DNA of 64,000 nucleotides from a virus (Duplodnaviria > Caudoviricetes): IMG/VR virus record IMGVR_UViG_3300049988_000124, positions 192,001-256,000 of that record; one strand, 5' to 3'. This document shows positions 1 to 64,000 of this stretch, piece by piece (positions within the stretch are counted from its first letter, which is position 1; the number at the start of each line of letters is the position of its first letter). The notes below the pieces were generated by a model, which was given only the letters and a program-made list of their open reading frames with translations, did no database searches and had not been told where the DNA came from. A program made the translations under genes and the position numbers.

Positions 1-1
1 T

Positions 2-901
2 TACTTCACCTACAGCGATGTGATGTTCAAGACGCAGATCCTGAACTTCATCCAGCCGCTCATCATCGGCTCCTCGTTCGCTGATTGGCAGAAGCGCGAC
101 AAGCTCTTTGCCATCATCAAGTTGCCTGACCTTGCCCACATCGTGGCAACGATTGCTGCTATCTGCTACCCCAACGGATACCCTGACTTCGTGGTGACGT
201 GTAAGCAGATGCCCGACAAGGAGAAGGGAATCGAGCTGTGTGGTCACTCAGAGAAGCTCACCGCTGACATCATGAAGTTGATTGTCACGCGCTTCTCGTC
301 GATGTCACCGAGCGCCATCGAGCACATGACCGCTGCCCGTACCGCTGGGTCCAAGCACAACGCGTCGCAGATTGCCAAATATCAGGCAGACCTCGGTTTC
401 GAGGGTGAGAAGCTCACCTTTGGTAAGGTTTCCTTTACCATGCGGATCCCGAGTCTTACTGAGCACCTGGAGGCGGGCGCGCAGTTCCTGGCTGACATCG
501 TCAATGAAATTGATGGTGACAATAAGCAGGGTCGTGAAGAGCAGGTTGGTATTCGCTACATGCGAACCTTTGTTCCCTGGATCGACTCGGTTGAGAAGGA
601 ACTGGAGAACGGCTCGACGGCAGTCACCAGTGATGTGCGCACGATCATTCGTGCGCTCGAGAACCTCGATCTCGATGATCCGACCACGGCAGTTCGCCAA
701 GTCTTCGAGGACTACATTGGCCGTGTTCAGCTGACCTACGTTGGTCATCCGATCCTGCCGTGCACCAAGTGCGGTCACACAGCTGAAACCCCGTCAGGAA
801 TGTGGACGTTTGATCCGTTCTCGACTTTTTTTACTTTAGCGTTTCTGTATTTGAGGCCGAGCGACTCTTCGGAGACAAAGACGGACCTGACAAATACCTA
901 A
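2..901 (+). CDS. phiKZ-like tail assembly chaperone / baseplate hub assembly protein (5'-truncated)
   Basis: Frame is open back to the window edge (YFTYSDV before the tracked GTG at 20). Cys motifs (VTC...CGH, CTKCGH) and a C-terminal 'DPFSTFF' resemble jumbo-phage T4 gp26-like proteins. Confidence 0.55.
   Translation, partial: YFTYSDVMFKTQILNFIQPLIIGSSFADWQKRDKLFAIIKLPDLAHIVATIAAICYPNGYPDFVVTCKQMPDKEKGIELCGHSEKLTADIMKLIVTRFSSMSPSAIEHMTAARTAGSKHNASQIAKYQADLGFEGEKLTFGKVSFTMRIPSLTEHLEAGAQFLADIVNEIDGDNKQGREEQVGIRYMRTFVPWIDSVEKELENGSTAVTSDVRTIIRALENLDLDDPTTAVRQVFEDYIGRVQLTYVGHPILPCTKCGHTAETPSGMWTFDPFSTFFTLAFLYLRPSDSSETKTDLTNT
826..832 (+). other. Candidate -1 ribosomal frameshift slippery site T TTT TTT
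   Basis: Seven T in X XXY YYZ register with the 2..901 frame. The -1 frame is stop-free from 814 to the stop at 1357-1359. Confidence 0.55.
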
Positions 902-990
902 ACGCCTTCTCCAAACTCTGGAACGAAGAACTCACAGCACCGACGAATGACTCTACAGAACTCACGTTCTCGCTAGAGCGTTCCCTGATT

Positions 991-1359
991 TTGAGGAGTT
1001 TCAACGCTCATCATCTGGGAATGGAATACCCACCCGCTGACGATGTCCCAGACATCGTTAAGATCATTGGGGTAGGTAACCGTTTACACAAACCAACTGG
1101 TGAAATTCGTCCCGTCGTGGACTTCTTCTACTCGTACTTCAATCGAATGTCGGAAGTCTTCGAGAATACCCCTGTGGCCAAGGTCTTTGGTATCTCCATC
1201 GTCGATGCTCTTGGTATGCCAGTAAACCGCTGGCACGACATTGCTAGACAAGCCAAGATCATTGCTAACCGTCCGACTGAACCTAGTGAGGAGTCAAAGA
1301 TGGTGGACTTAATGAGAGAGTTCATCGGTGCTTTGACTCCGCGTGGTGACGCGGACTAG
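991..1359 (+). CDS. Hypothetical protein; probably the C-terminal (gpT-like) part of a frameshift fusion with the upstream gene
   Basis: The ORF track starts it at TTG 991 with no good RBS. The frame is open from 814. It ends just before the AAAGGA RBS of the next gene. Confidence 0.65.
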   Translation: MRSFNAHHLGMEYPPADDVPDIVKIIGVGNRLHKPTGEIRPVVDFFYSYFNRMSEVFENTPVAKVFGISIVDALGMPVNRWHDIARQAKIIANRPTEPSEESKMVDLMREFIGALTPRGDAD

Positions 1360-1378
1360 ATAAAAGGAAGTTGAATCA

Positions 1379-1996
1379 ATGAGTGAGCAGATTGACGATC
1401 ACAAGACCAATCAGGTCGGTGAAGCCGTGACCACGAACCTCATGAAGAACTATGCTGAGCGTAGTACAGAAGAGGGTCAGGGTCTAGGTGATGCGATCGC
1501 GGAATATATCGATCGTAGCGCTATCAAGGGATTGGACATTCCCGCCTCCACGCAGTCTGTAGCGGGCACTGTCTCGATTCCTATTCCCAAGGAAGTCGCA
1601 GAAGAGAAGATCACCAACGTCAACCACATGTTGGCCAAGCTCTTGGCTGAAAATATCGTGGTGCTCACCGGCTCGACTGAGTTCCCGCTCAGCGTCGTAG
1701 TACCGGTCAACAACCTGTACCGTAACGGTCAGTTCGATGCGATCCCGGTGGAGCTGGACAATGTCGAAATCCTTTACATGTTCACCAGGACTGATCCCGC
1801 TCTTGGTTTCATCTGTTGGTGTCTGAACACCGACTTCCGTAATGGTCCCACCGATGAAGTGTCCGACCAGCTGAAAGAAGGTGGGTGGAACGTCAATGCA
1901 CTGGGTGAATTATTCGATCGTCACAATGTGATGGAGAATACTCATCCTCTCAGCCGGTACCGTCTGCCCAACGCTGATCGCTTGAAGAAGCTTTAA
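1379..1996 (+). CDS. Hypothetical protein
   Basis: 205 aa ORF with AAAGGAAG RBS, followed by a hairpin. Confidence 0.75.
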   Translation: MSEQIDDHKTNQVGEAVTTNLMKNYAERSTEEGQGLGDAIAEYIDRSAIKGLDIPASTQSVAGTVSIPIPKEVAEEKITNVNHMLAKLLAENIVVLTGSTEFPLSVVVPVNNLYRNGQFDAIPVELDNVEILYMFTRTDPALGFICWCLNTDFRNGPTDEVSDQLKEGGWNVNALGELFDRHNVMENTHPLSRYRLPNADRLKKL

Positions 1997-2008
1997 GCTA
2001 CCATGGAT

Positions 2009-2038
2009 ATACACACAGGGCATATGCCCTGTGTGTAT
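2009..2038. terminator. Hairpin / terminator-like inverted repeat
   Basis: atacacacagggc-atat-gccctgtgtgtat, right after the 1379..1996 stop. Confidence 0.7.
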
Positions 2039-2139
2039 GTTCGTTATTTTTATCAATGAAATAAATAAAAAAGATATGATCAATTTGTTGCCTTCAGACA
2101 GGTTGACCTTTTTTCTACACCAGAGAAGAAGTTTTCCAC

Positions 2140-4224
2140 ATGCCCGCATTCGATCATGCAGTAGTTTCTGCATCTGTTATTCCATCCACCGAAGGTTGGG
2201 TTGCCGCCATCGGTTGGTTAATCTTCATCTGTCTCGTTGCTGCGTGGATCTATTCTCTCGTCGATCACCGTATCAATCTTGATGATCACAACGGACCTGT
2301 GATCGAAGCTGATTCCGAGATTGAGACGTTCGAGAACGCTTATAGCGGCGATAACCTCAAGGATCCCATGATCGCTGCCATGGAGACCGTGGAGAACATT
2401 CTGGTTCATCACTCAGGTCCCTTTGCCAGTAACTGCATCATCGGTAGTCGCTACCGTCAGGTTAACGACGTCGATGAGTTCACCAAGGACGGCATCAACA
2501 TCTTGAAGCACGTGCTCGTCTCCGAGGACGTCAGTGCTCGCGTGGTGATTCGTCTGGCCCGCTTCGTTGGTATCGCGGTTGACTCACGCTGCCATGATGG
2601 TACCACGACCTCGATGCTGATGTTCTCTGCCCTTGCCAAGGTGGCAATCGAGAAGATCAACGAGAGCCACATGTCGCCTGAGCGTCACCAGTGGACCGAT
2701 GATCTGAAGGCCGCGCTCGATGAGTGCTTGAAGCTCGTTAGCGAACTCAAGGTCACCGAGGATGATATCCTGGAGCTCTGTGGTACTCTCGGCATCGAGA
2801 CGAGCATCACGGACGTGCGTGCATCAATCGCTTATCACATGTCCATGATCTCCTCGAAGGGTGATCACGATCTCTCCACCAAGATCTCCGAGATCATTCG
2901 CTCCTCGCCCAAGAAGATCTACGGCATGTACCGTAACATTCCTCTGGCGATCGAGACTGAGGAAGCCTATATCCTGAAACAGCAGGAGCATGACCTGGGA
3001 ACGCGCGCGAACCTTGGTCACATGGACCACTTCAACCACCGCAACAATACCCAGTACCTCTCAGAAGACGCGGTGATCTTTGCCACGGGAAACGTCATCA
3101 GCGTGGAGAGTATGGAGGCAGGATTCCTCCAGGCCTTTATCTCCACGCGCGTTACCTCCAGGGCTGACCTTTCTACCTTCGGGATGGACAAGGGGTGGGA
3201 GAGCTTCCATGAAGGAAAGCGTCACCTGATCATTATCAGCCCGATGTTGGATGATCCCAACCTCATTCAGACGATCAACAATTTCAACGGTAACAATCCG
3301 TCGATCAAGATCTCCTGGTTCAATTTCCACATCGACCACAAGCTGCGTACCTCGTTCAACAAGACGCTTCACTACATGGCAGGGGTGCCGCTATTCGACG
3401 ACACCATGTTCGTCAATGCTGGTGCATCGCTCATTGGTCTGGGCGAGACCCGCGTCAAGGTGCAGATGATCGGCTCACACCTGGCCATCTCGCATCTCTA
3501 CAAGCGGGACGGTGAAGTCTTTCACCCGCTCTACCGTGACCCGGAAGCCTTCAAGCCCTACACCGACTTCCGCCGGGAGACCGAGGAGATCATTCAGTTC
3601 GCCCAGGAGAACATCACCAACCCGACGCTTGACCAGAATGAGCTCGGGATGATGACCTCCCTCTACCGGTCATTGACGTGTCAGCTGATCTACGACATTG
3701 AGGTGGGTGGCTCCAAGCACGACCAGCGGGCTAACCAGACCGTCTACGAGGACGCGATTGGTGCAGCACTCTCCGCCGTCGATGAAGGCGTGATCTTGGG
3801 TGGCTATGCTCACCTGGCTAATTACTTCAGCGAACTGGCAGAGAAGGATGGGGATCTCGTCTCGGGGATGTTTGCGGATGCTTTCCGCAAGGTCGTCATG
3901 GATTCACTGCGCGTGACAGACGAAGACAGCGCCGACAATCTCCTTGATAGGTTGCCGTCTAACAAATGGTACTACCTCGTTGCTGATCGTGCATCTTATG
4001 GACCCGATGTCGATGCTAACGACTACGTATCATGCCTATGTCTTGGTTACAAGCATGGGATGACTGCGTTCCTCGAGCGTCGTCCTGACCATGCGGTGTT
4101 GCTGCAGGCGTACGGTGGGTATCACGAGCAGTTCAAGCGCTTCCGTGACATCCTTCCCAAGCTCTCGAACACCTCACATCTGATTGATATGAGGAATGAT
4201 AAAGATGTCGCTAACGTTGTCTGA
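2140..4224 (+). CDS. groEL: GroEL-like (group I) chaperonin with N-terminal hydrophobic extension
   Basis: 'SGPFASNCII...FTKDGINILKH', 'HDGTTTS' (GDGTTT nucleotide motif) and 'YEDAIGAALSAVDEGVILGG' align with GroEL hallmarks. Confidence 0.8.
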   Translation: MPAFDHAVVSASVIPSTEGWVAAIGWLIFICLVAAWIYSLVDHRINLDDHNGPVIEADSEIETFENAYSGDNLKDPMIAAMETVENILVHHSGPFASNCIIGSRYRQVNDVDEFTKDGINILKHVLVSEDVSARVVIRLARFVGIAVDSRCHDGTTTSMLMFSALAKVAIEKINESHMSPERHQWTDDLKAALDECLKLVSELKVTEDDILELCGTLGIETSITDVRASIAYHMSMISSKGDHDLSTKISEIIRSSPKKIYGMYRNIPLAIETEEAYILKQQEHDLGTRANLGHMDHFNHRNNTQYLSEDAVIFATGNVISVESMEAGFLQAFISTRVTSRADLSTFGMDKGWESFHEGKRHLIIISPMLDDPNLIQTINNFNGNNPSIKISWFNFHIDHKLRTSFNKTLHYMAGVPLFDDTMFVNAGASLIGLGETRVKVQMIGSHLAISHLYKRDGEVFHPLYRDPEAFKPYTDFRRETEEIIQFAQENITNPTLDQNELGMMTSLYRSLTCQLIYDIEVGGSKHDQRANQTVYEDAIGAALSAVDEGVILGGYAHLANYFSELAEKDGDLVSGMFADAFRKVVMDSLRVTDEDSADNLLDRLPSNKWYYLVADRASYGPDVDANDYVSCLCLGYKHGMTAFLERRPDHAVLLQAYGGYHEQFKRFRDILPKLSNTSHLIDMRNDKDVANVV

Positions 4225-4609
4225 CGTGGAGGCGGGAGCTACCATCAGCTTTCGCTCCAAGAACCCTACCGACCAGGTCGTCTGGCGTGGTACCCTGGAG
4301 TCGCGTGGAACCTTTCGTTCCATTCGTTCCTACATGGATCCTCGTTCCTACAATGAGGCCGTGCGTCAGTCCGATGCCACGGTTCCCTCCGATGTAACGC
4401 TTCTCAACTTCTTCTTGATCACGGTGGACAATCAGTCAACTGACCCACAGATCATGGTGTTTGCCGAGGAGTGGATCAAGGATGGATCACTCATCGAGAT
4501 CGCCCTGGCCAAGCAGATCACGATCCGCGTTGATGATCCCAACAACGATACCCAGCGTATCTTGGCAACACTTGCCGAGGCTGGTTATAGTTCAACGATT
4601 CTGAGCTAA
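4196..4609 (+). CDS. phiKZ-like conserved hypothetical / virion protein (start may be ATG 4205)
   Basis: Overlaps the chaperonin stop; coherent ORF ending at a hairpin. Confidence 0.7.
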   Translation: MIKMSLTLSDVEAGATISFRSKNPTDQVVWRGTLESRGTFRSIRSYMDPRSYNEAVRQSDATVPSDVTLLNFFLITVDNQSTDPQIMVFAEEWIKDGSLIEIALAKQITIRVDDPNNDTQRILATLAEAGYSSTILS

Positions 4610-4617
4610 GCTAATGA

Positions 4618-4647
4618 GACATGGGTACCCGCAAGGGTACCCATGTC
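4618..4647. terminator. Bidirectional terminator-like hairpin between convergent genes
   Basis: gacatgggtaccc-gcaa-gggtacccatgtc: perfect 13-bp stem with a GNRA loop. Confidence 0.8.
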
Positions 4648-4649
4648 CG

Positions 4650-6029
4650 TTATCGCTTATTGGCTAGGTAGTAGAGAGGATGACGGGATAGCGAGCGCGT
4701 TGCATTTTGCAATCGTTCATAATCCCCGGTCAGCCTATTCTGAAATGGAGCAGATACCAGTCGACCAAGTTTCAGGACATTGTCCTTCCACGTCTTGAAC
4801 TGTGCTCTGGCTCTACGGTGTGGCGCAGACTTATACTGGGTGAGATATTCCTCACACTGCTGGATCTGCTCATGAAGTTCTGACTTCACATCACTGGGGA
4901 GACCCGGATCACTAAACGCATGCTTGGCTGTTTGTACCATCAACTCCAAGCGACGCATAATGGGATCGTAGCCTTGATTGACTTCCTCTGCTCCCATCTT
5001 GAACATCGAGGTGAAGTGCTTACACAAACCAATCACCAAGCTAACAGATGCTGACCTGGACAGACGACCATAGACGTAATGCTTGTCCTCCCCCAGCGAC
5101 TGATACTTAGCCACCATCGTGAGAAGAGACTTATAAGCACCGTGACGTACCGCGAACTCATCAGCGGACCGCTCTGATTCAACCATGTGGTTATTGGTAC
5201 CCACGCGGTCACGACCACTACCTAGAAGATTGTTAAAGATAGATAGCTGCCATGCGGCGCGCTCTGCGACAACAACCGCCAATAGGGTTGTCAGTGATTC
5301 CATGTAGAAAGGATCATCAATGGCATTGTTGGTGCGAAAATAGTCTTCGGTAATCTTTAGCATGTGAGCATAGTCTTGGCTCAGATACTTGGACTGCTTG
5401 AGTTTGGCAATTAGATAAAGAATGAGTTCACGATCAGGATGGACCTGAACATAGTCCACGATCTCTGCTGCATCAAGAGTTCGACCATAGACGCGGCGAC
5501 CTGCACGAATGAAATGGTCAATGTGGCCGAGCTCATGTAGACTGGCAGCGGCTAGTTCATCAGCAGAGAAGAAGAATTGACCGTGATCATCTTTCATCAA
5601 CCACATCGAGGTGGTTACCATGAAGGACATTCGGTAGGGAAGAGGACCAGTTGCGGATGACTGATCTAGGTAGCCGGTTTTGTCATTATAGAGGCGATTG
5701 ATTTCCTCCACCATCATCCCAGCCGTTGCTTCGTGATTCTTCTTTCGCTCAGAAGTAGTGTCACTAGTTCCAACCAAGCACATGAGGTTAGCTTTGGTTG
5801 TCTCATTGACCACCACGTTATCGAGCACAATACCCATGTGCTTTTGAACAATGGCTCTCAAGCGCTCTTTGAAGTGAATAGAACGCAGCGTCAAAGTGAC
5901 ATCACCGTTAGACGCATTAGGAAGCTCACTGACGGCATCTTGGCTCTCTTGGTACAGAGAGACCAGTTCGTTATAGAAAGGGCTTCTACCGCGCTGTGTG
6001 AGCGATTCCAAAGCCATGCTGTCGCGCAT
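4650..6029 (-). CDS. Putative virion zinc metallopeptidase-like protein
   Basis: HExxH motif 'LHELGH' plus downstream 'ESERSADEFA'; N-terminal 'MALES' head-protease-type motif. Confidence 0.65.
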   Translation of the reverse strand: MRDSMALESLTQRGRSPFYNELVSLYQESQDAVSELPNASNGDVTLTLRSIHFKERLRAIVQKHMGIVLDNVVVNETTKANLMCLVGTSDTTSERKKNHEATAGMMVEEINRLYNDKTGYLDQSSATGPLPYRMSFMVTTSMWLMKDDHGQFFFSADELAAASLHELGHIDHFIRAGRRVYGRTLDAAEIVDYVQVHPDRELILYLIAKLKQSKYLSQDYAHMLKITEDYFRTNNAIDDPFYMESLTTLLAVVVAERAAWQLSIFNNLLGSGRDRVGTNNHMVESERSADEFAVRHGAYKSLLTMVAKYQSLGEDKHYVYGRLSRSASVSLVIGLCKHFTSMFKMGAEEVNQGYDPIMRRLELMVQTAKHAFSDPGLPSDVKSELHEQIQQCEEYLTQYKSAPHRRARAQFKTWKDNVLKLGRLVSAPFQNRLTGDYERLQNATRSLSRHPLYYLANKR

Positions 6030-6078
6030 CGGTTTAACTTTCGATAAAGAGATAATTCATCACAACATAGCAGACGGA

Positions 6079-6104
6079 TGTGGAGGGGTTTTACCCCCTC
6101 CACA
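6079..6104. terminator. Hairpin
   Basis: tgtggagggg...cccctccaca, downstream of the 6128..7492 stop. Confidence 0.65.
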
Positions 6105-6127
6105 CCACTATCTACGAAAGAACTGAA

Positions 6128-7492
6128 TTACTCAGCAATCTCAGTCTGGACGTCGAGGATCGAGTCCACGGTCGAGAGCACCATGGCCACCGCCGCGACA
6201 CCCTCGGTCACCAGCTTGCTCACGAAGGTCGTGTGGCTGTTGATGAGGGTAACGTGATCGAGTGCACCGTAGGTGACGTCGTCGGTGTTCAGAGCGACAG
6301 GCATCGACTCCACGGCCAGGTTAGCCGCATCAACGAGCTCGTCCTTGCGCAGGGCGATCTGCTCGAGTGTGTCGAGAATCGAGCCTGCACGGTTGATCAT
6401 CAGATCAACGCTGGCAGCAGTGATGCCCTTGTCGCCGAAGGTGCCCTGAGTGGGCTCGAAGACCGCGTCACGATCAGCGTTGCGCAGACCGTACTTGTCC
6501 ATGGACAGGCCCATCATCGGACCGACCTCGGAGATGACCATCTCCATACCCTGCACGTCCTCGACGACCTTCTCCGGATTCGCCTCATTCGTCGAAGCAT
6601 CGAATGCCTGAACGGTTGAGAGGTAGGTCTGGGTCTGGTTAAGGACCTGGTTCAGGCTGGCATCATCCAGGCTGGTGACGGGAAGCGTTGCGAGAACCTC
6701 CTCGGTCAGGTCCGAACTCTCGAGCGCGAACTGGTCGGCATTGAGCTGCGCACGAAGCGTAGCAACCGTGTCACCCAGGTTAACGAGTGAGTCACCGAAA
6801 GCTGAGACGAGCTCACTGGTCTTGGTGCGCATGGCATCGCTCGCCGTTGTGGAAGCAGCCGAGAACGACTCCATACCAGCAACTGCATTGATCGACGTCG
6901 GCGGCTCGAGGCAGACGCTGAACTTGTCGACACCCGGGAAGTCCTGGACGATCTGCGAGAAACCAGGGATCGCCTGGAAAGCGGCAACCATCGGAGCCGA
7001 GAAGTTATTCTCCTCAGCAACCTGCGAGAGTGACTGCACCATGCGAACGTCGCGGATGCTCTCACGAAGGTCAGCCGAGCGACGCTCAACGCGCTGGGCG
7101 GTCAGGCTGTCGCGCAGCAGACCAAAGGCCTTCGCCGAGGTACGTGAAGCGGTCAGCTCCTGCGTAGCACCCTGCTGCTGATCGACTTCCTGCGTCTCGC
7201 CGGTCTCGTGATCGACCTTGGCCTGCTCGTCAGCCTCGAGGCTAGGAACTTCCTCGGTCTGAGTCGCATCGCCAGTATCAAGCGTCTGCTCGCCCTGGGT
7301 CTGCGTATCGTCGACCTGCTGGTCCTCGACCTGCGTGTTGGTGTCCTCGGCGGTCTGCTCCTCAGTCTGCTCGATCTGAGCTTCCTGCGTCACGTCAGCA
7401 TCAAGGGACTCGGTTGCCATCTGCGAAGCGGTGTCAGGGACACCGCGCGGTGAAAAGATACCCATTGTAGAAAACTTCCTTCTTGCTACCAA
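6128..7492 (-). CDS. Internal head / inner-body-like protein with acidic propeptide
   Basis: Acidic, Gln/Thr-rich N-terminus with several (S/A/G)-x-E motifs (ATE, SLE, GME, ALE), typical of phiKZ-like processed head proteins. Confidence 0.65.
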   Translation of the reverse strand: MVARRKFSTMGIFSPRGVPDTASQMATESLDADVTQEAQIEQTEEQTAEDTNTQVEDQQVDDTQTQGEQTLDTGDATQTEEVPSLEADEQAKVDHETGETQEVDQQQGATQELTASRTSAKAFGLLRDSLTAQRVERRSADLRESIRDVRMVQSLSQVAEENNFSAPMVAAFQAIPGFSQIVQDFPGVDKFSVCLEPPTSINAVAGMESFSAASTTASDAMRTKTSELVSAFGDSLVNLGDTVATLRAQLNADQFALESSDLTEEVLATLPVTSLDDASLNQVLNQTQTYLSTVQAFDASTNEANPEKVVEDVQGMEMVISEVGPMMGLSMDKYGLRNADRDAVFEPTQGTFGDKGITAASVDLMINRAGSILDTLEQIALRKDELVDAANLAVESMPVALNTDDVTYGALDHVTLINSHTTFVSKLVTEGVAAVAMVLSTVDSILDVQTEIAE

Positions 7493-7540
7493 TAGTAATA
7501 CTGGCTATAGAAAATTAAACAATCCTTTACCGATCACTCG

Positions 7541-8485
7541 CTATTCGGAATCGGAAGGAGCACGGTAGAACGCTGCAGCTGACACCGCTGATAGATACAT
7601 ACGTCCTCGCATGGAGACGCCCTGATAATCATCGTCGGTGAACAGTTTCACTGTTTGCTGAAGCGGGAAGGGGATTGCTGCCAATGTACCATCGGACAGA
7701 TTGAGTTCTTGGTCAAGATCGACCAGGTTGGTGTCGCGACGCTGCGGCTCCTTACTCAGATCACCCAGCAGAAGCTTGGTGATGACCCACAAGATCTTAA
7801 GCGCAGATCGTGCTCGGTTCTTGTAGGTAGCCTCACGGCCTGAGTAATTTGCCTCACGACGAAGAAGATCAACGAGTTCCTCGACCTGCTTCATGAGATA
7901 AACCCATGACGTCTCTACTGGGGACGAGTAACCTTCCTGACCCTGCAGCTGAACAAGGAGCAGTTCAGCATCCGTTGCCACATCAGACAAGTTCGTGACC
8001 AAGGCACCAGTCACACTGTGACGCAGACCGTGGTCATGGATTGCCGTGTCATTATTCAGCGCCTTCTTCAGACGCTTCAGGAAGGTAACAGGGGGAACGT
8101 AATAATGACGCCGTGCCTCATCAGCGTTGAACGTCACGAACGACTCAGGATTACGCACATCGCCGTTCGAGATAGCGACCACGCGGGCCGCGATCAAGCG
8201 GTGGAGTTCCTGACCGTAGAGGTAGATGTTCTTGGAGATCGACTGATTCATGAACCCACGAAGACTCGTGGGCAGGATCTTGAGCTCGAGTGCTCGCTGG
8301 GTGATCGCTTTGATGTCCTCATCATTGAACGTGGTAACGCCCGCCGACATGACATAGAGCCGCTTCAACCCTGACCCAGGGGTCAACTGACCTTCACCAG
8401 AAATCAGATCGAGGTAGGTCTTGACTGCCCACACGAAGTTATTCGCAGGAGCAATGGTTTGGGAAACAAGCGGCTCTTTACTCAC
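7541..8485 (-). CDS. Hypothetical (probable virion) protein
   Basis: 314 aa ORF; its GTG start overlaps the upstream stop; lies in the head-protein operon. Confidence 0.7.
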   Translation of the reverse strand: MSKEPLVSQTIAPANNFVWAVKTYLDLISGEGQLTPGSGLKRLYVMSAGVTTFNDEDIKAITQRALELKILPTSLRGFMNQSISKNIYLYGQELHRLIAARVVAISNGDVRNPESFVTFNADEARRHYYVPPVTFLKRLKKALNNDTAIHDHGLRHSVTGALVTNLSDVATDAELLLVQLQGQEGYSSPVETSWVYLMKQVEELVDLLRREANYSGREATYKNRARSALKILWVITKLLLGDLSKEPQRRDTNLVDLDQELNLSDGTLAAIPFPLQQTVKLFTDDDYQGVSMRGRMYLSAVSAAAFYRAPSDSE

Positions 8486-9465
8486 CCGCGCATCCTTTCA
8501 ATTTGCTGCTCGTACTTGGAGACGATACTGGCGTACTTCTCCGTGGCTTTCTTCAAGCGCTGATACTCGCCCGAATCAACATCCATTCCCCGTGACTTAG
8601 ACTGGAGCTGGATGATCTTGGCCGTCAGCCATTCCTTGCGGGCTGACAGAAGCTCGATGTGAGCCTGCGTGCGCATGTGACCCCAGTTGATAATCATCAG
8701 CATGACGTTACCAAGTGAGGCGGTCATCAGGTCCTGCTCATCGGCAGAGAACTGACTGGTGTGAGCGTATTCATCGATCCACTGACCCGTGGACGTCTGA
8801 AGCGGAACGTCTGCGCCCTTGGACTGCATGACCTTGACTTCGGTGAGGAAGCCGCCCCGCTTGGGGCTCCACTTGCCCAGGTTCATGGAAGCAAACTCTG
8901 CCGCTCCACTTGCCTTGTTCAGCATTTCACGTGTACGAAACGGCGGAATCATGTCGCCAGCATCTGAGGTCAGATGCTCAACCAGTGTAGAAACCCATGT
9001 GCAAAAGGTGTCAGCTTTTTGTAGATAGCCGATCACAACGAGAGACGATGACTTGATATTCTGTTCAGGCTTGTCACTATTCAGGCCAGAGAACAAGGCC
9101 TGGAAATTGTCTTCGATCTGAGTGAGATTCTCTCGGATCGCAGCTGTGGTTGCTACCACAGACGAGAGCGGCTGGGCTCGCTCCATCTGCTGCTCGTGAG
9201 GCGACAAACGCTTCACATAATTTTGGTACGCTTCGACAGACTTTTGTACATGTTTGTCCGTCGTCTTGATCCGGCCCTTCAGTACCTCGGTCGGTGCGAC
9301 CGATCCTGTCGGGGTAGAGATCAGTTTAACCAGGTCTTGAGTGGTGGCGAGCAGTTCGCCTGTAGCCAGGAGGGGAGAGAGAATCCCGTAATGGTCCGCT
9401 CTCTCCGGCTTCTGATCCTTAGACGCACTGCGGAATGCATTTGCAATCCCGCTGAGGAAGGTCAT
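8482..9465 (-). CDS. phiKZ-like virion structural (head) protein
   Basis: 327 aa ORF with a coiled-coil C-terminus; position resembles the phiKZ gp89-gp90 head-gene cluster. Confidence 0.6.
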   Translation of the reverse strand: MTFLSGIANAFRSASKDQKPERADHYGILSPLLATGELLATTQDLVKLISTPTGSVAPTEVLKGRIKTTDKHVQKSVEAYQNYVKRLSPHEQQMERAQPLSSVVATTAAIRENLTQIEDNFQALFSGLNSDKPEQNIKSSSLVVIGYLQKADTFCTWVSTLVEHLTSDAGDMIPPFRTREMLNKASGAAEFASMNLGKWSPKRGGFLTEVKVMQSKGADVPLQTSTGQWIDEYAHTSQFSADEQDLMTASLGNVMLMIINWGHMRTQAHIELLSARKEWLTAKIIQLQSKSRGMDVDSGEYQRLKKATEKYASIVSKYEQQIERMRG

Positions 9466-9513
9466 GGTAACGAGTCCTTATGTGTACGAAACAATATCGC
9501 CACGGTTTTGTAA

Positions 9514-10890
9514 CTACCGCATGCGACCGATGTTGTTGGTCGAGAACGCTTGCATAGCCGCCATGAACTCCTGAGGATTGAAATCCTTGGCGTTGGGACG
9601 GAAGTCAGAGTAGCTGGAATTCACCTCACCATCGAGACCATTGAAGTAAATGGTCACGCGCTGATGAAGCGGATCAACCACGACCAGGATCATGGTGTAC
9701 GTGTTACGGAAGTAACGACGGCGGTCATCAGGATTGTGAAGATCGATACCACTGTCGACCTTGGCCTGCATCAGCGTGTCCTCCGAGAAGATCATCACTG
9801 AGTTGGCAAGGTTCGATGACATCTTGGCGTTGAGGTTGTCACTAGCATCCGCCATGGCGTACTTGTTCTTCTTGGCAACAGTACGCAGGTAGTCGTTATA
9901 GACCTTGGCCTTAACCGGGTCTTTCATCATCGACTGAGCGCGGCGCGCCATGTCACGGTGAAGAAGGAAGTCGTGGAACCAGTGAAGTTCACCTGCCCGC
10001 ATCATCGTCCAACGCTGCCACACACTCTGGGGAACACCCATGTCGATGAAGCGAGGAGCAATGTTGTCAGGGATAACAGTGGGCTGCATCTGGATAAAGA
10101 TCGGCACCGTGATGGAGTTACCATTACCGTTCGGGTTGGTCAGCTTGACCTCGAACAGTTCACCCATCGGACCGATACGACCCTCTGAGACCTTGACCGG
10201 CTTTACCGACTGGGTTGACCAGTTGGTGTCGTGCACCTTGCGGTGCTCGTCGATGAGCTTGACATCCTCGATTTCGTTCTTGAGCTTCTCGCGCTGGGCA
10301 GTGCGTTCTGCTCTAACGTCGATCGGTCGATTGGGACCATAGGTGGAATATGCTTCCAGTCCGAGCATTGACTCAATGGCGAGCTTCGACGCGGATGACT
10401 GGAACGAGTCACCGTGGAAGTTCTCCAGGAATGATTCCTGACCGATGCGGCGAGCAGCGATGTTACCAACGATGCTGGTGTGGCGATCATTGTGACCAGT
10501 CTGGACAACCGTCATGACGTCCTGGACGCTGCGGAAACCATCAACCATCTGACCGAGGTGAAGTGCCGACATCACCTGAGCGGCGTACCACTCGTGGAGC
10601 GACTTGGTCAGGTGAGGAAGAACCGGCTCAGCCAGGACACTCTCTTCCACGAACATGCGCGAGAGAATGTTGGTCTGACCCGTCAGTGAAGTGAGTGAGC
10701 CACCAGCTCGGTCGATGCGCGCAGCGAGCGCTCCATGATTGCGAAGCGAATTCGCAGCAATACCACCGACGGTATCGACAGCGAGCCTGGCTACCTTACC
10801 AGCGTGAGTGGCAACACCCTGATTGGAGAGAATTTCTGCGGCTTTGTCGACGACGCCGATCGTCGTGCTAAGCCCTTTTGCGATAGTCAT
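9514..10890 (-). CDS. phiKZ-like virion structural (head/inner body, gp89-like) protein
   Basis: 'WTMMRAGELHWFHDFL' and 'VVVDPLHQRVTIYFNG' motifs recalled from this family; divergent from the baseplate genes, as in phiKZ-like genomes. Confidence 0.6.
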   Translation of the reverse strand: MTIAKGLSTTIGVVDKAAEILSNQGVATHAGKVARLAVDTVGGIAANSLRNHGALAARIDRAGGSLTSLTGQTNILSRMFVEESVLAEPVLPHLTKSLHEWYAAQVMSALHLGQMVDGFRSVQDVMTVVQTGHNDRHTSIVGNIAARRIGQESFLENFHGDSFQSSASKLAIESMLGLEAYSTYGPNRPIDVRAERTAQREKLKNEIEDVKLIDEHRKVHDTNWSTQSVKPVKVSEGRIGPMGELFEVKLTNPNGNGNSITVPIFIQMQPTVIPDNIAPRFIDMGVPQSVWQRWTMMRAGELHWFHDFLLHRDMARRAQSMMKDPVKAKVYNDYLRTVAKKNKYAMADASDNLNAKMSSNLANSVMIFSEDTLMQAKVDSGIDLHNPDDRRRYFRNTYTMILVVVDPLHQRVTIYFNGLDGEVNSSYSDFRPNAKDFNPQEFMAAMQAFSTNNIGRMR

Positions 10891-11065
10891 TGTTGCACCT
10901 TATGCGTGAGCTTGTTTGTGGGCTAAATGTCTCCTCTCGCAGGGGGGTGCGATAGGGAATTCATACTATTTCATTATTTTGTTCCTTTTAGCCTAGTAGC
11001 ACCTAAATAAATGAGAGACTAAAAGAAAGATCGTATGATTTCCATTCTAACTTACTAGGTGCTAT

Positions 11066-12226
11066 ATGGCCGAGGGTTTTCAAGAAGCAGCGGTGAACCA
11101 GCCGAATGCTAACACCGCAATTGTTACCGACGACATTAGACAAAAGCTACTCAACGCTGTCACTGAGCAGCTGTCGATCGGTGTGGGTCGTGGTAGCTCG
11201 GCAAACAACCGTGAGACTCTCCTGACCCAGCATGACCGCTTTGGTCAGTCTGCTATTCAGATCAACTCGGAGAATGTGGGTCTCACCTTCTTCACCAAGC
11301 CGCGTCTTAACATGCACCAGATGTCAATTCGCCAGGACCCAACACTGGCGCTGCTCGACACCCTTGATCCTGAGAACTGGATGTTTGCCCTGCGGTGTAA
11401 TCTCGACACCGTCTTTGCCAAGAGTCCGATTGCCAGGGACATTGCATCGCTCTGCCCATGGTTCAACGACACCAGTGCCTTTAACATTCCCTTGAGCAAC
11501 ATGCTCAGCGGTATCAGTGGTTGGCCTGACTTCTCGGTGGAATATGAGACAACCGAGAGCGGTACCTTCTCCGAAGACATGACGCTGGTGCGCGGGTCTG
11601 ATCATGGTCGTCGTACCTACGACTTGTCCTGCACCTTCCGCGATATCCAAGGTGGCTTCTTGATGTCGTACTTCTACTACTGGATCCTTGCCATGGCACT
11701 CCAGATGGAAGGGTCGATCGTCGCCTATCCAGAGGACCGCGCAGCGAACCGGTTGAACTACACGATCTCGATCTACCGCTTCGTCATGGATCCCTCCATG
11801 CGCACGATCACCAAATGGGCCAAGGCTACTGGTTGCTATCCGGTGAACATCCCCATCGGTGACGTCTTTAACTACGGGCCAGGTGACTCATTCGTTCACA
11901 CCTCCCAGCAGTTCACCATTCCCTTCAAAGCCAACATCATCAAGTACATGGATCCGCGTGACCTGGCTGATTTCAACACACTGGTTGCCCGTTACGGTTG
12001 GCAAAATGAGAAAGAGCGCTTGTCGCGCGTCAAGACTGAAGTCAAGGCCGGGCACAACTTTGCCGGTCTTCCGTGGATCGATCTCGTCAATGGTACCAAT
12101 GAGCTGAGCTTCTTGGCCTTGAAGGAAGAGGTCCAGGACGTTAACAAGGATCTCATCGAGAAGATCCGTGCGCAGATCACCGCGCAGACCCCGACCACGC
12201 CTGCCATCGCAGCGCCTGCGACGTAA
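11066..12226 (+). CDS. phiKZ-like virion protein (tail-tube-fold / baseplate, gp88-like)
   Basis: 'FFTKPRLNM', 'LSGISGWPD', 'FRDIQGG' motifs; directly upstream of a large baseplate gene. Confidence 0.6.
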   Translation: MAEGFQEAAVNQPNANTAIVTDDIRQKLLNAVTEQLSIGVGRGSSANNRETLLTQHDRFGQSAIQINSENVGLTFFTKPRLNMHQMSIRQDPTLALLDTLDPENWMFALRCNLDTVFAKSPIARDIASLCPWFNDTSAFNIPLSNMLSGISGWPDFSVEYETTESGTFSEDMTLVRGSDHGRRTYDLSCTFRDIQGGFLMSYFYYWILAMALQMEGSIVAYPEDRAANRLNYTISIYRFVMDPSMRTITKWAKATGCYPVNIPIGDVFNYGPGDSFVHTSQQFTIPFKANIIKYMDPRDLADFNTLVARYGWQNEKERLSRVKTEVKAGHNFAGLPWIDLVNGTNELSFLALKEEVQDVNKDLIEKIRAQITAQTPTTPAIAAPAT

Positions 12227-12255
12227 GAGATAAGTCCTAGTTTTCACAAGGATTA

Positions 12256-15200
12256 ATGTTCATGTTTGATTCCACGAGCTTTACCCAGGACATGTTGTCC
12301 AACCCCAATAAGCTGACCAAGGTAGTAGTCGATGCCATGGAGCGGTCTGATGCGACCGGTCAGGTCCTTATCAGTGATCCCAATAACGGCTTCGTGATCC
12401 AGCTCTCTGCTTTTCTTGCTGTTCAGGCAAAGATGTCAGAGAAGATCGACAACACCGTGAGTTACATGTTTCCGCAGCGTGCCAGGAACGCAGAGCAGCT
12501 CTACGTCCATCTGTCGGAGTTTGAGTATCACAAGCTGATGGCCTCGCCCGCCACGCTTCCTTTCGCCTTTGCGATGGACGCTGACTGGATCCGGGCTAAC
12601 GGCGTCTACTACGACACCAACTACAACCGACTGGTAATCCCATCAACGAGTTACATTACGATGGGCGGCGTCGTCTACTCGATGTACCATGACATCGAGA
12701 TTCTGATCAACCGCAATACAGGTGCGATCACTGCGTACTACGATGGTAGCTCAACCAATACTCTGAATCAGCTCGCCAGCAACATGCTGATCGATGTGCA
12801 GGAATTTGCTCGTGATGGCCTTAACTGGTTCCAGATCGAGTTCAACATGTATCAGTTCGAGCGGCAGATCTTGTCCTACACGGTTGCTCGTGAACAGGGC
12901 TTTGATAAGACCATCTCGTTTGAGGATCAGTTCTACGCTGCCAAGGTCTTTAACAAAGCACCAGGGGGTGAGTGGACCGAGCTTGCCTACAGTCTCTCCA
13001 AGCAGTTCTACGATCCCAAGAAGCCAACGGCTGTTATTCAGCTGCTGACTGATACTTCTGAGATCAAGATCAAGATTCCTCAGGTTTATTTCGACAACAA
13101 TCAGATCTCCCAGAACATCCGGGTGGAACTCTATACCACCAAGGGTAAGGTCAACTACAGCATCTCAGCGGCTGACGTGAATGATCGTCAGGCTAACTTT
13201 GATACCAGTTCCTCTTCCTTCGCTGCTCCCTTTGAGCAGATGCCAACGTGGCGGATCTTCCCGACAGCCATCGAGGTCGCTGGTGGATCAGACGTATCTC
13301 CCTACGAGGAAGTGCGCGACGCGATCGTTAACCAGCAGCTCTCTGACCGAGTGGCGGTGACACAGAATGAGATCACCAAGAAGGGTAAACACAACGGCTT
13401 TGACCTGACGCGCCTGAAGGATGATCTGACCGAGCGTATCTACTTGGCGTCGAACGTTCTGGTGGACAGCACCAACATGATCATTCCAACCTTTACCGGT
13501 GGGATCCTGATCAAGGACGAGGCGCTGGAAGGTAACCCTTCCACCATCATCAACCACACTGATGGTTATTACACGATTCTTCCCACGACGACCTTCAAGA
13601 TCGCCGACAATGGAAATACGTGTATCCCGATGACGGACGGTGATGTTACCGCAATGGCGGGCATGACCAAGCAGCAGTTGGTCAATGAGCTGAACAGTGG
13701 AAATTACGTGCGCCAACCGTTCCACGTAACGCTTCAGACCAATCCCAAGTCACCTCAGACGCTGATCTACAATCTCCTTGATCCGCAGATGAAGTCACTG
13801 GCGTTCATTGCAGAGAATCCCAACTCTGCTCCCCAGATGTCGGTCACGGCATGTAATGTTACACATCTCGATAATGGAACAGGTGGATACCGAGTAACGC
13901 TCGGGATTACGCGATCGTCCAACATTGAGAGTGAGGATGTCTCGAACTTCCGGGTGATCTTCTCATGTCCCAACAAGGGTGGCGAGTACGTCTACCTGCC
14001 AGCCACCTACGTCTCAACGACGCCGGAAGGCTTGGATGTCTGGGAAGTGATGCTGCGCACTAACTACCATCTGACGAGCGATGATTATCTCACGGTTGAG
14101 ATGTTCGACAGTAACGATCTTCTCTCAGGGGTTGAGGTGTCGATCAATCAGACCTTCTCGATCACGACTGCTTTTGTTGGTTCCTTTGAGCCGACCATTC
14201 CGATCGACGTTAGCTTGAACAGTTTCATACCTGACTCGGTGCGAGATCAGTTGGTCGCGATGGCACGTCAGACCATGAAGCTGCAGCTCGGCCAGAACCT
14301 CTCCTCGCAGATCTTCTGTGCGGTGAATACGAGCTGGGGCAATGATGTCTACAAGACAGCCGATGAGACGGTCTACTACAAGAACAGCCACCCGATCTAT
14401 CAGACCACTCCTGATACCGGCGTGGTGAACACGCGTACCAATGCAGCAGGCACCAAGCCTGAGGTGGTCTTGATCTATCCGATCGATTCTACCCCGTCCG
14501 ATCTGGCGGACTTGGTTATTGGTGTTACCGAGGATGTGCTTCCCTCAGCTGGTTCCACGACTACCTACAAGATCGCCAGCACCAAGGGTCTCCTGGTTGG
14601 AATGAAGGCGCGTGGTACCAATGTTCCAGCGGGTTCGGTAATCTTCTCAGTTGGCCCGAACACGGTTACCCTGAACAAGAAGATCACCAAGGTCGTCACC
14701 AAGGGAACAGCGATCACCTTTACCAATCCTTCGCCCGTTCTGTCGGTGAGTACAGCGCAGTCGACTGCGGGAACACAGGTGAAGGTGGCTAGTACGGCAG
14801 ACCTGCTGATTGGTCAGTCCGTCTACGGCTTTGACATTCCAACTGGAGCCAAGGTCAAGACGATTGATAGTGGTACGCAGTTCACGCTTACGGTGGCAAC
14901 GACCAAGGCGCTTGCCAAGGATACGCTGATCACGGTCATCAACACCACGGCTCCCGGCGTCGTCAAGATTGCTCCGGGTGACATTGTTACTGATGCCTCG
15001 GGTAAAGCGATCGTGGTCAAGAGTGCGCAGAACCAGTATCTGATTCCATCGATCCTCTTCGATGGTCGCCTCTTTGCCTCTGAAGATCCGATCGACCAGG
15101 AGATCATCACCACGATTGCTGGACGCTTGAACAACTTTGCCAATCAAGTCTCCACGATTGATGCAGGTCTCATTGAGGATGCAGACGTTTACTACAAGCC

Positions 15201-15636
15201 TGCGCGCTCCATGGGGTCAGCAGACTTTGGTGTCGGTGGTAAAGAGATCCGCAACATGTCACTGGGTCTGGGCTTTAGTGTCCTTATCTACGTGGATGCG
15301 GCAGTCTACAACACGCAGACGCTTCTAAACACGATGGAGGCAACGGTGAGGGATATCATCAATGCTGAGATCCAGAAGCCAACGATCTCTGTCTCTGCGA
15401 TCACCGAAACCATCCGGAGTCGCTTGGGCACCAATGCTGCGGCTGTTGAGATGGGACCCATCTCAGGCGTGGACGGGCTGAGGCTTATCTCAATTAACCA
15501 GGCCAACATTACGCCTAGCATCGAGAACAAGTTGATCGTGGAATCAGATGGAAACATCAAGCGTGTTCCCAACATCACGGTTACCTACCTACCAAAGCCT
15601 GATACGGCCGAGATGGTAGCAAAGACTACACTCTGA
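12256..15636 (+). CDS. Baseplate wedge-like virion protein (phiKZ gp87-like)
   Basis: 1126 aa; 'SDPNNGF', 'AGGSD...YEEVRDAI...RVAVT' resemble baseplate J/wedge motifs. Confidence 0.65.
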   Translation: MFMFDSTSFTQDMLSNPNKLTKVVVDAMERSDATGQVLISDPNNGFVIQLSAFLAVQAKMSEKIDNTVSYMFPQRARNAEQLYVHLSEFEYHKLMASPATLPFAFAMDADWIRANGVYYDTNYNRLVIPSTSYITMGGVVYSMYHDIEILINRNTGAITAYYDGSSTNTLNQLASNMLIDVQEFARDGLNWFQIEFNMYQFERQILSYTVAREQGFDKTISFEDQFYAAKVFNKAPGGEWTELAYSLSKQFYDPKKPTAVIQLLTDTSEIKIKIPQVYFDNNQISQNIRVELYTTKGKVNYSISAADVNDRQANFDTSSSSFAAPFEQMPTWRIFPTAIEVAGGSDVSPYEEVRDAIVNQQLSDRVAVTQNEITKKGKHNGFDLTRLKDDLTERIYLASNVLVDSTNMIIPTFTGGILIKDEALEGNPSTIINHTDGYYTILPTTTFKIADNGNTCIPMTDGDVTAMAGMTKQQLVNELNSGNYVRQPFHVTLQTNPKSPQTLIYNLLDPQMKSLAFIAENPNSAPQMSVTACNVTHLDNGTGGYRVTLGITRSSNIESEDVSNFRVIFSCPNKGGEYVYLPATYVSTTPEGLDVWEVMLRTNYHLTSDDYLTVEMFDSNDLLSGVEVSINQTFSITTAFVGSFEPTIPIDVSLNSFIPDSVRDQLVAMARQTMKLQLGQNLSSQIFCAVNTSWGNDVYKTADETVYYKNSHPIYQTTPDTGVVNTRTNAAGTKPEVVLIYPIDSTPSDLADLVIGVTEDVLPSAGSTTTYKIASTKGLLVGMKARGTNVPAGSVIFSVGPNTVTLNKKITKVVTKGTAITFTNPSPVLSVSTAQSTAGTQVKVASTADLLIGQSVYGFDIPTGAKVKTIDSGTQFTLTVATTKALAKDTLITVINTTAPGVVKIAPGDIVTDASGKAIVVKSAQNQYLIPSILFDGRLFASEDPIDQEIITTIAGRLNNFANQVSTIDAGLIEDADVYYKPARSMGSADFGVGGKEIRNMSLGLGFSVLIYVDAAVYNTQTLLNTMEATVRDIINAEIQKPTISVSAITETIRSRLGTNAAAVEMGPISGVDGLRLISINQANITPSIENKLIVESDGNIKRVPNITVTYLPKPDTAEMVAKTTL

Positions 15637-15650
15637 TAAACATGAAGGTG

Positions 15651-15682
15651 ATAAGAGGGAGGGCATTAGCCCTCCCTCTTAT
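15651..15682. terminator. Bidirectional hairpin between convergent genes
   Basis: ataagagggagggc-atta-gccctccctcttat; the 30-nt core is identical to 61296..61325. Confidence 0.8.
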
Positions 15683-15685
15683 CGA

Positions 15686-17308
15686 TTAGGCGTGCGACAG
15701 ATCAGCTGCCGTGATGTAGTTGAAAGCGTCACCAATCGCGAGCGATGCAACCGTGGCGGCACGAGCGTGCTGCGAGAACTCGCTCTCCGCATTCAGGTGG
15801 TTCACGAACACGTCCGTGGCCTTCTGGACGAAGCTGTCACCGCTGGCCTGAGCCAGCATGGAGATCAGTTCCTGATCCATCCGGATCTCGCTCTTACCAT
15901 TCGTCAGTTCCTGTGAGAACTTGCTGATGGTCTGGTTGAGCGCCAGCGGAATGGTATCGACGTTGCGTGCACTCAGGACAGACTGCACAGCATCACGCGT
16001 GATGCGACCAGCTTCCTGACGGATGACGGCTGCGTCATTATCGCGCAGGCGCTGGAGACGATTGCTATCCTCGGCCATGACCTGGGGAATAACATTCTCC
16101 CGGCGATCCAGAACGTACTGGAGCGACCAACCATTGGCCGAGGCAGGCATACCTGCACGCGGATCGAGATGGAGACCAAACTGCACCAGCTCTGCATCCG
16201 TACCACTGGATGCACGGTAGTTAGCGATGTTGTCCGCGTTCACGAACACGTCGACCTTGGGATCTGCGCCCTCAGCGGCCACACCCATGATAAGCGTGCT
16301 AGCAAAGCGCGTCTCGCGCATCGCCTCGTAGCCGACCAGCGACATGGTCACGGCCTCGACGGCCTGGCTGATCCGCTCCACGGTCTGATCGCTGATCGCC
16401 ATGTCGTCCTGGCGAACCTGCGTGGCAGCCTGAAGATGCTCCAGGAGTTTCATCACCGTGCTCATGTCAGCGACGTTCGCCATCATGGCCTTGGGATCGT
16501 TGCGGCTCTTGTCCCAGTGGTTAATGTGCTGGCGCTGCTGGCCCGAGGAGAACAAGAAGCTATTGAGCTGCGCTTCAGTGAACGAACCCAGGAGCTGCGA
16601 CACTTCACCCTCGGGAGCCTGGCCCAGGAGGAAGGTGATCTCGGCCTGGGCATTCAGACGAGCCGACTCATCGAGCGTCTTGAACGAGGCTGCCTGATGG
16701 GCAAAGTTGAACGCCTGGTTCGCCCAACCAACGGTCGGAACGTGATCGGCCTTGAAGATACCAGCACGGTCATTGGCGCGGTTGAGCGCCGCGTTCAGCC
16801 ACATGCCGTCGTTCAGGATTCCCCAGCTAAAGAGGTTGAACGAACCACCGGTCTCGGTGTTCGACGAGCGAGCCTGGGCTGCCTGCTGGATGAGACGAGC
16901 TGTCGTATCAGCGTTCTTGCCGATCGTGCCGATCACCGTCTGGTCCACCGTGGTACGGTAGAGGTCAGCGGAACCGTAGGTGATGTTCGAGAGCTCGGCG
17001 TGATGGATCGAGGGAAGCGCTGAGACCTGGTCCCAGACATCGCGCGATTCTGCGTTCTCGATGTTGTTCTCGACGGCGAACTGAGCGCACTCGTAGAGGA
17101 AGCGACCAACCGTCGAGGTATTACCGATCGACAGTGATTCGGTCGCGATCTTGGTGGAGACCTCGGTCTCGATGAGAGACGTCAAAACATCCTGGGGGAT
17201 GGAGTGTGAGCCACGCAGGTGACCCATGACGTTGACAGCGAAATCCTTGATGAAGAACTGAGCGTACGTGTTCGCCAGCTCCAGAATCGGATCAATCTTG
17301 CGGTTCAT
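15686..17308 (-). CDS. Hypothetical (probable virion) protein
   Basis: 540 aa ORF inside the structural block, with strongly biased codon usage. Confidence 0.7.
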   Translation of the reverse strand: MNRKIDPILELANTYAQFFIKDFAVNVMGHLRGSHSIPQDVLTSLIETEVSTKIATESLSIGNTSTVGRFLYECAQFAVENNIENAESRDVWDQVSALPSIHHAELSNITYGSADLYRTTVDQTVIGTIGKNADTTARLIQQAAQARSSNTETGGSFNLFSWGILNDGMWLNAALNRANDRAGIFKADHVPTVGWANQAFNFAHQAASFKTLDESARLNAQAEITFLLGQAPEGEVSQLLGSFTEAQLNSFLFSSGQQRQHINHWDKSRNDPKAMMANVADMSTVMKLLEHLQAATQVRQDDMAISDQTVERISQAVEAVTMSLVGYEAMRETRFASTLIMGVAAEGADPKVDVFVNADNIANYRASSGTDAELVQFGLHLDPRAGMPASANGWSLQYVLDRRENVIPQVMAEDSNRLQRLRDNDAAVIRQEAGRITRDAVQSVLSARNVDTIPLALNQTISKFSQELTNGKSEIRMDQELISMLAQASGDSFVQKATDVFVNHLNAESEFSQHARAATVASLAIGDAFNYITAADLSHA

Positions 17309-17365
17309 GAAGAAAATGCCTTGTGTGTGAAAAAATAGGGAGCCATAATATTTCGAAAACGACCA

Positions 17366-19387
17366 TTAACCTCTGGGTAGTCCTCGTCCACCGGACGTAA
17401 CTGTGGACACCATACGCGAGATCAACAAGCGTGATCCGCCCTCCATACCCATCATGAAGGGGCTGAGTTTGTTCTTGTAAATGGTGGACAAGAGGATCTG
17501 TGTCTTGCGACGAATTGACCGGAACGGAGCCAGTCGATCGCGCAGACCCATGCCCGACAAGGTCAGCATGTATTCACCAAAGTTATCGTCGGTCCCGAAC
17601 ACTCGAGCAGCGATACCACGGTCACCACCCATGCTCATGTACATGGCAGGCGTCAGATCCTTCAAGGTCACGTTCATGGTGAGCTTTAGAGGAAGACGAG
17701 CCATGTTAAAGCCGTACTGGTCAGCACCACGACTAACCTCGAGCGACTCGATCATGCAGAGAGGTGAGGAGAACATACCACGACAGTAAGCCTGACAGAT
17801 GAAAGGCGCTGAGTGTGATGCTTCACCGGTACCACGGGGCAGTGAGCCTGCCAAAATACATGCCAGGGGAACGTACTCGGACATGAAGATTGATTCAACA
17901 TCTCCGTACGGTGACAGACAGGTGATTGAGAATGATGCAGAGCGTGACCACGCACTACCCATCCAAACCTCAGGAATGTCTACCTTGGCAGCACCAGTAA
18001 GAGTAGCAGCCAGTGGATCGAGCTTGAAGGTATTCGACACACCAGCACCAACCGCCTTAATCGCGTTAACGAAGTCGGTCATCATGCCAGCGATACCGCC
18101 GCTACCAAAGTTACCACCCATCGAGTCGAACTGTACAGAGCGACCCTGCTGGAACTTCTCGTTGGCGAGCATTGCTACCTGAGACTCACCCGTCTGGTTA
18201 GAGAATGACTCAGTGGCACCCATGCCCTTGTCAATGCGGAAGCCAATAAAGAGGTGACCATCGTAGATCGCATCCTTATACGCGCCCTTGAATGCATCGA
18301 ACCAACCCATGTCCCAGAACTTGTCGAGTGGATTCTCTTCTGTGCCTTCTGATCCTGCGTTGTTGGTCTGGTTGGAATCAGGATTTGTTGATGTTTCAGG
18401 ATCGGGCTTGTCAGCGATGCCGTTACCATTGTTGGTGGTGCGCGCTGCCTCAAACATGGCGAAGTCAGTGTTGCGACGCTTCTGTGACTTGTCGGAACCA
18501 TGTTCGTAGAAGTAGCGCTTGGACATGATCTGTGCCATATCCAAACCATCCTTGAAGAGGTCCGGCATACCCGAGACGTCGTGGGTCGGCTTAGTGCCGT
18601 ACTTCAACTGCTCGAGAGGGGTGACGTCCGAAGTCTCAGAACCAGTTAGATTGATGTCATCATTCGACAACATCATGTTCATGTTGGTCGCCAGGTGTAC
18701 CAAGATCGTGTTGACGAAGCGGAAGTACATCGGCATCTGCGAAGAGAACGAATAGTATTTCGAGATCTTCACCGTACTGATTGTGTCAGTGATGGCCTTG
18801 ATGAACTTGAACGGAATAGTAGCGATCTTGATCAGAACGATTGGTGCTGCACCCAGGAGGTAGCCGATCTTCTGGGGCGTGATGTTGGAGCCTTTGTTAA
18901 TGAAGTTGGCCATGTCCCGGTCAACCGCGCTAGCCCAGAAGCTACCAACGTTACTGAAAACAGGAATGCCGAAACCTAGGTAGAGGATCTGCTGGGTGTC
19001 ATCGAAGTTCTCCGAGTAGATCCGTCCCATGCCAACACCAGTGCCTGCCTTGGTCTCGAAGTGGGGATGAACAATGTCATCATCGACCGAGAACTGGGGA
19101 AGTGGGTTGATGGCATCGTTACCACCAAGCGAGGTATCACGGCACTTACTGCGAGAGAAGTAATAAGGCAGGGGCTTGTTACCCTTGCCGCCCTCGTCGT
19201 CCAGATTCCCGCGAAGGATCTGATTCATCGCACTGTCGAATTCTTTCTGACCTTCATCGACCTTGACCGCTTGTGCGTACTGCATGATCTGCTGGTAGGT
19301 ACTGAACTGAGTACCAATGTTGACCATGAAACAACCACGAATGAAGTTGTCTGATGCTGGCCTTTGTACGTTCTTTAGGGTAATCAT
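17366..19387 (-). CDS. phiKZ-like virion / baseplate protein (gp84-like)
   Basis: 'GGNDAINPLPQF', 'SPYGD', 'RGMFS...MIESLEVSRG' motifs. Confidence 0.6.
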   Translation of the reverse strand: MITLKNVQRPASDNFIRGCFMVNIGTQFSTYQQIMQYAQAVKVDEGQKEFDSAMNQILRGNLDDEGGKGNKPLPYYFSRSKCRDTSLGGNDAINPLPQFSVDDDIVHPHFETKAGTGVGMGRIYSENFDDTQQILYLGFGIPVFSNVGSFWASAVDRDMANFINKGSNITPQKIGYLLGAAPIVLIKIATIPFKFIKAITDTISTVKISKYYSFSSQMPMYFRFVNTILVHLATNMNMMLSNDDINLTGSETSDVTPLEQLKYGTKPTHDVSGMPDLFKDGLDMAQIMSKRYFYEHGSDKSQKRRNTDFAMFEAARTTNNGNGIADKPDPETSTNPDSNQTNNAGSEGTEENPLDKFWDMGWFDAFKGAYKDAIYDGHLFIGFRIDKGMGATESFSNQTGESQVAMLANEKFQQGRSVQFDSMGGNFGSGGIAGMMTDFVNAIKAVGAGVSNTFKLDPLAATLTGAAKVDIPEVWMGSAWSRSASFSITCLSPYGDVESIFMSEYVPLACILAGSLPRGTGEASHSAPFICQAYCRGMFSSPLCMIESLEVSRGADQYGFNMARLPLKLTMNVTLKDLTPAMYMSMGGDRGIAARVFGTDDNFGEYMLTLSGMGLRDRLAPFRSIRRKTQILLSTIYKNKLSPFMMGMEGGSRLLISRMVSTVTSGGRGLPRG

Positions 19388-19459
19388 AACGGGTCACTTC
19401 CTACTACGAGGAGTTTATACTGGTTCACACATTATTGTCACCCTTTACCCATCGGTGCT

Positions 19460-19741
19460 ATGGTACAAGAAAGGAAAGTGGTAATGAATGATAAGAAATT
19501 GATCAAAGGTGAAACATACGTCAACGGATTTGGTGAAATTATTGCGGTCGATACCGTTATCAAATTAGCCCCTATGAACGCTGATAAAACTCCTGCAGTT
19601 GAGGAGACTTTGTTCGTAGGTCACACAGGGACCATCTACTACGCCGACGGGGTCACTTTCCAAATCGATGAGATTCTTATCGACAAGAATGATCGCGCCA
19701 AGGATAGCGCACACAATTTGATCTACCAAGTTGTTAAGTGA
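19460..19741 (+). CDS. Small hypothetical protein
   Basis: Fills the gap between minus-strand genes and ends at a hairpin; the true start may be the later MNDKK, which has a GGAAAG upstream. Confidence 0.55.
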   Translation: MVQERKVVMNDKKLIKGETYVNGFGEIIAVDTVIKLAPMNADKTPAVEETLFVGHTGTIYYADGVTFQIDEILIDKNDRAKDSAHNLIYQVVK

Positions 19742-19771
19742 TAGAGAGGAGGGCTCGAGCCCTCCTCTCTA
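19742..19771. terminator. Bidirectional hairpin
   Basis: tagagaggagggc-tcga-gccctcctctcta. Confidence 0.8.
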
Positions 19772-19779
19772 CCTTTAGG

Positions 19780-22700
19780 TTATTTGAAGTACATATCGAG
19801 TGCTTGGTTCTTCAGTGCTTCCATGTTGCGCTCAGTGATACCGATCGTCAGTGGCGAGGCCACGATACGGTTAATCACACTCGTTGTTGAGAAGAGGATG
19901 TCTACAGGAATACCAGATTCCGTAAAGTGTGGCTTCTCATTGACGTGCGAGACAATGGACTTGTTAGCGTTACCGATGCAGAGCTTATCGCCCTCGGACA
20001 TGCTCAAGGTCTCATCAATCATGAACTCGATCATGACCGTGGTGTCACCAAAGTCCATGCCCTGGTACTTGGTACCCGGCTGCACCCAACCCGGACGCTC
20101 AGGCGGACGAGCCTGCGGATCTGAGTTCAGTGCCTTGAAGTTCTCACGCACCTCTTTCTCGTAATCCTTCAAGATGTTCTTCAAACTGTCGGAGAGTTTC
20201 TCCCGGTCACAGCTGTAAAGAACACGGATCTTGCGAATGGTACCGGTGTAACCTGCCTGCGGGGTCTGACGATTGAGTTTCTCGAAGATATCAAGATTCT
20301 CGCTATTGATCTCGGTCGATGACCCGATCAGATATTCATCAGAAATAACGCACAAGCTCGATGATGTCTCAACGTGCTGACCAACCTTGACAATGTTGAG
20401 AATAGCAGCACTACACTCGGTGATGACTTCACGCTGGTGACACGGGGTCATCTTCAAGCGATCAGACATCTCTCGTGAAATCTCACAAGCATCCTCGTGG
20501 TTCGAGCTCTTCTCAATCAAAGCAACCGTGGCGGTCACACCGTGCTTGAAGGTAACCTGCTTGCTCAACGGGTCAGGAACGAAGAATCCCTTGTTGTAGA
20601 GAAGGATGTCACCGTGCTTAACTGTTTCACCGATCTTAACGTTGGGAGTGAGCTTCTGGAGAAGGTAGGACCCACTGTTTTGTGAATACACATCAGCAAA
20701 GGAGTAGCTCTTGATCTCTCCGGCTACCCGGTTACTCATCGGGGTAAAACGAATGTAGTAGAGCGCTTGGTAGCGACCACTGACTAGATCCTTGACAAGC
20801 GGTGCTTGCTTTCTAGCAATGTCCTTGTCTGGAATCGAGTCCGGGGTCTCACAACGGAGCCGGTCGGCAACCTTGCCGTAGGTCGTCCGCGTAAACTCGA
20901 ACACCCCGCCCATGGGGTAGCGATCGATCTCGGCTTCAGGAACCAGAAGACCAAAGCTTGTTCCCTCACGCAGGTAACTGTCAACAACCGCGTCAATGAC
21001 AGGAACCTTGAGTTTGCGAATAGCCTGGGCTGCTTGATCAGCGTAGCGGACCTTGATTACCTTTTGGCGATCATCGATCGATTCCACCACACCCTTATCA
21101 GGAGCAGTAACCGCAAAGACGTCCGATGACAAATGAGGGAGGACCTCATCATAGCCGGTACGAACAGCGAGCGTCTCACCATCGTCGTGGTTAGGAACGT
21201 AGTGACTGATCTGGATACTGAGGTAAGAGTTACGCTTACCATCATCAGTGGTACCACCTGGCATCACCATCGATCCGATCGACAAGATGTTTGGCGGCTC
21301 CAATACGTCACCCGGCTTATAGGGTTTCGCAATCCCGTGCAGATCATCGATCCTGGGAGAGGCGGAGAGGTAGGAGGTAATGCCGACCTTGCCTGAGTCA
21401 GGAACAGCATCCGAGATCACCCCCACACCGTCTTCAGGGTAGATACGATCGCGAAGGACAAAGCTGTTACCGTTACGACCACCAGCACCAGTGAAGGTGA
21501 AGTTGGCTCGCTGTTTTACTTCGTGAACAGGATTGATCACTTCGTTAGCAGAGACAGTCGCATCCTGAACAATCTTCTGGAAGACGGCTTCTGGATTGAT
21601 CGAGAAGCTCTTCTTGGAATTGGGATTACCCCGGTGGGTATGGAGAGAGCGCATGATCTCATTGTAAATGATACCATTGAACCGCTCATAGAGACGGAAG
21701 CGGTGGAGCTCGACTGACGAGGGTGACTTGGCCACGTAGTCCGTCAGCATGACATTCGCGCGCAAGAGAAGTTCGTGGAAAGTAATGGGCTCACCCATCT
21801 TCTCCAAGATCGTCTCAGTGATGGGATCCACGAAGAAATCGAAGAACCCGCGCAGACCCTTTAGCACACCCGTACTAAGACGCTTCTGAGCAAACACCTG
21901 TGCGTAGGTATCAGGAACCGACATCGACTGGAAGGTGAACTTGCGCAAGTCAGTCCAGGCAAGGCCCGTCGCAATCAATGAACGGGAAATCGGGTAGCGA
22001 TTGAAGACCAAGGTTCCATCCGCGAAACGAATGCCGATGTCATCGACGCCGAGCTTCACTAGCCGAGGATCAGTGTAGAACTTATAGTCCAGCCGGATGA
22101 GATCAAGAAGCTTCTTCAGACCCATCTGATACCCCAAGATATAGACCAAGGGAATCGTCTGGTTGATGATGTTAGCCTGCGTCCACTCCAGGGGAGTGTT
22201 CTCGATCGTACCATCTTTACCCAGGATGTCGGACAAGAAGTGAAGGAACGAGTTCCAGCTCTTCTCGACCTTACCTTTGTTGACGACGTGGATCTTGTTG
22301 TCGTAGTTCCACATGATCGAGTTACCGGTAGGCGTTTGTCCTGCCAGCACACCGAACTGAGTATCCTCAGTGTTATTGTGGTCGATCGTGAAATCGAAGG
22401 TATAACCTTGCACCTTGATCTCGGTGAAGTGACGACCAATTGCACTATAGTCGTACGGTACCTTTACCTCTGGGAGAGGAGCGGCACCCATGACGGCTTC
22501 GATTTGTTTCTCGAACTTCAGGTGCGAGATGAACTTCATCACCGACTGTTCGTAACTGTAGCGCTTGGACTGGATGCGCTCAATCACGATCTTGTTGTAG
22601 TAAGATGACAAATTCACCCGAGTGGGTGATGTCTTACAGATCGGAAGGTTCGCCATCTGCCTGGTCATGCGGTAATTAATACCGCTGAGTTTCATCACAC

Positions 22701-24345
22701 CGTTCTCATCAACATCGGGAACCGTGAACTTGACGTGGTGCGTCTTACCAGCGAGATCTGAGAGATGGAGACGAATGGTGGTCGTCTTGTCCATCTCGGT
22801 GTTGACCTTGGTTTCCTCGGTCTTGGTGATGAACATTCCGTGCTTAGCCAGAGAACCGACTACCTTGGCCATCTCGTGATGGAAGCCGTGCTGATGATAA
22901 GCGCGGTCCATGGCAAGAAGCGATGACTTGCGGTAGGATGCTTCCGGAGTTGCAGTCAGGTAGTTCATCTCCTTGGGTGCAATCTTCTGACTGCTAGGAG
23001 GCTGAATGAGTTCACTCAGTGTCTTACCACCCAGGGTCACCTTCAAGTGAGAATCCATCAGCTGATTGCGCCTGGACTCTTTCTTAGGCTCCACCGCAAC
23101 GGCTGGGGCAGACTGCTCGATTGCTTTCTTGCGAATTCGAGCTTCGAAGGTGGTGGGATGCACCTCTCTCGTGAATTCACTCTCCTGAAGAATCGCTGCC
23201 TGCGTACTAGGCTTGACTTCGAGCGGTGTAGCCGGTGTAGATAGCGGCTTTGGATCATTCGCTTTAGGAGCGGTGGCCGCCTCGGTAGTAGGAACGGCAG
23301 GTGTGTTCTCAGGCGTTGTGACGGGCTGGTTCGAGGCCTGCTCAACGAAGGTGTCGAACTGCTCTGAGTCAGGGTTCACGGTCTCAGGTAGTGCAGACGC
23401 ACTGAGACGCAGGTTCATGATGTGCCGGTAGAACTTCACGAAGAACGAGCTGTCTTCTGCAAAGCGGGTGAGATCACCCAGATTGTAGACCACCGCTTTA
23501 TTCTCGCGGTAGAAAATGAAGTTGATGGAATTCAGGATGTTCTCGGGCAGACGCTCGATGAGTGACGAGGAGTGAACCTCCCCGAACATCGGATCTCCCT
23601 TACCCAGGATCTTGACGTCTTCCTTGTAGGGCGTGACCGTCTGGTCCTTGGTCTTTCCAAAGACGTAGCCGAGCAGGTGAATGATCGGAAAGATCGACGG
23701 GTCATGGAGTAGGGTGTTAAGGGTACCGGTGCTCAGTTCCTTGAACGCGCGCTGGAGCGCCATGCGAGGAAAGACGTTACCGCTCTGGGGCAGTGCGATA
23801 TAGTGGTGAGGAGCAGGACCGATGGAGACGATCTTGTCCAAAATGGTACGGAACTGAATGTCAAACTTACGGTAGATGTTGAGGGTACCATTCACCCTGA
23901 TCTCATTCAAGGGGCTATAGTCGAGCCACTGAAGCGTACCGGGTGAGGAAGCAATCACGCGCTCTGAGAGCATTCGGTGGATGCGGTGATTGGTGTGGTA
24001 GAAGTGAGTGATGAGCGGCAGAATGGTGTTGGGGCGATAGATGAACGCCTCCTTCACACCAAAAGGACGCGAATCTTCATTGGCTACCTGGCTGAGAATG
24101 CGCAGATACACCGGCAGCTTCTCATTGGTGATGAGCGGCAGTGAAGGATTGGGAAGACCGCTGTCAGGAGCGATCAGTGTATCAAAGCCGTTCAATGTGT
24201 GGAGGACACTACCATTGGGTAGCTGCATCAAGTCCCAGTGATCAAACTTACTAGGAGCCTGGGTCGCTCTCCTGGTGTTGTACATGATCTCGAACTTGGC
24301 ATATGCCATCTTCTCGAGGCCAGCAATGTTGTTAAAGTCTGTCAT
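19780..24345 (-). CDS. rpoB: Virion RNA polymerase beta-like subunit (phiKZ gp178-like)
   Basis: 1521 aa; 'PDSGKVG', 'RTGY', 'HEDA', 'GDKL...NKS', 'PVDILF' correspond to RpoB conserved regions. Confidence 0.9.
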   Translation of the reverse strand: MTDFNNIAGLEKMAYAKFEIMYNTRRATQAPSKFDHWDLMQLPNGSVLHTLNGFDTLIAPDSGLPNPSLPLITNEKLPVYLRILSQVANEDSRPFGVKEAFIYRPNTILPLITHFYHTNHRIHRMLSERVIASSPGTLQWLDYSPLNEIRVNGTLNIYRKFDIQFRTILDKIVSIGPAPHHYIALPQSGNVFPRMALQRAFKELSTGTLNTLLHDPSIFPIIHLLGYVFGKTKDQTVTPYKEDVKILGKGDPMFGEVHSSSLIERLPENILNSINFIFYRENKAVVYNLGDLTRFAEDSSFFVKFYRHIMNLRLSASALPETVNPDSEQFDTFVEQASNQPVTTPENTPAVPTTEAATAPKANDPKPLSTPATPLEVKPSTQAAILQESEFTREVHPTTFEARIRKKAIEQSAPAVAVEPKKESRRNQLMDSHLKVTLGGKTLSELIQPPSSQKIAPKEMNYLTATPEASYRKSSLLAMDRAYHQHGFHHEMAKVVGSLAKHGMFITKTEETKVNTEMDKTTTIRLHLSDLAGKTHHVKFTVPDVDENGVMKLSGINYRMTRQMANLPICKTSPTRVNLSSYYNKIVIERIQSKRYSYEQSVMKFISHLKFEKQIEAVMGAAPLPEVKVPYDYSAIGRHFTEIKVQGYTFDFTIDHNNTEDTQFGVLAGQTPTGNSIMWNYDNKIHVVNKGKVEKSWNSFLHFLSDILGKDGTIENTPLEWTQANIINQTIPLVYILGYQMGLKKLLDLIRLDYKFYTDPRLVKLGVDDIGIRFADGTLVFNRYPISRSLIATGLAWTDLRKFTFQSMSVPDTYAQVFAQKRLSTGVLKGLRGFFDFFVDPITETILEKMGEPITFHELLLRANVMLTDYVAKSPSSVELHRFRLYERFNGIIYNEIMRSLHTHRGNPNSKKSFSINPEAVFQKIVQDATVSANEVINPVHEVKQRANFTFTGAGGRNGNSFVLRDRIYPEDGVGVISDAVPDSGKVGITSYLSASPRIDDLHGIAKPYKPGDVLEPPNILSIGSMVMPGGTTDDGKRNSYLSIQISHYVPNHDDGETLAVRTGYDEVLPHLSSDVFAVTAPDKGVVESIDDRQKVIKVRYADQAAQAIRKLKVPVIDAVVDSYLREGTSFGLLVPEAEIDRYPMGGVFEFTRTTYGKVADRLRCETPDSIPDKDIARKQAPLVKDLVSGRYQALYYIRFTPMSNRVAGEIKSYSFADVYSQNSGSYLLQKLTPNVKIGETVKHGDILLYNKGFFVPDPLSKQVTFKHGVTATVALIEKSSNHEDACEISREMSDRLKMTPCHQREVITECSAAILNIVKVGQHVETSSSLCVISDEYLIGSSTEINSENLDIFEKLNRQTPQAGYTGTIRKIRVLYSCDREKLSDSLKNILKDYEKEVRENFKALNSDPQARPPERPGWVQPGTKYQGMDFGDTTVMIEFMIDETLSMSEGDKLCIGNANKSIVSHVNEKPHFTESGIPVDILFSTTSVINRIVASPLTIGITERNMEALKNQALDMYFK

Positions 24346-24369
24346 GTCTTCTACCTTACCAACAACACG

Positions 24370-24615
24370 TTATCGAGCTGATGTGAGAATTTGGCCAAGT
24401 TGCGCGTGTATAACTTGCGCTTCTTTCAATGTCCAAGTGTTGTCACTGACACTGTGCGGTCCTTCCGCTACAATTCTAATCTCGGTGTAGCGTTTGTGAC
24501 TGGGACGCTGAATCTCAGTGCTTACTTTGATCGTGTTGCCAATTTCATTAACGATTGTTGTTTGTGTTTTAGTTCTCGGTTTTTGATCACCGAGTTCTTT
24601 TTGAAAAATTGACAT
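24370..24615 (-). CDS. Small hypothetical protein between the RNAP subunit genes
   Basis: 81 aa ORF filling the gap between the rpoC-like and rpoB-like genes. Confidence 0.5.
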   Translation of the reverse strand: MSIFQKELGDQKPRTKTQTTIVNEIGNTIKVSTEIQRPSHKRYTEIRIVAEGPHSVSDNTWTLKEAQVIHAQLGQILTSAR

Positions 24616-24710
24616 GGATTTAAACCTTTAACTAAACCTAGGTCGACGGGGATTCCCGTTGACCAGGAGATGGTCATAAGATCAAAAATGAATATAACAT
24701 AAAGATAGGA

Positions 24711-24737
24711 TACTCAGGGGCATCTAGCCCCTGAGTA
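24711..24737. terminator. Hairpin after the beta-prime-like gene
   Basis: tactcaggggc-atcta-gcccctgagta. Confidence 0.75.
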
Positions 24738-24744
24738 CCTTTCG

Positions 24745-26514
24745 TCATCGATGTGTTAGGTTGTGAAGAGTCGCATCAATCAAGTAGTTTGAGCCACCTG
24801 TGATGAAACGAAGATCCGTGTTAATAACGCTGCGCGTAGACTGAAGGTAGTCAGCACACTCTCGGTTAGCATCACGTGACCAAACCATCTCGCATGAGCA
24901 TTTATCACCGTCATGGTCACCACCCAGAGCTGCAAGGCGGCTGGGATGAACCATCATGGCGTCCATGTAGGCGGCTCCCACGCACGGGTACTGACGAAGC
25001 GTGGTAGGTGGGAAGTCAGGATTGAGAAGATCAATCATCTCAACAGAGCGCGCCGGAGTCGTGGAGACGACGTGGAGCTCAGCGATGTAGGATGATCCCT
25101 GCTCAATGACGGGGTAGCGAGTAATGATGGCGTGCTTACCCGCCGAGATCGTTTCAGTGATGATGTAGAAAAGTTCGATGTAGGTAATGGCCCTGAGTTT
25201 ACTGCGATCAACCTTTCTTGGCCAGCGCGATTCCAGATCATCCACACTGCGACACAGAGCAATCTGATCCCCGTCGTCGTAGACGAGAAGAAGGGCGTAG
25301 GACTTGCCTTCTGTATCAGGAATGAGTACGGGCTTGCGGCGAAGGTCAGTGTTACGGAAGCTATTGATGAGCTTGTCGATACCGTCCGATGATGTCCAAA
25401 TATCTCTGACCGCAGGAGAGATTGCCGTGTAGACGAGCTTTCCTGTTTTAGGATCGGAGAGGGCGACCTGGGTAACCGAGTCTGTCTTGAAGATGATGTT
25501 GGCAAAGATGGACATGTAGACGTGCTTGAAGAAGGGCTGGAGACCCTTACTCGTCTGATACACACCCACCATTACATCGTCGGTCTTCTGGAGCTGGGGA
25601 TCTTCAGGTGAGGCAGCCATCATGGTGGAGGCCGTGATGACGTTGCGGGTACCCATTGCTACCTTGCGGCGGGCAAAGCTTCCCTGGATGAAGCCGCGCT
25701 TACCATCGAGGAAGTTCTCGATATACTCGAAGATCTCCTGCGCCTTGGACTGGATTTGATAGCGCACCGGATCATAGAGGACCGACTGAGTACCTTTGGG
25801 GATTGAGCGGACCATGATGATGAGGGCGGTATAGAGCTTGTTGACGTCGTCCTGGATCAAGCGGCCAGAAGCATCATTAGCAATGTCACGCAGGCCTGCA
25901 GGCTCAATCAAGTAGCGCACCATTTGGGCACGCTCTTTATACTGTTCCAAGACTTCGATGCGCTCATCGCGCTTGGTGGAATTGTTGACCCGGAAGACGA
26001 GCTCGTTGAAATGATGGAGGAAGAATGAGTAACCGGTGTTAGCGCCCTTGACTAGAGTGGGGTCACCATTGACGCGCACGAAGTCTTTCTTCACTGGATC
26101 AAAGGTTGCCCAAGCAGCACCACTCATCACGTCCTTGTAGATACCACCTAGCTGACAGATGAGCTTGAAGAGCTTGGGGTTAAAGATCGTCGTGTTCAAG
26201 TCAACGTAGCCGAAGCGCAGCATGCGCTCGGGTGAACCAACCAGACCAAAGACTTCCTCTGAGTAGAGTCCGTCTGGATGGTAGAGGTTGGTGGAGGGCT
26301 CGTACACGAGCGTGCTGCTAACTGGCATTGCACGGCGATCACGAATGAAGTTCTCAACATCCATGATGGCGATGTTAACGGGGTCTTCGACACCGCCAAT
26401 GTAATTGGGGGTAAGGAGGGACTCGAGTGCGAACATAAAGCTATCCTGTTCCAGGCTATAAAGGCGGACGTTTTCTAGTCCTGCCGCCGAAATCATACTA
26501 TTGACCTTGGCCAT
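24745..26514 (-). CDS. rpoC: Virion RNA polymerase beta-prime-like catalytic subunit (phiKZ gp180-like)
   Basis: 'GGDHDGDK' carries the catalytic DxDGD; also 'GKRGFIQG...R...GTRNVI' and 'TRYPV'. Confidence 0.9.
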   Translation of the reverse strand: MAKVNSMISAAGLENVRLYSLEQDSFMFALESLLTPNYIGGVEDPVNIAIMDVENFIRDRRAMPVSSTLVYEPSTNLYHPDGLYSEEVFGLVGSPERMLRFGYVDLNTTIFNPKLFKLICQLGGIYKDVMSGAAWATFDPVKKDFVRVNGDPTLVKGANTGYSFFLHHFNELVFRVNNSTKRDERIEVLEQYKERAQMVRYLIEPAGLRDIANDASGRLIQDDVNKLYTALIIMVRSIPKGTQSVLYDPVRYQIQSKAQEIFEYIENFLDGKRGFIQGSFARRKVAMGTRNVITASTMMAASPEDPQLQKTDDVMVGVYQTSKGLQPFFKHVYMSIFANIIFKTDSVTQVALSDPKTGKLVYTAISPAVRDIWTSSDGIDKLINSFRNTDLRRKPVLIPDTEGKSYALLLVYDDGDQIALCRSVDDLESRWPRKVDRSKLRAITYIELFYIITETISAGKHAIITRYPVIEQGSSYIAELHVVSTTPARSVEMIDLLNPDFPPTTLRQYPCVGAAYMDAMMVHPSRLAALGGDHDGDKCSCEMVWSRDANRECADYLQSTRSVINTDLRFITGGSNYLIDATLHNLTHR

Positions 26515-26564
26515 GTGAGAGATATGATAGTCTCTCCTGGCTGACCTTTTATCAACCTAACAGG

Positions 26565-27503
26565 TTGGATGATGTAACCATGACCGATACACCCGAGACC
26601 AACTTCGATGCGGCAACCATCGAGGCCATGAATGCCAAAGCTGTGGAGAATCAGTTCTTCACACCCGACCACGTCTACATTGACTTGTCGCTGTTGAAAG
26701 ACTATCCGCTGGGGATTGCCTTTACCGACATCATTCAGCACCGCAATGCCGAGCATTTCGAGAGCTTCCAGCGAAGCCTGATGGACGTGATCCACGACTA
26801 TCAGAAGCGCACCTATGACACGGTTGATCCCTACCTGGGTTCGCTCGGCTACACCGATGAGACGCTGGCTGATCTCCTGAAGAACAATCTTGATCATGAT
26901 CAAGTCTTCATGGTCTCGCCTGCCACCCATTTCTTTCACACCCTTATTCGCCACACCATTCGCAATCAGAACAATTCTGGTCCTGCCAATAAGTTCACCA
27001 AGCAAGCAGTCGATAAGCAGAGCTATGCGCTAAAGGCGCTGCCTGTTACCTACTATCTCAACACCTTTCCCTTGACGCTCTCGCATGAGTTGATGGAGCG
27101 GATTGGACCAGAGCTCGGTGAGTCATTCGGGGTGGACATTAAGTTCATCAACAAAGACCCCAGCCTCTTTGATGAGAAAGACTGGAACAGCTGGCTTAGT
27201 AAGATCGAATGCTATTATCTCAATAGCCTTGGTACCTTCACCGGTAATGCGATGATCATGGGTATCCAAGGCGAGATGGGTCTGGCAGGCGTCTACATCT
27301 TTGCCCGGAAGCGCTTCGAGAAAGAAGTGATGTCGGCCATGGCGAACCACGACTTCGAGCAGCAGATCCAGTTGATCACCTCGCGGGTCTCCATGATGTG
27401 CGACTTTGAGTGGCTCCAGAATAATGAAGTCCGACTAACTGACGATGCCGAGCATGTTCCCGTTGAGGATACGCCCGAGCAAGACCATGGGATTAAGTCA
27501 TGA
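26565..27503 (+). CDS. phiKZ-like conserved hypothetical protein upstream of the tape measure gene
   Basis: 312 aa, 'YIDLSLLKD..LG'; ATGA overlap with the next gene. Confidence 0.7.
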   Translation: MDDVTMTDTPETNFDAATIEAMNAKAVENQFFTPDHVYIDLSLLKDYPLGIAFTDIIQHRNAEHFESFQRSLMDVIHDYQKRTYDTVDPYLGSLGYTDETLADLLKNNLDHDQVFMVSPATHFFHTLIRHTIRNQNNSGPANKFTKQAVDKQSYALKALPVTYYLNTFPLTLSHELMERIGPELGESFGVDIKFINKDPSLFDEKDWNSWLSKIECYYLNSLGTFTGNAMIMGIQGEMGLAGVYIFARKRFEKEVMSAMANHDFEQQIQLITSRVSMMCDFEWLQNNEVRLTDDAEHVPVEDTPEQDHGIKS

Positions 27504-30500
27504 GTGAAGACATTCAGAACAATGTTGCCACCACGTCCCTGAATACACTGGTTGATGCTCGCATCCGTACCAAGGCTGTTCAGGACGAGGAATATTCTAA
27601 AGGTGATGAAGGCAACAAGATTGCCATCAAGCACCAGCCTCTCACCGACACAGAGGCGACTACCGGTCGCTCCTGGGCACTGGCTGAGATCGAGCGCACG
27701 ATTGCGGCAGAAGTTCTGCCGGTCGGTCGCCAGAAGATCCAACACTTCGGTATGGCGATGTCCAGGCGCAATGACTTTCGTCTGCGTGACCTGGCTCGTC
27801 GTCTTGACCGCCAGACCCGGATGGAGTTTCCAGACGACGTTCCAACGCCGCGCGGTGCTCCTCGACCAAAGAGTGGTGCTCTTCAGCAGATCCGTGACTT
27901 TGATGTTCGGGCTCACTCGTTTCGTCAAATCTCGACAAACGCGACGCTTGCTTCTTATCAGTTCCAGCGCAACACGGTTCTGCCGTACATGCGCAAGTCG
28001 CTGGCCCTTGACTTTCAGAAGACCAGTCTTCTCAAGAAAGTCGTAGGGGGAATTTCAAGCCTCGAGAAGTCGGTTGTTGCGAAGCTCGAAGCGATCAAGA
28101 TGAACACCGGTGCTTCGGCACCAACCAAGGTGGGCCTCTTTACGCGTCTGCGCAATGCTGTTCGTGATAAGCAGATTGACCGGGTTGCCGGTAACATTGC
28201 TAATCGCATCATGGACCGCCACAGCAAAACGTGGCAGAAGCATGTTGCCCCGATCATCACCAAGCTGAACGGCATCATGAAGGATGATGGTCCCCGTGGT
28301 GGCTTCAACGGTGCTAATCGCCGGATCACGAGTAAGTTCAACAAGCTCAGGAAGAGCCTGGGTCGCGTTGGTGACGAGGCACCTGATCCTGAGAATCCCC
28401 TGAGTGGCTTTAAGCAGAATGCTGCCAAGGTTGGCTCACGGGTCTTAGGTGGGATTGTTGGCGCTGGACAGCGCTTCAAGCTCACGCCTGGCATGAACAA
28501 GGTGGTGACAGCACCGCTGGCAATGGCAACGGACTTTGCTAGTGGTCTTAATCCATTCTCAGGTGGTGAGCTCGACAAGGGTGACATCGACGACCTTGAA
28601 GCTAGCATCAAGAAGGGTTCGATCTCTGGTCCTGGTACTCCTCAGATTACCTCGATCATTGGTCTTCTTCAGGATTGGAAGGCGAGTGCGGAAGCCGGAC
28701 AAACCCAGCTCCTCCAGCACGTCTCAGGAATCCGTGAGCATATCTCTAGTGGAATGCTTGCTGCGCCTGAGATCAATCCTCGCCAGAAGCCGACTGCCGG
28801 TAATGTCCTGAAACCTAAGCGTGTTGTCAGGGCTAAGCCCAAGGCTGCCGACAAGGCACCAACGATTGCGCCCTCTAAGACTGCTGTGCCGCTTCCGGTC
28901 ATGAAGACAGAGGCAGCACCTGCTGCACCTACTCCTACTGCTGGTCCTAGTCGTCTTGGTGCACTGGGTCGCAAGCTTGCGTACTCTGCCGTCATGGGAG
29001 CTTCATCACTCAGCCTTAAGTACCGAGAAGCAAGCCAGAAAACAAGCAATCAATTTGGTCGCAGGCTCCTCAACAAGCTTACGGGTAAGGACAAGTCGAA
29101 GACTGCGTCTACTGCTCCGGGTGTTGACAAGCCTAAAACCAAGAAGCGCTCGCTCTTCTCCATGCTTCCCTCCCTTGGGTCGCTGAAGGCAAAAGCTAGT
29201 CCGCTGGCATCAACGGTTACATCGATTGCTGGACAGACCAGAGATCGTGCCGTTATGTCTGCCACTCCCTACATCGCAGGCGCTGGTGCAATTGCGGCTG
29301 GTATTGGTACTGTTTCTAAGCCTGCGTTGAGTTTTGCTACTGCTGGTCTTGAGCAGGGTCAAACTGAGATGACCCAGATCATGGCTCAACTCGGTGGCCA
29401 GCTTGCCAACATCAACGAGACCATTCGTGAGGGTAACACTGCTCGCACGATGTACGAGGGTCTCCAGACCAAGCGTCAGAAACTCGCCGACACGATCACG
29501 TCCAAGCTGAAGATTCGCAAGAACTCCTACGAGGACATGATGGCCAATCGTAAGGCCAAGATCGGTGTCCCTATCTCTGACCAGCTGAAGAACACGGCTG
29601 CCGCTCTTGCTGCGAGTGTCAAGGCCAGGTGGAGTAAGGATGGAACAACTGAGGGTGGTGAGGATTCACCGTCACTGATCGACCAGGTCAAGGACATGTT
29701 CCTTAACAAGGAAGATGAGGACGACGACAAGAAGGCTGCCGCTCAGGACGACGATGAGACTGATGAGTGGGGCAATAAGAAGAAGAAAGGCAAGAACCGT
29801 AGCCGCAGTCGTTTCCGTCGTGGACGCGCTGGTGCTCGTGATCGCCTGGGTCGTATTCGCAACATCCGAAGCAATCGCGGGGTTGGTGGTTTCCTCAAGC
29901 GTACCGTTAAGGGCACTGGGAAGCTCGGCCTGGGGGTTGCGAAGGGTTTAGGGCGTGGTAGCCTGGGTGCATTGAAACTCGGCGGTAAGGGCGCTCTGGG
30001 CGCGTTGAAGTTGGGTGGCAAGGGTGCGCTTACTTTTGCTAAGTCAGGTGTCGGCATGGGTGCTATTGGTGCACTCGCTGCTGGTGCAGCTGGCTCAGCA
30101 CTAGAGGGAAGCGATGCTCCTGACAGTGTCAAGGCACTAGGTGGTACACTTACCTCAATGGCGTCATACGGTTCTACTGGTGCCGCGATTGGTGGTATGT
30201 TCGGTGGTATCGGTGCTGTGCCTGGCGCAGCGATTGGTGCAGCCGTGGGTGCCATTGTTGCCAACGCTGATGCGGTCTCCTCTGCGCTCAGTAAGATGAG
30301 TACCGCAGGTCTTGGTGCCGCCAAGGGTATCTGGTCGACGATCTTTGGTCAGAACGCCAAGTACGATGAGAACGGTAAGATTATCCAGCAGGAGAAAACA
30401 TCGATCCTGGGTGACTTGAAGACCGCTTTCTTCGGGCGTGATGCTAAATACTCAGCGGACGGTCAGCAGATCATGTCAGCTCGTGGTAACATCTTGAGTA

Positions 30501-32902
30501 ACATCAAGTACGGCTTCGAGAAGACACTGTTTGGCGACCGTTATAGTAACGGTGAGTTCAAGGAGGGTACCTCACTTCTTGATCAGGCCCGAGATGGTCT
30601 AAAGGGTGCGATCACCAGCTTTGGTGACCAGCTCATGAACCTACCCAAGGATTTGTCTGAGGGTTGGAAGAAGAGCAACGTTCGCGCCGCTGGTAAGGCC
30701 GTTAAGGACGGTGTCATGTGGGCCGGGGGTAAGATCTCGGATGGTGCTGTTGGTACCAAGAACGCTTTTGCCGCAGCGATGAATGCCAAGGACGACATCA
30801 ACAAGCAGCCTGCTTCCATCTCTGCCATGATGGGCTTGGTGAAGGCTTTCCAGGATTTCTCGTGGAAGGACACCAAGAACAGCTTGTCGAATATTGATGC
30901 AGCCTCGGTTGCTAAGTATAGTTCGTGGTTGACACCTACTGGATTCATGACTGGTGTCAGTAACGCCATTTACGGATGGTGGACGCAGTCGGACGATTAC
31001 AATGATCCTGCAAAACCTTTGTACAAATACGTCGATCTAGTTCTGGGGGCCTACGGGATCAAGAACCGCACCCTCTACAAGTACCTTCACTCGATCGAGA
31101 CCTCGCAAGAGAAGATCAACAAGAATCAAGCAAAGCCCTTCGATGATCAGGACATGGCGTTCATGGCTGGTCGTTTCGGGTTTGATTCCAAGAACAGTGA
31201 TGCGGTGAACTACTTCAAGATGTGGTACAAGCGCCGCTTCTTGCCCGCAATGCTCGTTATCGACAAAGCCTTGAAGTCACGTCGTCTCACGTTTGATTCG
31301 ATACTGGCCGCTGATGATAAGCAGGTCCTTGCCCTCAATGATGTCTTGAAGAAGGAGATCGCTGGTGCAGGGCTAGCAGCCATTGGACTGGAGCCTTCAG
31401 TCTCAGCGTATAACAAATACGCCAAGGAAGGGGTAAAGGATCCCGGTGGTCTGAGTCAGTCAGCGCTTAACAAGGATAAACCGTACGATCCTCGTGATCC
31501 AAACAACCGTGTCAATTCAGAGAACGCTAACGGATACAATCCCAGCGCCTCTGGTGGTACCAACGGTGGATCAGGTTCACCTAATTACGACACAGGTGAG
31601 GGTCTATCGGAACCAGAAGCCAAGCGTAAGAAAGCAGCGATGGTGAATGGTAGGATTCCTGATCAGCCAGAGTTCAAAGAAGCGTTTAATGCTCTCCCAG
31701 TTGCGGTAAGAAACAAGGTCAAGAACTCAAAGGCTCTTCAGTTCATCCTCTGGTCTTCAGCTATTCAGCACGGACCTAAGTATGCCGCGTTGATCTTCCA
31801 GCGAGACTATGTTGAGCAGGACGATGAGACCACCTACGTTCGAAAGATCTATCAGGATCGCTCGCAGCAGTATGGAAACCTGTCTGCCGATAATCGTGCC
31901 CAAGCATCTGCATCATTGGGTAGAGAACTTCGGTTTGCTGGTAGCATCATGAATGGTACTGCTGACATGACTCGAAATAATCTCGAGGGAATGGTCAGTA
32001 ACGTTCTTGATCCATCTGGTGGATACGATACCGCCAAGTATAAGAACCGTAAGGGTAGACTGCCCATCACTCCGTCTGTTAAGAAAGCAGTGGAGGATGC
32101 GGCGGCTGAGTTTGGAGTTAGCCCGGTTGAACTTGCTGGACTAATGTCTTACGAGAGCGTTGGTTCGTTCAATCCAACCAAAACTGGTGGAGACGGTGGA
32201 CGATTCCAGGGCTTGTTCCAATTCGGTCCTGATGAGAGAAGAGAGTACGGGGTAAACAATCGAAGTAGTTCTGAAGAGCAGATCAGAGCGTTTGTCAAAT
32301 TTGCCAAGAATCGTGGTTTCAGAAAGGGGATGCCCTGGACTGATCTCTATACCACGATCAACGCTGGTGCTCCTGTTGGTACCAAAACAAGGCGCGGTAC
32401 GGTGTCCGTTCACTGGCGAGACAGTAATGGTAGCCAGCTGGATCACTACAACAACATCAGGAAGCATCACTTCGGTAATGCGGCTGCTTGGTTGGAAGGA
32501 GCGGGATCTAATCCCAACGCTCAGAGTAATGCTCCCAGATCTAAACCTGGGGGTAGCACACCGGCTGCGGGTGGGGGTGCTTCCAGTACACCTGCTCCTA
32601 AATCTCAATCAGCTCCTGCTCCCACTACGCCTAAGAAGCCTGCGGTAAAAGCTGCGCCGAAGAAAGTTGAACCCGCACATGACATGAATCAGTGGGGTAA
32701 GGCACTTGCTTCTTCGATGGATAACCACAGTAAAGCACTTCGTGAGCATGGTGATTTGGTCTCGAAGAACAGCAGTGGTGGTACTCCGAAGCCAAACAGC
32801 CCCACTGTGATCAGTCCCATCATCGTGGGTGGTCAGAAGGGTGGTGGTGAACATTGGGCCGCTGCCAGCATGAAGAAGTCGTTGCTGGTGACTGGTAAGT
32901 AA
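27500..32902 (+). CDS. Tape-measure-like tail protein with C-terminal peptidoglycan hydrolase domains (phiKZ gp181-like)
   Basis: 1800 aa, Ala/Gly-rich helical core, SLT-like 'LMSYES...GLFQF'; divergent from the RNAP genes, as in phiKZ. Confidence 0.85.
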   Translation: MSEDIQNNVATTSLNTLVDARIRTKAVQDEEYSKGDEGNKIAIKHQPLTDTEATTGRSWALAEIERTIAAEVLPVGRQKIQHFGMAMSRRNDFRLRDLARRLDRQTRMEFPDDVPTPRGAPRPKSGALQQIRDFDVRAHSFRQISTNATLASYQFQRNTVLPYMRKSLALDFQKTSLLKKVVGGISSLEKSVVAKLEAIKMNTGASAPTKVGLFTRLRNAVRDKQIDRVAGNIANRIMDRHSKTWQKHVAPIITKLNGIMKDDGPRGGFNGANRRITSKFNKLRKSLGRVGDEAPDPENPLSGFKQNAAKVGSRVLGGIVGAGQRFKLTPGMNKVVTAPLAMATDFASGLNPFSGGELDKGDIDDLEASIKKGSISGPGTPQITSIIGLLQDWKASAEAGQTQLLQHVSGIREHISSGMLAAPEINPRQKPTAGNVLKPKRVVRAKPKAADKAPTIAPSKTAVPLPVMKTEAAPAAPTPTAGPSRLGALGRKLAYSAVMGASSLSLKYREASQKTSNQFGRRLLNKLTGKDKSKTASTAPGVDKPKTKKRSLFSMLPSLGSLKAKASPLASTVTSIAGQTRDRAVMSATPYIAGAGAIAAGIGTVSKPALSFATAGLEQGQTEMTQIMAQLGGQLANINETIREGNTARTMYEGLQTKRQKLADTITSKLKIRKNSYEDMMANRKAKIGVPISDQLKNTAAALAASVKARWSKDGTTEGGEDSPSLIDQVKDMFLNKEDEDDDKKAAAQDDDETDEWGNKKKKGKNRSRSRFRRGRAGARDRLGRIRNIRSNRGVGGFLKRTVKGTGKLGLGVAKGLGRGSLGALKLGGKGALGALKLGGKGALTFAKSGVGMGAIGALAAGAAGSALEGSDAPDSVKALGGTLTSMASYGSTGAAIGGMFGGIGAVPGAAIGAAVGAIVANADAVSSALSKMSTAGLGAAKGIWSTIFGQNAKYDENGKIIQQEKTSILGDLKTAFFGRDAKYSADGQQIMSARGNILSNIKYGFEKTLFGDRYSNGEFKEGTSLLDQARDGLKGAITSFGDQLMNLPKDLSEGWKKSNVRAAGKAVKDGVMWAGGKISDGAVGTKNAFAAAMNAKDDINKQPASISAMMGLVKAFQDFSWKDTKNSLSNIDAASVAKYSSWLTPTGFMTGVSNAIYGWWTQSDDYNDPAKPLYKYVDLVLGAYGIKNRTLYKYLHSIETSQEKINKNQAKPFDDQDMAFMAGRFGFDSKNSDAVNYFKMWYKRRFLPAMLVIDKALKSRRLTFDSILAADDKQVLALNDVLKKEIAGAGLAAIGLEPSVSAYNKYAKEGVKDPGGLSQSALNKDKPYDPRDPNNRVNSENANGYNPSASGGTNGGSGSPNYDTGEGLSEPEAKRKKAAMVNGRIPDQPEFKEAFNALPVAVRNKVKNSKALQFILWSSAIQHGPKYAALIFQRDYVEQDDETTYVRKIYQDRSQQYGNLSADNRAQASASLGRELRFAGSIMNGTADMTRNNLEGMVSNVLDPSGGYDTAKYKNRKGRLPITPSVKKAVEDAAAEFGVSPVELAGLMSYESVGSFNPTKTGGDGGRFQGLFQFGPDERREYGVNNRSSSEEQIRAFVKFAKNRGFRKGMPWTDLYTTINAGAPVGTKTRRGTVSVHWRDSNGSQLDHYNNIRKHHFGNAAAWLEGAGSNPNAQSNAPRSKPGGSTPAAGGGASSTPAPKSQSAPAPTTPKKPAVKAAPKKVEPAHDMNQWGKALASSMDNHSKALREHGDLVSKNSSGGTPKPNSPTVISPIIVGGQKGGGEHWAAASMKKSLLVTGK

Positions 32903-32925
32903 TTTCAACAAAAAAGAAACTAGAG

Positions 32926-32955
32926 TAGAGAGGAGGGCTAATGCCCTCCTCTCTA
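32926..32955. terminator. Bidirectional hairpin at the late/early convergence
   Basis: tagagaggagggc-taat-gccctcctctcta. Confidence 0.8.
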
Positions 32956-32966
32956 TTTTGTCTCTG

Positions 32967-33434
32967 TTAGTCGATGGTGGTGCAGGCGTTGATCATGGTG
33001 ACCATGGCGCTGTAGCGAGCGAGATTCGCTTCGGTGAAGCTGACCGTGATCATGCGGTTGCCGCGCTTGAACGACTTGCTCCACATGTACTGGTCGAACT
33101 GCATGCCGGTCTCGATCACCCAGCCGTTACCAACGGTGGTCTGAACCATCTCGCGACTGGGATCGCGAACTGCCTTCACGTACTGGATCAGCGTGCGACC
33201 GCCACGATTGTTCTCGGCCGAATAGCCGAGCGTGCCGCTGGAGGAGAAGAACGCAGTGCCGCCCGCGTCGGTCGATTCCTTGATCTGCTGCATGCCGACC
33301 GGATAGCAGGACTTGTAGCCGAACTGGTTGTTGGAGTAGAGTTTCCAGCCACCGGGCAGCTGGGCTGAGGCCATCGAACTGATGCCCATGGTGACCAGGG
33401 CAACGGCGAGCATAATACGAGCAATCTTGAACAT
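32967..33434 (-). CDS. Secreted/periplasmic protein with Sec signal peptide (PsbP/DcrB-like fold possible)
   Basis: 'MFKIARIMLAVALVTMGISSMASA|Q' signal; 'YSNNQFGYKSCYP' motif. Confidence 0.7.
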   Translation of the reverse strand: MFKIARIMLAVALVTMGISSMASAQLPGGWKLYSNNQFGYKSCYPVGMQQIKESTDAGGTAFFSSSGTLGYSAENNRGGRTLIQYVKAVRDPSREMVQTTVGNGWVIETGMQFDQYMWSKSFKRGNRMITVSFTEANLARYSAMVTMINACTTID

Positions 33435-33492
33435 GTTACATCCTTTCTAAAAAGTGCTGATAGGAAGATTAGGGCAACCTCATATCAACTGT

Positions 33493-33500
33493 GTAATATG
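33493..33500 (-). promoter_or_regulatory. Early-promoter-like motif CATATTAC
   Basis: About 60 nt upstream of the 33434 start; matches the phiKZ early TATTAC consensus. Confidence 0.5.
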
Positions 33501-33533
33501 CATGTTCATTTTGTTGATGTTGGTTATTTCATA

Positions 33534-33827
33534 CTACCGACTGTCTCGCAGATGAGCTCTACCCTTCTCAGTGAGTCGGTAAGTTGGCTTGGGTGGGTTG
33601 GATAGTAACAACTTGGAGACCTCGATATATCCATTTGCTTCTAGACGATCGAGTGTGAGCTTAACCCTACCAATTGAGGGGTCGGTTTCAAACGCGTGAT
33701 AGATTTCAGCAAAAGTACTGTTTAAAGTACTGTTTGGTACCCCGTTTAGAATCTCCAGCATCTTGAGAGTGAAACGATCGTTGGGAAAGAACATCTTCTT
33801 CCAAGCGGCTTTGAATTTACTGAGCAT
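33534..33827 (-). CDS. PadR-like winged-helix protein
   Basis: 'LDRLEANGYIE...YRLTEKGRAHL'; the start at 33827 (MLSKF) is preferred over the tracked start. Confidence 0.6.
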   Translation of the reverse strand: MLSKFKAAWKKMFFPNDRFTLKMLEILNGVPNSTLNSTFAEIYHAFETDPSIGRVKLTLDRLEANGYIEVSKLLLSNPPKPTYRLTEKGRAHLRDSR

Positions 33828-34536
33828 GTTCTTTACCCTTTTTTTCGTAATACTCACGAATGAGCTTGGGTCTGGCAATCCAGCGCTCTACGTCTTGTGT
33901 TCGGTAGCCGAATAACCCTCCCATGATCCTGTATTTATCCTCATCAGAAACCTTCATAGAGGACACATTCTCGTAAAGAGGAATACGCCAACTCTCGTGG
34001 GGTAGATAAACATAGGCGTTCTGGTGACCGTGCATTTCCCTTTGTTGGTAAGTCAGACCGTGCTTCTTACAAAACTCCAATCTCGATGTCTTGGTACCGA
34101 TGATAGCGAAAGGCTTGAGACCTGCTACCATCAAGGTGAGTTCACGCATCGAATGAGGAAGTCCCCAGTGATGAGGTCCAGGAAGCGTGACCCCTCTGTT
34201 GATCTGGTCCTGCCACCAGGGTTCATACGCGATGTGTCCGTAAGGATCATCACTGTATGCCTCGTCGTAAGAGATCTCCTCAACGAGATCCCAGGGTGAG
34301 TAATCGTTAGGGTCAACCGTTACTCTACCATTAGGGTGGTAAGAATAAGACTTACTACCCTCGAAGATCGTACCATCGATTTGAAGCTTGCGGTCTCTAG
34401 ATCGTTCAATGGGAACTCTTTTGCCCTCATGATCCACGAGGATTACACCCATGGTCTTCATGGGATTATACTCTCGCACGAATATGGCATCACCCATCCG
34501 GTCGCGATAGTAATGATTGTTTTTCAACTCGAGCAT
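33817..34536 (-). CDS. Hypothetical protein
   Basis: 239 aa, overlaps both neighbours; N-terminal 'YRDRMG...YHPNG...DLVEE' phage domain. Confidence 0.7.
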   Translation of the reverse strand: MLELKNNHYYRDRMGDAIFVREYNPMKTMGVILVDHEGKRVPIERSRDRKLQIDGTIFEGSKSYSYHPNGRVTVDPNDYSPWDLVEEISYDEAYSDDPYGHIAYEPWWQDQINRGVTLPGPHHWGLPHSMRELTLMVAGLKPFAIIGTKTSRLEFCKKHGLTYQQREMHGHQNAYVYLPHESWRIPLYENVSSMKVSDEDKYRIMGGLFGYRTQDVERWIARPKLIREYYEKKGKEHAQ

Positions 34537-34925
34537 GGGTCTGCTCCTTCTTGTGGCATCTTGCTAAGATCAGCCCCGGCTTCTATTCCTGCTTCATCGA
34601 GTAGCTTATTCTCGTATTCGGGAACGAGAACAACTGCCGGAAAAGGACCATAAATCCGAACTTCACCGCCGGGGTTAATCCCAAGAGCACGACTAAGGAC
34701 CATAGCCTCATCGATGCTGTCAGCACGGATGTAGCAACCACCCAACCACTGGCTACCTTTTGGTCTGTTACCATCAGCGAAGCTCAGGTAGAAAGCATTG
34801 TCTTTGCTGAAGCCCCCTCTGGCGTTGAAGTCGGCCATGCCGATTTCTCGTGAAGCGGCGATCCTTGCCCTGACTTCATCGTCGGTGTAGGGAGATCCTG
34901 GCCATTGACGATTAGTATCTGTCAT
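34524..34925 (-). CDS. Hypothetical protein
   Basis: 133 aa, AAGGAA RBS, in operon. Confidence 0.7.
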   Translation of the reverse strand: MTDTNRQWPGSPYTDDEVRARIAASREIGMADFNARGGFSKDNAFYLSFADGNRPKGSQWLGGCYIRADSIDEAMVLSRALGINPGGEVRIYGPFPAVVLVPEYENKLLDEAGIEAGADLSKMPQEGADPCSS

Positions 34926-34936
34926 CGTACGCTTCC

Positions 34937-35758
34937 TTATACAGAGCTGATCTGAACGTTACCGTAGAATCTACATGCAGAGAGATCGCTCATCATCTTA
35001 ACGTAGACGTCGCGGGAAACGGTTGCTTTCAGAACAACGTGAGTGGTCGAATTATCTTGACGATTGAGATGGATCATCCCGTGAATGGTGACCTCGTAGG
35101 AAGGATCCAATCCTATTTGACAATCCACCGATGTTACGAGACATGGACCGTTGCAGATCTCCTGCGCTTTCAGGATCACTGCATCGTAGTCGAGTTCTTC
35201 CATGTCCCAAGAAACTTCAAGGGGAACCTCTCTTGGAGCAGGTGGTGTATAGCCACGAGTGATCCCGGAAGTCATCATCGTAGCCAAGAAGGAGAATATG
35301 TCGTCGACATCTTCTTGCGGTTCATAACCGAGAAGATCAACTACGCGCTGATGATGTTCTTGCCACGCTTTGGGGATGATGTGGCGATGAACAACCATCC
35401 CTTCCGCGTGCGTCTTGGTGTGATCATAGTCGGCACATTCGAATGGTTTGAAATCATGGATGGCGCATTTACCCTCCACGAACCACCGACATACTCCGCG
35501 AGGATCGCTCGGAAAACAGTCGCCCGGCTCGTGGTTTACTACAGCTGGACTGAGGATCAACACCTTTGGCTCATCGCCACCATGGTAGTTACCATCTGGA
35601 CCAGCGAGGTCGACGTAATCCACCATGAGGTGATTGTCGAATAACTCCTTCTCCGTTAGACCAAGATGATCAGCGAGTGGTTTAATTTGGTCAGGGAGAA
35701 ACCACCCGGGCTTATACGAGCAAGCCGATTTACACACATCACACGAGCATTCAGACAT
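34937..35758 (-). CDS. YkgJ / CxxCxxCC family cysteine-cluster protein
   Basis: 'CSCDVCKSAC', 'CRWFVEGKCAIHDFKPFECADY'. Confidence 0.75.
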   Translation of the reverse strand: MSECSCDVCKSACSYKPGWFLPDQIKPLADHLGLTEKELFDNHLMVDYVDLAGPDGNYHGGDEPKVLILSPAVVNHEPGDCFPSDPRGVCRWFVEGKCAIHDFKPFECADYDHTKTHAEGMVVHRHIIPKAWQEHHQRVVDLLGYEPQEDVDDIFSFLATMMTSGITRGYTPPAPREVPLEVSWDMEELDYDAVILKAQEICNGPCLVTSVDCQIGLDPSYEVTIHGMIHLNRQDNSTTHVVLKATVSRDVYVKMMSDLSACRFYGNVQISSV

Positions 35759-35778
35759 GCGTTTCTCCTTTGTCTTTC

Positions 35779-36207
35779 TTAGACGCTATCACCGACCGCG
35801 TCTTTAGACTCAGTGTAAGTTGCTTGATGAGCGTGAGCTTTGAGCCAACTAGCGGCAAGAGAAAGAGGCATGGTCTCTGCGCGCGATGGGTAATCCAAGC
35901 CCCCTACCGGTAAACCAACACCGTTTAGTAGCCGCGCTGTTCGGTACGCATAGTTCAACTCTGGTACTAACCACGGTAGACCTTTACCCAGTAACATCGC
36001 TGCGTCAGTATAACCACCTACCTCACAGAGTTTGTAATAAGGATTATATTTGTTCAACCAGTCGGTGAGTTCATCAGAACCACCAAGAACGCGTTCTGGT
36101 TTTGGACCATGTAGTGCTTCAAAGGCGGTACGAAAATTATCAAGATTGTGACCGGTTTCTTTCTCCAGCATTTCAGCCGTGTTAAGAAGTAGCTGCGATC
36201 TCAACAT
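35779..36207 (-). CDS. Hypothetical protein
   Basis: 142 aa, AAGGAA RBS. Confidence 0.7.
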   Translation of the reverse strand: MLRSQLLLNTAEMLEKETGHNLDNFRTAFEALHGPKPERVLGGSDELTDWLNKYNPYYKLCEVGGYTDAAMLLGKGLPWLVPELNYAYRTARLLNGVGLPVGGLDYPSRAETMPLSLAASWLKAHAHQATYTESKDAVGDSV

Positions 36208-36208
36208 G

Positions 36209-36928
36209 TTACGTTCCTTTACTGGTTAAGAAGGCGTCGACGTCCCACATGGTCAGAGTACCGCCAAAGACCGCACCAGTGTCAATCCATGAACGATTAC
36301 CACAGGTGAACGGAACAGCGATGGGAGTGTGTCCATGAAAGACATGGTCGATGTTGGCTACTTCTGCAAACGTAGCCGGAGGATCTTTCTTCGTAGCAGC
36401 TTGCATGTCCATCAGTCTCTTGATGGTTTCACGCGACCATAAGGACAAGTCGTACACCCACACTTTGTGCAGCTGATGAACATGGTGATTCCAGTCTCGC
36501 CCACAATCAGCGTGAACAACACCGATTCTACGACCACCAGGTGTAGTGATGGTAAGTGCCACTGGTGCATCCTCGAACTTGGCTGCGATCTGCTCGATTT
36601 CTTCTCGAGGTAGTTTGGTGAACCAACTTCCGCCGAAGTTCTCGTTCGCCATTACTTTATCGATTTGTCTGTCCAAGTACATCCTGGGAGCGATGTCGTG
36701 GTTACCAAGAACACGGTAAACCCAAGGGTTGTCAATGAAGTCGATCATGGCCTCGCTGTTGGGACCACGATCAGCTAGATCCCCCACGAGAACGAGGACG
36801 TCATTACTCTCGTTGAAGTTCTGCTTAGCGAGCTCGTCGAGGAGCATCTGATACTCACCGTGAATGTCTCCTGCGACAAACACGCGAGTCTTGTGGGAGA
36901 AGTCGAGAATCACGTGCTTGTCGGTCAT
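36209..36928 (-). CDS. Metallophosphoesterase (lambda-phosphatase/PrpA-like Ser/Thr protein phosphatase)
   Basis: GDIHG, GDLADRGP, GNHD, HGHT and IDTG motifs all present. Confidence 0.9.
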   Translation of the reverse strand: MTDKHVILDFSHKTRVFVAGDIHGEYQMLLDELAKQNFNESNDVLVLVGDLADRGPNSEAMIDFIDNPWVYRVLGNHDIAPRMYLDRQIDKVMANENFGGSWFTKLPREEIEQIAAKFEDAPVALTITTPGGRRIGVVHADCGRDWNHHVHQLHKVWVYDLSLWSRETIKRLMDMQAATKKDPPATFAEVANIDHVFHGHTPIAVPFTCGNRSWIDTGAVFGGTLTMWDVDAFLTSKGT

Positions 36929-36948
36929 GGATTATTCCTTGTCTAAAT

Positions 36949-37968
36949 CTAAAGGGCAAAGCCCATTGTGGGACGGACCTTGGTTTGTGGTCCTGATTGG
37001 AAGAGCTGAGAAAGAGTTCTGGATTCACCCGGATCAGCAATACCCGCAGCCGCCGCTGCGCGCGTTACCTCTCTGGCAGTAAGCTCTCGGAAGATCAACG
37101 TCTCAAAACACCTTCCGGGGCGAATGAGTGCTGGATCAACCTCGTTCAAGTTAGTAAGGTTAGCGGTGAAGATAATCTTCTTCTTGGTCTGGACCAGTCC
37201 GTCACTGGCATTCAAGAGCTTACCCATGACCTTGTTGCCGCCTTCCCTGTCACGCAGGATAATGTCGGCATCCTCTACGACGAGTAGGTCGTAAGGCTTG
37301 TTCATGAACTCGATGAAGAACTTGTCCTTCTTCATGAGGTCCTCATCATACGTTACGGCAGCGGACAGATCGTTGCGGTTGATGAGGTCGCGCACGAAAC
37401 TGGTCTTACCACAACCAGGATCACCGATCATGAGAAGAACGTTTGCCGTGGAATCCAGGAACTGACGTTGGAACTCTGCAACAGAGGGTTGGATCCAAGG
37501 AACGTACTCGTCCTTCATGTCGTAATTGTGCGAAAGTTCAACCGTGGTCTTGTCAGGCTTACCGTCAACCGCGTGATACCAGTCTACGCTGTTGGACTTA
37601 GTTCGGGGATGCTTTTCCTCAAGGATACGGTGAACGCGAACAACTTCATCTATCTCCCCGTAAAGAATAACACTACCGGTCCGCTTTATTTCTTTCAAGG
37701 CTGTCGGGTAAGCGTAAATACTGACGACCAGTTCACTGAACTTAATGGTCAAGAATTGGCTGGTCGGTACTGTCTGAAGTGGCTGTCTTCCAACCGCTTC
37801 TGCGATAGACTTCATCAAGGCTGGAATGTTACCGAAGAATTCGATACGAGCAACACCCCTGAAGAGAAGGTCGATACCCAACTCCTCGGCCATCTTGGTC
37901 TCGATAATCGTCGCGACGCCAGAAACAGTATTGTACTGAGCAACATGTGTAAGATCCTGGTACAGCAA
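36949..37968 (-). CDS. AAA+ ATPase (paralog 1)
   Basis: Walker A GDPGCGKT, Walker B VVEDAD, SRH 'DPALIRPGR'. Confidence 0.9.
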   Translation of the reverse strand: MLYQDLTHVAQYNTVSGVATIIETKMAEELGIDLLFRGVARIEFFGNIPALMKSIAEAVGRQPLQTVPTSQFLTIKFSELVVSIYAYPTALKEIKRTGSVILYGEIDEVVRVHRILEEKHPRTKSNSVDWYHAVDGKPDKTTVELSHNYDMKDEYVPWIQPSVAEFQRQFLDSTANVLLMIGDPGCGKTSFVRDLINRNDLSAAVTYDEDLMKKDKFFIEFMNKPYDLLVVEDADIILRDREGGNKVMGKLLNASDGLVQTKKKIIFTANLTNLNEVDPALIRPGRCFETLIFRELTAREVTRAAAAAGIADPGESRTLSQLFQSGPQTKVRPTMGFAL

Positions 37969-38001
37969 TGATATTCTCCTTCAAGGTGATGAGGGTTAGG
38001 G

Positions 38002-39027
38002 TTAAAGAGCGAAGCCCATTGTGGTGGAAGGCTTCGTGGTCGGGCCAGTGGAGAAAAGACGCGACAAGGTCGTGCGCTCTTCTGGCTCGGGAAGATTCAT
38101 CTCCGCTGCTACTGCTTTTGCCTCAATGAGAGACAATTCACGAAACATCAATGTCTCGAAACAACGACCTGGCCTGATAAGGGCGGGGTCAATCTCATTG
38201 AGACTAGTGATGTTAGCCGTCATCACGATCTTCTTCTTGAGTGAGATAAGACCATCACTGACGTTGAGGAGCTTGTTCATGGTCTTATTACCTTGCGTGC
38301 GATCGCGCAGCAAGACGTCTGCATCCTCGAGTACCAGAAGGTCATTATGACCCGTGACAAAATCAGCGAAGAACTGATCCGTCGCCATCATGTTGTCATC
38401 GTAGGTAACCGTGGTTCCCAGCTTCTGGCTATGAATAAGGTGCCGGATAAAGGTGGTCTTTCCGGTACCAGGTTCACCGAGTAGGAGGAGTATGCTTGCA
38501 TCGCTATCGATGTAGGATTGGACAAACGACGCAATACCCTGACCAATCCACGGGTAGAAACTATCACGAGGAGTGTTCTTGACTTCGAGAAGCACTGTTT
38601 TGGTCATCATTCCACGCTCAGTCATGAACGACCAGTGAACGTAGGTGTCTTGCTGTCGTACGTGCTTTCCAAGACGATCGTGAATTTTCTCGATTGTCTC
38701 ATATTCACCGTAGAGAAACACATGTGTATCTCTGTTGAAAGAATGGAACATCTTTCCTTGATGATCGATCTTGATCACCAATTTATCAAAGACGATCAAG
38801 AAACCGTCAAAGAAAGGTTCAGTGCGGATTAGTTTACTATCAACGTAACCGCAGATGAGATCGACGAGATCTTTGTACGTACCCTTGATCATTATCTCGA
38901 TGGACGCTATGAACAACTTCTCTACGTTTTGATCACTCATGATTTCACTGGCACGCAGGAAAGCCTGAGACATTCCAACACTGTTGGAAATACTAAATGA
39001 TGATTGAATGTTGGTCTTCATGATCAA
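38002..39027 (-). CDS. AAA+ ATPase (paralog 2)
   Basis: GEPGTGKT, VLEDAD, 'DPALIRPGR'; same C-terminal 'TMGFAL' as paralog 1. Confidence 0.9.
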   Translation of the reverse strand: MIMKTNIQSSFSISNSVGMSQAFLRASEIMSDQNVEKLFIASIEIMIKGTYKDLVDLICGYVDSKLIRTEPFFDGFLIVFDKLVIKIDHQGKMFHSFNRDTHVFLYGEYETIEKIHDRLGKHVRQQDTYVHWSFMTERGMMTKTVLLEVKNTPRDSFYPWIGQGIASFVQSYIDSDASILLLLGEPGTGKTTFIRHLIHSQKLGTTVTYDDNMMATDQFFADFVTGHNDLLVLEDADVLLRDRTQGNKTMNKLLNVSDGLISLKKKIVMTANITSLNEIDPALIRPGRCFETLMFRELSLIEAKAVAAEMNLPEPEERTTLSRLFSTGPTTKPSTTMGFAL

Positions 39028-39034
39028 TACTTCC

Positions 39035-39388
39035 TTATTGATAGCAGAAGCGACTCGTAAGGTCGCTGCGGTCTATTGCCTGCTCAGGTGGTTTATTCTT
39101 GTAGGTAACGGTGTTGATCTTGACCAAGATTTGTTTACCGACCGGGAGTTCTTCTGGACCACTCGGACAACGCTTACTACCTAGCCTTTGTTCAGGCCAG
39201 CGCTTTCCATCCTCGGTTTCTAGGGAAACCCAGAACCGGCGGCTGAGACCACGAGCATCCACGACGGTGGCATTCACATTGATAGTGCTGGTCACTTGTC
39301 CCAAGTCACACGCCGACAATGTACCAACTAACAAGCACAGTGCGATGAGTTTTTTCACGTTACTTCCCTCTGTCTCATTACTAATCAA
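39035..39388 (-). CDS. Lipoprotein
   Basis: 'MKKLIALCLLVGTLSAC' lipobox (GTG start inside the tracked ORF). Confidence 0.7.
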   Translation of the reverse strand: MISNETEGSNVKKLIALCLLVGTLSACDLGQVTSTINVNATVVDARGLSRRFWVSLETEDGKRWPEQRLGSKRCPSGPEELPVGKQILVKINTVTYKNKPPEQAIDRSDLTSRFCYQ

Positions 39389-39439
39389 TCGGTATCACTA
39401 TCTGGGTCACGACCCAGATAGTGATGTGTTGGTGGAAAT

Positions 39440-39808
39440 CTACTGCTTCTCTAGCAACCGTTTGATGTCTGCTAGTTGTTGTTTGAGGTTCTCTTGTTCC
39501 TCGTGGGTCCATGCATCTTTGTTTACATCAAGGAGTTGTACCAGTCGCACCACAATGAGGGGCACGATTAGGAACACACTAATCCCTGCTGTAACGAGTG
39601 CATCAAGTCGCCCTAGAAAGGTCACCGGACTAATGTCACCGTAACCGATCGTCGTGCTGGTCACTCCTGCCCAGTAGAAACTCTCACCCCATCCTCTACC
39701 TTCTGCGTGGACAAAGACTGCCGCACTAGAACAAAGGAGTACGATGTAGTAGCAAGCTACTTCTAAAAGACTGTCAGTGGCTGAGCGAAGTTTACTTAAC
39801 ATCACCAA
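39440..39808 (-). CDS. Two-TM potassium channel (KcsA / Ion_trans_2-like)
   Basis: TM1 - pore helix 'SFYWAGVT' - filter 'TTIGYGD' - TM2 - coiled-coil tail. Confidence 0.9.
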   Translation of the reverse strand: MVMLSKLRSATDSLLEVACYYIVLLCSSAAVFVHAEGRGWGESFYWAGVTSTTIGYGDISPVTFLGRLDALVTAGISVFLIVPLIVVRLVQLLDVNKDAWTHEEQENLKQQLADIKRLLEKQ

Positions 39809-40115
39809 TTACTTTACTACATTTGGGCTTACCGTTCTCGTCCAAACGAGGAGTAATACCGTTCGCAAAGTTGTAGACTTCACCTCCTCGAGAATATTGA
39901 TGACTCTCATTGGTGGTGACATATTCACAACCAGTGTTTTTATCACGAACAGTTTGAACAGAACTTGCAGAACCGCCGCTAGTGTATACGTAGTCGGACT
40001 GAACGTTGCTCTCTACCGCTTGCGAGTTTGTTTTCCCGCAAGCAGTGATCAGCAGTACAGTGGTCAATACTAAAAGCTTCTTCATGTCACTAATCCTGAA
40101 TGATGTGGGGAACAA
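39792..40115 (-). CDS. Small lipoprotein
   Basis: 'MKKLLVLTTVLLITAC' lipobox; 'RDKNTGCEYV...GITPRLDENGKPKC' (DUF6440-like). Confidence 0.75.
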   Translation of the reverse strand: MFPTSFRISDMKKLLVLTTVLLITACGKTNSQAVESNVQSDYVYTSGGSASSVQTVRDKNTGCEYVTTNESHQYSRGGEVYNFANGITPRLDENGKPKCSKVIGDVK

Positions 40116-41244
40116 ACTGGGCGGTGTTACCCGTCACCAGTCCGTCTTCTCGAATACCCATGCCAGCTGGTTCACCGTCGATGACCCAAGAACCAATAAC
40201 GGGATACTTCCCGTCAAACTCAGGTAGGTCAAAGAGGTCCTGGTAGACGTGCCCCTCGGTGCCGTAGTCACCGCCGGTCTGGCCAATTGTCTGACCATTC
40301 TTGACGATGGTAACGTTTGCACCCTCACGACTGAGGAAGGGCTTACAAGCGTAGTTAGCGCTCGTGGTACTACCAATGGTTGCTGGTAGGAGATACTCGT
40401 TACTGGGATCAAAGGTGTAGAGAAGAGCCAGGATCGCCTTGTTGCTCCAGAGCATCTTCCAGATAGGCTCTAGCCACGTCGTCCGGGGTAGCTCCGCAAT
40501 CGCCTGCCTACCGTAGGCTTCGTTGGCCATCCACTCCCACGGGTGGAGCTTGAAGATCTGGTCGATCGGGTAATCTTCCAGATCCACGAATCGTCCCTCA
40601 GCAGTAATGCCGATATCGTCTATGGCGATGGGGAGCGTGGTAAAGCCAGCCTTCTCCGCAGTATCGCGCATGTAGGCCATGGTGACGGTGTCTTCACCGG
40701 TCGGCTCGACGACGTTGCTGAAGTAGAGCGGCTTATTGGGATCAAGCGCTGTTCGCAGATCTCGCCACTTGCCCACGAGCTTGTCGTGGATGCTGTTGAA
40801 CTGATCGTGCTGCGGGAAGACCTGCTCTTTCCATCGCCACTGGATCACGCTGGCCTCTAGGAGACTGGTTGGTGTATCGCAGTTAAACTCAAAGAGCTTA
40901 GGCGTTCCATTGGGCGCAAAACCAAAGTCGAAGCGACCAAAGTTCAGCGCCGGTGGCTCCTCATTCCAGGTATCGCGAATGGCTTGCTGGACGTACTCAG
41001 GAATCCCGAAGCGGTCCATCCAATCGTAGTCCTTACGCTCATTGACGAGCGCATCGCCTACTCGGATGAACAGCTCATAAAGCTCAGCCGTAGCAGTCTC
41101 AATGCGATCGATCTCGGAGCGAGTAAAGCTGTAATAGATTCCCTCATTCCAATAAGGCTGATTGTTCAGCGTGTGCCAGACAAGACCGTCCTGCTCCACG
41201 AGCTGACGCCAGTTGGGCCTGGCTGCTACGGCTAGACGCTTCAT
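40090..41244 (-). CDS. ygiC: Glutathionylspermidine synthase-like ATP-grasp ligase (YgiC/YjfC family)
   Basis: 'GRFDF', 'LFEFNCDTPTSLLEAS', 'KLHPWEW', 'EPIWK...SNKAIL', 'KPFLSREGAN', 'GIRED'. Confidence 0.92.
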   Translation of the reverse strand: MKRLAVAARPNWRQLVEQDGLVWHTLNNQPYWNEGIYYSFTRSEIDRIETATAELYELFIRVGDALVNERKDYDWMDRFGIPEYVQQAIRDTWNEEPPALNFGRFDFGFAPNGTPKLFEFNCDTPTSLLEASVIQWRWKEQVFPQHDQFNSIHDKLVGKWRDLRTALDPNKPLYFSNVVEPTGEDTVTMAYMRDTAEKAGFTTLPIAIDDIGITAEGRFVDLEDYPIDQIFKLHPWEWMANEAYGRQAIAELPRTTWLEPIWKMLWSNKAILALLYTFDPSNEYLLPATIGSTTSANYACKPFLSREGANVTIVKNGQTIGQTGGDYGTEGHVYQDLFDLPEFDGKYPVIGSWVIDGEPAGMGIREDGLVTGNTAQFVPHIIQD

Positions 41245-41247
41245 GAA

Positions 41248-41649
41248 TTACGAACTCCCCGAGAAGCCCCCACGGGCACTGGAACCAAAACCACCCCGGC
41301 TGACAGCAGCGCTGCGCGTTACCGTGGTTGATGCCGGAGCACGGTAGTAACTGCGACCAGGTGTCTGGCGAAAGCCACCACCACCCCGGTAGCGAGCCTC
41401 GCGAACACTGTCGCCGTAGTAAGGGATCGGTCCCCCACGATTGACGTAGTAAGGATAAAAGGCCCCGTTGCCCCCGTAGCCACGTCGACAATTGCTGTCG
41501 TCCACGCGCCGTCCCTGTTTGTCAACACAGACCGCTGTGTCACGGTCAGCGAACTCCTGGACATCATAGTCAGAAGTTGGACCACAAGCAGCAGTGACGA
41601 ACGCTAGCGCCAATGCTCCTGTGATCTTCAGATCGAAATCTTTAGCCAC
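41248..41649 (-). CDS. DUF1190 / YgiB-like lipoprotein
   Basis: Signal ending 'FVTAAC', Cys pair, Gly/Arg-rich tail ending 'SRGGFGSSARG'; directly upstream of the YgiC-like gene. Confidence 0.8.
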   Translation of the reverse strand: MAKDFDLKITGALALAFVTAACGPTSDYDVQEFADRDTAVCVDKQGRRVDDSNCRRGYGGNGAFYPYYVNRGGPIPYYGDSVREARYRGGGGFRQTPGRSYYRAPASTTVTRSAAVSRGGFGSSARGGFSGSS

Positions 41650-41692
41650 CCTGTTATTCTCCTTCGTGGGTGTTTACTGAGCCAGATAGGTT

Positions 41693-42097
41693 TCAGGGAA
41701 CCATGCATCCGGCCTGGATGACACCGACGGCAAAGGCCATGCCGCCCACGTAGATGCCGCTGCTGGTGCAGTTGCTGGTGATCTTGGTACTGATCCCCTG
41801 CGAAGTCACCTGAACGATCCAGAACGTCAGTGACTGAACAACGAGAACGACCAGACCCCAAGCGACCATGTCGGAGAGGCTGACTGAGTGGCTGATGACG
41901 ACAGCGAAGGGAAGGGCAAAGCCCAGGACGCTGCCGATGAGCTGGATAGCAGCAGCTGTATTACCTTCACGAATGAGCGTGAACTCACGGTGCGGAGTGA
42001 TCATGACGTAGGCTAGCAGATAGCCCACCAGGAGAATGACGCCGATACCGAAGTATGCCAGGAAGTGAGGTAGTGTGTTAAACATGTGTTGGAACAT
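41693..42097 (-). CDS. DUF350 (YjfL-like) membrane protein
   Basis: Four hydrophobic helices; 'ITPHREFTLIREGNTAAAI' signature. Confidence 0.85.
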   Translation of the reverse strand: MFQHMFNTLPHFLAYFGIGVILLVGYLLAYVMITPHREFTLIREGNTAAAIQLIGSVLGFALPFAVVISHSVSLSDMVAWGLVVLVVQSLTFWIVQVTSQGISTKITSNCTSSGIYVGGMAFAVGVIQAGCMVP

Positions 42098-42255
42098 GAT
42101 GAATTGAGTCCCTCTTTGGTACTGAGTGTGAGTAACTGCTCATTGATCTGATATCAACATTACTAGTTACCCAGATGATTGACATCCAGGATAACTAATT
42201 TGTTGTCTGCTTTTCAAGCTTGGTCGAACCTGAGTGAGTCGGATGGGTAAGCGCT

Positions 42256-42663
42256 TCACTCGTCCGGAAATGATTCTGGTTTGGGTCTGTTAAAGTCTAC
42301 ACCAAGGTCTTTCATTTGGTTGGCAATGATCAGATACACAGAAGTGGTAATCTGAGCGTAGACTTCTTCTTGGATTGGTTCTTCAAATTCTAAGCTCTTT
42401 GTTATCCTCTTTAGTACATGAACAGTTTCGTGGGCGATGGTTGCTTGAATGTATAATCCAGAACTCCACTCCGCATCTATCCAAACAACAATAGTCTTCT
42501 TGAGGGCAGGTACGGAATGATAGAAAAAGGTCGTACCAGCTACCTTTCTGTTGTTCGGAAGACGTTCTTTAGGTAGACCTTTTTCAAGAAGGAAATCTCG
42601 TAGTTTATCGTAGTCGATGAAAACTTTGATGTCGATGAACGACGTAAGAAGAGCAAAGCTCAT
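42256..42663 (-). CDS. Hypothetical protein with HExxH motif
   Basis: 'TIAHETVHV...EEVYA'. Confidence 0.6.
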   Translation of the reverse strand: MSFALLTSFIDIKVFIDYDKLRDFLLEKGLPKERLPNNRKVAGTTFFYHSVPALKKTIVVWIDAEWSSGLYIQATIAHETVHVLKRITKSLEFEEPIQEEVYAQITTSVYLIIANQMKDLGVDFNRPKPESFPDE

Positions 42664-42676
42664 GATTGATTCTCCT

Positions 42677-43084
42677 TTAGTCTAGTTCCAGATCCTTCAG
42701 CCGAAAGGCTGGGGGTGGAACATAGAGACCATTTGGCTCAGTGTCTTCAGTTACAACACACCCAGCATTGATCACGCATCCTTCCCGAATAGTGACCCCT
42801 GGATAGATCGTTACCCCTGCCCCAATCCAACACCCACGCTCGATGACCACGGGGCGATGCCTGTCACCTGGTTTAGAACGTCTAAAGACGGAGCGACTGA
42901 TGTGGTGGGTGTTGGACATGATGATGCAACGAAAGGAGATGCGTACACCCTCCCCGATCTCGACGCCCCCTGTGGCGTCGATAAATCCCTCTCGGCTTAC
43001 ATACGCGCCTCGGCGAAGGATGAGACCTTGTGGATTGAGTACCGTGCAGCTGGCATCAATCTCAGCCCCCTCTTCAATCAACAT
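42677..43084 (-). CDS. Hexapeptide-repeat (LbH) O-acyltransferase
   Basis: 'VEIGEGVRIS...NTH', 'PVVIERGCWIGAGVTIYPGVTIREGCVINAGCVV'. Confidence 0.85.
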   Translation of the reverse strand: MLIEEGAEIDASCTVLNPQGLILRRGAYVSREGFIDATGGVEIGEGVRISFRCIIMSNTHHISRSVFRRSKPGDRHRPVVIERGCWIGAGVTIYPGVTIREGCVINAGCVVTEDTEPNGLYVPPPAFRLKDLELD

Positions 43085-43105
43085 TTATTACGCCCCTATT
43101 TTCAC

Positions 43106-43552
43106 TTAATCGGGTTTGTGCTCACTCAAACCAATGAGAACTGTGGCTGCTTCATCAAACGATTCTTTATACTCTCCGAAGAAAGAAGGATCTACTTTCT
43201 GGTCGATCCAAGGCTGCTTCACCGCCAATAAAGCCGCTTCTTCCGAAGACATCGTTTTTAGATTTTCACGGTAATAACCGATGAGTCGCGCCCGGGTCTC
43301 CTCATCCATCTCTGGTTCAAGAACTACGACCTTATCACCGAATTGAGCGATGAGATCAGTTATTTCAGAAACAAAATCTATCTGCTGTTCCGGAGTGGTG
43401 TGATCCAGGATGAACTCGGTGCTGTCCTCAGTCAAGGTAGAGCTAAGGATTCGAGAAGCTTTCTCGCGAATACCTTTTTCCATATCCGACAACTTCTTCT
43501 GAAGCTGCATCTCTTTGCCGGACAAGATGTTTACGACGTTATCATCTGACAT
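43106..43552 (-). CDS. Hypothetical protein
   Basis: 148 aa, AAGGAA RBS. Confidence 0.7.
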   Translation of the reverse strand: MSDDNVVNILSGKEMQLQKKLSDMEKGIREKASRILSSTLTEDSTEFILDHTTPEQQIDFVSEITDLIAQFGDKVVVLEPEMDEETRARLIGYYRENLKTMSSEEAALLAVKQPWIDQKVDPSFFGEYKESFDEAATVLIGLSEHKPD

Positions 43553-43617
43553 GGTTCGTTCCTTATGTTAACTTCCAACGACCTCGTTGAAACAATAGTA
43601 CAATCCTAGAACCTTAG

Positions 43618-43806
43618 TTACAAAACGGGATCACCCAAGCCGTTCTCTAGTTCAGCTAAGAGGAGTATCCACACTCGGTTAGCCTGATTGGCTTTTCGAA
43701 GAAGTGCTACTGATTCAGGTGAACCATGATCGCGCATTCCTGTTATCCAAGCAGCCGTGGGGTCTGCTCTACATCCGAGAATCTCTACGGCAGATTTCGT
43801 TGTCAT
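43618..43806 (-). CDS. Small hypothetical protein
   Basis: ATGA overlap with the upstream stop. Confidence 0.5.
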   Translation of the reverse strand: MTTKSAVEILGCRADPTAAWITGMRDHGSPESVALLRKANQANRVWILLLAELENGLGDPVL

Positions 43807-44531
43807 GATGTTCCACCTGATTGTTTATAAGCTTGAAAAGCTTCATCGATCCCAACAGCAGAACTTGGATTACCTCTCTCATGAGTTGCTTGCCAATCGG
43901 CACCATCTTCAAAACCCGCTCTAAAAGCAGTTTCTCCGCTGGTGAAGTCGCAGTCTTTCAGTGCAAACTCTCTGATCTCGAACTTATCGAGGTCAAAGGC
44001 TGTCATGAGCATACCGGGTTCAGGATGCCAGTCAGTCTCACCCCAACGGGTCCCGAAAACGATAGCGTTTCTGACAGATGTCTCACCTCGGTAATTGGTG
44101 TAGGTGAACTTGATTGCCTTTAGACGTTCGGAGGTATCAGGTATTCTGGTACTATCTGACTGCTTGATATACTCCAAGATTGCTTGGATGGCATGGACAT
44201 GGTCATACTGTCCGCTCAGATATGCATCACGATCAGACTTAACGAGATGATCGTCGTCAGTCTTATTGTGGTGGTGTTGCTCACGAAGAAGCTTAAAGGC
44301 AATCTCACGAGCAACCTGTAGCTGTTTGTCTTTACAACTAATCGCGTCGTCGGGATTGATAATCTTCAGTCGCTCTGCGACCAATTCAACATCACTGAGA
44401 AGATCATCGATCTCTCCTTGATACTTGCGCAATGTGAGATCTTTCGTGTCTCCCAGGAGACTCGAGAACATGTCATGATGACCTGTGAACCTAAGTCCGA
44501 GTAGATAGTTACTATCGCGGTGAGCTACCAT
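43803..44531 (-). CDS. Hypothetical protein with C-terminal WYL-like domain
   Basis: 'FTYTNYRGETSVR...W..TDWHPEP...AFDLDKFEIREFALKD'. Confidence 0.6.
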   Translation of the reverse strand: MVAHRDSNYLLGLRFTGHHDMFSSLLGDTKDLTLRKYQGEIDDLLSDVELVAERLKIINPDDAISCKDKQLQVAREIAFKLLREQHHHNKTDDDHLVKSDRDAYLSGQYDHVHAIQAILEYIKQSDSTRIPDTSERLKAIKFTYTNYRGETSVRNAIVFGTRWGETDWHPEPGMLMTAFDLDKFEIREFALKDCDFTSGETAFRAGFEDGADWQATHERGNPSSAVGIDEAFQAYKQSGGTS

Positions 44532-44534
44532 TGT

Positions 44535-45023
44535 TTATCCTCCTATTTCGTATTTCGTGATCGAGGAAACATCCCCCCGGACTGGCCAGAGTCCAAAGTA
44601 ATGTGCAATGATATCTGCAAGCGTAGATTCTCGCAACGATGCTGACAGATCTTCAAAGCGCTGAAACATCATGTTCATATCGGATATCACACCTGGAGTC
44701 AGCCGTATCCCTTCGTACTTACGAAAAACAACGTTCACCACCCAGATTATTCGATTTACATTTAGTGCCAGTGTCAAACGATCTTGGAAAACTGATGCGA
44801 GTTCTGTAGGCATACCTAGGGGAAGAAGAAGAGCGCAGGAAGTCTCCACCGTCACGTAAGGTAAGGGTAGTTTAACTTGAACGGTGGATGGATTCTGAGA
44901 ATCCATCTCCGCTATCAAGCCTTTTCCTCGAATACCATCAACGGCTCTTTGAAGAATCTCCCGACCTCCTTGCCACTTGGTCTCTTTCTCCCAGATCTGC
45001 TCATAGGGTTCGAAGTCTCTCAT
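44535..45023 (-). CDS. Hypothetical protein
   Basis: 162 aa in operon, AGGAG RBS. Confidence 0.7.
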   Translation of the reverse strand: MRDFEPYEQIWEKETKWQGGREILQRAVDGIRGKGLIAEMDSQNPSTVQVKLPLPYVTVETSCALLLPLGMPTELASVFQDRLTLALNVNRIIWVVNVVFRKYEGIRLTPGVISDMNMMFQRFEDLSASLRESTLADIIAHYFGLWPVRGDVSSITKYEIGG

Positions 45024-45038
45024 GATCGCTCTCCTAGC

Positions 45039-45611
45039 TCAGTTGTCGGGAAGTAGATCGGTAGCCGTACCCATCACCCAAGGAAGTTTGCTGTCTATCT
45101 TGGCAGCTACTCGTGCTCCCCAACGTTCGTCGTCAAGGTCAAATCTACCGATAATGTAAGCCACCACCACCCCAAACCGCATGATACTGTATGACAATTT
45201 GGTGCTATTAGGTTCGGCGGATTCAGGATCAGCCTTATCCAATCCTTGAATCTGACAACGCCCAATGATCGTAAAGCAATCACCTAAGACTTTCAAGAGT
45301 AGATTCAACGATTCATTTAAGTCGCGGTCTATCTCAAGAAGCTCATTCATACACCGGTCAATAGTTCCCTCATCACTGGTAACACGACCGCCAGATGCTC
45401 GTTGTATCATTGAAGCTACTGCAACACAGTCAGCCAGCTCATTCTCGAAGGATACCGTATCACGTGGACCTCTGCTAGTACGGAAGTTGTAAGTTTCAAC
45501 AGCTAACTCACCGCCTTCCTCGACGAACTTACCAAAAGCCTTCTGAAGCTTGATGTCAGTCTCAGGCTTCCAGTCACTGAGACGCTTGGTCTTGATCTCT
45601 TCATCGGTCAT
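45039..45611 (-). CDS. MazG-like nucleotide pyrophosphohydrolase
   Basis: 'KFVEEGGEL...ENELADC' ExxE...E..D pattern. Confidence 0.6.
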   Translation of the reverse strand: MTDEEIKTKRLSDWKPETDIKLQKAFGKFVEEGGELAVETYNFRTSRGPRDTVSFENELADCVAVASMIQRASGGRVTSDEGTIDRCMNELLEIDRDLNESLNLLLKVLGDCFTIIGRCQIQGLDKADPESAEPNSTKLSYSIMRFGVVVAYIIGRFDLDDERWGARVAAKIDSKLPWVMGTATDLLPDN

Positions 45612-45972
45612 GGCTGAACTTCTCCAAAGTTTCGTCGTTTATACTCAAAGAACCAAGAGCAAATTGATGACACTCACTGATGAACCTGTGACAGCTTTCC
45701 AATACGTCGGAGGGCTTATATCTCAATTCATCAGAAAGCCAAGATTTTGCCCCTTCTGGATCGAAATGAGCCAGAATGATCAGTCGTTGCTGTGGCCTAT
45801 CGACATCAGCGAAACCAGTGTTTACGCCATCGCAGAGATAAGCTGCCATGTCGTATTTTTCATACATACCTCGATAGTGTCCAGCATCGACAAGGTGATC
45901 ATGCCGATTGCGCCTTAACCACTTACGATGATATTTGCGAGCACGGTGGAAGTTGGAATAACGACGCTTCAT
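45601..45972 (-). CDS. Hypothetical protein
   Basis: Overlaps both neighbours in operon. Confidence 0.65.
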   Translation of the reverse strand: MKRRYSNFHRARKYHRKWLRRNRHDHLVDAGHYRGMYEKYDMAAYLCDGVNTGFADVDRPQQRLIILAHFDPEGAKSWLSDELRYKPSDVLESCHRFISECHQFALGSLSINDETLEKFSHDR

Positions 45973-46550
45973 GGTCTGTCTCCTGGTGAATTAAGAAAAC
46001 TAACGTCGACTCTGAGGTTATAGATACGACCACGCTTTAGACGTTTGTCGTTGAAGAATAGACACTCAAAGTAAGTTCCCGTTCGACTACGCTGTAGACG
46101 ACAGCGGTGGAAGTGGGAATCTACGTCATTGAGTAGGGTGCGCATGAAGTGCCTGGCTAGAATACCGTAGCCGGACTTCTTCTTGTTGAAAAGTTCAAGG
46201 TAGCTGTTGAGTTCGCGCAGCGGATCATCATCACTCCGTCTGGAGTTGGTGAACTGGTTATCCACAGTAGCGTTAAAGGATCTGGTGTAGAGCGACAAGA
46301 ACTGGTCGTTCACGCTCAGCTCTTGGTCAGGACTACCATTGAAGACGCCGACGCCGAAGAGGAAGTTTCGATCATCAACACGGTAGCCAAAAGTGATATT
46401 GTCGGTGAACCGACGAGACAGCGTGAAGGGAGCGTCCTCGGCTTTGAGACCGGTGATCAACTCCCTAACCACACCGTACATGTAGAAGTATTCAGAACGC
46501 GTCACAACCTCACTGAAGGATACCGGGGGTTCAGAGGGGCGATAGGTCAT
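45969..46550 (-). CDS. Hypothetical protein
   Basis: 193 aa in operon. Confidence 0.65.
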   Translation of the reverse strand: MTYRPSEPPVSFSEVVTRSEYFYMYGVVRELITGLKAEDAPFTLSRRFTDNITFGYRVDDRNFLFGVGVFNGSPDQELSVNDQFLSLYTRSFNATVDNQFTNSRRSDDDPLRELNSYLELFNKKKSGYGILARHFMRTLLNDVDSHFHRCRLQRSRTGTYFECLFFNDKRLKRGRIYNLRVDVSFLNSPGDRP

Positions 46551-46568
46551 GGTGAGAAGGTAGCCCTT

Positions 46569-46901
46569 TTACTTGAGGTATACGTTGACGCGGTATCGCT
46601 GAAACTGCTCAGCCTTGAATGACTTGAGGAGGTAGTTGGTTTTGTGGATAGAACCAGGTTCTGACTGTTTCTCCCCCAACGTACCAAACCCCTTCCTCTT
46701 GGTAAAGAGCACGCAGCAATTGGGCTCTATCCCCTCTCGTTTGTGACGAGGAGTGGGATCACGGTCATCGGGTGATCGTGGAGGAAGGCCGTTGTTGTTA
46801 TCCACCGGTATTGGACTGGGAGGCACATCAACGTCTCGCCAAGTGTTGTTACCACTTCGCTCCAATGGTCCTCTTGGATATCCTCGACGCTGTACCATCA
46901 A
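46569..46901 (-). CDS. Hypothetical protein
   Basis: ATGA overlap, GAGGAG RBS. Confidence 0.6.
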   Translation of the reverse strand: MMVQRRGYPRGPLERSGNNTWRDVDVPPSPIPVDNNNGLPPRSPDDRDPTPRHKREGIEPNCCVLFTKRKGFGTLGEKQSEPGSIHKTNYLLKSFKAEQFQRYRVNVYLK

Positions 46902-47167
46902 ACTCCCTCCTCGGTCCTAAGTGGTTGAACAGATGCACACCAGTAGATCTCTTCGTTCAAATCGTTACGCAGGACTATTTCACGCTTTTCCGTTCGATCG
47001 CGTGGTTCAACCTCCCACACACCGTAGAGTCCGGTTCTCAGATCGTCGGGTAAATTATGATCTTTGGCAGCGTGTTTCGCGGCTGCTCCAAAGTTGGGAA
47101 AGATGCCGTGCACCTCGACACCTGCGGGGGTGGTGATGTTCTGACTAGTGAGAACGATGTTGTGCAT
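46898..47167 (-). CDS. Hypothetical protein (first gene after a TATATTAC motif)
   Basis: GGAGG RBS; promoter-like motif about 26 nt upstream. Confidence 0.7.
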   Translation of the reverse strand: MHNIVLTSQNITTPAGVEVHGIFPNFGAAAKHAAKDHNLPDDLRTGLYGVWEVEPRDRTEKREIVLRNDLNEEIYWCASVQPLRTEEGV

Positions 47168-47192
47168 AAAGACCTCCGACTACATCAGATAG

Positions 47193-47200
47193 GTAATATA
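47193..47200 (-). promoter_or_regulatory. Early-promoter-like motif TATATTAC
   Basis: Reads gtaatata on +; lies between a hairpin and the start of the operon. Confidence 0.6.
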
Positions 47201-47222
47201 GGGACAAAAAAGAAAAGAGAAT

Positions 47223-47253
47223 AGTAGAGGGAGGCGACTTGCCTCCCTCTACT
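47223..47253. terminator. Hairpin
   Basis: agtagagggaggc-gactt-gcctccctctact. Confidence 0.8.
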
Positions 47254-47262
47254 GATCCTTAG

Positions 47263-47568
47263 TTACGCTGCCTTCAGGAGCGCTGGTTGTTCTTCCCCGA
47301 GCTCGACTGACGAGACGTGAAAGCGCCGACAGATGTGGCGGTCGACGTTGCGGCGGTGTCGGAAGCACTGCTGCGTCAAGAGCTCACCACGGTGGTCGTA
47401 GGTACGCACCGAGTAGCGCGCGCAACCGGTCTGCTGACGAGAGACGCTAGTGCTCTCGTAGAGGAAGACCTTCTGGCGACCGTTGTTCAGGTCACCCAAG
47501 AACCACCGCTTGGTTCCAGCAGGGTTAGATTCAGGCGCTGCGGTCCTCATGATTAAGGACATGGGCAT
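47263..47568 (-). CDS. Hypothetical protein
   Basis: 101 aa, AGGAG RBS, ends at a hairpin. Confidence 0.65.
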   Translation of the reverse strand: MPMSLIMRTAAPESNPAGTKRWFLGDLNNGRQKVFLYESTSVSRQQTGCARYSVRTYDHRGELLTQQCFRHRRNVDRHICRRFHVSSVELGEEQPALLKAA

Positions 47569-47580
47569 TCTCCTTAACTC

Positions 47581-48096
47581 TTACGTTTGAGGGGATTCTC
47601 CGTCTTGTGATTCGCCGGTGTATCCGGCACTTCCGAGTGCGAACATAGACGTGTAACCAATGATATTCGTGCCGTCTGCGGACATGTCGTGAAAGAAAGA
47701 AGGAGGAGAGAGGTTGCGGTGTGAAGCCACTGAACCGTCCAGGTGAAATACTTCTCCATTGTCCCAGTCAATGGGAGGTGATGTCAAACTGTTACCACTG
47801 TGAAGCGCTTCGTGGGGACCCCATGGTTTCATCCCTTCTGGAATAACCAAGGAGAAAACCTTTCGCCAGGTCATGGCGTCGCAACAATCAACCTTTCGGC
47901 TGGTAACGCGGCCTTCTTCGATCAGGTCGATAAGAATTTCATAGATCGAATCAAGCGGCATATAGCGGTCATACACCGAGAGGATGTTTGACTGAATGCT
48001 TATTCCGTAAGCCAGGTTGCCCAGATTCGCGATGGCTTGAAGAACAAGAATGCTTGCTTTGTCGGTGAAGATGGTCGGCGTTCTCAGTTCGGACAT
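47581..48096 (-). CDS. Protein with N-terminal PadR-like winged helix
   Basis: 'LVLQAIANLGNLAYGISI...SIYEILIDLIEEGRVTSR'. Confidence 0.55.
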   Translation of the reverse strand: MSELRTPTIFTDKASILVLQAIANLGNLAYGISIQSNILSVYDRYMPLDSIYEILIDLIEEGRVTSRKVDCCDAMTWRKVFSLVIPEGMKPWGPHEALHSGNSLTSPPIDWDNGEVFHLDGSVASHRNLSPPSFFHDMSADGTNIIGYTSMFALGSAGYTGESQDGESPQT

Positions 48097-48602
48097 TTTG
48101 TTCTCTCCCTAGCACTTATTTGGTTCTGATTTTTCATGAAGTTGAAGAACGGCTCAAGCTTCATGCTGATCGCTTCGGCAGCGACGTTGTTCTTGGAATG
48201 GACGATGTAGACGAATGGACGGAATGTGACGTGTCCATCGAGGATGTTGTCGATGAGCCATTGGACGCAGTATCGACCTTCTCCGTTCCCATCACCTAGG
48301 TCATTGTCGAATGAGATCTTGTCAGGGATCCCGTTTGTTAAAATGTAATCTTCGAACTCTTCTTGTGTGCGCACAATCGTCCAAGGACCCAGACCGATGT
48401 CGATCCAGGTGACATCCTCAGGGCGACGTTCATCGTCGAGAAAGAGATTGCGAGGAACCGAGCGGAGAAAGATCTCTTTCGTGTTCCGCTCAATCTCTAC
48501 CCGAGCGTTGAAGTCACCAGCAGCATAACCCATTCGGTAGGCTACAACAATTGTACAGAGCACAGCGAGTGCGAGGACCAGTATACCTAGTATCTCATCC
48601 AC
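48084..48602 (-). CDS. Cyclic-phosphate-processing receiver-like domain protein with N-terminal TM helix
   Basis: 'LFLDDERRP...WTIVRT.EEF...GIPDKISFDNDLG...G..CVQWL...VHSKN'. Confidence 0.8.
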   Translation of the reverse strand: MDEILGILVLALAVLCTIVVAYRMGYAAGDFNARVEIERNTKEIFLRSVPRNLFLDDERRPEDVTWIDIGLGPWTIVRTQEEFEDYILTNGIPDKISFDNDLGDGNGEGRYCVQWLIDNILDGHVTFRPFVYIVHSKNNVAAEAISMKLEPFFNFMKNQNQISARERTKCPN

Positions 48603-48614
48603 GCAATATCTCCT

Positions 48615-50924
48615 TTACTTCTTGTTCTTGTTCAGTGCAGCCGCGAGGGCAGAACCCAGTGCACTAAGCGCTGGTTCCGGTTCCTTCTGCTCCTCACGCG
48701 GACGCTTTGGTTCAGTTCCGTAATTACCCGACATCATATACGCGTCATGGTTACGCTTGTACTTCTGTGCGTCGAACGGATCATCCATAGCACCCACAGA
48801 ACGACGGATTGTTCCGTACTTCGCCATCGACAAACCAGCACTGTCGTAGATTTCTTCGATCGTGGAAGCAAAAGAAGAAGGGCTAAAGATACTCGGCTCT
48901 TCCTTTCTCTTACCACTGAGGAAATCACCCAGTGCACTCTCACTAAGCGCAATAGCGGCAATACGCTCGAGTGCTGGACGACCGAACTCCTTGATGAGAT
49001 CGCGAACATCCTTCTCCGAGAAGCTCGTCAACTGCTCAATGACCGCGAACGGTCGCGCATCTGAGAAACCACGAGCCTTTGGTGTGACGATACGAATGGT
49101 GCCAGTGTAGAACAGAGCCTCAGAGACGCCTGCGACTGTCGTGGTGCGACTCTTATCGGCGGTGCGAAACTTCGTACCTTTTGACTCGGTTACTGGAATG
49201 GAGACACCTATGTAGCGCTGTGATGGGTAAGCATCGACGATCATGGACCGGAAGATAACCTGCTTGGTGAGCCGGTCGAACTCCTCGCGGTCTTCCTCTG
49301 CGATGGGAAGGTAGCATTCCCACTTCGCGCGCGTGTTGGTCTTGCGCTCGAGATCTTGGACGAGTGCCTTATACTCGAAGTACTTCTTCGAGCTGACGTT
49401 GAACGCGTCAGCGGCAACCATGATCTTCTTGCGATTATACCCGTTCTTGTCGACCGAGTAAATCTTCTGCGCGATCACCATAACCTGGGAAACGATGTCA
49501 GATGTACGCCAATCCGATGCGTACATCCCAATCCGGTAATCTTGACGCATGTCGCCCATGTCGATGGCCGCGATGAGCGGGAGCATCTCGGCTACCATGT
49601 GCAGCTTAACCGCCTGACACAGGGCAGCGGCTGCGCGGTAGCTGAGCGGGAGCTCTTGTACCATAAACCCATCAGCGGTCAGCTCGATTGCACCTTCATC
49701 ATTCTCACGAATAAGTCCGTAGCTAACAAGCGTGTCGACCGCCGAGGTGATGGCTCCTTCTTCCGGCTGCTCACGCGGGGTGAACTTCAGTTGCCGCACA
49801 TGAATGTCGGGGTAGCGCGTGCAGTTCATGACAAGCTCGGTCAAAGGCAGACGAACAATGTCCGGCTCTGCCATCTGAGGACGGGACTCGAGTGTGTCCT
49901 TGGCTGCGAGGATGAACACGCCAGGCGAGAAGCGTGCCACACGACCCATCTGCTGATGGATCCGCCAGCTAGGAAGATTCTCCTTGTGAAGACGACGCAC
50001 GTTGCCGCGCGCATACATCACCTTGGTGTCGCCTGAGGAGACACCTCCATCGACCCAGGAGAGGCTAACGCCTGATTCTAGGACGTTGGTACCAACGAGG
50101 ATCTTTACCCCTGACTCGCGGTCCTTGCTGGCAGCACGACGCTGCATACCCGATGAGTTCCCGTGAACGGTCTCGATCTCGAAGTCAACGTTGTCGTGGA
50201 AGAGCTGCCGGGAGATGTTGTCGACCGCATCCTCAATCTCCTCGACGCCGGAGACGAAGACCAGGATACCTTTGCGCTGATGCTGGGTGATGAGCTCGCT
50301 GACCGCTGCCTCCAGGGTGAAAGCTGGACGGTGAAGGAACTCTACCGGGAAGGCTGTACCCTTGGTGGTGAAGGGAATGGCATTGTCGCCCCAGTAGGTA
50401 AGCTCATTGGCAACATCGATCGTGGCGGATAGTTCTGCCAGGTTGATCTGGTCACCGCGCTCGAGCCGAGCGTGGAGGTACGCTTTGGCGAGCGACAGAT
50501 CAATCGATGTCTCATGCGCTTCGTCGAGAATGAAATTATGCTTGCTCGCCAAGATACCCGATGACAGCGCGTAGCCGACGGTCGTGAAGACGAGGCGGTT
50601 GTTCGGGTGAAGAGTTGAATCATCATCCGAGCGACTAGAGTTCTTGACGCCCACGAGGTCACGCTCGTCACCCAGAAGTGTCCAGAGTGCCTCGGCTGCA
50701 TTGTTGGAGAGAAAGCGCGTGGGCTGGAGAACGTAGACGACGTTGTCGATGGGGTCGTCCGCCAACGCTCTGGCGCAGGCTGCTGGAATCAACATGGTCT
50801 TGCCCGAGGCAACCTCGGAGGTGACGACCGGGATCATCTGATTGGTGAAATACTCAGCCACCTGATCACAGATGGTGGAGACCGGTAGGTGCTCGAGTTT
50901 CTTGAACAAACTGTCGAACATCAC
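48615..50924 (-). CDS. DEAH-box (HrpA/HrpB-like) RNA helicase
   Basis: 'ASGKT', 'DEAH', 'SAT', 'ILVFVSG', 'GTNVLESGVS', 'QQMGRVAR', HA2-like 'LTADG...ELPL'. Confidence 0.9.
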   Translation of the reverse strand: MMFDSLFKKLEHLPVSTICDQVAEYFTNQMIPVVTSEVASGKTMLIPAACARALADDPIDNVVYVLQPTRFLSNNAAEALWTLLGDERDLVGVKNSSRSDDDSTLHPNNRLVFTTVGYALSSGILASKHNFILDEAHETSIDLSLAKAYLHARLERGDQINLAELSATIDVANELTYWGDNAIPFTTKGTAFPVEFLHRPAFTLEAAVSELITQHQRKGILVFVSGVEEIEDAVDNISRQLFHDNVDFEIETVHGNSSGMQRRAASKDRESGVKILVGTNVLESGVSLSWVDGGVSSGDTKVMYARGNVRRLHKENLPSWRIHQQMGRVARFSPGVFILAAKDTLESRPQMAEPDIVRLPLTELVMNCTRYPDIHVRQLKFTPREQPEEGAITSAVDTLVSYGLIRENDEGAIELTADGFMVQELPLSYRAAAALCQAVKLHMVAEMLPLIAAIDMGDMRQDYRIGMYASDWRTSDIVSQVMVIAQKIYSVDKNGYNRKKIMVAADAFNVSSKKYFEYKALVQDLERKTNTRAKWECYLPIAEEDREEFDRLTKQVIFRSMIVDAYPSQRYIGVSIPVTESKGTKFRTADKSRTTTVAGVSEALFYTGTIRIVTPKARGFSDARPFAVIEQLTSFSEKDVRDLIKEFGRPALERIAAIALSESALGDFLSGKRKEEPSIFSPSSFASTIEEIYDSAGLSMAKYGTIRRSVGAMDDPFDAQKYKRNHDAYMMSGNYGTEPKRPREEQKEPEPALSALGSALAAALNKNKK

Positions 50925-50954
50925 GAAACTCCTTCTTGGTGTGTGAAAGGTAAC

Positions 50955-51110
50955 TTACTGGTTGGGCGGCGAGAAGTCGTTGGTCACTACCCCTAAGGGT
51001 TGACCAGGTTTTAAGATACGAACCTTGACGGGGGTCTGCGTCATGGTAATGACAGTAACAGAGCTGCCGAAGAGAAATCGGTCAATGGCATCGGCGATCT
51101 TGATGATCAT
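50955..51110 (-). CDS. Small hypothetical protein (51 aa, not in ORF track)
   Basis: MIIKIADAIDRFLFG..., GAGGA RBS, downstream of a TATATTAC motif. Confidence 0.45.
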   Translation of the reverse strand: MIIKIADAIDRFLFGSSVTVITMTQTPVKVRILKPGQPLGVVTNDFSPPNQ

Positions 51111-51226
51111 GGTGTCGTCCTCTCTTGATGCTAAGAGTTGAAGTCACCAGTGCTCTGCATTAAACATAGCACATGATGACGTAAGTGAAGGTTGAAAAAG
51201 ATGAAGGGATTCATCTTGTCACCTGA

Positions 51227-51234
51227 GTAATATA
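51227..51234 (-). promoter_or_regulatory. Early-promoter-like motif TATATTAC
   Basis: agtaatatatcga is identical to 54114..54126. Confidence 0.6.
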
Positions 51235-51263
51235 TCGACGTACCGCGATGACATAGGGACAAG

Positions 51264-51295
51264 TAGAGCAGGCCCCTTTACGGGAGCCTGCTCTA
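51264..51295. terminator. Hairpin
   Basis: tagagcaggc...gcctgctcta. Confidence 0.7.
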
Positions 51296-51303
51296 TGATG
51301 GTC

Positions 51304-52212
51304 TTAGTTTACCAACGACGGGGTGCCACTGGCATTCTGTGCCAGGATCATGGGATGGTTCGCGTAGCCGTGAAAGAAGTGATACAGCGCCTGGTAGGGA
51401 GCATGCAAGATCATCTCACACGGGGGATACATGGAGCCTTCGTGGAAGTACATGTGGATCCTCGAGAGGAACTCTGTAACATCCTTCTTGGTGGCATCCG
51501 GATCATTGACGACGTTCAGATAGTCCCACATCAGAACCGCAATGTCTTCTTTCGAGAGATCAAAGCAACCCATGACATTATCATCCGTCATGACAAAGGA
51601 GATAAAGGATGCGTGAATGAAACGTCGGAACGCTTTCAGGTAATCGATCCGCTCGGTGAGGACTTGCCAGCTAGGCTTCCAGAGGAGCCAGTCGGGCTTA
51701 TCAATCGCCGAGATCGACCGGGCTACCTTGTCGAGGAGAACAACATCCCCACTGTCAAACTCATAACGGTAGTTGGACATATACGCATTGTAGTGCGTAT
51801 TGAAATGCGTCAATCCACCAAAGTGACTGATGGGATTGCGTTTGTCGTTGATGTTGAGGGCGTAGATACACGACACCCCGTGCATCTTTTGCTGCTTCTC
51901 CTTGTCATCAGGGAAAAGGTGAGCAAGGCGACTAAAGGCCGCAACCGACAAGACCACATCATACACCCAAGCACGACAGAGGATCTCGGGGATCTTGTCT
52001 ACTTGACTGAGGTTGGTGAAGAACTTGCGGCAAATCTCCTTACCTGCTACCTTCTCAATCTCTGCGGCAAACGCGATTGGATCGTTGTCTCCAGCGGTCA
52101 CATCAACCAGGTTAACCTTGACCTGGTCAGACATGAGATAGCGAAAGAGACATGACGAGAAATCAGAAGGAGCTTTCAGGAGTGATTCGATACTGGGATT
52201 GGGGGTTTCCAT
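51304..52212 (-). CDS. Hypothetical protein
   Basis: 302 aa ORF ending at a hairpin. Confidence 0.7.
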   Translation of the reverse strand: METPNPSIESLLKAPSDFSSCLFRYLMSDQVKVNLVDVTAGDNDPIAFAAEIEKVAGKEICRKFFTNLSQVDKIPEILCRAWVYDVVLSVAAFSRLAHLFPDDKEKQQKMHGVSCIYALNINDKRNPISHFGGLTHFNTHYNAYMSNYRYEFDSGDVVLLDKVARSISAIDKPDWLLWKPSWQVLTERIDYLKAFRRFIHASFISFVMTDDNVMGCFDLSKEDIAVLMWDYLNVVNDPDATKKDVTEFLSRIHMYFHEGSMYPPCEMILHAPYQALYHFFHGYANHPMILAQNASGTPSLVN

Positions 52213-52229
52213 GAGGGTGACCCTTTTGT

Positions 52230-52886
52230 TTAAAGCTGTGTGCCTTTGTGAGAAACGAACCGGTCGGTGTGATAGAAGATCTGTCGAAGCTGCTTTTCCA
52301 AGAAACCATTCTCATCGTCGATCAGAACAGCGCCTGTCTGGATCAAGCGGCGCATCACCATGGTGAGGGACTTAACTTCCTCGTGAGCAACGATGTAGTC
52401 ACTGAAACGAGGATCAGGCTTTACCCGTTCACAAAGGGAGGACAGGTTCAAGATAATCTGATACGCAGGATAGTTAATCGGCGTGTTGATGATCGGCTGA
52501 CTGTGATAGTCAGTGATCGCTAGGATGAGTTGTCCGACATCCTGGGTGAACTCGTTGTCAACATCGGCCATGACAGTTTCTCTTGACATAACGGGTCCAT
52601 GTTTTACTGCGAGCATGTGATCATAGACCACATCGGCGTATTTCGACAACCACAAGGCACGGCGGTTAACCATGAGGGAATCGTCGCAGGTTCGGTGGAG
52701 ATATTCAAAGAACCCGTTGACCAGAAGTTTGGTTCGTTCCTCTGGTTGAACTACGTCAAAAAATTCAAGGAGCTTCAAGATGCCCCCAATCCGTTCAGCG
52801 AGCTTTACTTTTAGCTCAACTGAACGAACCGTGGTGAGGATGTGATATCGCTCGGGCAGCTCCTTGATCAGGGGGAAGATAGCCAT
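52230..52886 (-). CDS. Hypothetical protein
   Basis: 218 aa, AAGGA RBS. Confidence 0.7.
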   Translation of the reverse strand: MAIFPLIKELPERYHILTTVRSVELKVKLAERIGGILKLLEFFDVVQPEERTKLLVNGFFEYLHRTCDDSLMVNRRALWLSKYADVVYDHMLAVKHGPVMSRETVMADVDNEFTQDVGQLILAITDYHSQPIINTPINYPAYQIILNLSSLCERVKPDPRFSDYIVAHEEVKSLTMVMRRLIQTGAVLIDDENGFLEKQLRQIFYHTDRFVSHKGTQL

Positions 52887-52918
52887 CTTCTGATCCTTCT
52901 CAAGGGGTTGGTGTGGGT

Positions 52919-53173
52919 CTAGCGCTGCGGCTTACAGACCATGTTCTTCTTCTGTTTCTCTCGGACACGGTAGGGAGCAGCAGAGGCGGGCAGAGTCATA
53001 TCCTGCTTCATCTGCTGACACTGCGCGTTGGTGAGATCGCGAACGACGTAAGGGTCGGGTCCGAGAAAGTAGAACGTCCACAAGATGACGGTGCGCATAA
53101 CAAAACTTCCTTTCGTTATGGGATTACGAGAAGAGGTACGCGATGAGCTGGTGCGTGCTAACGCTGCGCTCAA
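52919..53173 (-). CDS. Small hypothetical protein (likely start at MRTVILW)
   Basis: GAAAGGAAG RBS precedes the internal ATG. Confidence 0.5.
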   Translation of the reverse strand: MSAALARTSSSRTSSRNPITKGSFVMRTVILWTFYFLGPDPYVVRDLTNAQCQQMKQDMTLPASAAPYRVREKQKKNMVCKPQR

Positions 53174-53459
53174 GCTCGTCGAGTTCCTTCATATATCCGA
53201 CCTCCATCTTGATCAGTCGGACGTAGAGGATAAGCGCCGCAAGGACGCTGAGCTTGACGCGGTTGCGCGCGGCAATCTCGTTCAAGTCGGATCGCAGATT
53301 GCGAAACTTCACCATGTCCATCTGACTGGAACTATTGTTGAAGAGTTGCTTGGACTGATAGATGCCGATGACCTCCAGGTAGAAGTCGAGTTTGGTCTTG
53401 ATGCGGGTCTGGATCCAACCAGCAATCATCAGCACGATCGTGAGAATGATGTTCTTCAT
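53124..53459 (-). CDS. Hypothetical protein with N-terminal hydrophobic segment
   Basis: 'MKNIILTIVLMIAGWI', AGGAAAGGA RBS. Confidence 0.65.
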   Translation of the reverse strand: MKNIILTIVLMIAGWIQTRIKTKLDFYLEVIGIYQSKQLFNNSSSQMDMVKFRNLRSDLNEIAARNRVKLSVLAALILYVRLIKMEVGYMKELDELERSVSTHQLIAYLFS

Positions 53460-53481
53460 GGTGGAAATCCTTTCCTTGAAT

Positions 53482-54093
53482 TTACGTCACGTCGGGAGCA
53501 GCAGAGGGCATGGTCAGCGTGGTCAGGTAACCAACGCAACCGACGTAATGCGCGACCAGAACAGTTTCGAAATAACCAACTGCCCATTCATCGAGATCGC
53601 GATCAACGTTCGTGCTACCGGCAACAAAGACACACTCGTTGCTCACCGGCTTCCTGGAAACAGACAGACCATCGAGAAGGTTCCTGACAGCGAACTGGGA
53701 AACGGTAAATGAACCGCTGATTACCCACCCACCGAGGATACCATTGACGATGACGCCGTCCTCGCCGAGCTCACCGATCAAATCACCGGTCTTGATTTGA
53801 TCGTACTTGATCATCGTGGCTTCCATGTTAACGAGACGCACGATGTCGGACGGAGATGAAACACTTCCCTCGTCCTTGGCAGTACCATCCTCGCGGTAGA
53901 GAATGTAGTGACGGGTCTTGTAGTTCAGAGAGCCCATCTTCTCAGTGACGCCCTCGAACTGAAAACCGGCATCATGACCAGGCTCTCCGGGGACGAGCTT
54001 AGACTCGATGGTGATGCGCTTACCGTCACGCGTGATGCCGATGGTTCCGATATCGATCTTCATGCGAAATCTCCCTCTTGTGAAAAACAACAA
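53482..54093 (-). CDS. Hypothetical protein (likely start MKIDIG at 54063)
   Basis: GAGGGAG RBS before 54063; 'TRDG...YREDG...DIV' domain. Confidence 0.65.
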   Translation of the reverse strand: MLFFTRGRFRMKIDIGTIGITRDGKRITIESKLVPGEPGHDAGFQFEGVTEKMGSLNYKTRHYILYREDGTAKDEGSVSSPSDIVRLVNMEATMIKYDQIKTGDLIGELGEDGVIVNGILGGWVISGSFTVSQFAVRNLLDGLSVSRKPVSNECVFVAGSTNVDRDLDEWAVGYFETVLVAHYVGCVGYLTTLTMPSAAPDVT

Positions 54094-54114
54094 CTGCGGG
54101 TGGTTGTCAAGTAA

Positions 54115-54122
54115 GTAATATA
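54115..54122 (-). promoter_or_regulatory. Early-promoter-like motif TATATTAC
   Basis: Tandem with a second copy 57 nt away. Confidence 0.6.
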
Positions 54123-54171
54123 TCGATGAGCTCGTTTGATTGAGGTACGATAGCCTGGCTCATTCATTTAA

Positions 54172-54179
54172 GTAATATA
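54172..54179 (-). promoter_or_regulatory. Early-promoter-like motif TATATTAC
   Basis: Second copy, just downstream (minus sense) of a hairpin at about 54199-54220. Confidence 0.55.
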
Positions 54180-54230
54180 GCGATATACTTAGCATGAAGA
54201 GAGAGGCCGAAGCCCCTCTCCTCATTGTTC

Positions 54231-55022
54231 TTACTTAACTGATTTCTTCTTGAGCTTGCGTCTGATAAAGGCTACCATCAAGGTAAGGTCGAGGACCGTG
54301 ATCTGATCATCGAAGTGTAGCCAGCGTGCCTCGAACGAATTCAAGATGCTGTGGCCATTCTCATTGCGAATGAGCTGATCAACCAATCGCCTCGTAACAC
54401 CTTGGTTGTTGCGAATGTTCTTGTTGGGATCGCACAGATCAATGATCTTGGTGGCTGGGTTGTAACGCGTGAGGTTCAGATAGTTCATCACGGTCTGTCG
54501 CGCCTCTAGTCGTTCTTCTTCCTGGTTAAGGAAACGACTGAGCGAGACATTACTGAAGCAGCGAACACCGGTAAGCTCAGCACCTACCCAGATGGGTAAG
54601 GGGAGCGGTGTGTTGAAGGAGGGAAGCTCTACCTCGGCGATCTCTAAGCTAGAAAGCTCAGGGTTGCGGAAGTCGTCGAGTTCCCAAAGTCTGTCTTTAA
54701 CGATTTTGTGAAAACGTCGCTTATGGACACCAGTCTTGTGACACCGCTCACGCATGGTCACGAACTCGTCCTGGGTCATGGTGTTGGGAAGCTCTATAAT
54801 GTCGCGCTTCATGGTCTGGTCGTAGGTGGATTTGATTCCGACTCCAGGAATGGTGTCAGTCGTGATTCGACACCGAATCGTCCATGATCCAGTATTAGAC
54901 AGATACCACTGACTGACGAGCATACTGTTGTTTGACAACCGGTCAGGGCAGATCAATAGTTTAAAGCGTCGTTCGATCTCAATCCCACGTGTCGCCATGG
55001 TTGACATCCTTTCATAAAACAT
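54231..55022 (-). CDS. CYTH / triphosphate tunnel metalloenzyme domain protein (likely start 54998)
   Basis: 'IEIERRF', 'KRRF', 'WELDDF', 'IAEVEL', 'PIWVGAELTG...FSN'. Confidence 0.85.
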   Translation of the reverse strand: MFYERMSTMATRGIEIERRFKLLICPDRLSNNSMLVSQWYLSNTGSWTIRCRITTDTIPGVGIKSTYDQTMKRDIIELPNTMTQDEFVTMRERCHKTGVHKRRFHKIVKDRLWELDDFRNPELSSLEIAEVELPSFNTPLPLPIWVGAELTGVRCFSNVSLSRFLNQEEERLEARQTVMNYLNLTRYNPATKIIDLCDPNKNIRNNQGVTRRLVDQLIRNENGHSILNSFEARWLHFDDQITVLDLTLMVAFIRRKLKKKSVK

Positions 55023-55044
55023 AGTGGTTCAAAGTTCATAAATA

Positions 55045-55072
55045 AGTAAGAGGGGCACTCGCCCCTCTTACT
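55045..55072. terminator. Hairpin
   Basis: agtaagaggggc-actc-gcccctcttact. Confidence 0.75.
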
Positions 55073-58000
55073 CACAATCCTATTCTCTCATCTTCTAGTT
55101 CGAGGTTAGCGCTTTCCTTTGATGCGTCGATAACTTGCTTATACTCACGCTCGTCAGGATCAGGGCCTGCGAAGTCTGCACCAACGATGCTGTTGATGAG
55201 TTCGCGCACCTCTGCTAGGATCTCGTCGGTACGAGATGACACGTTGGGAACACCGCCAGTATCAAGGGTTACCTCGATAATCGTGACCGGGTGAATCTGT
55301 CCCAATCGGTCCGCACGAGCAATCACCTGATCATAGGTAGCCTGCCGGTAGGGACGATTGAGTAGCACCACCGTCGAGGCGGCAATCACCGGAACGGCCT
55401 CTGAGAGCGACTGCATAGTCGCACAGATCGGATTTACATTCGGGTCATCAGTGAAGCGGTTGATGTTCTTGGTTAGGTCTGCGTTGGTATCAGCGTAGAC
55501 CATGAGGGGCTCAAAGCCCTGATCGGTCAGATGCTTACTCAAGACCTTAACCGGTAGCACTGAGGAGGCAAAGAAGAGTGTCTTGGAGAGCGACTCTTTC
55601 ATGATCACGTCGGGCTTACAGAACACACCCAAGGCTGCTGCACATTCTGATCGACGCTTAGCGAGGATCGTGCCCAATGCCTCGCCTCGCACCTTCAGCT
55701 TCAAGTTCTTCACAGCGGACAGAGCATTTCTGAACTCACTGCGATTGATCGGTGGAATTGACGGATAGAGTTTGGTCCGCTCGTAGGTACGACACGCAGC
55801 CATCTGGTCCGTCATCATGAGGTCAGGTGCTCTCATGATCATCTTGAGATTCTTCTGATAGGTGTAGAAAGCTTGACGGTCTTGACGAGATTCTAACTTA
55901 TTCTCGTGGTAGTTCATGTAAAAATCAACGAGCTTACGATAATGCTTGATGTTGTCTTTATACATGGTCAACTGCTTCTGGATGAACTCTTTCATCTCCT
56001 CCCTGACTGTTGACATCAGGAATTTATGAGCAAGGGCTGGAGGCAATCTGACGGGAAGTTCTTTTACCACAGGCTTGGTGGCAGAGAAAGCAGACTTACC
56101 GACCATGAAGGCCATCTGCTGACCCAAACGATGTTGGAAGATTTCGCCTGCCTTACCAGGAGACATCGTGAAGATCTGCTTGAAGCGTCGCTCTGCATCA
56201 GCATCGAACCGGTGGTCCGAGCATTTGAGAAACGAGACCATCTCAGCGGCACTCTTCAGGATCGGTGAGCCTGATGTCCACAAGAATAGAACATCGTCTC
56301 TTAGAGTCTGGAGCTTTACGAGCTGCTGAGTACGGTTGGAGCGCCAGTCCGCAAAGTTGTGGGACTCATCGACGATCACGAAATATTTGCGACCTTGAGC
56401 GTGGATCTTCTTGCCGAGTTCGATCGCTTTGTTGATCTGCTCGAAGTTGAAGATGTAATATTCGGTCTTCTTCTCTGGCATCGGTAAACCAGAGTCACAG
56501 CACCAGTAAGTCGGAGTCTTCTTAAAGACGCTGTTGATCGTCTTTTCCCAAACGAGGTGGAGTGCCTTCTTGGGAGAGATGATGATCTTGACATCAGCGA
56601 CACTGGGAGGAACCACGCATTCAGCGACGCAGAGATCAAGGAAGGTGTTGTGCGTCACGATGTAATCGTTCGTAATGTACAAACGATCAGGGTGATCAAC
56701 AGAGATACACTGGGCCTGCTTCTTACCGACGTAACGAATCTTTTCAATACGCAGGCGCAAGCTGTCCTTGTACTGGTAGTTCTCAGGAGTCAGCTCCTTC
56801 TTGCGAGGAAGACGGAAGAGGTCGGTAGGCTCGCGGTAGCGAATGTTAACCTGATAAGCAGGCTTACCTTCCTTGCGCTCACCCTTGTAGGTGTAGTGCG
56901 TCTGTTTAGTCTTGATGCGAGCAAGACCACCAATGCTGCGAATCAACTCCTGTATGTGCTTAGCGAGCTGTTCGCTAGTTGTGCAGAATGACGTACTTCC
57001 ATTCTCACTGACGGTTCCGTCCGAATCCATCAGACCTTGAATAAGCGCAAGCTTCTGAGAGAAGGAGGCATTCAGGTAGACATCCGGAACAAACTTGGTA
57101 TGACTACGAGTACTGTTGAGTTTGAGAGCATGAAGCTGATCAACCAACATCGATCTCGACCAACGCTTCTCCCGTGTCTTCTTCACGACTTGATAGTCGT
57201 ACGAAGACCTGGACTTATCGGGCCGGTACACCAACTCAGAATCGTCGGGAAGCAGATGTGAGACCTGGTCTACAATGAAGCCATCTGCCGAGGAAATCGA
57301 CACCGTTCCTTCACGGATGTGTCCATCACCAAGGATGATGCCGAGAAGGTAGGGATCAATGGATAGCTGAACGTCTTCCTTGATCTCTGGCTCGGGAAGA
57401 GGAACGTAGAGACGACTGGGTTCGAGTTGGTGATTGTCCATATGTAGACGAATGTCAATGAAGGGAACGACCTTCCAACCATCCACACGACCGTCCTTGT
57501 TGGAGCGTGCCCAATCCTTGTGTCGAACTTTCCAGAGGTGGTCATCACAGCATTCCACTGAACGACCGTCCTCAAAGGTTACTTCGTACATGTCGAGCTC
57601 ACCTTGCGGATAAACTCCAGTAACGAACGAGGTTCCACCATCGGGTGTAACAATGGGCTGACCAACGGTCATGTCACCATTGCGCATCCATCCTGACGGA
57701 GTACGAATGAGATCTTCTAGGCCTAGCGCTTTACCACCACCAGGGGCAAAGCCGATGATGTAACCACGCAAGTCATAGCGCGGCATCCGGTCACCGAAGA
57801 GATGAAGGAACTCAATCTGCTTGGGCATGGCCTGCCACTTCATCTGATTGAGACGCTTCATGTCGATGATTGACTTAACCTCGCCGGTACTAACCTTGAA
57901 CCACGTGTCCTCGAGGAGTCCTTTGACGATCTTGTCGATGGTGCGCTTACCCGACCACGTCGTGCGCTCATCGTGACGCAATTTGGCAAGCATGAAGATT

Positions 58001-58233
58001 AGGTCGGGGACGAAGAAGCGATTGAGCGTGAAAGCAGTGTCGGTGATGGAGGTAAACATCTTCTTGGCGATCACGTCTGTCTCAAAGAGAATCTTGAAGT
58101 GATTGCGTAAGATGAGACCGTCGACACCGGTAATCTTGACCAGGTTACCTGTCTCTTTAACACTGATCATTCCGAAGGCTCGGGCGAAATATTCCATGAA
58201 TTTCATGACGGTTCCTGTCATGGCTAATAACAT
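55072..58233 (-). CDS. SNF2-like (SF2) helicase interrupted by an intein
   Basis: Walker A 'PGGGK|T' split by an insertion; 'VDESH', 'TSGSP', 'QVIARADRLGQ'. Confidence 0.88.
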   Translation of the reverse strand: MLLAMTGTVMKFMEYFARAFGMISVKETGNLVKITGVDGLILRNHFKILFETDVIAKKMFTSITDTAFTLNRFFVPDLIFMLAKLRHDERTTWSGKRTIDKIVKGLLEDTWFKVSTGEVKSIIDMKRLNQMKWQAMPKQIEFLHLFGDRMPRYDLRGYIIGFAPGGGKALGLEDLIRTPSGWMRNGDMTVGQPIVTPDGGTSFVTGVYPQGELDMYEVTFEDGRSVECCDDHLWKVRHKDWARSNKDGRVDGWKVVPFIDIRLHMDNHQLEPSRLYVPLPEPEIKEDVQLSIDPYLLGIILGDGHIREGTVSISSADGFIVDQVSHLLPDDSELVYRPDKSRSSYDYQVVKKTREKRWSRSMLVDQLHALKLNSTRSHTKFVPDVYLNASFSQKLALIQGLMDSDGTVSENGSTSFCTTSEQLAKHIQELIRSIGGLARIKTKQTHYTYKGERKEGKPAYQVNIRYREPTDLFRLPRKKELTPENYQYKDSLRLRIEKIRYVGKKQAQCISVDHPDRLYITNDYIVTHNTFLDLCVAECVVPPSVADVKIIISPKKALHLVWEKTINSVFKKTPTYWCCDSGLPMPEKKTEYYIFNFEQINKAIELGKKIHAQGRKYFVIVDESHNFADWRSNRTQQLVKLQTLRDDVLFLWTSGSPILKSAAEMVSFLKCSDHRFDADAERRFKQIFTMSPGKAGEIFQHRLGQQMAFMVGKSAFSATKPVVKELPVRLPPALAHKFLMSTVREEMKEFIQKQLTMYKDNIKHYRKLVDFYMNYHENKLESRQDRQAFYTYQKNLKMIMRAPDLMMTDQMAACRTYERTKLYPSIPPINRSEFRNALSAVKNLKLKVRGEALGTILAKRRSECAAALGVFCKPDVIMKESLSKTLFFASSVLPVKVLSKHLTDQGFEPLMVYADTNADLTKNINRFTDDPNVNPICATMQSLSEAVPVIAASTVVLLNRPYRQATYDQVIARADRLGQIHPVTIIEVTLDTGGVPNVSSRTDEILAEVRELINSIVGADFAGPDPDEREYKQVIDASKESANLELEDERIGL
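56647..57729 (-). mobile_element. Intein (361 aa, Ala-start, class-3-type) with LAGLIDADG homing endonuclease
   Basis: Starts 'ALGLEDLIRTPSGW', block B 'CCDDHLW', block F 'AQCISVD', ends 'ITNDYIVTHN|T'; LAGLIDADG-like 'LLGIILGDG' and 'IQGLMDSDG'. Confidence 0.92.
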
Positions 58234-58253
58234 AGGATTTTTGATGAAAGAAA

Positions 58254-58281
58254 GTAGGAGGGGGCTGATGCCCCCTCCTAC
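58254..58281. terminator. Hairpin after the kinase gene
   Basis: gtaggagggggc-tgat-gccccctcctac. Confidence 0.8.
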
Positions 58282-58288
58282 CCCTTAG

Positions 58289-59806
58289 TCAGTACGAACT
58301 AGTACAGTGAAAGATCTTCTGCAAGATCTGGCGAATCTCACCGATCTTGAACGGCTTCTTCAGAACCGTATATCCTTCAAGCTCTGCACTGTCAGAGAAA
58401 CCAGTCACGAAGACCACTTCCAAATCAGGGTGAAGGAGCTTGGCTGAGCGGATGACCTGTGCTCCGTTCATAACGGGCATGGCGTAGTCAATGACGACCA
58501 GGTCAGGACGGTTGTCCTTCAGGTAGACCAATGCATCCATACCGTCGACCGCTGTCTTGACGTGGTGACCAAGAAGCGTCAAGATCTCCGAGAGCGTCTC
58601 CCGGACACCTGGATCATCGTCGACCAGGAGGATGTTCTTGGCCTCACACATCTGGATGAGATTACCGGCTACTACCTCTTCCTGGAAGATCGCTGCGTTC
58701 TTAACGACGGGCAGACTGATCGTGATCGTGGTACCCTTCTCCGACGTCTTCTTGATGTAGACATCGCCGCCTGACTGATTAGCCAGACCGTAAACCATGC
58801 TGAGACCAAGACCTGTTCCCTTACCAATATCCTTGGTAGTGAAGAACGGCTCAAAGACGCGCGCCGCAACATCGGCAGGAATACCAATACCGGTATCAGT
58901 GACGTTGATCTCAACCTCGTCATTCTCGATGATCGTGGAGATCGTGAGACTACCGCCCTCGGGCATTGCGTCGCGAGCGTTGACCGCCAGGTTCAAGATA
59001 GCCAGTTCAAGCTGAACCGGATCAGTGCGCACCACTACGTCGGTGATGTTGGAGGTGGAGATCTGAATGTCTGGACCGATGGTCCGGGTGATCAACTGCC
59101 TGACGTTCATGATGACCGGAGCCAGTTCCACTTCCTTGATCTGGAGCTTCTGGTTACGCGAGAACGTCAGGAGCTGTGCAGTCAGATGTGATGCTCTCGA
59201 TATTGCCTCAATACCAACACCCACCCAGCGCGGTACACGGTCACTGTGGGGATTACTACTGATGAGCTCGAGGCTACCACTGATGGCTTGGACGAGATTG
59301 TTAAAGTCGTGCGCAATGCCGCCTGTTAACTGGCCCACTGCTTCCATCTTCTGTGACTGGAGCAGGTGAGTCTGTGCGCGCTCTTTCTCGTCCTTCTCGA
59401 TCTTAAGCTCTTGGATCTTCTGCTCGAGCTGGCGATTAAGGGCATCAATCTTAGCAAAAGAAGGAAGCTTGATCGCTGTTGGAATAAGGAACCACAGACT
59501 ACCCAAGGCTAGAATGGAGAGAAGTGAGGAAATGAGTTGCATGGTGGGTGAGGGTGAGTGGTTCTCCACGGTCATCCCAAAAACGGCCCAGGCTCTACCG
59601 AGCGCACAAACAGCATTTGAGATCAGGAAGAACCAGATAAACTTGTTGTCGCGAAGGTCAGGGCGTTCCTTTAGAACCTTGGTCGACAACGTGGCATTAG
59701 TTGTGTGAAAAGCACCAGCGAAGAGATGGGTAAGAATGGAGGCAAGAACAGGCCAGGGATTCGGCCCGAAATACTGAACGGCTAATAGCCAAAAATCTGC
59801 GGACAC
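58289..59806 (-). CDS. Membrane-bound hybrid sensor histidine kinase (TM sensor - HisKA - HATPase_c - REC)
   Basis: H-box '[10 protein letters not shown]', N-box '[10 protein letters not shown]', 'DTGIGI', 'FEPFFTTK', 'GTGLGLS'; receiver 'LLVDDD...VVIDYAMP...VTG...KKPF'. Confidence 0.95.
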
Positions 59807-59821
59807 GGGGATGATATTCCT

Positions 59822-60157
59822 TTAACCAGTATAAAGCGAGGGGCTGTATATATCGAAGGAATCGCCGCGTTGCTTAAAGGCACGACCATTCCAAGTCACT
59901 TGTTTTTGCAAGAACTTTTGCTTGTCAAAGACCACGGTGTCCCCGACCTTCATGATCTGCATGTCGTGGACTTGGGAGAGGTCTGGGTCACTAGCAAGGT
60001 GAACCGGCATTCCAGTTTTGTCGGCAACGTTGATGTAGAATGAATTCTGTTGTCCGGCAGGCAGATCAGTAATGATCTGAATGATCGCGCCGGAGCCCGG
60101 AGGCTCACGGTGAGTGTGAGTAAGTCGTTGGACTTGCGTGATCTTTGCCGTGCGCAT
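59822..60157 (-). CDS. Hypothetical protein co-transcribed with the kinase
   Basis: 111 aa, GAGGA RBS; its stop lies just upstream of the kinase start. Confidence 0.65.
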   Translation of the reverse strand: MRTAKITQVQRLTHTHREPPGSGAIIQIITDLPAGQQNSFYINVADKTGMPVHLASDPDLSQVHDMQIMKVGDTVVFDKQKFLQKQVTWNGRAFKQRGDSFDIYSPSLYTG

Positions 60158-60401
60158 AACGTCCTCGATAAAAGCGATAGGGGTTCATATCAGAGTCGGA
60201 CTAAATAGTCCCTAGAGGGCTAAATGAAATTCTTCTTTGTTGCTGTCTCTTGGTATGAGCCTTCTAAACTCCAGTAGAAAGAATCGATTACATGCTCTTC
60301 AGGAACATACACCACGAGAGAGTGTGGATCATATCGCTATTAACATTGTTCTGGGTTGGAGTGTTCGCTAAATACTACGGTTACTAAGGGGAGGGGTCCA
60401 G

Positions 60402-61289
60402 GTGACTCAGGAGATTCTACGCTCAAAGCAAGACAAGTCCATTAACTTTGTAACACACGCCGATGATGGTGGTAAGATCGAAGCTCGCTTTGTTCAACGC
60501 GAAGAAGACACGATCATTGTCTACCTCTCCTCGATGACGGGGTGCAACCTTAGTTGTCGTTTCTGCCATCTGACCCAGATGCACGAGACCACGATGACGG
60601 CCGTTGACATCGATGGGTATCTTACCCAAGCCCGCGATGTTCTGACGCTCGCTGCCAAAGAAGGCAAGCTTGCCAATGTTCAGACGGTGCATTTCAACTT
60701 CATGGCGAGGGGAGATGCTCTATCGAACATCTACTTTGTCAACAAGACCGAGTTGTTGTTCTACCGGCTAGATAGTCTCTCGGCTGAACATGGTCTTATC
60801 TCCAAGTTCAAGATCTCCACGATCTTTCCCAACACACTCCTGGATAGCTTCACCCTTCCTATGTTGAAAGAATGGGTGGAGCAGGTCTACGATCTTCCCT
60901 ACGACGTTGAGTTCTATTACTCCCTTTATTCACTGGACGAGGCGTTCAGGAAGAGGTGGATTCCCAAAGGAATGGATCCCGAACGTGTCGGTTATCTCTT
61001 TGAGGGAACAGAGGGAAAGCTTCGTCTCCATCACGCCCTGATCGACAAAGAGAATTGCTCACTGGCTAACACCAATCCGATCAAGAGTTGGTTGGTCAGG
61101 TATGACATCAAATGTCGTTTAAACATCGTACGCTATAATCCTTTCAACAACGGATCAGGTGTAGAAGCCTCCGACGGGGACATTCGCACTTATTGTGGTA
61201 TCATGTCATTGTGCCCCAATATCCTGGGTACTTACGTAGTCAGTCGCGTCGGTCTCGACGTCAAAGCTAGTTGCGGAACATTCGTGTGA
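60402..61289 (+). CDS. RlmN/Cfr-like radical SAM protein
   Basis: 'SSMTGCNLSCRFC' (CX3CX2C), 'FMARGDAL' (cf. MGMGEP), 'SLYS', 'LNIVRYNP', C-terminal 'ASCG'. Confidence 0.85.
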   Translation: MTQEILRSKQDKSINFVTHADDGGKIEARFVQREEDTIIVYLSSMTGCNLSCRFCHLTQMHETTMTAVDIDGYLTQARDVLTLAAKEGKLANVQTVHFNFMARGDALSNIYFVNKTELLFYRLDSLSAEHGLISKFKISTIFPNTLLDSFTLPMLKEWVEQVYDLPYDVEFYYSLYSLDEAFRKRWIPKGMDPERVGYLFEGTEGKLRLHHALIDKENCSLANTNPIKSWLVRYDIKCRLNIVRYNPFNNGSGVEASDGDIRTYCGIMSLCPNILGTYVVSRVGLDVKASCGTFV

Positions 61290-61294
61290 ACACA

Positions 61295-61326
61295 CTAAGA
61301 GGGAGGGCATTAGCCCTCCCTCTTAG
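61295..61326. terminator. Hairpin
   Basis: ctaagagggagggc-atta-gccctccctcttag; core identical to 15652..15681. Confidence 0.8.
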
Positions 61327-61431
61327 GTCTGTGTGGCTATCTGAATTATGCTCTTTTTTCAACCCAAGTTGGTTTTAATTAATCGTGTTATGGTGTGTAG
61401 TTAAGGCACTAAAATAAGGGAGTTTTTAAGC

Positions 61432-61998
61432 ATGAGATTTGTACTGAGATCTGTAGTTACATTGGCATTGTTGGTGACGGGAAGTCCTGCTGTTAGTCAG
61501 GTGCGACCCACGATCCGGGTGCCAATGTGCCTTCAATATCCCGACAGTAAGACCTACGTTCCGTGTACCGGCATGGTACCGGTTGACAAGACGACGGGTG
61601 AACCACTTGATTGGACGGCGGTGTTCAAGGGTTCGCCTAGTGACCCCATCTATACCCAAGAAACGACGCGCCGCACTCACTGGGCTGAGACTTCCTCGCC
61701 CCTGAGTGCCGGTCAGCAGTTCACTGGCGTAACGCACGACGACGGCGGTGCTTACAATGGTGGCTCGACGAGGTCGACGTCTTTCTCCTGTTTTGCCGTT
61801 ACTGATCAGTCAGGTACGCTTAGCATCCAAGGATCAGATAACGCCAGTAATTGGGTAACGTTTCAGTCACGCCCCCTGGTACCAGACACGGGCACCTATT
61901 TGGTTCAACCCCTCTTTACGCGCTATTGGCGTTGCGTGGTCGTTAATGGTGGAGCTGCGCAAGGTAGTCTTGTTGTTAAATCTGCGTTCGGAATGTAA
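61432..61998 (+). CDS. Signal-peptide-bearing beta-rich protein
   Basis: 'MRFVLRSVVTLALLVTGSPAVS|Q'; AAGGGAG RBS. Confidence 0.75.
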   Translation: MRFVLRSVVTLALLVTGSPAVSQVRPTIRVPMCLQYPDSKTYVPCTGMVPVDKTTGEPLDWTAVFKGSPSDPIYTQETTRRTHWAETSSPLSAGQQFTGVTHDDGGAYNGGSTRSTSFSCFAVTDQSGTLSIQGSDNASNWVTFQSRPLVPDTGTYLVQPLFTRYWRCVVVNGGAAQGSLVVKSAFGM

Positions 61999-62001
61999 GT
62001 C

Positions 62002-64000
62002 ATGGTACGAAAACTAAAGCATGTAGCGATGCTCCTTGGAGCATGTATTTTTACACCCACTGAATCTCTGGCCCAGTGTTTCCAGAACGGTATTCCTTGC
62101 GGACAATCTACCACCGCCCCGTCAACAGGAACAACCACCCCAATCACGCCGGGTAGTAGTATCTTGATGGAGGGAACCAACGGTAGCAATACGGTTCCAG
62201 TGCTGACCGACTCTAATGGTCGCATCATCACCAACATCAACTCCCTTCCTGCTCTTCCCAACGGAATGAACACGATCGGTAAGATCAGTAACACGGTGTT
62301 TGATGTCACCCAGTCGGGTACTTGGAATGTGGGAGTAACTGGACCGGTGTCGGTGACTGGTCAGTTCTACCCATCTGTTCAATCTGTCTCCCAATCAGGT
62401 AGCTGGTCAACGACACTTACAGGAACGCTTCCCGCGTTTGCCGCAACACCTACTGTTAACCTCGGCACCATCGGCTCCATCGCTACCGATGACAGTGTAA
62501 AGGAAGTGACAACGGCCTTGGGCACGCCCTTTCAAGTTGGAGGGACGATTGGAAACACTTCCTTCGGCGCGGCGCAGACCGGCTCCTGGACCGTTGGTCT
62601 TAGTAGTGGCACGAATACCATTGGTTCAATCGCTAACACTGCGTTTGGGATTACTGGTACGCTTCCAGGATTTACAACCCCGCCGACCGTCAACATCGGG
62701 AGTACCGCAGGGCTCGCGTTAGATAGTTCGCTGGGCGGTCTATTCAAAGCGGGTCAGTTGATCGGTAACACCAGTTTTGACATCAGTGGTACGCTCCCTG
62801 CCTTTGCGGCTACACCAACCTTTAATGTTGGTACAACAAATGGTCTAGCACTCGATACTAGCGTGAATGGACTCTTTAAGGCGGGACAAAGTATCGGTAA
62901 TACCTCCTTTGGTATTAGCGGCACGCTTCCGGCTTTTGCTAGTACGCCTACGGTAAACATCGGAAGCTCTCCAGTAATCACCACCTACCCCACCGCAATG
63001 GTGGCAACCTCTGCTCCTTCTTTCATCAGTGGTACTTACCGCCAGCTGAGTATGACCTTGGCTGGAGCCTTGCGGGTTGACAATAGCGGAGTTACCCAAC
63101 CAGTAACTGGTTCGGTGACGGCTAACATCGGTACCGTCAACGGACTAGCCTTGGATACCACGGTCAATGGTTTGTTCAAAGCTGGACAGAGTATCGGTAA
63201 CAGCTTCTTTGGCGCACGACTCCAGGATGCAAGTGGTGCAGCTCTTGGAACAAGTGGGAATCCCGTCTACGTTTCTGGTGGCGGTGGCGGTGGCACACCA
63301 ACTGGCACTGCTGGTACGCCCAATAGCGCCGTTGTGTCTGTTCAGGGAATCAGTGGCGGTACACCACTGCCTGTGCAGAACACTGCTGCCCTTCCGGCGG
63401 GCACGAACACGATTGGTAACGTGAACATCAATGGTACGGTTCCAGTCTCTGGGACATTCTACCAGGCAACCCAGCCCGTTAGTGTTGCTAGTCTTCCCCT
63501 TCCCTCAGGTGCTGCCACCAGTGCCCTTCAGGGGACGATGAACACCAACCTGACAACCCTGGTCACCAACACCACTGGTGCCTCTACAGCAGCCCTCCAG
63601 ACGAGCGGTAATGCTAGTCTGACAACGGTGGCGGGAACTGTCTCTGCTGCTGGCACTCCTGCTAGTAATGCCGTTACGGTACAACAGCTGACCATGGCAG
63701 TCGCCCCGACTACGGTGGCTGGTGCATCAAGTGCGGTACTAAAGGGATCAGCCGGAACGCTCTACTCGATTAATCTCGAGAATGCCTCTACTGGTGGATA
63801 CGTAATTGCCTATGATGGAGCTGTTCCATCTAGTGGTGCGTCGATCACGGCTAGCCTCATTCGGTATCATTACGCCATCCCGGCTAATGCCCCGTTTGAT
63901 AAAGTCTTTCAAATGCCCGCTGCCTTTACGACACAGATCACCATTCTGTGTTCATCCAGCTTTACCACTTACACCCCGATCACATGTTCGCTCATCACTG
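62002..64000 (+). CDS. Large Thr/Gly/Ser-rich fibre/adhesin-like protein with signal peptide (3'-truncated; absent from ORF track)
   Basis: Reads as open in frame from ATG 62002 (MVRKLKHVAMLLGACIFTPTESLA|Q) to the window end; internal 44-aa repeats. Confidence 0.85.
   Translation, partial: MVRKLKHVAMLLGACIFTPTESLAQCFQNGIPCGQSTTAPSTGTTTPITPGSSILMEGTNGSNTVPVLTDSNGRIITNINSLPALPNGMNTIGKISNTVFDVTQSGTWNVGVTGPVSVTGQFYPSVQSVSQSGSWSTTLTGTLPAFAATPTVNLGTIGSIATDDSVKEVTTALGTPFQVGGTIGNTSFGAAQTGSWTVGLSSGTNTIGSIANTAFGITGTLPGFTTPPTVNIGSTAGLALDSSLGGLFKAGQLIGNTSFDISGTLPAFAATPTFNVGTTNGLALDTSVNGLFKAGQSIGNTSFGISGTLPAFASTPTVNIGSSPVITTYPTAMVATSAPSFISGTYRQLSMTLAGALRVDNSGVTQPVTGSVTANIGTVNGLALDTTVNGLFKAGQSIGNSFFGARLQDASGAALGTSGNPVYVSGGGGGGTPTGTAGTPNSAVVSVQGISGGTPLPVQNTAALPAGTNTIGNVNINGTVPVSGTFYQATQPVSVASLPLPSGAATSALQGTMNTNLTTLVTNTTGASTAALQTSGNASLTTVAGTVSAAGTPASNAVTVQQLTMAVAPTTVAGASSAVLKGSAGTLYSINLENASTGGYVIAYDGAVPSSGASITASLIRYHYAIPANAPFDKVFQMPAAFTTQITILCSSSFTTYTPITCSLIT
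62656..63200 (+). repeat. 132-bp / 44-aa tandem coding repeat
   Basis: GTLP units begin at 62656, 62788 and 62920 (132-bp spacing). Consensus GTLPAFAxTPTVNIGTxNGLALDxSVNGLFKAGQSIGNTSFGIS. Partial copies occur near 62425 and 63120. Confidence 0.9.

Follow-up and report, generated by a model that had tools for sequence, protein, structure and literature searches.

Lytic phages rarely encode a complete sensor kinase. One gene in the window, by which we mean the whole stretch of 64,000 nucleotides analysed here (positions 192,001 to 256,000 of IMG/VR record IMGVR_UViG_3300049988_000124), had been described in a first-pass annotation as such a kinase, with a sensor resembling the ethylene receptor ETR1 and a rewired binding site. 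This raises the question of whether a phage perceives ethylene or a related cue, or whether it has kept a captured receptor for the signal that the receptor sends out.

An intact hybrid histidine kinase gene in a phiKZ-like phage

The gene (58289..59806, minus strand) starts with GTG and encodes 505 amino acids (P0001). An AAGGA precedes the GTG by about 11 nt, and the GTG itself lies 15 nt past the stop codon of the preceding gene. Behind the sensor follow, all on the minus strand, a coiled-coil linker (residues 117-157, 59336..59458), whose LPS...LN..L motif is common to bacterial kinases with ethylene-binding domains (EBDs), a HisKA/DHp domain (residues 158-219, 59150..59335), a HATPase_c catalytic domain (residues 262-367, 58706..59023) and a receiver (REC) domain (residues 392-495, 58322..58633). 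HisKA, HATPase_c and Response_reg exceed their Pfam gathering cutoffs, with 31.3, 84.7 and 68.3 bits, respectively. Every expected motif was located: the phospho-acceptor H166 in HDFNN (codon 59309-59311), N-box N272/N276, G1 box D304-x-G-x-G308, F-box F318, G2 box G328-x-G-x-G-x-G334 and, in the receiver, D396/D397, the phospho-acceptor D440 (codon 58487-58489), T468 and K484. The complete TM-HisKA-HATPase-REC arrangement with all catalytic residues, claimed from the letters of the sequence, is thereby confirmed, and the catalytic and receiver motifs are identical in all eight phage copies of the kinase (P0001 and seven relatives on other phage contigs).

By its core, the kinase belongs to the CckA/PRK13557 "AHDFNN" type, as had been recognised earlier; the corresponding models match with 298 and 264 bits, both far under their equivalog cutoffs, and the NCBIfam CckA models rank second and third among the matches to the core. 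P0001 thus shares its HisKA subtype and its organization as a hybrid kinase with a receiver with the CckA/CcsA-ChpT-CtrA system of Sphingomonas melonis (PMC8921679). Orthology to CckA is ruled out. The NCBIfam CckA models give 264 and 228.5 bits where 1000 are required, Pfam finds no PAS domain in P0001, and CckA, unlike P0001, has PAS domains and another kind of sensor.

That the kinase is phage-encoded, also part of the first-pass annotation, is evident from its surroundings. The phage genome (307,821 bp, rated complete by CheckV) encodes a phiKZ-type RNA polymerase beta subunit, and the kinase is its sole two-component gene. GC and GC3 of each kinase match those of its own phage (0.37-0.52); the values for the Sphingomonas glaciei ortholog are 0.66 and 0.82. 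Phages of this group have one or two kinase copies, next to a SNF2 helicase and a small conserved gene, and the order 295-aa gene, 111-aa gene, kinase, SNF2 helicase recurs in four sister contigs (L005, L006, L007 and L009). In the window, the helicase downstream (55072..58233, minus strand) contains a LAGLIDADG intein, which is missing from the 683-aa helicase of the sister phages. On the other side, a divergent radical-SAM-like gene (60402..61289, plus strand) occupies the same position as a 295-aa gene in L009; both helicase and radical-SAM-like gene serve as syntenic anchors. In sum, the gene is intact and truly belongs to the phage, and P0001 is a hybrid histidine kinase anchored in the membrane.

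The 111-aa gene (59822..60157, minus strand) always adjoins the kinase in the phage clade. Its product, a small beta-barrel, is 38-54% identical in five phage contigs; in L005-L007 the gene shares 4 bp with the kinase upstream of it. When it was aligned by VIA-align with the whole PDB representative set, PmrD ranked first (2rqx: Z 6.2, rmsd 3.2, 76/81 residues) and second (4hn7: Z 5.1) and IraM-RssB ninth (Z 4.5), all in a range, below Z 8, that is common by chance. Foldseek gave no match at E<=1e-3 and Pfam none, the PmrD/IraM family PF11183 included. A PmrD/IraM-like fold may be taken as a weak lead. Complex prediction for the kinase receiver and the 111-aa protein scored 0.00, which is evidence neither way. 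A terminator-like hairpin (58259..58275, minus strand) in the gap that separates kinase and helicase, a consensus match only and of a kind whose regional count is not above chance, may close a two-gene unit of 111-aa gene and kinase.

The sensor domain and its relatives

Residues 1-116 (59459..59806, minus strand) constitute a diverged EBD homolog with transmembrane helices TM1 (17-47), TM2 (55-81) and TM3 (87-112). Against the Pfam model ETR1_N (PF25487), P0001 scores 16.9-21.4 bits (21.2 bits and E 3.6e-4 for residues 1-150), under the gathering cutoff of 27 bits; 62 of 64 aligned relatives match the model at E<=0.01. A profile built from 55 bacterial EBDs gives 18.8 bits with the transmembrane part of P0001, as compared with at most 6.8 bits in 200 shuffles. 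A phmmer search of 1.84 billion proteins with residues 1-135 returned only five matches (E 1e-4 to 7e-4), every one of them a strong ETR1_N protein (124-132 bits). The model produced by AF2 (pLDDT 88.6) has helices at 17-47, 55-81, 87-112 and 117-149, and the hydropathy profile has three peaks, that of TM1 being weak. Searched for similar folds, this model matched plant ethylene receptors N-terminus to N-terminus (TM 0.43-0.46, E 0.3-0.9), intermixed with unrelated small helical membrane proteins; the fold is EBD-compatible, without discriminating power. The proposed likeness to ETR1 was upheld by the EBD profile, scored against shuffles, and by the phmmer matches. The homology of the sensor to the ETR1-type EBD is real, even if the divergence is very great.

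Sequence similarity places the closest cellular relatives of P0001 among Sphingomonadaceae EBD-HisKA-HATPase-REC kinases. These are annotated with PF25487 and about 40% identical to P0001 over 89-97% of its length, and those from a named organism all belong to Sphingomonas, Allosphingosinicella or Sphingomicrobium. The proteins of S. glaciei (P0042) and S. arenae (P0061) have the same four-part architecture and length as P0001, a colinear three-helix sensor, the LPS motif, the coiled coil and the HDFNN H-box, and the S. glaciei gene is likewise an orphan without an adjacent partner. Unlike P0001, the Sphingomonadaceae kinases match ETR1_N with E values down to 6e-43.

More distant members of the family help to put P0001 in perspective. 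AzoEtr1 of Azospirillum brasilense and SynEtr1 of Synechocystis are bacterial ethylene receptors by experiment (PMC11819568, PMC6682694). In them too, a homologous domain of three N-terminal helices is linked to a histidine kinase, but they retain all seven ethylene-binding residues and bind ethylene, whereas P0001, a phage product, has none of the Asp, His and Lys equivalents, carries a fused receiver and has no cognate regulator gene. Arabidopsis ETR1 belongs to the same domain family and is also a hybrid kinase with a receiver; it differs in its GAF domain, in its CTR1 output in the ER membrane and in the Cu site, which is intact in the wild type.

The eight phage copies form one clade (SH-aLRT 99; UFBoot/SH-aLRT 100/99), positioned outside the sampled bacterial clades in trees that were midpoint-rooted only. 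This grouping fits a single capture by the ancestor of a phiKZ-like jumbo phage group. Among 50,697 GenBank phage records, no match covers the sensor; only kinase cores were hit, many of them in mislabelled bacterial records, and at the nucleotide level nothing matched the window. A scan of IMG/VR found related kinase cores at 76 loci, no close relative among them. Only two of these loci (L062 and L063) reach the N-terminus; their DNA is rich in GC, and the multi-helix membrane domain that they encode is of another kind. Our literature search found no paper describing a phage-encoded kinase of the ethylene-receptor (EBD) type.

The binding pocket and the reversal of constraint

At the pocket positions, P0001 has H27, H34, N37, N64, C67, R71 and Q90. 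The earlier observation that the Cys is kept, the Asp has become His and the His has become Arg is exact (C67, H27, R71). Since the equivalent of Lys91 is Gln90, Cys is the only one of these four residues retained. In the 55 bacterial relatives both Cu(I) ligand positions (ETR1 Cys65 and His69) are 100% invariant, as are the Asp and Lys positions. The whole set of D, Y, I, C, H and K is in fact invariant in these bacteria, together with a periplasmic PHGYC motif that is gone from P0001. By their spacing, and by the residue set reported by Wang et al. 2006, the invariant Tyr and Ile columns would correspond to ETR1 Y32 and I62. The family-invariant spacing D-40-C-4-H-19-K equals that of D35/C75/H79/K98 in AzoEtr1 (PMC11819568). 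With the equivalents of D25, H69 and K91 all replaced and PHGYC lost, the suggestion that P0001 senses a gas through a rewired site is not supported in that form.

Phage copies differ greatly in this region. The set H27/H34/N37/N64/C67/R71 is common to P0001, P0002 and P0003, other copies have NYNHRK, NYNYKR or DYLRHK, and P0005, from a sister phage, retains the full canonical pocket. In P0006, Tyr replaces the equivalent of Cys65, as it does in etr1-1 (C65Y), a dominant ethylene-insensitive Arabidopsis allele of ETR1 (PMC11971883, PMC10266040). With its kinase core conserved throughout, the clade amounts to a mutagenesis experiment of nature on the ethylene-binding pocket, running from the canonical P0005 through the etr1-1-like P0006 to the His/Arg/Gln pocket of P0001, and could help to dissect the roles of pocket residues.

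Comparison of sensor and core identities revealed opposite patterns in bacteria and phages. Bacterial proteins are more identical in the sensor (0.73) than in the core (0.54), the sensor being higher in 1475 of 1485 pairs; in the phage copies the sensor (0.24) falls far below the core (0.57) and is higher in none of 28 pairs, the pairs being phylogenetically non-independent in both sets. Kinase and receiver have evidently remained under strong constraint, and the sensor has, by these identities, diverged fast in phages. Relaxed or redirected constraint fits this reversal better than does a conserved new ligand site, although the sensor could as easily be diverging under diversifying selection. 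The contrast between phage and host copies reveals which half of a captured sensor the virus needs.

We consider it fairly probable, from the sequences compared, that P0001 came from a host and is maintained for the signal it sends out, with its link to ethylene largely lost; it would then act on a host relay of the Hpt/ChpT type. Because most copper- and ethylene-binding residues are lost, it probably drives or drains a host signalling pathway rather than smelling ethylene. ETR1 pocket mutants, which signal as if ethylene were absent (PMC11971883, PMC10266040), behave in the way we propose for P0001.

A possible though rather unlikely alternative is that the pocket formed by His27, His34, Asn37, Asn64, Cys67 and Arg71 binds another metal or small ligand and gates the kinase, so that a leaf or envelope cue would time the phage programme. 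P0001, P0002 and P0003 carry the same replacements in spite of only 27-50% sensor identity, and all six map to those sides of the helices that line the pocket in ETR1: H27, H34 and N37 share one side of TM1, and N64, C67 and R71 share one side of TM2. Polar residues conserved within transmembrane helices are usually functional, and the domain is retained in every phage copy, never deleted. The shared set could point to selection for a novel site that binds a ligand or metal, instead of to a loss of sensing. It occurs, however, in three sequences only. Their sensors group together behind a single long stem (2.06 substitutions per site), so common ancestry explains the recurrence; the other phage copies are quite different at these positions, Arg is a poor metal ligand and the hydrophobicity of TM1 is eroded. 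That the sensor is the fastest-evolving part of the protein in the phage clade disfavours a rewired site as well.

A broader version, improbable when all its parts are required to hold together, would have a leaf jumbo-phage clade domesticate a host ethylene receptor kinase, with some copies canonical (P0005) and others, including P0001, sensing a different leaf or envelope cue through the remodelled His/His/Asn/Asn/Cys/Arg pocket, and with kinase and PmrD-like protein coupling phage development to plant physiology via the host ChpT-CtrA pathway. If this were true, copies of the P0005 type would represent the first ethylene receptors in a virus.

We think it quite improbable that P0001 is a dominant-negative decoy, which would form mixed dimers with a host EBD kinase via its transmembrane and DHp helices and silence or lock that kinase irrespective of its own catalysis. 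Descent from the host receptor family would suit a decoy, and the segment best conserved with respect to bacterial proteins is just TM3, LPS motif, coiled coil and DHp. A pure decoy has no need, however, of the ATP-binding and receiver motifs that are invariant in the phage clade, and an identity of just 16-18% between phage and bacterial sensors makes heterodimer specificity doubtful.

It is very unlikely that P0001 still binds Cu(I) and ethylene in the manner of ETR1, SynEtr1 and AzoEtr1, even though its EBD homology is real, Cys67 is kept, the phage lives on leaves and a sister phage has the canonical pocket of P0005. The roles of ETR1 D25, C65, H69 and K91 have been described (PMC11819568, PMC10266040, PMC11971883). 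H69 is a copper chelator (PMC11971883, PMC10266040). Replacement of D25 by Ala abolishes ethylene binding (PMC10266040), and D25N lowers the affinity about 100-fold (PMC10266040, PMC11971883). Across EBDs this position is Asp in 93.55% and Asn in 3.67% of cases (PMC10266040). P0001 has His here, Arg for His69 and Gln for Lys91, the residue with which Asp25 is paired, replacements at positions where the bacterial family does not vary at all, and its score stays under the Pfam ETR1_N cutoff; a high-affinity ethylene sensor is on these grounds unlikely. Hardly credible, and largely refuted, is the idea of a passenger without function or of a product of misassembly or contamination: the gene is host-derived and its sensor strongly diverged, but the reading frame is intact over 505 aa, catalytic residues are invariant across eight copies, position is conserved in sister phages, GC matches the phage, and two contigs from an independent leaf-metagenome study (X2) agree with the window without a single difference.

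Host, habitat and signalling partners

If P0001 is kept for its output, the protein would insert in the host inner membrane, dimerise via its transmembrane and DHp helices, autophosphorylate at H166 and pass the phosphoryl group to its own D440. Neither an Hpt nor a separate response regulator is present in the window, as had been noted earlier, or in the whole 307,821-bp genome, which has one REC of this kind and no separate ChpT; any phosphotransfer must therefore involve host proteins. Phosphate would accordingly be exchanged with a host Hpt, a relay of the ChpT-CtrA type being the leading candidate. The kinase might serve as a ligand-independent input or as a drain through its H-D-x-x-N phosphatase motif. 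It would act as an ethylene-blind copy of a host receptor, overriding a surface, motility or biofilm-type programme during infection. Working in this way, the phage would take over a host two-component relay with a kinase of its own, and would do so on the leaf, where ethylene is a major plant signal.

Two apparent partners in the phage genome were rejected. A match to PF10090 (ChpT-type) falls within the ATPase domain of the kinase itself and is no separate Hpt. Three cREC domains were not counted as partners, because histidine-kinase systems are reported to lack this class altogether (PMC7824862).

For ChpT-CtrA as the target, a reasonable guess by analogy, S. melonis provides a precedent: in that species ChpT-CtrA, which controls motility, EPS and c-di-GMP, receives input from more than one hybrid kinase (Francez-Charlot 2015, cited in PMC8921679). 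Full CtrA boxes (TTAA-N7-TTAA) number 0 in the window against 0.36 expected, a count that is uninformative.

The host is probably of Sphingomonas type; the phage genome contains a permuted tmRNA of alphaproteobacterial type. The plant connection suggested in the first-pass annotation is strengthened by recurrence of the phage in leaf metagenomes. The two contigs from X2 tile positions 58000-59334 and 59385-60400, and three further leaf metagenomes (X3-X5) contain fragments identical to the window. Wherever leaf-metagenome contigs cover it, the window displays no variation. Spikes of read depth at the H-box and G2-box are due to cross-mapped GC-rich bacterial kinases.

An intact membrane hybrid kinase encoded by the phage

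The phage carries an intact membrane hybrid histidine kinase (P0001), encoded at 58289-59806 on the minus strand by 505 codons. AAGGA lies about 11 nt upstream of its GTG start, and 15 nt separate this start from the stop of the preceding 111-codon gene. Since no Met codon lies in frame ahead of residue 78, GTG is the sole start that keeps the first membrane helix. The HisKA (residues 158-219), HATPase_c (262-367) and Response_reg (392-495) domains all score above Pfam gathering cutoffs. Both the kinase catalytic set (H166 within HDFNN, N276, G1, F and G2 boxes) and that of the receiver (D396/D397, D440, T468, K484) are complete, in agreement with the first-pass annotation, which had described a TM-HisKA-HATPase-REC protein with all catalytic residues. 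Its assignment to the 'AHDFNN' (CckA-like) type also holds, the core being of the alphaproteobacterial CckA/PRK13557 type. P0001 is nevertheless not a CckA: it scores far under the CckA equivalog cutoffs, and the Pfam search found no PAS domain in it. Leaf-metagenome read depth spikes over the G2-box (58810-58890) and H-box (59296-59376), with GC-rich loose ends; these spikes are cross-mapping from abundant bacterial CckA-type kinases of the same samples.

The kinase reading frame is a phage gene. The source virus record (307,821 bp, of which the window covers bases 192001-256000) is rated complete by CheckV, and the window encodes an RNAP beta homolog of the phiKZ multisubunit type that shares 24-31% identity with those of jumbo phages of Erwinia, Ralstonia, Serratia and Pseudomonas. 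The seven closest kinase relatives (44-56% identity) are located on contigs of 12-283 kb, which share one local gene order: radical-SAM-like (295 aa, opposite strand), small (108-111 aa), kinase, SNF2 helicase. The small gene may have a kinase before it or after it. In the window, the radical-SAM-like gene (60402-61289, plus strand; phrog_27142, 233 bits; Pfam Radical_SAM sub-threshold) diverges from the 111-aa/kinase unit across a spacer of about 245 nt, and sister contig L009 has a 295-aa gene at the same place. The SNF2-type helicase (55072-58233, minus strand) is interrupted at about residues 160-530 by an insert resembling a LAGLIDADG homing endonuclease/intein (Pfam LAGLIDADG_3, Hom_end), with PHROG matches to intein-bearing terminases and primases. 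This intein is present or absent depending on the contig, helicases of sister phages measuring 683 aa without it (L007, L009) and 1039 aa with it (L005). Each kinase matches its own phage in GC and GC3 (0.37-0.52), against values of 0.66 and 0.82, respectively, in the Sphingomonas glaciei ortholog. Two contigs from a leaf metagenome of a different study tile 58000-59334 and 59385-60400 with 0 differences.

Descent of the sensor and state of its binding pocket

Judged from sequence comparisons, the P0001 sensor is an ethylene-binding domain (EBD) by descent. Against Pfam ETR1_N it reaches only 16.9-21.4 bits, under the gathering cutoff of 27, but the ETR1-type homology proposed earlier is backed by other lines. 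Once phage relatives are set aside, P0001 is matched best over its full length (about 40% identity, 89-97% of the query covered) by a large ETR1_N + HisKA + HATPase + REC family, whose named members are all Sphingomonas, Allosphingosinicella or Sphingomicrobium and whose N-termini align colinearly with that of P0001. An HMM made from the membrane parts alone of 55 bacterial members gives the P0001 membrane part 18.8 bits, against at most 6.8 in 200 shuffles, and phage relatives form a graded series reaching 181 bits. The most telling result, in our view, comes from residues 1-135, devoid of kinase sequence, as sole phmmer query against 1.84 billion representative proteins: just five other proteins were found at E<1e-3, all five strong ETR1_N proteins (124-132 bits) with unrelated outputs (PAS, GAF, other kinases). 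The expected three helices and coiled coil are present in the AF2 model (pLDDT 88.6), with which fold searches retrieve plant ethylene receptors, N-terminus to N-terminus, weakly and amid generic helical proteins; the predicted fold is thus compatible with an EBD and no proof of one.

The binding site itself is degenerate, not intact. Alignment columns spaced D-40-C-4-H-19-K are 100% invariant across the 55 bacterial proteins, with exactly the spacing of AzoEtr1 D35/C75/H79/K98, equivalent to ETR1 D25/C65/H69/K91 (PMC11819568). P0001 has His27, Cys67, Arg71 and Gln90 at these positions, and the three residue calls made earlier (Cys kept, His for Asp, Arg for His) were exactly right. It further shows His34, Asn64 and FHTTN at the family-invariant Tyr, Ile and YFSIP positions, and has no periplasmic PHGYC motif. 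In ETR1, C65 and H69 chelate Cu(I), and D25 both positions H69 and forms a bridge with K91; the D25A mutant no longer binds ethylene, and in D25N the affinity is about 100-fold lower (PMC10266040, PMC11971883). Given these roles and the replacement of the Asp, His and Lys equivalents, the same residue changes suggest that the canonical site was lost rather than converted into the 'rewired metal/ligand site' first proposed.

In both TM1 and TM2 the replacements are confined to one face of the helix, and the hydrophobicity of TM1 is eroded. These replacements recur in the relatives P0002 and P0003, but the sensors of those two group with that of P0001 in a single clade, whose one stem is long (2.06 substitutions per site). 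Remaining phage copies have differing sets of pocket residues. Contig L005 (ENA contig k141_616514) bears two paralogous EBD kinases on both sides of a 111-aa gene (L005:8023-11548), of which P0005 has a fully canonical pocket with the PHGYC motif and P0008 carries Arg in place of the Cys. P0006 has Tyr at this position, as in Arabidopsis etr1-1.

Constraint on the output and possible mode of action

Comparison of sequence identity revealed opposite patterns in bacteria and phages. In the bacterial proteins no part is better conserved than the sensor (mean pairwise identity 0.73 versus 0.54 for core plus REC; sensor higher in 1475 of 1485 pairs), whereas in the eight phage copies no part is less conserved (0.24 versus 0.57; 0 of 28 pairs), core divergence being similar in both sets; the pairs are non-independent, yet the contrast is large. 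The kinase and receiver core is conserved among phage copies. Phages conserve the output machinery while the ligand-binding domain drifts or diversifies.

H-D-x-x-N is the phosphatase motif of HisKA kinases. We propose that P0001, once inserted in the host membrane, phosphorylates itself, passes the phosphoryl group on to its own D440 and trades phosphate with a host Hpt. It would act as a largely ligand-independent input or, via this motif, as a drain. ETR1 pocket mutants signal as though ethylene were absent (PMC11971883), and by analogy P0001 may act like a form of the host receptor that is blind to ethylene. A less likely alternative is a newly specified ligand site in the sensor. EBD kinases are already known from bacteria (PMC7700396, PMC11819568); in our literature search, no paper described one encoded by a phage.

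Host, partners and the 111-aa neighbour

No phage-encoded partner accompanies P0001. The absence of a cognate Hpt or response regulator, noted before for the window, extends to the whole 307,821-bp genome, where no Hpt or separate ChpT-type protein was found and the one receiver domain is that of P0001. Three cREC (PF20274) receiver-like domains, one of them in the window (48084-48602, minus strand; also G000:C1:104292-105066 of the whole genome record), were rejected as partners, this NAD+/cyclic-phosphate conflict class having no link to kinases or two-component signalling (PMC7824862). The S. glaciei ortholog is likewise an orphan.

The phage also encodes a tmRNA of the permuted (two-piece) type, whose tag is DKKPSTVNANNPAVAANDNEMDIRLVA (G000:C1 at about 302.8-303.3 kb; L087:6825-7275, minus strand); five tRNA genes (Lys, Thr, Cys, Asn, Tyr) lie beside it. 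The tmRNA clears the Rfam thresholds of both tmRNA_permuted and alpha_tmRNA, which points to an alphaproteobacterial host. Listed metagenomes with the kinase gene and a named habitat are all leaf or phyllosphere. At least half of the gene's words are present in two such metagenomes from two different studies, and contigs from four leaf runs are identical to it wherever they cover it. Together, tmRNA, leaf habitat and Sphingomonadaceae kinase relatives make a Sphingomonas-like leaf bacterium the probable host. In Sphingomonas melonis, motility, EPS/biofilm and c-di-GMP are described as under the control of a branched CcsA/CckA-ChpT-CtrA relay with more than one hybrid kinase (Francez-Charlot 2015, cited in PMC8921679). 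By this precedent, ChpT is the leading candidate for phosphate acceptor.

The 111-aa gene (59822-60157, minus strand; 38-54% identity in five phage contigs) always adjoins the kinase in the phage clade. In three of the five contigs, 4 bp are shared between its start and the stop of a kinase upstream, and it is translationally coupled to that kinase in sister phages. Its product matches no Pfam or PHROG family and is modelled as a small beta-barrel (pLDDT 83). A likeness to PmrD/IraM proteins, connectors that bind receiver domains, is a lead only, because the scores are in the range chance can give: exhaustive structural comparison ranks PmrD 1 and 2 (Z 6.2, 5.1) and IraM bound to RssB 9 (Z 4.5), and the ESM Atlas structure list includes the PmrD/IraM cluster.
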